Shown here piece after piece: positions 1 through 64,000 of a DNA stretch of 64,000 nucleotides (the first letter of the stretch is position 1; the number at the start of each line of letters is the position of its first letter). The position numbers and the translations under genes are program-made. Below the pieces are notes generated by a model, which ran no database searches, was not told the origin of the DNA, and saw only the letters and a list, made by a program, of their open reading frames with translations. The stretch is from Tubulanus polymorphus. Lineage: Eukaryota; Animalia; Nemertea. The stretch is taken from assembly GCF_964204645.1 (NCBI RefSeq), contig NC_134033.1, positions 15,942,655-16,006,654 of the forward strand, in the 5' to 3' direction.

Positions 1-31
1 CATCGAGAATGAGCGAGAATATCGTCTAACA

Positions 32-341
32 CCGCGGTAATGCAACAACGGGGAACTGCCAACACTGATGCGGCAAGCGAGGATGCACTTATGGCGAGTG
101 AGGATCCGCGCTCAATAAGCCTTTCTCTTAAATATAATCAATTATTAACGTAATCTTAACCAATCACTAAGGAAATGAATCTGAAGTATATTTGGTTGGT
201 CCCGCGATAATGTTCGCATTCGGAAGCCTAAAATCTCAGATCAAAGTTTGCTAATTATGAACTAATTAAGACCGAGCGCTCGTAACGCCATCTGGCGGGA
301 TTAGCTGGCGTCGCAGTTCCCCGTTTCTGTTATAGACGCGG
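32..341. mobile_element. MITE-like element with imperfect TIRs
   Basis: ccgcggtaatgcaacaacggggaactgc (32-59) is an imperfect reverse complement of gcagttccccgtttctgttatagacgcgg (313-341). Confidence 0.55.
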
Positions 342-468
342 AATTGAAACGAACTCTCAGAGCTCGTAGCGCCATCTGGCGGGATTAGCTCTCAGAGCTC
401 GTACGGCGGTGATCTTTCAACCGACACCAATCGCAAGAATTGAAAACTCGTGAACGTACATCATCTAC

Positions 469-23773
<23,305 letters not shown>

Positions 23774-24340
23774 AGTTAATCCACTATTGTCCAAACGATG
23801 CTCTTTTTAACAGATTCACACCAGGGTCTAATAACAGCCCTACCCCACTCGATTAATTAGATTATAATTCACACAGAGATTCCGAGACAAACACAACAGA
23901 AAGATTAATCCTGATTAAGACGCTCTCCTCGCAGTGGTAGAAGTCGGTGCGCCCACATACTCGCTGAAATCCGTATTACATCGTAACCCGTTTCACCGAG
24001 TTGAGGCCCCGAATTTGTGACGAATCGATTTTCAGGAAGGGCTGAAATTTCCTGAAATTATTTACTGTACTCTCAACACTGTCTATACAGTGCTTATCTA
24101 GGACAACGCGGTGTATTGTGGGATTGTGTGATCCGGGTATTCGTAATGGCGGCGCCCATCAGCGAACGCGGAAGTGTTTGAATACTCTGAGATTCTGCGA
24201 GTTTTTTAATGGAATTTAAGTTATCAACAGTGATCCTGATGCCTAATGCTTAGAACTGATCGAGAAGGTGCTGATCTTCGTTGGAATCCATGAAATAATC
24301 GCTTTGAAAGTGCATAAGTTGGGCAAATCGGTATATTCAG
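23774..24340. promoter_or_regulatory. Bidirectional promoter/5' UTR region of MAP4K4 (-) and the mTERF gene (+)
   Basis: Divergent genes about 1 kb apart. YY1-like AATGGCGGC near 24145, ETS-like CGGAAGTG at 24169-24176, candidate non-coding exon donor GTAAGT at 24340. Confidence 0.65.
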
Positions 24341-24763
24341 TAAGTTTTTGCCTTGGCGGCGACCAACTTTCTAAGGCTAAGCCGAAAAATTGTAAATCCA
24401 ATTAAGATTTCTGGTTGAGATAGATTTACATTGAAAAGTCATTGAAGTCAATGATAGATATACATAGAAAAATCTCGATAACTGCTTAAATAACTCCAAA
24501 ATTATGTAACAGTAGTTCCTCATTCAACCACGGTGGCAGCACCAGCCGGTGTCGCTGCTGCCAGAATGTGTAGAATGTCAACTGAGAAAAGTGTAAGAAG
24601 TTGGAACGTTAGTATGGTTTCGGATTTAGCCACGGTGGCAGCACCTTACGGTATCGCCGTTGGCAAGACCTCAACCGGCAGATCCTCATTATCCATGACA
24701 ATTAGGTTCGAATCCCGTTATGTATTGCAAATGTTAAATTATTTTTTCAGCGTTTTCTCGACG

Positions 24764-27359
24764 ATGGCTCTAAGATGCACACTTCGCGATGGTTTCATGA
24801 AGATGAGATCCTTTTATTTTCAATCTACGAGTCGTTTTTGTCAGTTTGGTTAGTATTTGAAATTTTTGTAAATTCTTTGATTGTCTTAAATGCAATGCTT
24901 ATTTTCTGTCTTGCATGTTTTTGGGTTTTTCAGCGGCGAGAACCGAACCGCAATTCGAACATCAGATCGATGACTGCCGTGAATCAGAAGAAGAGGCATC
25001 AACTGCAGCTACGACTAAATCAGCTCTTGAAGGGGTGTCCGTAAAAGAGTTTACGTTCTTCACGTGGGAATTATTAAAAAATGGTATCACCGATATCGAC
25101 AGCGTTGTTGATCAGGTAGTTTTCCATTCTGATGAATGTTTTTTGCTGAAATTCACTGTAACCCTGCTCACAGGGACTTGTCATAATTGATAGTGAATGA
25201 ATAAAACCAGTGTCAATGTTGACCAACCCCAGTATCCCTGTATATAGGGGTCAGTCATTGATACTGGTTTTATTCAAACCGATAGTCTATAGTGTAATGT
25301 GCCAATTATCAAATTTGATGTGGCAAAATTAATCAAATTGTCTCGATACTTCAAGTAACTGGCATCAAAATCTGAAACCAGGTAAAAATGCCACTGGTAA
25401 AAAAAGGTGAAATAATGCCAGAGTTAGAAATGTCTCTGGCATTATTACCGTGTTCCTCAAAATCTAGATTATGCAGATTTTACTGTAACAACTTCGGGCA
25501 TTTTTACATGAAAGTAATTCAAACTGGACTCTTAGTCAGTAACCTGTCTATGGTTTAGTTTCACGATCAGATATTTTCACAAACCACAAGTATAATATTC
25601 AGTCATTCAGAATTCCATATTTTTGGGGGGGGGGGTCATTTTCCTGACTAAAGCTCATCCGATTATAAAAGTTTACCACCAACGATGAGGTAACTATCTA
25701 CTCTCTTCTATACAGATAACGCAACAATTCGGGACGGAGTCCGAACTACGTTGGCGGAAAGTTTGTCTACCGTTTCGCGGCGAACTGTTAAAACGTAAAA
25801 TACTCGACGTTCTCGCGTACGACGGAACGACCCTGCCGCAGATTTTACAAACGCCCGAAATCCTGCTGCGATCGGAGAGTTACCTCGCGAAGAAATCGCG
25901 CTGGTTAAAACTGAACGGGTTCCCCTCGACGACCGTCGCCGGGTTGATATACGCGGGCGGGAAACGCTTCGAGCAGATGCGGGAGATCGGCGCCGCGCAG
26001 ACCGACTCGTGGCTCGACGTCCTCGCGAGGAAACTCGAGTGCAGCGTCGAGGAATTGCTGAACGACCTGGCGGCGAACGCGAGTAAACTGCGACCGTACA
26101 ACCTGCGACGAATCGTCGAACGAATCGACCTGCTGATCGCGAACGGCGCCGACGGTAAAATGATCCGCGAACAACCGTTCGTTCTGTCGCGGAGCACGGC
26201 GACGCTGCGACGACGAATCGAGCGCCTCGATTCGCTCGGTTTGCGTAAACCTCGTCTGCCGATCACGTGGTTAATTCAGAACGATCGTGAGTTCGATCAG
26301 ATCGTCGAGGGTCACCTGCGTCTGCGCGACGCGATGGCCGACTGCGCCGACAAGTGGGAATATCTCGCAAAACTTCTAGACGTCGGCGAATCGCAGGTAA
26401 AAAAGGCATTTCCGGACTTCGATTTGACGTTGATCACGAAGAAAATTCGGTTTTTATTCGCGATGGGTTTTACCGGCGAGCAGATACTGTTATACCCTCG
26501 CGTGTTGCATCCGTCGCTCGAAGGGCTGCGTCTGGCCGACGAATATTTCCGCGCGAACGAAATCTCGAATTTGCGTCTGCCGCAGATTTACGCGTTCGCG
26601 AGTAACAGACGCGTTCACCTGAAGCGTAACGCGTCGTACACTCGGCGTTCGATCGCTCGGATCCTCGAAACGAACCTCGCCAGTTTAGACAAGTACTGGC
26701 CGCATCTGCAACCGGCTATCAGCTTCACCGAGCGAGAACTGTGCGCGAATAAAAACGTTTTGCTAAAACACGGATTCGAACTGTCGGATGTTTCACGTTG
26801 CCCGCTGTTGTTTAATCACGTCCCCGAAGCCCTCGAGCGATATCTCGCGAAACTCGAATCTCTCAAAACGGTCGCGCCGTTCTCAAACTGGTCGAAGCGA
26901 AACAAATCGATTAAATTACTCAACGCTCTACAGTATCTCATCGAGAAAGACTTGAACTTTTCGGAAATCGGGTTCCGGGCGAGTCACGAAGACGATTCGA
27001 CTCATTCTGGTTCCAGCGACCAGTTGACTCATTCTGGTTCCAGCGACCAGTCGATTCATTCTGGATCCAGTGACCAGTCGGATCATTCAGGTTCCAGTGA
27101 CCAGTCAGATCATTCAGGTTCGATTGACCACTTGACTCATTCAGGTTCAATTGACCGGTCGACTCATTCTGGTTCCTTTGACCAGTCGACTCATTCAGGT
27201 TCAATTGACCGGTCGACTCATTCTGGTTCCTTTGACCAGTCGACTCATTCAGGTTCGATTATCCAATTGACTCACAATGGTTCCAATGACCAGTCGACTC
27301 ATTCTGGTCCCGATCTCGACCAGGAATCAAACAAACACGTAATTGAAGATGAAACTTGA
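24764..27359 (+). CDS. mTERF-family (mitochondrial transcription termination factor-like) protein; exons 24764-24848, 24934-25115, 25716-27359
   Basis: Arg-rich, acid-poor N-terminus resembling a mitochondrial presequence (MALRCTLRDGFMKMRSFYFQSTSRF). Repeated mTERF-like motifs: KIRFLFAMGFTGEQILLYPRVL, LLKHGFELSDVSRCPLLF, IREQPFVLSRS, ILQTPEILLRS. Splice phases are consistent. Confidence 0.75.
26993..27310 (+). repeat. Coding 30-bp tandem repeat (STHSGSxDQ-like, about 10 units) in the mTERF C-terminus
   Basis: tcgactcattctggttcc..gaccag units in frame. Confidence 0.9.
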
Positions 27360-28443
27360 AAGAAATGAGATAAACGAAAATTTGCATTCACAGTTTGTTT
27401 TTTGTTCGATTGAATTGTTATTTATTTCACGAGAAAATTGAGCTTTTCATTCAAGCAATCCGGCGATCCGGTTCCACAGATCCTCACCTAAATTCAACGC
27501 GACATTTTACATTCGCTCGCTACGTTTCAACGTGAATCATATCCTAGCCTAGAACTGCAGAACCGAACCCCGTGTTCATTATAAATAATGATAAACCAGT
27601 AGAAGAAAAACCCTGCTGTTTATAAGTTTAAAAACGAATCGATCATCAGCTCGTCGTTTCAAAATGATCAACATCGGAAATAACGTTTTCAGATATTTCG
27701 ACCTTTAATTGATATGATTTTCGTTGAATTTAATACAATATTTTGTCGTTATATTCAAGGTTAAAAGTAAAGCGTTACAGTATATTAAAGAGAGAGACTT
27801 AAACCAAAAACACCCTACCTACCCCCTCCCCTCCCTCCGGTGGAACATTCCTCCCCTCTCCCCCTAATATTTTCATGGTATGTATATTGACTAGGTTATT
27901 ATAGAAATGGATATTTCATCATGATTAGCTGAAATTTAAAACACAATATTTCTAACTTAAGTCCCTCGCTACAAACGAAGCTCTGGATTATTACGTCTAG
28001 AAATTTCAAATCCGAGAATGTTAACTCAGGGGCGGATCTTCTAGTAAAATTGGAAGGCAGGGGTCAAGCCGATGAAATGATTAAGGCATTTTTCAGATGA
28101 AGCAGGGCGTCTAAGGCGGAGTCCCATCCTCTTTGTTAGATATTTTCGAAGAAATACATCTGAAAATATGCAATTTACGAGAGGTCGAGCGTCAAATTTA
28201 CCGTAGGTTTCAACAATCTTTCTCTTGTAGACAATATCTCACTCGTCAAAAAGATTGCGTCAAAATTAAGCTCTTAATGCAGCGAATTCAGGTACATTGA
28301 AAAGTCGCGGTGGTTTGTGGGGAAAATATTGCACTCATGACTACATCAATAGATAAAATGCACAGGTCACAATTCAAACAAACGCGAAGCAAAATTATGA
28401 TTAGTTAATCACGACGACAGCTTTCTCATCGGCGACTTTACTT

Positions 28444-28729
28444 TAAAGCCTAGCTCGAGTCGACTTACGACCTGACTAGATCGCAGTAGAAACAGCGGTA
28501 GTAAACCACTGATTGCCAGTTCGTCCTGTATCGCGATCTTAGGCGCACTCAGGTCGACTACGTCGCCGCTTGAAGTCATGTGACGCAATACTCAAAGCTG
28601 ATTGGCTACGACGTTAAGATCAGTCTTAGAAAATAGAAATTGTTCTATCCTGACAATCGGTCTGCGATCAATCCATCACAGTCAATCTGACAATTTGATC
28701 GGATCTTAGTCAACCTGAGTTAGGCTTTA
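28444..28729. mobile_element. MITE-like element with imperfect TIR
   Basis: taaagcctagctcgagtcgact ... agtcaacctgagttaggcttta. Confidence 0.5.
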
Positions 28730-29304
28730 CGATGCACTTTGTGAAACCGGGCCCCTGGACCCACCCAGTACAACGAGTTGTCTACAATTTTTCGTAGATC
28801 ACAATATCCGCGATAACGCAATTAAAGTGAATTGATAGCCAAAAAAGTTTACTCAAAAAGATTACTAAAAATATCTCGGGTGGTTGGTTTTGGTAAGTTG
28901 GTTGGTCGGGTGGTGGTTGGACTGAAGAAAGGTTGTAACAACCACCCAAAATTTGTCTATTTCAAACTTTTTTAGCTTTCAATTAATTTATTGTGGGATT
29001 AAACTCTTGTCTACAGTTTGGTTTTAACTTGAAATTAACCGTCAACTATAGTTACACTGTCCGCAATGAGAAAACTGTCGAATACATCACTGCATTATCC
29101 ATAGCTAAACTGATTAAGTATTTACTTTATAACGTGAGATCAATAACGCTTAACCCTACTGCCCCCCCCCCCCCCACAAAAAAAACACTAATCCGAACCC
29201 TCTACTTGATCCCAGGCAGACAGCGTTTCTACTGTATTTATAAAAACACTGAATGAACCCCCTACTATTGATTGTACCATACATTATAAACTGTTTTCAC
29301 CCGC

Positions 29305-29500
29305 TGAATAAATATTGATTAATCAAATCAATAATAAATATTGATCAAATAAATCAATAATGAATATTGATTGATTAAATCGATGAAAAATATTGATTAA
29401 ATAAATCAATAAAAAATATTGACCAATCAAATCGATAATGAATATTGATTTAACAAATCTATAATAAATATTGATTAATTAAATCAATAATAAATATTGG
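29305..29500. repeat. AT-rich ~26-bp tandem repeat
   Basis: aataataaatattgattaattaaatc-like units. Confidence 0.8.
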
Positions 29501-30436
29501 TTCATTGAAATATGATTGAAATATGATGATGAAGTACACACGAAACACAGGAATTAATATCACAATTTACACACAATCCGTAAGAATTCAACGATTTCAA
29601 CAATGATTAAAACCCTCGGCTAATTTGCACAGTTATCACTTAAGTGTAAGTCTTAAGTCTCTGTCTTTAAGACTGTTCTGATGTTGTTACATTGATTATA
29701 GCGCGATCATACGGAGACATTTGTGCCTAATTAGAGCGCGTTGAAGCGTAAACCACTCACTCGATACTAAACAATGCTTAAACAATAAACAAAGCGAAGT
29801 GAGTCAGAGTCACTTCCGGAACCAGTTACAATTTACATGCAATTATTTGACCCGTGCTAACGGTTTTTGGCCTGGCCAAATAGGCTCAGCCCATTTGGCA
29901 CCCGTGTGAACAGTTATTCCGGGCTAAATTCGGCACGGGCCAAAAACCGTCGTGTGATCACGGCTCATAGAACAGAGATGGTGTTAGACTGGTCATATCT
30001 GTGCAACTGACCTCAGGCGACCGTTATTCGTATAGTAATGCATATCCGAAACATTTTGCCCTATTTCTATCCCCTATTGGATAGAAGTTATATAATTCTT
30101 CATCCGTTATTCTAATATACCAATTACAGTGTTTTCTAAAGATTTCCTTCAAGAATCGACAGTATTTCGAGATAAGGTTCGGCCACTCGGACCGCAACGA
30201 ACTAAGACTAGGATTGCACTTAAAATACGTATAACATCAGGGCAGTGAAGTTAAAATAGTGTTAGTCTACACGCCTCTTCCCAGTAATATGTAGGCTCAA
30301 TGATTTCAAAATTTCTCGATGAAGATACTACAATAGCCCCCGCGCGAGTAGGATTTTTTAGGACAAAATTTGAGAGCGATATCAAAATTGGAAATTATAG
30401 AATTTATACAGAGGATCAGGAACAAGCCAATTAGAT

Positions 30437-30669
30437 GGTTATCTCTGAGTTAACCAGTTATCTCTGAGTTAAACAGTTATTTCTGAGTTAACCAGTTATC
30501 TCTTAAGTTAAACAGTTATCTCCTGAGTTAAACAGTTATCTCTGAGTTAAACAGTTACCTACGAGTTAAACGGTAATCTCTCTCTGAGTTAAACAGTTAC
30601 CTCTGAGAAGAACGGTTATCTTTGAGTTAAACAGAGTTATCTCTGAGTTATACCGTTATCTCATGAGTT
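30437..30669. repeat. 19-20-bp tandem repeat
   Basis: gttatctctgagttaaaca units. Confidence 0.9.
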
Positions 30670-32876
30670 GATGGGATCTGACTTGAGCGGAGGCTACTGA
30701 TAGCAACAGCAATGCTGTCACTCTCCAGTTATCACCAGGGCTTGAGGCTACACTGAAAAAACTGATTTCATACGCAACTGGAAAAAATTCATGTCAATAG
30801 AAATAAACATTTTTACACAAGTGTCATTCGATTATGTTTCGACGTAAAATCTGAATTGATCCGTTCATTCGCGGGAAAGTAAAAACAATTCGTAAAATTG
30901 ACTAGACTAAAATAATCGAAAATACATGACATAATAAAAGACATCGGAATACCAAACCAGAATACCGGCATCGGTATTCAAACAGTACTAAATACAAGAT
31001 GTGTCTACCAAAATGGTTCATCAGACTAGTAAGTTGTTTAAACGCATTCCATCAAATTCTAATCTTCATGGTTAATTCGCCCCTTGAGACGACGACAATC
31101 CTGGCTCTAAACCAATCTAGCAAATTGAGACCAGGAAGGAATAGAAAGCCATAACTTGTGTCATCTCACTCTGCAGAATTCAGACTGCAGGTGAAATCTT
31201 AAAACCCTTTCAGTACTGAGTAATCGATGCCCTAAATAGTGCTGGGGATAATCTTTAAATTTTTGTAAATTGCATTGTAATTCCATCCCATTGCAATAAT
31301 GCGTCTACACCACAGTGCGGTGTATAACAGGCATACCGCAAAATGTCTACATCTCGGTGCTGTGTATAACAGGCATACTGCAAAAATGCGTCTACACCAC
31401 AGTGCAGTGTATAATAGGCATACTGCACCACAGTGCGGTGTGTAACAGGCATACTGCACCACAGTGCGGTGTGTAACAGGCATACTGCAATTATGTGTCT
31501 ACAACTCGGTGCAGTGTATTGTTCGTTACTTATATCGACCGCATTTGAAAGGGGCCGCCATCTTTCTATAGAGACAAAATCTGATTACTAATCATACTAA
31601 TACGCCTCGATGCGGTGTACTAGCAATGTCCATGATCGATTTATACGCCGCATTGTGGTGTAGACGCGCACTGAAAGGGTTTGTCATAATAATAGTAAAC
31701 AAAAATGAGCGATTAAAAACAATTACTCTTGAGAATAAAAGTCGCGGCGAAAAGTCGGGGCATGTATCAGCAGTTATTCAAACAAATATATACAAACGAT
31801 TACGTAGAAAGCGATCTGGTCTACATTTTTGATATGGTCCCCAATTTCGAAATTCAGGTCAAATATCCCTCAATTTCGTCAATTGCTTCAATGGATTGTG
31901 GAAGTACATTAACACGGGTTGAAATTATATTTTACACGTAACACGCCAACTAAGAGGTGTATACACGGTTCCCACAGTTAAAAATTCACAAGTTCTTCTT
32001 GGGCGATAATTCAAATTTTACCGAAATGGAAAACGAGGCCTTCGTTAATTCAAATTACAGTTAAGTTGACGACGCGTCGGTTGAAGGTAGAACCTAGTTC
32101 GATTGACCGATTTTAACTTACGACCCCGCTGGTTGGCTCGATTGCGAATCAAGGAATCAAGAAACAGGCTGCGAGGTTGTTGTCGGCTATTAACCCGAGT
32201 TGTTCGCGCGTTTTTAAAGAATTTGGAGAAGGAAAAAAAAATCATGCGAAATAAAGGTAAAATACGAATAATAAGTAATGCGTGTCTTTTTTGTTCAATT
32301 GCACAAAAATGTGCCCCCATAATACGTAAAATAAAAATAAAAATACTGTTCAAAATTGACGAGAGCGATTCTTTATACATACGATTTATCGAGGTTTAAA
32401 TAGTGTATAGAATAATATAGAGAGGAATAAATTCATCAAACCATGCTGACTGTACATTTATGAGTATCATTGAGTTTAACTTGGTGCATCCATCACCCGC
32501 CCATACACGCATTGTTTCTGAATCATTCACCAGTCAAGGCGTATCCAGAATTCAAACGCTTTTTTAAATACACGATTATAAAGAGAGAGACATATTCAAA
32601 AACTGAGAAAATTCTACACCGAAACGAGTAATCGTAGATTTTCGAAGATACTCAGTTCGTGCTCTGAGGTTGGACAGTACCGAGTACCAACGCTGTGAGG
32701 TAAAATTCACGCTTTAAAATCGATTCTTAAGTTCGCGCTCAAAATGTCAAGAGATTGAAATGAGGAACTTAAAGTCGCTTACTAGGTACTCTCTTCCATG
32801 CTAAAAGATTGATACGAGGAACTCATGGTCGCATATGAGGTACTCGGCTTTGTACTCGGACTGTCGCGAGAGGAAC

Positions 32877-35800
32877 TCAGTTTACTTTTATGTGACCGTT
32901 AATATCACAAGCGGCGGAAATATCGGCGTTGATTTTCGTCGTCGATCGTTTTCCATTCTCCGTCGCGGGGATCGACGTCTGCTGCGTAACCGAGGCATCG
33001 GCGTCGTCGAGGAAGAAGACGCGTTGCTCGACGTACGGATTGTTGACGACGGCGGCCGACGTCGGGTCGTCGTGCCAGAACGGAACCGGTCGCACCGTGA
33101 AGTGGGTTATCAACGTGTACAGTTTACCGTGTATCAACAGCATGAGCGTTTGATGTATCGCCGCGCAGATCCGGTAGTACGGACCATAAAACGGGTCCGA
33201 TATCGCCGGGCATAACATATTGTTTAAATTCACTTCGGTTAGCTGTAAAAACGAAAATAGAAAAAAAAAACAGAAGATATTAATCCGTAGAAATATTACG
33301 AACCAAGTGTCGAAATTGATTCCAGAATACAGCGGAACCTCGTTACAACGAACTTCAGGAGACCAGAAAATATGTTTGTTATAACTGATAGTTCTATATA
33401 CAGCGGAACCTCGTTACAACGAACTTCAGGAGACCAGAAAATATGTTTGTTATAACTGATAGTTCTATATACAGCGGAACCTCGTTACAATGAACTTCAG
33501 GAGACCAGAAAATATGTTTGTTATAACTGATAGTTCTATATACAGCGGAACCTCGTTACAACGAACTTCAGGAGACCAGAAAATATGTTTGTTATAACTG
33601 ATAGTTCTATATACAGTGAAACCTCATTACAACGAACTTCAGGACAGAGTCACCAGAAAATCTGTTCATTGTAACTGATATCAAATTATCAGAATTAAAC
33701 TTACAGGGTTCTTATGGGTTAACCAATTTCATTTTCCATAATCTATCCGTACTGTTTCCATACTCAGATTATAGGTTTTTCAATACCCTCAAGTTACACA
33801 TCCCTAACATTTTTGTCAGGCCCATTCATAGTGAATAAGCGCCAATTATCGACAACCATTGGGCCAATTCTTTTCATAAAAATTGTTCTCAAAATGTGCA
33901 GTGAATATCGTATTATTTGGAAACAAATGAAAACTCCCAGTTGTTAATATCAAAATGTGAAGAAAAATTCCCACTTTCCAAAACGTTCCATAAGCTGTAA
34001 GAACCCCGGTTAACGTAACCTATTTGGGATGGGATTCTAGGTTGGTACCGACCAAAACGTCGATACATCCGAGTTCATTATAACGAGGATATTCCGCCGA
34101 ACGCGAACTCAAGAGATTCGTCGTTCTCTAAACACCGTACTTACATACGCTAATGGCTGCAGGAATGTGAAATGATAAATGAAAAGTATCCCGGTCGACA
34201 TGAGAGGCCATGTTAGATCAAACAACGGTTCCACTGTGTAACCACCTACAATCATAATAATACAATGAACAACATCAGTCGTCGATGATAACAACATTCA
34301 GAGTCAGCTTCACTCTTCGGGACGAATTGGTCGGTCTGTTTAGTGATTCAAGGCCACGGCATATATACCGTCTGTTCCACATGATCTCCGACATTTTGAT
34401 CCGTCAATAGTCAATTGAGTGACCTCGAAACCGATCTCGAAACCAATCTCGAGGGCTCAGATGGTGTTGCGCATGGCGTCATAATTTGTTTGCCTGTCAG
34501 CAAGAACAACACATCATCTGAGGCTGGTTCCTTAGTTGAGACTTAAGTTCAAAAATGGTCTTAAATTTTAAGACTGGTCGTCTTAAGTTGTTAGATTGGT
34601 TATAGAACTAAGATGGTCTCAAATTGGTCTCAAGTCTAAGCCATGACTATGGAACTGGGCAATCAGATTTATCAAGTTCGAGGGTCAGTCGTGTGAATCA
34701 CTTATCGCGTTTTGCTGCCAACTAATATCAGCTAGTTAAGTGGAAAAGTTTTAACCCGCGAGACCTTTGTTTGTAACGCCGGTTTTAAATCAAAACATCC
34801 TTGACATTGAATCGAAAAAAATCAATTCGATTCCTAGAAATTACTTATCGAAATTGCTATTTTCCTTCCTCGTAAACGGCTTATCAATACGCGTTTATAC
34901 GGGCAGACGACCGTTTAACATCATGGTTTATGGGGACGGGAAAAAACCGGTTTTGTCAATAAAAAAAAAATCCAATAATTGTTTTTTCTTTTCGAGTTTT
35001 TTTCTTGTTACCTCCTTGTCGAATGAGGAAATACGGAATGACGTAGAGTAGTAAATGTTGAACGTAGTAAACCTCGGTTTCGCACGGAAGCTGAAATTAT
35101 AAACAAACGAATCAATCAAACGAATCCAGTTATTTTTTTCTATCTCATCATCATCGCTGTTATTATGAAAAGTTCCGGGTACGCAACAAATGAAATCAGC
35201 TGATTAGTAATGGAGTCAAGTGAACTGACTGGTGTTTTGTTTCGCATGATAAGTGACTATAGGCTATTATTAGGCCTAGATACTTATCACAAATTATTCA
35301 TTAAATTTCTAAGTTTGATTTGTTTACAAGAGCTGAGAGTATTAACGGAGTATTTCTTACGACTATATTTTCTGCGTTGCGGAATAAGTTCGTATATGTG
35401 GGTGGCATCGTGACTTATTCTTTAAACTTCTTCGTTTATTTTAATAGTGGCAGCTGAGTATTTCTTATGACTGTATTTTCTGCCTTGCAGAATAAGTACT
35501 GGGCTACGAGGCATAGAAACTTATCACGACTTATCCATTACATTTCTTTGTTTATTTCAATCATTGGAAATGAGTATTTCTTATCTTTCAACTGAGGAGG
35601 ATCCTCCCAGGGGCGGATTTAGGGGGAAGACACGGGGTCCGGACTCAAGCCCTCCCGTTTAAGTAACCCTTTTAGCAAAGTCGAAAGAGGGTTAAAACCT
35701 GCTAATTTGACAATGACTCATCCTGTCATAAATTGCATATTAGTAGATGTATCTCTTAAAAAATATCTAATAACACGAGGGCGGGAATCGGCTAGGCCCT

Positions 35801-38649
35801 ACTATGAAATGACTGCTTTATCCGAGAAATGCTTTCTATTTTCTTCTGTGCTGCAACGTTAAAGGCGTACTTACTAATCTTGTATTGAGAACGGGGAATA
35901 ACATGGCGAGCGGCGCGCCGTTCAGCGCGTGCATATGACATCTGAATATAGCAGTAGTGACTCGATTACAAGGAGCGGTCAGTAAAAATATCTGAAACAC
36001 ACATAAAAAAATTTATATATAGGCCTATCAACATCAGTGACTCGATTACAAGGAGCGGTCAGTGAAAAATATATACAACATCAACAACATCAGAATTCGC
36101 TGACCGACCACAGGACCCTGTTCCAGTTGTGAATGAAGATTTGACTCAGAGTTAACTCACGTTGAAAATGAATCGATTTTAACTCAGAGTTAACTCACAA
36201 CTCACAACTGTGGAACTGGCCCCTGTTTAATAACAACATTTAACGGAAAATACGACCATGATTATTTGATTGCTGACAGACAGCGCTGACCGCGCTTTAT
36301 AGTACGGGTAATAAATAAATGATTAGACCAGTGAAGGACAGGACAATTGATTCTACAAAATTAATACTTTCATTTGTGATGTACAGTAAGAACGGGATTG
36401 AATCGAGGATCTACTAATTACAGGGTTCATCAGTGTCTATGACCAACGTCATTTAATGACTTTCAAGGACTTTTACTCTGATTCCAGGACTTAACCGTCA
36501 TGCTTAAGCCAGGAATCCTGGTCATCTTCCAGCCATTCTCTAAATCAGTAGATTTGAAGAGCTGACACAGTGAACTTGTTATCCTGGATCTGCAGATGAT
36601 GACTAATGAACCATGACACATTAAAGGATTCTAGAGCCAATTCCACGATATTCAAGACCTTGAGAATTGACCGATTCCCATTTCAAAACATTCAAGGACT
36701 GCTATAAACCCTGTAGTTACGTACTAGACAGTGTTTGGGGTGACTGCAGCTTTACGCGCATTGCTAATGGTTATGTACCTAACCTAAACATAAGCCCAGA
36801 ATAGCAATTTAGACCCAGTTTATTCTATCCCAATGGTAGTAGAGGCGAGATAGAGATAGGTTAGTGAACTATTCGTACAAATTTCCAATTCCTGTTTAAT
36901 GTCAAATGGTCTACAATGGACGATTTGATGATGTTCAAAACATTGAAGACAGCTGTTAAAACAACTTAAAAGTCAAAAGCTCTTCAGAATATTGATCCAA
37001 AATATTGACATATTTAGATCCAAAGTCCATATGCGATATCTAGTTCTCAGATCTTACACCTGATGATATCTTATCCCTAGCCAGCCGATCATAACCCTAA
37101 TCCTAGGTCAGCTAACCACCGGACACCCATGACATGTAGTAACCCTAGCCAGCCGATCATAACCCTAATCCTAGGTCAGCTAACCACCGGACACCCATGA
37201 CATGCATCCCTAGCTAGCCAATTATAACCCCAAACCCTAGGTCACCTGACCACCGGACACCCATGATATGCATCCCTAGCTGACCAATCATTACCCCAAA
37301 CCCTAGGTCACCTGACCACCTGCCACACGTAATGTAGCCTGCAGGTAAAGTCTAGCTGGCCAATCACAACTCTTTCCCAGGTCACATGATTACTACGGTA
37401 AATCCCTGTAAAATCAGCTGTCAACGCGAAGCGTTTAATTCAACAACTTTTGAGAATTATTGATTTAAAATAATCCACAGTTGAAATCAATCCTGCAATG
37501 ATTGTTTAATACATACAAATAGATTGTGGTTTTCAGACCTTCCACTGATAGGATTCAGGTTACAAAATAAACCAATCATATAAAATCAAACACTAAGAGA
37601 TTAAAAGACTGTTTTAGAATAACTGTTTTTATGCTGTATATATGACCCCGATTCAAAGTAAGTGCCAATTAAACAATACCATTGACAAAGTGTTTTCATA
37701 ATGTGTGTTATCACATGTGTAGTGAGACATTTAGGTATCCTAAAATTCAAAATAGAAGGATGATCTTAATTTTGAGACAATTTTCTGATTTTCCATACTT
37801 TTTCCACACAGTCATAGAGAAAAAACAAAACAAAATTGCCATAGCTTTTCCAGCGCCTGGGGCCAGTTTCGCGAAAAAGTTAAACTCAAATTTTTGGTGT
37901 AATTGCCATCATTGGTTAATTCAAGTTTTCAATGAGGACAACAATTTAAAGTAAACTGATGTTACAAGCTTTAACTTTTTCATGAAACTAAACCCTGCAA
38001 AAACATTCCCATTTTCCAAAACTTTCAAAAACCCTGGATCCAGTTACAAAGTTGTGAGTTAAAATTTTACTCGGAGTTAACTCAGTGAAAATGAACTAAT
38101 CTTAACTCTAACTCAGACCCGGTTCCACAGTTGTGAGTTAGAGTTAACTCTGAGTTAAAGTTAGTTCATTTTCAATGTTTTAACTAAGAGTTAACTCTTA
38201 CTCAGAACTGCGGAACTGGGTCCTGTAGGCTAAATATATTTGAAAATCATTACCTTAAGAGACACGAGTAAAATTCTTACCTGAATCATGCTGAGAATGT
38301 GACACGGATTCAAAACCCAGATCAACTGTTTCGAGGCGAATTTGAATCCGATCTCGACGCCGAACGCCAAACACATCAACATCAGTAAAACGCGTCGCGA
38401 CACAAAGTCACGTTTCGGGGGCTCGGTCGTTTTCGGCAACGTCATAAACCGCAACGCGAACCATATTTCCAACATCGACACGACGACGAACACGACCGTC
38501 TCGACGACGCGATGGGTCATCGACAGGTAATCGACGCAGCCGACCCCGCCGTTACCCGGGAGACTGTAGTCGACGCCCGTGTACGTCCATTCGGTTAGAT
38601 CCTTCCAGTTGTACGTCCAGAACGTCAATCGGCTCCAAAACGACCCCAT
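32877..38649 (-). CDS. TMEM164: Transmembrane protein 164; exons 38281-38649, 35875-35991, 35012-35090, 34145-34245, 32877-33242; upstream non-coding exon with donor near 39569
   Basis: Hallmark motifs [57 protein letters not shown] and [22 protein letters not shown]; GT-AG boundaries in phase. Confidence 0.95.
33328..33680. repeat. 71-bp tandem repeat, 5 copies, derived from a pogo/Tigger-like transposon end
   Basis: Units start TA|CAGCGGAACCTCGTTACAACGAAC at 33330, 33401, 33472, 33543 and 33614 (last copy diverged). Confidence 0.85.
37074..37385. repeat. ~65-68-bp tandem repeat, 4-5 diverged copies
   Basis: ccctagccagccgatcataaccctaatcctaggtcagctaaccaccggacacccatgacatg. Confidence 0.85.
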
Positions 38650-39569
38650 TACGACGGAGGGAACTACTCAAACGCGGTCTTTGCAGTCTCTGTGAAAAAC
38701 GAATAAAGAAATCTTAAAGAAAACTTGATGAAAATAAGACATTCGTTGTTAGATTAGCTATAGAACCTAGATGGGCTTAAATTGATCTTTTAAGTCTTGA
38801 AGCCATGACTATAGAACTAGACCCTGGGCCCGGTTGCACAGTTGTGACTTAAGTCCAAAAGTGGTCTTAAATCTTAAGACTGATCTTAAGTCGTTAGATT
38901 GGCTATAGAACCAAGTTCGTCTTAGACTGGTCTGAAGTCTAAGTCATGACTGTGCAACCGACCCCTGGGGCTGGTTCCATAGTCAGGTCTTAGACTTAAG
39001 ACCAGCTTAGTTCTATAGCCAATCTAAAAACTTAAGAGTAGGTCTATTTTGACATTCTGCGAGTCAAAGGCATATCTTAAATGGATCCAGAGAGTGTTGC
39101 AGCTGCGGGTCCACTGTTCTCCTCATCAGTTAGGCCAAGGTTTGACAAACTAGGCCTAAATGAACTTCTATGAACCTCTAAGTCGAACCTTATTCGAGAA
39201 CCTGTACGAAACTAGTTGTTACTCCAAGTCAAACTAAGAACCCGGGTTGTTGGAGGTCCGAGGTCTCCTCACACAACTGAACACTTCTTCGGTTCTTCTG
39301 ACTAATTATCAAAAGTGAAGAAAAATTGGGCCAAAAATTGGGCCATTGTTACCAGGCAGTATAATATTTTCCAGCAAAAGTTCCCCAGCAAAATATGCAA
39401 TTTGTGGAAATCAACTAATTAACTTTAAGCGATTTATGTTAAAACAAGTGTACATTAGGCCCAGTCGGTCGTTTAGGAAAAAAAAGTCAAAATCAAAAAT
39501 CATGTCACTTTAAAACGCCGACAACTTTCAGGCGAACTATAGCAGCAATTAAATAGTAATTTCACATAC

Positions 39570-39898
39570 CTGTGACCTGTTAGTCTCAAACAGAAGAATA
39601 CATTAAAATCCAACCGCTCGAACACGGCGAAAAACTGCGCTGATAATTAATCAACAACGAATTGATTCACACCAGAAAAAAAGAACAAACCCGGGAAGAT
39701 TGTGTCATCGAAGACTAAAACGCGTAACGCGGCCGCGGACTCGATTTTCGAGTCCAGGACCCCGGAAACGATCAGCTTCGGCTGCGAAATAACCTCTACT
39801 ATCGCTTCCGGGTTCTGACAACAAAAAAAGTTTCACACCCAAAATTTTCGTTCAATTTTATTTTTCGTTGCACCGGAATCCGAAGAAAACTTCGAAAG
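39570..39898. promoter_or_regulatory. Bidirectional promoter and first non-coding exons of TMEM164 (-) and the USP gene (+)
   Basis: Outward-facing donors: minus-strand CAG|GTATGT near 39569 and plus-strand AAG|GTGCGT at 39899. CpG-rich core with CCGGAA/TTCCGG ETS-like motifs. Confidence 0.6.
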
Positions 39899-40445
39899 GT
39901 GCGTTAATGGATCGAACAGACATTACATCAATGATTGGGGTCTCAAATCTAGATTAGAAAACGATCTCGTTGTTAGTTTTACTACTCTACCTCTGCTGCT
40001 GAGTCTCTGGTCCATTTTCTTTGATTGTTGAGGAGAGAAATGAAATGAAAGTCAAATTTCTTTTAGGTCTCGTTTTCTAAAGATCAAGTAAAAAGGATGA
40101 TTTATGGGAACACGTTAAACCCTTTCAGTGCTGAATAATTTATACCCAAAAGTGTTGGAGATGATTTGAAAATGTTAAGAAATTCCACCCCCTACCTACT
40201 GCAGGATGGTGGTGTGTTACTATTGGGCATACTGCTATCTAACACACATCTACAATGCAGTGCGGTGTATTGTTAGTTACTAATATTTAACTTTGTTTTG
40301 TCATGCGATGCCATCTTTTAATTGATCAGGCTGCAGAAGTAGCTTTTTCGATCTCCCCAGACCAGTCCAACAATTTAGAATTTTATGAGACAAAATTTTG
40401 AAGATTTATGGAAATCATCATTATTCATGATATTTCAGCGGATTA

Positions 40446-43400
40446 ATGGCAAGCGAGGAACCTCTCGACACCGATGCGGTGTCGCCCTCTATTGACGGCG
40501 AACAGGATCAATCGGGATTGGTATATTACGGTCCCGCGTTGCCCGATGGTACTCTACACCCGACCAGCCCGATACACTCCTCGGACTCGTCGCAACCGGT
40601 TACCAGTTCATCTAATAAACATATTAAAGGTATTTATTTTCTCTTAAAACCCTTTAGCTGTGCGTGACGTTATGAAGACGTCAGGCACCTATTGATTAGC
40701 AAACAGTAAAGAAAGAAAGGCATGTGAGACAATTTTTGTATGAATTAAAATCGAAAATGCAATACGCACTGGCTGTGCGAGTGTTCACGCAGTCAAAGAG
40801 TTTAAAACGCTGTGTTCTTCTGTGAACGACTGACTCTCTCTCACTCTGTCAAATGACAGGGTGGCCACTCATATGGAATTCAGGGAAACCAGAGAATTTG
40901 ATTTTCACCTAAAAAGTCATGGAATAGTCGGGGAATTTTATGAAAAAGGTCAAAATCATGGAAAAGTCTGGGAAAACTGTTTTTATGCATGTCAAAAATG
41001 CATGTCTTTTTTTGTCTGAAAATTCGAAATGAAACAAACCATAGTAGACAACTTTGGTCATGGAATTTTTTGGTAAATGTTCAGGGAAAAGTCGGGGAAA
41101 AAATAAAATCAGATAAAAGTGGCTCATGATCGACTCCTCGTTTGACTTGTAGATGCAGCTGCTGTGCCCGGTGTTTGCGGGTTGAATAATCTCGGTAATA
41201 CTTGTTTCATGAACGCCGGATTACAGTGTTTACTCAGCAATTCGACCTTAGTGAACTATTTCCTCGAACGTTACGACGACGACGACTCGGCGGATGACTC
41301 GATGACCTTAACCTCGAGATTCTCGTCGCTGGTGAATAAAATGTGGAGCGGTCAGTTCTCGTGTATTCATCCGCTCTTCTTCAAGGAGATGCTAGCGATT
41401 TATCATCCGCAATTCCGTAATTATCGACAGGTAAGTGATTCCACGGTTTAGGGGTTGGCTCCATCCACAGTCCATGGGTTGGTACCACAGTCAACATGGC
41501 GCTATTTCCACAGTCTAGGGGCTGGCTCCATAATCTATGGGTTGGTTCCGCAGTCTAGGGGCTATAGTTCCACAGTCTAGGGGTTGGTTCCATAGTCAAG
41601 GGGCTAGTTCCGCAGTCTAGGGGCTATAGTTCCACAATCTAGGGGTCGGTTCCATAGTCAAGGGGCTAGTTCCGCAGTCTAGGGGCTATAGTTCCACAAT
41701 CTAGGGGTTGGTTCCATAGTCAAGGGGCTAGTTCCGCAGTCTAGGGGCTGGCTCCATAGTCAAGGGGCTAGTTCAACAGTCTAGGGGCAGGCTCCATAGT
41801 CAAGGGGCTAGTTCAACAGTCTAGGGGCAGGCTCCATAGTCAAGGGGCTAGTTCTGCAGTCTAGGGGCAGGCTCCACCGTCCATGAGTTGGTTCCAGAGT
41901 CTAGAGGCTAGATTCACAGTCAACATGGGACTAGTTCCACAGTCTAGGGGTTGGTTGCACAGTCATGCCTCAATTCCAAAAACGTCTGAGATCTTAAGTC
42001 TTAAGATCTAAAAGATTAGTTATTAGTTTCGTCATAGAACTAAGATTTAAAAAATCTAAGCCTTATCTAGATAGGTATTAGGACCAATCAATCAGAGATT
42101 TTCTGGATGTTAGTTTGCTGGCGGTGATCTAATCTCTCGAGGCTGTTGTTGTATTTACCGATGAATCCGGTATGTTCTAATTTAATAAACGTTTGTTTTT
42201 GCAGCACGACTGTCAGGAATTCCTCGCGCTCGTGCTCGACAGTCTACACGAGGAACTCAACGACAAGAATCACCGCCGCCACGGGGTCGTCGTCGCCGTC
42301 GACAACGTGTCGCGTCGTAACCGAACGGATTACCGCCAGACGACTGACGTCGATAGTTCCGTTACTAGTCACTCAGTGTCGCCGGCGACGCTACCGCCGT
42401 CGGAGGAGGATAGCAACCACTCGACGACGAATCACCGATTCGAATCGTTATTACCGGCCGATGATGCGACGACCGTGCAGTTCGAAAATATTTCGTCGAG
42501 TTTTATTCCGACTTCGGATAAAGTTTCGTCTTCGAGCGCGACGGCCGCCGCCGGGAGACGAACGAACGACGATTCAAAGATCTCTTCATCGTGGTCTCAC
42601 GAGAATCTAGTCAGCTCGGCGACGGCTAGTCGTTTAGAGCCCGATTCGTCGGTCATTACCGCGGCGACCGCCGGTTTATTCGGCAACAATACCGCGGCCG
42701 ATTCGTCTTCGTCGTTGTCGCGGCGACCGCTCAGCCTTCAATCGATCGAAGAGTTCTACATGAAGGAGACTAAAACGAAGAATATCAACATGGCCGCCGG
42801 CTTCGACGGTCTGCTGAACGAGGAAATGAAAACTGACAGCGAGAAGTTCGCGGTGGTCGGACACGAGTCGTCGACCGGCGGTGGCGGCGTCGCCGACGAC
42901 GACGTCAACCTGAACTCGGTCGAATTCGAGACATCGGTCGCGAAATGCGGCTACAAAAAACCGATCGGTTTGAAAGACACGAATTTACTGAACGCGAACG
43001 TGAACTATCGTAAATCGAAGATGATCGACAGTTGCTCCGCGTCGTCGTCGACCTTCGACGCCGGTTCGTCGATAGGTGGCGCTACCGCCGCCGACGGTAA
43101 TATTAACAACGTCAAACGAATGCGCGTCGACGACGAACAGAAAAATGTCAACGTTAAATCAGTTTTACAGGTGAACGTCGACGCTCGACCGGCCGCGGTC
43201 CAGGCAACTGCGGCCAATAACCTCGTCGCGGTCGACACGCCCATCAGTCCGAACCGATTCCTCGTTAATCAACTATCGCCACGGTCGCGGGTCGACGACG
43301 TCGTTCTCAGAGCGGACGGCATTTTCGGCGCGGACGGGGGCATTCCTAAGGCGGACGACGACATTTCTTTTAGAGCGGACGCCGACATTTTCAGAACGGA

Positions 43401-46400
43401 CGACGACATCGTCAGAGCTAATGATAAATGGGAGAAATACGTGGCAAAAAATCATACGATTATCGTCAATACATTCCAGGGACAATTCAAAAGTACGGTA
43501 AGTATTTCAAAATTCCATCGGATTCTATCGAAGTTTGACTCTCAAGTTCGGATTAGTTCAATGTTTCAACTTAAAAGCTCAAATTTTTTACTCGCTGAGA
43601 ACAGTTGGTAAAACTGAATATCAGGATAAATCGAAATCGGAAATTGTAAAATCATAAAATTCAATATCTGATCAGAAATTGTTTTTTCGAATTGATGACG
43701 ACCAAAAAACTCAGAGAATTCTGATTAATGCTATTGACCACGTGTTTCTTTATCAATACGTGATTCATAGAAAATGAATGAATTGTAAGATTTAGACCTA
43801 GAAGTTTCTTTGATACGTTCAGGGAATTCTGTGTAATCTCCTCACGGAAAACTCAGGGTTGGAATGTAGATGACTGATATATTGCGTTGTTGTTATTTGT
43901 AGGTTGTCTGCTCAGTTTGTCAGCACATATCAGTCACATACGAGCCGTTCATGTATCTATCTGTACCTCTACCTCGTGCCATGGAAAAACAAATTCGTAA
44001 GTTCATCACTGATCGCAAGCATTGTTTGTTAGTGTATACAGGACCTGGTTTTATCTTTAACCCGAGGAGCTAACTCAATTCATAATGAATTCAGTTAGCC
44101 TCCGCGTTTAAAATTAGTAAGTCTATATAAAACTGGGCCCAGGGTTCAGGGAAATCAGAGGATTTATGAAGTCAGTAAATTCTGACTCTTCTTGAAGATC
44201 AGAGCATTCCGCGGAGGTTAGATTTTGATGTCTTGTTGTTCTTGCTGGGGACGAGTGACACAAGGAACCTCTTGATAAGAAACAGCTTTCAAAGAGGAGA
44301 TCTTGTGATTTAATAAGGGAATTTGAATTTTTGGTGTCTTATTGTTCTTGCTGGTGATGAGTGACACAAGGAACCTCTTAATAAGAAACAGCTTTCAAAG
44401 AGGAGATCTTGTGATTTAATCAGGGATCTTTTGGTTAAGAGTCAGGACCCAGTTCCACAGTTGTGAGTTAGAGTTAACTCTGAGTAAAAGTTAGTTCATT
44501 TTCAATGAGTTAACTCAGGGTCAAATCTTAACTCCGAATTTTGGAACTGGACCCAGGGGAATATCGGGGAATTTTAGATTTGGTAGCATTAGAAAGCTGT
44601 TTAGATTCCAGTGTGAATTGTTTGTTGTTTTTCAGCTGTGATGTATATTCCATACGGTGCCCGGCAACGACAAAGTCTCAAACCAACTCTTTACTTAGTT
44701 ACAATCAATAAAACTGACCTGGTTTCAAAGATCAAAACTCAACTGCTCAAACTGCTCAACAGCAGCGGCAGCGGCAGCGGCTACAGCTGTGGTGAGGAGA
44801 ACATCATCCTAGCTGAGGTATTCGACAATCATATCTCCAGAATATTGGTAAGCGTAATATTATTGATGTCAGGTTTTATGGGTCTTAGACAGGGCTTGAC
44901 CTGGAAATCTGGTTGAATCAGAAAAATCAGGGAATTTTGATAAACTTTGCAAAAAACCTGGAAAACTCAGGGAATTTGGATAATGCTATTGACAACGTGT
45001 TTCTTTATCAGTTAGTGATGATTTAATGAAAAATGAATGAATTGTAACATTTTAAACCTGAAAATTTCTCTGATTCACTCACTCAGGAGATTTGTTAATG
45101 GCCGGAAAGTGGCCACGCTGCTAGAACCAGTTACAATAACCTTGATATGTACATCAATTGCTGGATTTTAAAACTGGAATTTTCTGATCCAGGGTTTGGG
45201 GGTGTTGATTGTGTGTTTATCAAGGAAAGATCGGGAGTGGTTTATGGGGGGTTGATGTTGTTGATATATTTTCTGTTTATTTCTACGCTGATTTTCAGGA
45301 GGTAAACATGATGGTTCGATACCTAAAACAAAATCGCTCAATTTACGCCTTGGAAATCAGTTCGCCGGTCACCATGACAACGAATCTAACGATACCGTTA
45401 CCGGCGGCGACGTCGGTAGCAGACGGCGAAGACGACGACGCTTCGTCGATTACGGCTAATCCTCCTCGTTCTCCAATAGAGTGGGAGCCGTACGATGACG
45501 ACGAGGAGGTGGGAACTCTGCTGATCGATTCGACGACCGACGACGCGTGTCGAGTAACCACGACAACGGCGGCAGCGACGCGCGTTGCCGCGGACGACGC
45601 ATTAGACGACGACTCGGCGATCAGCAGTTCGACCGACGACGGACGCTCGTACGACGTCTGTTCGTCGACCATCGAACCCAATCCGGACATCCCCTCGCAA
45701 TCCTCCAACGATGAAGTCTCGATTTCGAAACCGTTGTTGATAGCGATCGACGAGGAGCGAGCAGACGGCGACCACGCGGTTGTCGCTATGGATACGACGT
45801 GCGCTCCGTCTCCGGTGCAGTCTCAGTGGAGTTCGTGCGCGATCTGTCTGGAAGAGATGGTCGATTCTGAATTGATGATCCACGTCGAATGCGGAGGGAT
45901 GTTGTGTCACTCTTGTTTACAGGTAAGATATCGAAATCTTTAGAAAAAAATGTATCTTTCTATAGGAAATCTTATACCATCGTTTAATGTCTTTTACAAT
46001 TTGTTTTTATGTTCTTGTATTTCAACATTTTTTAAACAATTATACTATTGTAACCTCTTTATGCAAAGCGCTATGATTATTTTATAGAATAGCCTAATGA
46101 TAATGATCATAATGCTCTTCTAATAATGGTTTGAATAATTCTACTCTTGAGTTCAGGGCTCTTATGATAATGAATTATGAATTTTGTTTATAGATGTCAG
46201 TGAAACATTACGGTGATTCCGCGTATGTTTGCCCCGTCTGCTCAATGAATGTAAATCCTGCTGAAGATTTCGTTCAATTCTCATCGAACAAAGCGGCGCT
46301 AAAAACCAGGTACGACTATGATGTCATAGGGGGATTTATGGAGGCGGCTTTCTTTCCATCTGGGTCTAAAGATCAAGTAACTATTTGACAATTTGATGAT

Positions 46401-49073
46401 GTCATAGGGGGAATTATGAAGGAAGCCATATTTTTGGGAGGGGTCTAAACTAATAACTATTAGACAATTTGATGATTTCATAGGGGATTTACGGAGACAG
46501 TCATGTGTAATCTAAATGTTGTACATATGTCCAATTTATAGAGTATTAAAAATAGCTGTGATGATGCGTAGTGATACGCCGTCTGCCGGTGAAATGGCGT
46601 TATTCGGTCACCCGTTCATTCTGAATCTTCCTCATGTCTCCATGACGACCGATGTTTACAAAGCCGTACGAGACGCTTTACCGTTTCAACCCGACGACGA
46701 TTTCGACTTACTCTTAACAGACGGACGGGTGAGTAAACAATCATTCCTCGACTTGCCGAACTCTGGTACCCCTCGCAGAACAAGCTCCACTCTCAGAGCA
46801 ATCGTCGTGTAACAGGGTGGCGCCACTGACCTGCATAACCTGGACAACTCAGAGAATCAAAAATGTCTAGAAACAAATCAAGAAAAACTGTAGGGAATTT
46901 GACAAATTTTACCAAAAACCTGGAAAACTGTGGGAATTCAGATAATTTAGTCATCAAAAACCCACAATAAAAAAGAAAAACTATTATCTGATAGTTTGAA
47001 GTTTCTCTGATTCAGAAAACTTTCCCCAGGCGATTTGTAAATGGGCGCAAAGTGGCGCCACCCTGCGTAATAGATGTAAATCGATTGATATTTGTAGGGA
47101 TTGCGGTGCTCGCGATGTCTATACACGGATCATTGTCTTGGCTGTGAAATATCTCCGTACTCCGCGGAAATCATCTTTCAACCCAGTGATAATTTATGCG
47201 TGCGAGTCACGCATTTAACGGACGATCAACTAATGATCGCCGATGGTTGCGACGAGCACGAGTCAATGTCGGAATTACGCCCGGACACGCCCCTTACGCT
47301 ACAGGACTGCCTTTCCGCATTTACCGAAAGGTTGGTTTTTTAGAAATTTGTGAAGGGAAAGCGGCGAAGGGAAAATGATTAATCAAATTGTTCTGAATTT
47401 ATTTTTGCAGTGAAGTTTTGGATGAACAGAACCCGTGGTATTGTTCTGTTTGTCAGAAGTTCCAATGCGCAAAAAAAACGATGACAGTTTGGAGATATCC
47501 AGATTCGCTAGTCATTTACCTTAAAAGGTACCGGTCTCAAACTGAGCTCAAACTTCCCTAAGAACTGGCCTCAAACATCCCTTAAAAGACCGCCCTAAAA
47601 ACTGCCCTCAATCTTACCATAAACTTTCTTCAAACTTCCCTTAATAATTCCACTCACAGCCGTGTTGGAAGCATCTTTTGATTGCCACGGCCAATTGCCT
47701 ATTTTGCCACAGGTTGTAATATTGCTGCGGCGAATTTACTTCAATTTCATCACAAACATAGAACAGAAAGAGAAAAAAATGTCATTCAGTAAATTATTGG
47801 CACGGCTTTCGCCGCTGCAGTGGCTGCACTTCCAACGCCACTGACTCAAAGCTACCTATAACTTCCCTCAAACCTTCCTTAAACTGATCTTAATCTGCGT
47901 GTCTGTGTTCGGTTCAATAGAATATTTTACTATTTTCATCTTGTTTTTCAGGTTCGTTTTCCATGATTTCTCAAGCACTAAAATCGACGCGAAGGTCGTG
48001 TTCCCGATGGAGAATTTGAATCTGGATAAATTTGTTTGTTCGTCGGCTCCGGCTGAGAATCTAGTCTATAATCTACGCGCGTGTGTCTGTCATTTCGGAG
48101 GTATGTACTCATCGATCAGTGTCGGTGTCTGGTAGATCAGTGTCAGTCTACTGTAGATCATCACGTGCAGTCTACTGTAGATCTTAGTGTCAGTCTACTG
48201 TAGATCTTAGTGTCAGTCTACTGTAGATCATCACATGCAGTCTACTGTAGTTCTTAGTGTCAGTCTACTGTAGATCATCACATGCAGTCTACTGTAGATC
48301 TTAGTGTCAGTCTACTGTAGATCATCACATGCAGTATACTGTAGATCTTAGTGTCAGTCTACTGTAGATCATCACATGCAGTCTACTGTAGATCTTAGTG
48401 TCAGTCTACTGTAGATCTTAGTGTCAGTCTACTGTAGATCTTAGTGTGTCAGTCTACTGTAGATCTTAGTGTCAGTCTACTGTAGATCTCAGTGTCAGTC
48501 TACTGTAGATCATCACATGCAGTCTACTGTAGATCATCACATGCAGTCTACTGTAGATCTCAGTGTCAGTCTACTGAATTTTCTGATATAATTTGAATAT
48601 ATTTTTAGGAGTAAGCTGTGGTCACTACACGTCGTACAGTAAACACCCGACATTGAATGAATGGTTTTATTTGAACGACGAATCCATTACGCAGCAGCGC
48701 CCCCTGGAGGATGATTATTCGAATGCGTATATACTATTCTACCAACGAGCCGGTATGTGTGCGTTTTTTTGAGTTGAGTTTTAGAAATATTTATCGCGAA
48801 AGCGGGTCCTTCACTGTCAAGATCTTTATGTTATTTGCAGATACCGAGAGCGAACTCGTCATGCCGACGAAATCCATATTCGAGGATTTGGAAATTCGCG
48901 AGGGTTCTCCGATCGGGGTGAACGCCTCCTCGACCGCGGAGCCACCCTCATCCTGCTCCTCCTCGATGGCAGTCGTCCCCTATCAACCGATCACCGAGGA
49001 AGCTATTAATAATCTGTTGCTAGGGTTACAGAGGAACGATGTCGAAGACGCGGAAATGGACGAAGATAAATGA
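40446..49073 (+). CDS. Ubiquitin-specific protease (peptidase C19, USP4/11/15/32-like split catalytic domain) with an inserted RING-like finger. Exons: 40446-40629, 41153-41430, 42205-43497, 43903-43996, 44636-44848, 45299-45922, 46194-46309, 46542-46728, 47098-47330, 47411-47527, 47952-48100, 48609-48752, 48841-49073
   Basis: Cys box GLNNLGNTCFMNAGLQCL; QHDCQEFL; FQGQFKSTVVCSVC..S.TYEPFMYLSVPLP; LQDCL..FT..EVLDEQNPWYC; LVIYLKRF; His box HFGGVSCGHYTSY; WFYLNDE; AYILFYQR. Exact orthology is not resolved. Confidence 0.92.
41438..41960. repeat. ~20-bp minisatellite downstream of USP exon 2
   Basis: gttccacagtctaggggcta-like units. Confidence 0.9.
44229..44420. repeat. Tandem duplication of an ~84-bp segment
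   Basis: tgtcttRttgttcttgctgg..gagtgacacaaggaacctctt..gaggagatcttgtgatttaat occurs twice. Confidence 0.85.
44446..44553. mobile_element. Palindromic MITE family A (ccagttccacagttgtgagtt...aactcacaactgtggaactgg); copies near 690-768, 10568-10980, 36113-36222, 38034-38224, 53730-53976 and 61042-61193
   Basis: Recurrent ~110-bp inverted-repeat unit, usually bounded by CAG/CTG. Confidence 0.8.
46316..46505. repeat. Dispersed tandem family (atttgatgatgtcataggggatttatggaggcag); also at 8400-8560
   Basis: The same ~70-bp unit is repeated in a MAP4K4 intron and a USP intron. Confidence 0.75.
48132..48576. repeat. 23/25-bp two-variant minisatellite
   Basis: gtagatcttagtgtcagtctact and gtagatcatcacatgcagtctact units. 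Confidence 0.95.
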
Positions 49074-49872
49074 GATAGCGACGTAGAAGGATAAACACGG
49101 TTTTGGCGGTTACGGGGTTAACCCCCGATTGTGCGAAAAAAAATTGTGCGAACAAAAACTAAACATTCTGCGGAAAAAAATGATGTAAATGAGGGTCTTA
49201 GTGATAATTGATTATTTCATTGCCTTTACGGCAGGGGCTAATGCCATCTTCAGGTTGTAAATGTTTAAAGAAAATGAATGTCGTAAAAAAAGTGGACCAT
49301 GTACTTAAATAAACGGTGGAGCCTTGTTATTACGACCTAGTGGATGTAACAAATTACTATTTCATCTGAAATCGAAGAATTTCGGTTATAACGAATGGAT
49401 TTTCCGGAACCGTGGAGTTCGATTTGTAACGAGGTTCCGCCGTTTATAACATAACATCCTGCCACCAGTGAACACAGTATTACACTCACACATACCGTAC
49501 GGGAAATCCCTTCATTAACCCTTTCACATCCATATGTCATCAGTGATCCTCTTATTAACCCTCTCACATCCACGTGTCATAAACCGGCGAAATATCAGAT
49601 CGGATCGTCTGAAGTCACGATTTTGACCCTCAGGTTGAGTTGAACTCGAGCAGCTATATTTTGAAATGCTTGTATATTGCGTATTTGTCTATTAGCTGGT
49701 AGTACTACGGTCAAACTGTGGGTTAAGTTGTCATGGGATGAGTAACATTTTAACATGTTAACCTAGGCGTAGAATCGGTTAAACGAGATGGATTGTACTT
49801 TATGGGTTCAAACTTGTTTGATTTGAAGTACGAGTTTTTGCTACTAATTTATTACAGCTTCTGTACTTGGTA

Positions 49873-50142
49873 CAGAACTGTGGAATCCTGTGGAATCGTG
49901 TCTAGACTGAAGAACTGGCTCCTGAATTGCGAAATCAGGTCTAGAGCTGTGAAACTGGGTCCAAACTGTAAAATGAGGTCCTGAACTGAGGAATCGGCTC
50001 CAGAACTGTGGAACTGGATCCAGAACTGTGAAACTGGGTCCAGAACTGTGAAACTTGATCCATAACTGTGGAACTGGATCCAGAACTGTGAAACTGGGTC
50101 CAGAACTGTGAAACTGGGTCCAGAACTGTGAAACTGAATCCT
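49873..50142. repeat. 20-bp minisatellite matching the MITE-A terminus, probably in the USP 3' UTR
   Basis: cagaactgtgRaactggRtc units. Confidence 0.9.
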
Positions 50143-51701
50143 GTTGTGATTTACTGTAATGTGTTCTAGTGTAAATTGATGTTAGTTGTAAGGATGAAAA
50201 TGGATTCAGTTCCATAAATTAAATATAACCAGTAACTTATTCATCAATTTCTCATTTCTTTTAAGTCGTCTGTTTAAAACGTAGTTTGTCATCGTTTTCT
50301 GCGGCGAGAATAAAAATATTTCACCGAAAAAAATCGAATTCATGTAAATTAACGAAATTTAGTTGCACAATCAATAATTATTTACAATGAAAATATATCA
50401 TTCAGTGACTGTATATTGATTTGATTTGTTTATTTTTTCAAATGATTGGTCATGCAAATATGACAGGTGGTCGAGTTTTACTTTTCCCGCGGTCAGACCT
50501 AGCCCATGTTCAGTTAAAATACTGAATTTGTTCGTCAGGTGGCGTTGTTGAAGATGTCAGATCCACAGGGTTGTCACTTCTCGCACATTTACATATACCC
50601 GATACATTGAATCACGTACTAACAAAGGAACACGTGGTCAACAGCATCATCCAAATTCCATGAGTTGTCCGGGTTTATGGTAGAATTTTCCAAGTCAGTG
50701 GCGCCACCCTGATCCAGTTCGTCGTGCATTTCACTACCACTTGTACCACAAAACCAATTTTCATGGACTTTCCCTTTAGAGAAGTCCATTTTGTTATCGC
50801 ATATGCAACTTTCTTCCTTCGGTACGAAATAACTTTCGAACGAAGCTTAGTTTCTCTTCGGAACTTTCAAAACATTCAATGCAGTAATAAAATCTATAAC
50901 CTAATTAAATTTCTTAGTTACTTATTTGTAGTTGTAGTTGGAACTAGATTTTGTTTCGGAAGAATATGCGCATTCGGCCGTGCTTCACACACGTGCGCGC
51001 CACACGACTCGCAGCTATGTGATCTGCGCACCGACCCCTCCCCCTCCCCTAATGCATACGTAATAAATGAATGACTCCTAAATGGGTTGGGTTTCTAGAA
51101 TCCTACAGCATTTTTTTTCTTTAATTTTGATAATGCATTTAACCGTACATCATCATGTAAATTTAGGAAAGTCCATCTTATTGTTTTGTCTGATATAAGG
51201 ATCTTCTATGATATCTGCACAGCATCCGATCCTGAATAAACCACCAAACATATTCACAATAAATAGAGATGACAATTTGACGCGTGTTTTTAGTTTACAA
51301 TAGATAAAATGCGTATTTATTCACATCTTTAAGATACAATAGTTGAATATGTACAATAAAATATACATGAAGTATAATTTACAATATCAAGAGATGCCTC
51401 TGCGACTCCAACCCGCGATAACAGAGGGCCTATACATTTCAAGAGCCCATCATGTCTCAAGAGGAGCCCCATACCGCGTGAAGGATACCCTGACTACCCA
51501 TCAGAAAGAGCCCCCACATCACCCGAGAGCTACCCCAACCATCCCTTCCGAGGAACCTCCCCCCATCCCTCAATAGAACTCGCTGCAACACACACCCGAA
51601 GGAGTCCCCCCAAATCTGCTCAGCTGAAGCCAATACCCCAAGGAGTATGCCAAATCTGCTCTGCAGCAGCCAACAACCCCAGGAGTCACCAAATCTGCAT
51701 A

Positions 51702-51867
51702 GGGGGTCATTCATTTATTACGTAGGCATTAGGGGAGGGGGAGGAGTCAGTGCAATTGCGTACTGTAATGCTTAATGTATATGAAAAAATGGCCGATTTT
51801 GCGTACAGAGGGGGAGGGGGGTTGAAAAATTCGAATCTTATGCGTACGTAATAAATGAATGATCCCT
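51702..51867. mobile_element. MITE with TIR gggtcattcatttattacgta..tacgtaataaatgaatgatccc; partial copies near 10400-10442 and 51033-51079
   Basis: About 25-bp near-perfect inverted termini. Confidence 0.8.
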
Positions 51868-51902
51868 AGGTGAAGCCATCACCCCGGGTAGTCGCCCTGG
51901 TT

Positions 51903-54802
<2,900 letters not shown>

Positions 54803-55189
54803 CTCTTATCATCAGTTTCATTCATACAACAATAAAATTTGATTGAAAAACAAGTTAAAAGGCAGTATGTCACATGAAAGGATTCATTGAATTGAATTGG
54901 CAACCCAATTCAATTCACTCTTTATTATACTATATTTGCTTCATACCGGGCTAGCTCTAGCGGACTCGTCTCCACTTTGTATCTGCATCCTCATCCTGTA
55001 TATGGCCTCAATGTTACATTTCTGTGGATAACTTGCACCGTTCCCCTGAACACTTAACTTGAGTTTCGCCACGGGGAGCAGCCGGAACAGTATGAGACTC
55101 CGAACAGAAAACTAACATTGAATACATACTTTAAACTCAGTTTTTTAATTCATATCGCATTTTATTAATTCAGAAGAAATAACTACGCG

Positions 55190-55347
55190 GATAACCTGGA
55201 AATTGCGCATCTCGAGTGGCGGCTGGGTTTGAAATATCGCGGGTTCGAACTGCCTTGACCGTCAAGTGCTGCCGCTATATTAAGCGTAGCCGGTGAAAGT
55301 GTGAACTAACTCGCCTTCCACATTAATCGGTTGTCCCGGGTTGTAAA
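55190..55347. promoter_or_regulatory. Bidirectional promoter of NKAP (-) and POLD3 (+)
   Basis: Only about 545 bp separate the NKAP ATG (54802) from the original POLD3 ATG (55348). CpG-rich; candidate minus-strand donor near 55195. Confidence 0.55.
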
Positions 55348-58300
55348 ATGGGGAACGAAAAAGGAGTCATATCAAACTGCAGAGTGCGCACGGGGCCGTG
55401 CGCAGGAGGCCGCGCGCAGGGGGCCGCTTTAATAAAGTGAAAACCACACGATATTATTTACGAAACGGCAATACATATACATAGTAGTATGCGATATGAA
55501 ACTACTCCTACTTCTACCAATTAATCGTCTGCTTCGGCCGTCGGGCCGCGTCTTAAAAGTTTTAATAGTTTTACTTGTCTTCTGCTGGATAGGTGCGCAG
55601 GGGGCCGCGTTTTAAAAGTTTTAATAGTTTTACTTGTCTTCTGCTGGATAGGTGCGCAGGGGGCCGCGTTTTAATAGTGTAAATAGTTTTACTTGTCTGC
55701 TGCTGGATAAGTGCGCAGGGGGCCGCGTTTTAATAGTGTAAATAGTTTTACTTGTCTTCTGCTAGATAGGTGCGCAGGGGGCCGCTATATTTCTATTTGA
55801 TTCTGAACTAATAGTTTTACTAAGTTTTACTTGTCTTCTGCTGGATAGGTGCGCAGGGGGCCGCGGTTTAATAGTTTTACTAAGTTTTACTTGTCTACTG
55901 CTGGATATGTGCGCAAGGGGCCGCGGTTTAATAGTTTTACTAAGTTTTACTTGTCTTCTGCTGGATAAGTGCGCAGGGGGCCGCGTCTTAAAAGTTTTAA
56001 TAGTTTTACTTGTCTTCTGCTGGATAGGTGCGCAGGGGGCCGCGTTTTAAAAGTTTTAATAGTTTTACTTGTCTTCTGCTGGATAGGTGCGCAGGGGGCC
56101 GCGTTTTAATAGTGTAAATAGTTTTACTTGTCTGCTGCTGGATAGGTGCGCAGGGGGCCGCGTTTTAATAGTGTAAATAGTTTTACTTGTCTGCTGCTGG
56201 ATAAGTGCGCAGGGGGCCGCGTTTTAATAGTGTAAATAGTTTTACTTGTCTTCTGCTAGATAGGTGCGCAGGGGGCCGCTATATTTCTATTTGATTCTGA
56301 ACTAATAGTTTTACTAAGTTTTACTTGTCTTCTACTGGATAGGTGCGCAGGGGGCCGCGTTTTAATAGTGTAAATAGTTTTACTTGTCTTCTGCTGGATA
56401 GGTGCGCAGGGGGCCGCGGTTTAATAGTGTAAATAGTTTTACTTGTCTGCTGCTGGATAAGCGCGCAGGGGGCCGCGGTTTAATAGTTTTACTTGTCTTC
56501 TGCTAGATAGGTGCGCAGGGGGCCGCAAGATTTCTATTTGATTCTGAACTAATAGTTTTACTAAGTTTTACTTGTCTTCTGCTAGATAGGTGCGCAGGGG
56601 GCCGCGGTTTAATAGTGTAAATAGTTTTACTTGTCTTCTGCTGGATAGGTGCGCAGGGGGCCGCGGTTTAATAGTTTTACCATAGTTTTACTTGTCTACT
56701 GCTGGATATGTGCGCAAGGGGCCGCGTTTTAATAGTTTTACTAAGTTTTACTTGTAAATTTCTGCATTATTGGTAAAAAATCATCGTTTCGTCTAGCATC
56801 ATATACCAGTTCTCACTTTACAATACCCGGCCCCCTGCGCACCCATTGAGCGCAGGGGGCCGCAGCGGCCCCCTGCGCACTCTGCAGACAGACCCCACTC
56901 CGAAAAAGAAACTGAGATGTTTTTGGAGAATTTGGACGAATTTATCAACGATGAAAACAAAGTTGTAAGTTTAGAACGAGCTTCAATAAAACATAATTAC
57001 GAAACCACCGAAATAAAAACTTGTCAATTTATGGAATTCTGAATTTTTGGGCGCTCCCGCAAATTTTTCACTCAGCAGGGGCTTGTAAACTGGCTTGAAT
57101 TTTATTCTGGGTTGTTGATAATCTCGAGAGAATAGCGCTGAATATGAACTGCGAATAAATTCAAAATATCACGGAAATACCTTGTGTTGATATTGTTTAT
57201 TTATCCGCTACAAAGTTCCGATAAACAATTGGTCGTTACATATCCGGGGCGCCTTAGTGTATAAAAATAACAAGGGATGAAACGGCTTCTGATTTGCCGG
57301 TGACCGTATTGATGCGGTGCAATCCACTGCGCATGTTCAAATTCAGTGCCATTCTCGCGAGATTATCAACAACATCTGGAGAAAAAATCGAACCTAGTTT
57401 ACAAGCCCCTTTGTTCAAATCATGGCGGGGACATGGACTCTAAAACTCATAAGTCCATGATGTTCAAATCGAGTCAAACAAAAAGTAAAATTCACATGCT
57501 CTTTTTAGGTAACCTACAAATGGCTTTGCAGAACTCTAAAAGTACATGTGAACCATGCTAAACGGTAAGTTTTCTCGTCTCGGCGCTGCCCGCTGTTGAC
57601 ACACGACGCTACTCTTGACCCTGGCCACTTTGGTCAGAAAAGTAATGAAGCTTTCGCAATCCGTCATTACTGTGTAGAATAGAATAACTGACTGATATTG
57701 CGTTGGTGTACCCCCGCCCCCTACTGCCCCTGTACCCCCGCCCCCTACTGCCCCTGTACCCCCGCCCCCTACTGCCCCTGTACCCCCGCCCCCTACTGCC
57801 CCTGTACCCCCGCCCCCTACTGCCCCTGTACCCCCGCCCCCTACTGCCCCTGTACCCCCGCCCCCTACTGCCCCTGTACCCGGGGCATCTCTACTTCTGT
57901 CATATTTCTTCATTCCTCTTTCTCTTTCAGAATGCTGGCGAAATTTGTTGAGGAAACTAAGAAAAAGGAAAACGCACCTGCACTGCATATCACCTACTTG
58001 ATCAGCGGCACCAAAACTCACGATGCTAAAACAGTGAGTAAATAAATCTTTATTGAAAATGTTTCTGGGCAACTGAAACGGAATATAATGGGTTAGTTAA
58101 GTTGTATTTAATCGAGATCAATTTTAATTTTGGTGGTTAAGCATGCTCCAACACAGGCTCAGAGATTCTGGAATGTTGACTCTCCACACAATACGCTTAG
58201 AATGTCAATGCTTAAGGCAAAAAAATGATACCTTGTTTCTCCTAATCAGCCGGGTCATTTTGTAAACTGTAATAAAATTTGTAATTGGGTCTGTTATTGT

Positions 58301-61300
58301 TAGCTTGATCGTGATTTAAAAAAATTAATGTACAGTGCCCAATTCGCAAAAAAGATTAAGGTCTAAATTGGATTTAAGATAAATGAAAAAATTAAATCGT
58401 TTTAGGAGTTAAACTTTTTTGTGAAACTGGGCCCAGCTAGGCGGGTCAAAGCTCAGCAGATATATGAGAAACAAGGAATCAATTTTCTTAGCCTAAATTC
58501 GTCAAATTAAAACTGCTCACTTTAGATATAGGTAGTGAAAATTTCAGCTTTTCTATGTGCGTGGAATTGTTGCAATTGTTTTAAGATTATTTATTTATGA
58601 ATAGGTTGAAGAAGTTCGTCTGGTTTGTGGTGAGGAATTACACTCCGTTCAATCGCAGTTCGACTCCATTATAAGCAGTCAAATATACAGCGTTCAACGC
58701 TCGAAACTCAAGGTAACGATTTTTATCGAAAAAGATTTCGTTCATGATTTCTGTAAAAATGTATTATAGCAACGTTCTGCCGGATTTTGGGCTTGAATTC
58801 GACCCTCTATAGTCCCTATATCAGGGAATCAGAAAAATCTAGGAAGGTCAGGGAATTTGAGAAATTTTGAAAAAAAAACTTGAAATCTCGGGGAATTTGG
58901 AAAATGTTATCGACCATGAGTATCTTATTTCTTTATCAGTACGGGATTCTTAATGAATATTTGGGATTCTAAGGGAATTTTGCGTTTATATAACTTGGAA
59001 AACTCAGGGAATTTGTAAATTCGCGGAAAGTGGCCTTCCTGTTAAATCGATATATCTTAATTGATGTTTAGGATGGAAATGCCTTGTTTATTGTCAATTA
59101 CGAGTCCTTCAAAGAGAATATGTTTGATACGCAAAGGTAAGTTGTGCAGTATTTCTCCACTTTCACCCCCGTGTCCAGTTTGTCTATATTTTGGCTTCGT
59201 TTCTAAAAAGATTCAGCGCAATAAAGAATGCAGCAGCCGTTCGCAAATCGAATGAACAGATCAGTCATCTAGAGCAGACGGCAGTTCAGGACATCGCGGC
59301 GAAACGCGAAAAAGCGCAGGTAATTTCTGAAGTCGAGATTCCGAATTCTGAAATGCAAGCATTTCCACATGATGAAATGATGAATGTAAAATCTCACGAT
59401 ATCGTTAAAGGCTGAACGTATTAAAAATGCGCCGAAACCGAAAGGCATCGCGGGTATGTTCGCGAAGGCAGCGACCACCGCTCAACAGAAGAAACAAACC
59501 GAGCAACAGGAAAAAGCTAGTGAACAAACGGTTAAAAAGGTTTGTATTTTAAATCTTTATTCTATCTGAAGAGTTTGTGACCGGAGACAAAGCAAGTAAA
59601 TTCCACTTATGGTATCCACTTGTTCTATCAAGAAGTCTGGACTTAGACTGGTCTTAAGTTGTTAGATTGGTTATAGAACCAAAATGAGCTTAGACTGTTC
59701 GTAAGTTGTTAGATTGGTTATAGAACTGCTGGTCTTAAAACTGGTCTTAAAAGTTGTTAGATTGGCTGTGGAACTAAGATTGTGTCAGACTGGATTTAAG
59801 TAAAAGATTAGCTATGGAACCAATATGGACTTAGACTGGTTTTCTATCTAAGCTTCTACTGTACAACTGGCCTCGGGTCTCAGAAAATATATGCCCAACA
59901 AAGGAATGGTAATTTTTGCATTTATTTTAATGACTCGCGTTTAGAAGGGTTAATAACTCAATTGTATTTGTGTGTGTGTGTTAATAGAAAGAAGAGAAAA
60001 AAGGAATGATGGCGTTTACGGTCAAACCGACGAGCGGGGCGGGGCAGCGTGGGGCCGGGCAGCGCGGGGCCGAGCAACAACGTGAAAAAGAGAACGAGAA
60101 AAATCTACCAAACGACAAAAAGAAATCTGACAACGAGAAACCCGTTGAAAAGTAAAGTACATCGATTCATTTTACGGAAAGTTTTGTACGGTTTGTTATT
60201 TTCGATTACCGGTAATTTTTGCCGTCGTTTCAGGAAAAATAAAGGAAAAAGTAAGAAGTCAGTTCGACGCGGATCGGACCACGAAGAGTCGACTCAGAGT
60301 AAGAAACGTCGTCGAGTTAAAACTGTGATTGAAAGCAGCAGCAGCAGCGAGGACGACGGTGTGTATAATCACCTCTCTACCTCCCTCTATTCCTCCCAAC
60401 CTCTATTCCTCCCCTCTTTCTCTCTCTCTCTCTCTCGCTCCCCCTCCCCCTCCCTCTCCCTCTTTTCCATAACTTCATGTTTATTTTCCACAGGTATCGA
60501 CATAGACGACGATAGTCCAGTTCCTAGTCCGGCCGCAGCAGAACCGCGTGTAACCACACCCCCTCCGCCGGTCGCAGCCGAACCCGAACCTCCGCGAGTC
60601 GAACGGGTTACCGTGACGACGGCAGACGGTAAAGTTAAACGTAGGAAACGAGTGAGGAAGATGGTTCCGGAGACGTTCCTCGATGATGACGGATTCATGG
60701 GTGCGTACCGTTTCCGAAACCCGGGTTCATGGTTGTGATTGAGTTCAAACATCGGAAATCAACTAATTTGAGCTCGTCAAACTTCATTACAAACATAGTT
60801 AAAGATTAGTTCCTTTTCGTTGTTTCTTAACCTGTAAGTCAAGTTCTTACTAGGAACATTATAACCAGGGGCAGAATCATCCAACTGTATCCCTCGTTAA
60901 TCACCAGGGGGCAGTTGCATAGTTATGGCTTAGACTTAAGACCAGTCTAAGACCAACTTAGTTCTGTAGCCAATCTAACAACTTAAGACCAGTGTTAAGA
61001 TTTAAGACCAATTATGGACTTCTTAAGTCACAACTGGCCCCAGGACCCAGTTCTACAGTTGTGAGTTAAGATTTGACTGAAACGAGTAAACTAATGAAAA
61101 TGAGCTGATTCTAACTCTGAATTAAAATCAATGAATACTTTCAATGAGCTTACTCTGAATCAAATCTTGACTCACAACTGTGGAACTGGATCCGATTTCA
61201 TAGTCGAGACTAAAGTCTAAAAGTGGTCTTAAGTCGTGAGACTGGTCGTAAGTTGTCAGATTGGTTAAGATCTAATACCGGTCTTAAATCCAAGTTCCGA

Positions 61301-61689
61301 CAATTAATTGTCACTATGTCGATTATCCACTGGTTAACTCTAAACAACTTTTGACTGGTTGTTTTATTTGATGATGTCACTTCCTTGTGATTTCAGTGAC
61401 GAAGAACAAGTACGTATTTGAATCTTGTACGGACGACTCCGATTTAGAAGACGCGAAAAAACCGGCGAAATCGAATCCAGCTCACACGGCTAAAGCTAAA
61501 ATCGTACGTAAAACTGGACTTTTAAGTCGGGAGCAGGTGGAAAATTTTGCCAAATTCTTAATTCTCGATCTCTATTTGTAGGACGCGAAAGTTAAAGCCG
61601 GCGCCGGGAAAAAGAAAACGTCGCCTAGCGACAAAATGACGAGCAGCAACAAACAAACTTCGTTAATGAATTTCTTTCAGAAAAAATGA
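55348..61689 (+). CDS. POLD3: DNA polymerase delta subunit 3 (p66/Cdc27). Exon 1 (55348-55363 joined to 56909-56964) is interrupted by a transposon; a second in-frame ATG lies at 56917. Further exons: 57509-57564, 57931-58033, 58605-58712, 59072-59136, 59211-59319, 59411-59539, 59988-60151, 60234-60358, 60494-60700, 61397-61503, 61582-61689
   Basis: N-terminus FLENLDEFINDENKV-VTYKWLCRTLKVHVNHAKRML; TYLISG; IYSVQ; KRRKRVRK..ETFLDDDGFMVT; C-terminal PIP box KQTSLMNFF followed by TGA. Confidence 0.93.
55364..56900. mobile_element. 1537-bp non-autonomous TIR DNA transposon (possibly Mutator/foldback-like) with an internal ~59-bp tandem array
   Basis: Direct repeat CGAAAAAG at 55356-55363 and 56901-56908. 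Both ends read GAGT-N9-CTGCAGAGTGCGCA-S-GGGGCCG inward. About 19 internal units contain TGCGCAGGGGGCCGC. No ORF. The superfamily assignment is inference. Confidence 0.9.
57707..57881. repeat. 24-bp C-rich minisatellite, 7 copies, in POLD3 intron 2
   Basis: gtacccccgccccctactgcccct units. Confidence 0.97.
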
Positions 61690-61930
61690 TGTCGTTTATT
61701 TCATCGAGATACCACTAGCGGTTATAGGAAGTGGATATTATACCGGGGCCTAGCCCACAGCTGTAGGCAACCTGTCGAATCCTAGGACCGTATTTAGCTA
61801 GCAGGGGGCAGTTGCCCACCTAGAAATTTTGGAAAAGTGCCCTTTTCGCAAAAACTATTGTTATATTCTATAGATCTGCCCTTTTTCAGGTTTCTCTACC
61901 CCCATGAAATTCAAATATTAGGTACAGCCC

Positions 61931-62044
61931 AGGGCCCGGTTTTATAGACTGGTATTACCTTTAACCCGGGGGCTAACTCAATTGATAATGAATTGAGTTA
62001 ACCCCCCGGGTTAAAGGTAATACCAGTCTATAAAACTAGCCCCT
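61931..62044. mobile_element. Near-perfect hairpin MITE; relatives near 44040-44140 and 21627-21788
   Basis: gttttatagactggtattacctttaacccggggg pairs with cccccgggttaaaggtaataccagtctataaaac. Confidence 0.85.
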
Positions 62045-62717
62045 GGACTTTTCATAAATTTTTCATTCGATGCTCTCAAGAGACAGGACTAGGAACAATA
62101 TAGCTCCTTTTGTTTAATGCCGTTAACCAATCAGAACGAACTATCCCCAGAATTGCATTTACTAGGTAACGCTACATCGGTTATACCCGGTATATTCACT
62201 TCCTAAAAATCATTCACATTCAATGTCAAGTTTATAAATGATTCTATTATACTGTTGCCGTATAAGCTGCATATATCTATTTGTCAACTCAACTTCATAA
62301 ATTAAACCATTATACTGTCACAGTATAGACTGTCTATTTTTGTAAGGCTGTTGTTCGTGTAAATTTGTACAGAATGAAAAATAAATCAATATTTCATTTG
62401 TAAATCTGTCTTTGACTTTATTATTTCTCTATAATATAAATCCTGGGATGGAGAACAGGTTCGAACCCGGGACTTCTTGTTTCTAGAGGGCTTTCTATTC
62501 ATCATCTGGACCACACCATCGGTTATCAATATTGGACTTGCTCGAACAAGGTACCCAGCATGGGCGCTGCTCATCGTTAAGTCAGTGCCTGGACCATTAG
62601 GTATCGCGGTATATATTGGGTTCGAACCCAGGTACACTGAACAGTGTGCTAGATGGCGGGACCATACGGTCCCCTAGTGGCATTTCTGCGAACTAATATG
62701 ATATTGCGGGCTGATGC

Positions 62718-62797
62718 TAGACTGGTTGCCGGTCTCTACCTTCAGCTATTCTGACTGCGAATGCAGGTGGCGCTGAATTGGACAGGCGACCAGTCTA
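62718..62797. mobile_element. 80-bp mini-element with TAG...CTA termini and a 9-bp TSD (AcademH-like non-autonomous)
   Basis: TIR TAGACTGGT.GCC.GTC; direct repeat GGCTGATGC at 62709-62717 and 62798-62806. Confidence 0.75.
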
Positions 62798-64000
62798 GGC
62801 TGATGCTTAAACGTTTCGATCAAATATGGGCTTATCATGTGTTAACAAATATTTATACTGATAGTGGCGAATTCAGTCACTATAATGGGGCACTATAAAA
62901 CAATCATTTCCATCTAACAACCCGACTGCCAGCAATATAACATTAGTACACGCTAACACCACTAGGGGCCCATATGGTGCTGCCACCTAGTTCATGCAAA
63001 ATTTAAAGACGTTCATTTACCTAATAATTAATTAATCGATAATCGATTGATTGATTGATTTAACACAGAATATTCAAAACTCCTTGAGCGAGATACAAAA
63101 CAAATAAGATATTTATTAGACAAAAAACGTGTTTTATTTTCCTCAGAGAATTCAATATGATTTTTCAGAAGGAAGTAATCTGACTATTTCCAATATTTTA
63201 ACTATAATCAGAACCGGTTTCAGCATTTTCTACACAGATATTATAAACAATGCCATCTAAAGTTGTTAAAATGCCCATTTAATGAATACTTGTAATTATC
63301 CATTCGCCCTTGAGGTAAACATCAGATACAATCTGTCACACTCAAGGTTCGGGCGATTATAATTTGCTCGATAACGATAAGCCCAGTTCAGTTTTGAGTC
63401 CTCGGTTTTAAGGCTCCGAATCGTGACCATATGGACCGGAGCCCTAAAAGCGCTTAACAGTTCAAGGTTCTAGATTATGTGTGCACGTATTACCCTGTTT
63501 TAACTTCAACAGAGTGAACTGTTGAGATATTCAGCAGACACTGGTTAACATGCAGGGCCGTATCTAGGGGCCCGAGGGGGTTTGGTTAAGGAGTGGACAC
63601 CCCCCGGAAATTTTCGACAAGTTTTTGCAAATATTACCGTTATATCCAACAGAACTGCCCTTTTCAGGATACTCCGCACCCCCCCCCCCTAAAAAAAAGA
63701 GTTCAAATGCTAGGTACGTGTTCAAATGACACGTGGATTCATATTCTCACTATTTATCACTGCTTTCATGAATTATATTCAACATCGGTCTCAAGTGATA
63801 CGTTATATCAATAATCTACTGCATTTAATAACCGAGTTATGAAATTATTATGGTATTATATATATTATAACAGTTCGGTTATATGCATATAATCGCGGAG
63901 CTCCGTCATCTGACCGGTTGAATTTCATTCAACTTCACAGGAGAGGACCAGACTTGACACGCAACGTGATCAGCATTACGACTTACATATTGCATCTATG

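Follow-up and report, generated by a model that had tools for sequence, protein, structure and literature searches.

The third subunit of DNA polymerase delta, which is also present in polymerase zeta, is known as POLD3 or p66, as Cdc27 in fission yeast and as Pol32 in budding yeast. In the window analyzed here, a stretch of 64,000 nucleotides from the nemertean Tubulanus polymorphus (C9:15942655-16006654), a 1.5-kb sequence lies within the first coding exon of the predicted POLD3 gene, between two in-frame ATGs. This arrangement raises the question of which ATG is the native start, what the intervening sequence is, and whether an allele that carries it can still supply POLD3. The original prediction described the insert as a transposon and the allele as either recent, possibly heterozygous and disruptive, or tolerated in one of several ways, and every sequence detail of its description of the exon proved correct. 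Coordinates below are positions in the window, and the features of the gene and the element are given on the plus strand.

The POLD3 gene and its native start codon

To describe the gene, exon-wise translations were compared with the Pfam family PF09507 (CDC27/POLD3), and matches of 26.7 bits (profile positions 19-55), 23.5 bits (328-387), and 18.6 bits (388-423) were obtained. In a whole-genome scan, this family rose above the cut-off at the POLD3 locus only. The best homologs, drawn from across animals, bear the name DNA polymerase delta subunit 3, with a top E value of 9.5e-58. Additionally, a phmmer search with exon 3 alone against 1.84 billion proteins returned a single protein, XP_074657871.1, which RefSeq annotates on the chromosome of the window (C9) as "uncharacterized protein LOC141910897" of T. 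polymorphus. All of its residues (450/450) map to 13 coding pieces from 55348 to 61686 at 100% identity; residues 1-5 lie at 55348-55362, and the protein continues with residue 6 from 56908. Coding exons 2-13 (57509-61689) are all intact according to the protein mapping and the Pfam matches, and record 26 of the RNA-like run X4, a spliced contig, provides confirmation for exons 3-8. The PIP box, which had likewise been predicted to be undamaged, is QTSLMNFF (61654-61677); it lies three residues before the stop codon at 61687-61689 and conforms to the PCNA-interacting pattern Qxx(L/I/M)xx(F/Y)(F/Y). At the other end of the protein, residues 8-147 align with residues 4-143 of human p66 (3E0J chain B, E = 1.7e-35), and 3E0J is the crystal structure of p50-p66N; the N-terminal domain is thus predicted to bind p50, the second subunit. 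POLD3 was found once in the assembly, with no second copy of its flanks. Collectively, these results identify the gene as a single-copy POLD3.

Two copies of CGAAAAAG, at 55356-55363 and 56901-56908, enclose an element of 1,537 bp (55364-56900) and form the left and right copies of an 8-bp target-site duplication, as judged by sequence inspection and by comparison with other copies of the element. The native frame reads ATG GGG AAC GAA AAA G at 55348-55363, which covers codons 1-5 (MGNEK) and the first base of codon 6. The ATG at 55348 is in frame with POLD3, and the element begins 16 nt after it and cuts in codon 6. Beyond the right CGAAAAAG, the sequence continues as AA ACT GAG ATG TTT TTG GAG. 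This remainder of coding exon 1 (56909-56964, ..ETEMFLENLDEFINDENKV), assigned by the mapping of XP_074657871.1, includes the second in-frame ATG (Met9) at 56917 and is closed by a GTAAGT donor at 56965. Once the element and one copy of CGAAAAAG are removed (1,545 nt), 24 nt remain between the ATG at 55348 and the ATG at 56917, in frame, and encode MGNEKETE before Met9; the uninterrupted POLD3 N-terminus that had been predicted for the joined exon is confirmed.

The RefSeq protein has exactly this N-terminus (MGNEKETEMFLENLDEF, starting MGNEKETEM). We aligned it with 22 orthologs, including those of a brachiopod, molluscs, annelids, a priapulid, an insect, and vertebrates. At least three residues precede the position equivalent to Met9 in every ortholog (22/22), and the Met9 column is a conserved internal hydrophobic position. 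In most orthologs, an acidic residue lies within the two positions before the Met9 site (DE, DQ, or ED), where the Tubulanus protein has TE. Moreover, no protein starting at Met9 was found in the public protein collection searched. Short transcript-derived protein fragments were also sought with the exon-1 ORF, which yielded no candidates, a blank that says nothing given the length filter. Because the RefSeq protein start and the ortholog N-termini agree and no stored protein starts at Met9, the upstream ATG at 55348 is the native POLD3 start, with the element interrupting codon 6. A comparison of N-termini, which the original prediction had proposed, therefore favors the upstream start.

Upstream of this start, positions 55257-55313 are occupied by a solo arm of a palindromic repeat, common in the genome, that includes a TATA-like box (ACCGTCAAGTGCTGCCGCTATATTAAG...GTGAACTAAC); the arm ends 35 nt before the ATG at 55348. 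A genome pattern search gave 1,090 matches to the repeat and 0 to a control pattern. The arm may serve as the POLD3 core promoter. Neither the palindromic repeat nor the 5' region of POLD3 gave anything relevant when scanned for tRNAs and Rfam families. The repeat was also considered as a spliced-leader or snRNA-type gene, through which trans-splicing could have rescued an insertion-bearing allele, and this candidate was rejected for want of an Rfam match.

The element and its family

The element carries terminal inverted repeats, although these are imperfect. Its left terminus (55364-55398) consists of a GAGT tip, 9 unmatched nt, and a 22-nt arm (55377-55398) that is 95% complementary to 56866-56887, and the opposite tip is ACTC. 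Repeat analysis revealed three direct subterminal repeats of 14 nt, GTGCGCAGGGGGCC, beside the left terminus at 55384-55426. The right terminus (56822-56900, ending ACTC) contains the motif in inverted orientation, with two inverted copies and one direct copy, and folds as a stable single-stranded-DNA hairpin (z = -5.6). Between the two ends, a tandem array occupies 55543-56755 and comprises 19.6 units of 59 bp. The 17-nt motif GTGCGCAGGGGGCCGCG is present in every unit; that is, each unit repeats the 14-17-nt subterminal motif GTGCGCAGGGGGCC(GCG). The subterminal repeats are presumed to be transposase-binding sites. A motif scan also found AATAAA at 55431-55436, where it had been predicted; this candidate poly(A) signal is the sole AATAAA or ATTAAA on the plus strand of the element. 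Taken together, the sequence has the anatomy of a non-autonomous terminal-inverted-repeat DNA transposon with multiplied putative transposase-binding sites.

To place the element in a family, the genome of the window (268 Mb) was searched with both ends. This pair of termini was found at about 10 genomic loci, with ends that are 98-100% identical. Eight other complete copies range from 1.66 to 7.5 kb and have base-identical boundaries (GAGTCATATC...CCCCACTC), and the POLD3 copy, at 1,537 bp, is the shortest of the approximately 10 copies. Perfect 8-bp duplications of their own flank six of the eight other complete copies; in one of the remaining two, 7 of 8 positions match, and the 7.5-kb copy has no duplication. 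In one further copy, the duplicated 8-mer sits 4 nt past the right end. The copies vary chiefly in the number of 59-bp units, from 6 to 71, with 20 in the POLD3 copy. Among ORFs of 100 aa or more in the four longest copies, none encodes a transposase; these copies hold only arrays, except that the 7.5-kb copy contains a nested non-LTR reverse-transcriptase ORF. The eight other sites showed no bias of the family toward exons or the 5' ends of genes. When reconstructed empty sites were scanned for open frames, two of the eight fell in short, unconvincing frames of 61-78 codons, and none was a convincing exon. Because the same termini recur at about 10 loci, and most of the other complete copies have target-site duplications of their own, the insertion pattern is far beyond chance. 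The insert is therefore a real transposon, as the original prediction had held; it is young and recently moved, and it belongs to a new family of tandem-repeat-bearing non-autonomous DNA transposons in a nemertean.

An autonomous partner was sought near related termini. A hAT-like gene on C5 lies 2 kb from a terminus that is 33/35 identical to that of the element. No second element end was found beside this gene, which had no Pfam match, and its closest copies, at 97% identity, are without that terminus, so that no link between the gene and the element was established. Similarly, no transposase was found near the related termini at C1:5103468 and C1:19199920.

Empty site, annotated intron, and fate of the filled allele

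To look for an allele without the element, four public runs were placed, as contigs, on window positions 54200-60199. Run X1 is genomic, with contigs spread over introns and intergenic DNA alike and an even depth of about 14-20. In record 1 of this run (1,019 nt), positions 54706-55355 are joined directly to 56901-57170, and the 650 and 270 letters on either side of the junction 55355|56901 match without differences. The record thus shows the precise empty site, in which CGAAAAAG is present once. The filled allele cannot be the source of k-mers that span this junction; therefore, reads of an empty allele exist. Excision usually leaves a footprint, so the precision of the empty site argues against excision. 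The insertion is polymorphic and not fixed, and an intact empty-site allele exists as DNA; the search for an empty site that the original prediction had proposed thus bears out its suggestion of a recent, non-fixed allele. The other X1 contigs listed match the window without a difference along about 3.9 kb, whereas contigs of sample S2 differ from it by 1.6-4%, and X1 is for this reason probably the assembled animal. Half-depth variants are present in X1 at 54476, 54500/1, 58983, and 59053. The simplest reading is that X1 comes from a heterozygous individual, either the animal that was assembled or one very closely related to it, with contigs that give no allele ratio.

The RefSeq model bridges the element and one copy of the duplication as an intron, joining 55363 to 56909. 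Wherever the cut is shifted within the 8-mer, the ends read GA..AG, GG..AA, CG..TC, and so on, and never GT-AG, GC-AG, or AT-AC. Because ab initio prediction would not make such an intron, we infer that it must have had support from transcript alignments. The joined form exists as DNA, so transcripts of the empty allele placed on an insertion-bearing reference offer an economical account. The annotated intron is thus most likely an artifact of empty-allele transcripts aligned to the filled reference.

Based on these observations, we propose that a young non-autonomous cut-and-paste transposon inserted in codon 6 of single-copy POLD3 and produced the 8-bp target-site duplication. The empty-site allele, probably the second haplotype of the sequenced animal, would encode the RefSeq protein of 450 aa (MGNEKETEMFLENLDEF...). 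On the filled allele, the native AUG, which lies in a strong context (aaaATGG), would open a dead-end ORF of 30 codons (55348-55440 in the ORF list; MGNEKGVISNC...LIK, stop), whose TGA at 55438-55440 is where the original prediction had placed it. POLD3 would then be made only inefficiently, from Met9 at ATG 56917, and little of this product would be expected, except if transcription were promoted by the right end of the element. The filled allele would accordingly be a null or a hypomorph that is sheltered by the intact copy. Collectively, the best explanation of the locus is a recent, non-fixed transposon insertion with a null or hypomorphic filled allele, probably in a heterozygote, and an artifactual RefSeq intron, and we assign this explanation a probability of roughly 0.78. 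Within it, the element and its family, the target-site duplications, the empty site in DNA, the native start, and the undamaged downstream gene are observed directly, while we infer the loss of function of the filled allele, the heterozygosity of the assembled animal, and the origin of the RefSeq junction. The young element and the exact empty site in DNA agree with the recent, possibly heterozygous disruptive allele that the original prediction had offered as its first alternative.

We rank a null or hypomorphic filled allele, carried in the heterozygous state, first, and its main rival is a filled allele that is tolerated and functional. POLD3 would in that case be translated from Met9, through leaky scanning or reinitiation on a read-through transcript, or from an RNA whose start lies in or beyond the right end of the element. 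The filled allele may indeed retain function in this way, as a product begun at Met9 would lose none of the invariant residues. Human Leu5 is the counterpart of Met9, and with the alignment to p66 beginning at residue 8, nothing structured would be lost. Furthermore, only five AUGs (the native one and four others) precede 56917 on a read-through transcript, and all of their short ORFs end before it; this reading is also compatible with a polymorphic insertion. However, ribosomes would first meet the native AUG in its strong context, with its 30-codon ORF, and then four upstream ORFs across 1.5 kb, and the AATAAA at 55431 lies on the same path. In addition, the protein collection is without any Met9-start protein, no downstream transcription start was seen, and exons 1-2 are not covered by any contig of the RNA-like run X4. 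We therefore consider a functional Met9 allele unlikely, although it is the one alternative with appreciable weight.

A second alternative, that the element and one copy of the duplication are removed exactly from the transcript as a non-canonical GA-AG intron, would make the element introner-like and the locus a case of intron gain in progress. In that case, a metazoan DNA transposon would have been caught turning into an intron, and the RefSeq intron would be real. On the same assembly, the RefSeq model joins 55363 to 56909 exactly as this reading demands. Recruitment of splice sites from the target-site duplication is known for introners, and GA 5' splice sites have been reported to make up as much as 40% in some families (PMC9860276). 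Nevertheless, the joined form is present in genomic DNA and explains the gene model without splicing, and no shift of the cut within the duplication yields GT-AG, GC-AG, or AT-AC ends. The family moreover has only about 10 copies, and none other is clearly in coding sequence, given that the two sites in open frames lie in frames of 61-78 codons. GA-AG introns are, in general, very rare in animals. Exact removal as a GA-AG intron, which the original prediction had raised, is thus not needed, and we regard it as very improbable.

The two remaining alternatives are weaker still. An assembly artifact, with a real genome that is empty only, would agree with the sole read-level evidence at the site, which shows the empty form, and with the lack of a filled-junction contig among those displayed; yet short-read contigs are expected to break at repeat ends, so this lack says little, and a mis-join would not make an insert with the exact termini of other copies and a perfect 8-bp duplication, which leaves hardly any room for such an error. 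Comparably implausible is cryptic splicing from an AAA|GTGAAA donor at 55437 to a CAG acceptor at 56889-56891, which would place a foreign leader of 38 residues before Met9: the in-frame arithmetic of the original prediction holds (89 + 25 = 114 nt), and the joined frame has no stop, but the donor is poor against the consensus at -1, +5, and +6, the acceptor lacks a pyrimidine tract, and the junction is in no contig or protein record (with X4 lacking a contig on exons 1-2).

With the preferred reading, a recently active transposon sits in the start of an important replication gene while an intact allele covers for it, which makes the locus an example of genetic load, with a wild marine worm as the host of a recent POLD3 insertion. 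The reference haplotype of POLD3 in the assembly is then the disrupted one. The RefSeq POLD3 protein is right, but the pseudo-intron of its model reflects a presence/absence polymorphism, and such polymorphisms could mislead screens that identify introners by looking for target-site duplications around annotated introns. The locus also shows that a small family of DNA transposons carrying tandem repeats was mobile in a nemertean not long ago. As a polymorphic DNA-transposon insertion, it is nothing unusual in itself, and its use lies in the caution that it gives for annotation.

Comparison with known systems

The Tubulanus protein shares with human p66, Cdc27, and Pol32 the PF09507 family, an N-terminal domain like that of p66N, and a C-terminal PIP box. 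The difference lies at the very start: human POLD3 has MAD before the first helix, and the Tubulanus extension, MGNEKETE, is slightly longer.

For the element, target-site duplications of 8 bp (7-10 bp) are made by the hAT, P, and Mutator-like superfamilies, and P and Mu elements favor the 5' ends of genes. The POLD3 element shares with these superfamilies the 8-bp duplication, the terminal inverted repeats, the clustered short subterminal repeats, and the insertion at a gene 5' end. In contrast to hAT elements, whose termini are typically YARNG, its termini are GAGTC/GACTC, and its inverted repeat is interrupted after 4 nt. The duplication thus fits a hAT, P, or Mutator-like origin, while the termini do not look hAT-like.

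Tandem-repeat-containing MITEs are known in molluscs, for example DTC84 of the clam Donax trunculus (PMC3879986). Similar to DTC84, the Tubulanus element is non-autonomous, has short inverted-repeat-bearing ends around a central tandem array, and belongs to a family in which the number of repeat units varies among copies (6 to 71 in Tubulanus). However, the target duplication of DTC84 is AA instead of 8 bp, and the Tubulanus elements, at 1.5-7.5 kb, are not miniature; they number about 10, and their array units repeat the subterminal motif.

Finally, the locus resembles introners (PMC9860276, PMC12130899) in that a coding sequence is interrupted by a non-autonomous DNA transposon flanked by a target-site duplication and in that the gene model omits the element exactly, leaving the mRNA length unchanged. 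Introners have usable splice sites and occur in many copies as introns in different genes. In contrast, the POLD3 element allows only GA..AG or other non-canonical borders, belongs to a family with a tiny copy number of about 10, and has no other copy clearly in coding sequence. The precise "excised" form of the POLD3 locus exists as genomic DNA, which accounts for it without any splicing.

Region upstream of POLD3

The neighbour of POLD3 is divergent, lying on the minus strand at 54263–54802 with its 5' end toward POLD3 and approximately 550 bp between the two genes. It encodes an Arg/Ser-rich protein with Gly/His repeats, for which no Pfam match was found, and has good coverage, at a depth of ~280, in the RNA-like run X4. 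Closer to POLD3, at 55257–55313, lies a conserved motif of approximately 57 nt with a TATA-like box (ACCGTCAAGTGCTGCCnCTATA..CGGTGAA..GTGAACTAAC), whose end precedes the POLD3 ATG by 35 nt and which also occurs at loci L046–L072. With up to two mismatches allowed, the 21-nt core pattern of this motif has 1,090 genomic matches, whereas a control pattern yielded 0. Most copies of the motif form palindromic units of approximately 160 bp, in which two facing arms enclose a conserved core, ..CTCGCATGCCACAGTAGGAATATT... Scans for tRNAs and against Rfam gave no match to the motif or the palindromic unit. This palindromic repeat may represent a MITE of very high abundance, a cassette for small RNAs or promoter function, or a combination of the two, and its copy upstream of POLD3 may supply the promoter of that gene.

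Repeats within the POLD3 introns

Several introns of POLD3 also contain repeats. In intron 7, a short stretch at 59642–59727 shows extreme depth in all four runs, accompanied by many back-joints; in the genomic DNA run X1, the depth reaches approximately 266,000, compared with approximately 18 for single-copy DNA. This stretch is a fragment of a short repeat, either tandem or interspersed, that is hugely abundant. High-copy repeats, with X1 depths of approximately 5,000–14,000, occupy 57000–57399 of intron 1 and 58200–58599 of intron 3. The intron 1 region includes a 39-nt inverted repeat (57111–57149 and 57335–57373) that resembles a MITE, with arms that are 90% complementary and 185 nt apart. 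Additionally, intron 2 carries a perfect minisatellite of approximately seven 24-nt units at 57700–57880, whose two strands translate as TPAPYCPC and GGGGTGAV, respectively, and which has no cover among the X1 contigs listed.

Unusual members of the element family

A left-end remnant of the element inserted in POLD3, 41 bp in length, is found on chromosome C10 (10915110–10915150), bounded by AAAATGAC and AAAATGA. The 8-mer AAAATGAC also flanks a full copy at C5:22972698–22975622, and possible explanations for the remnant are internal deletion of a copy, a footprint, and duplication of a site. The largest family copy (7.5 kb; C1:2262022–2269522) contains a nested ORF of 647 aa for a non-LTR reverse transcriptase, lacks a matching target-site duplication, and is probably rearranged. 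Finally, at an element left end (L040, C9:7371272 onward) and its 81%-identical relative (L043, C1:19199920 onward), the usual place of the 59-bp array is taken by directly following Polinton/Maverick-like genes, which carry B-family DNA polymerase and packaging ATPase motifs.
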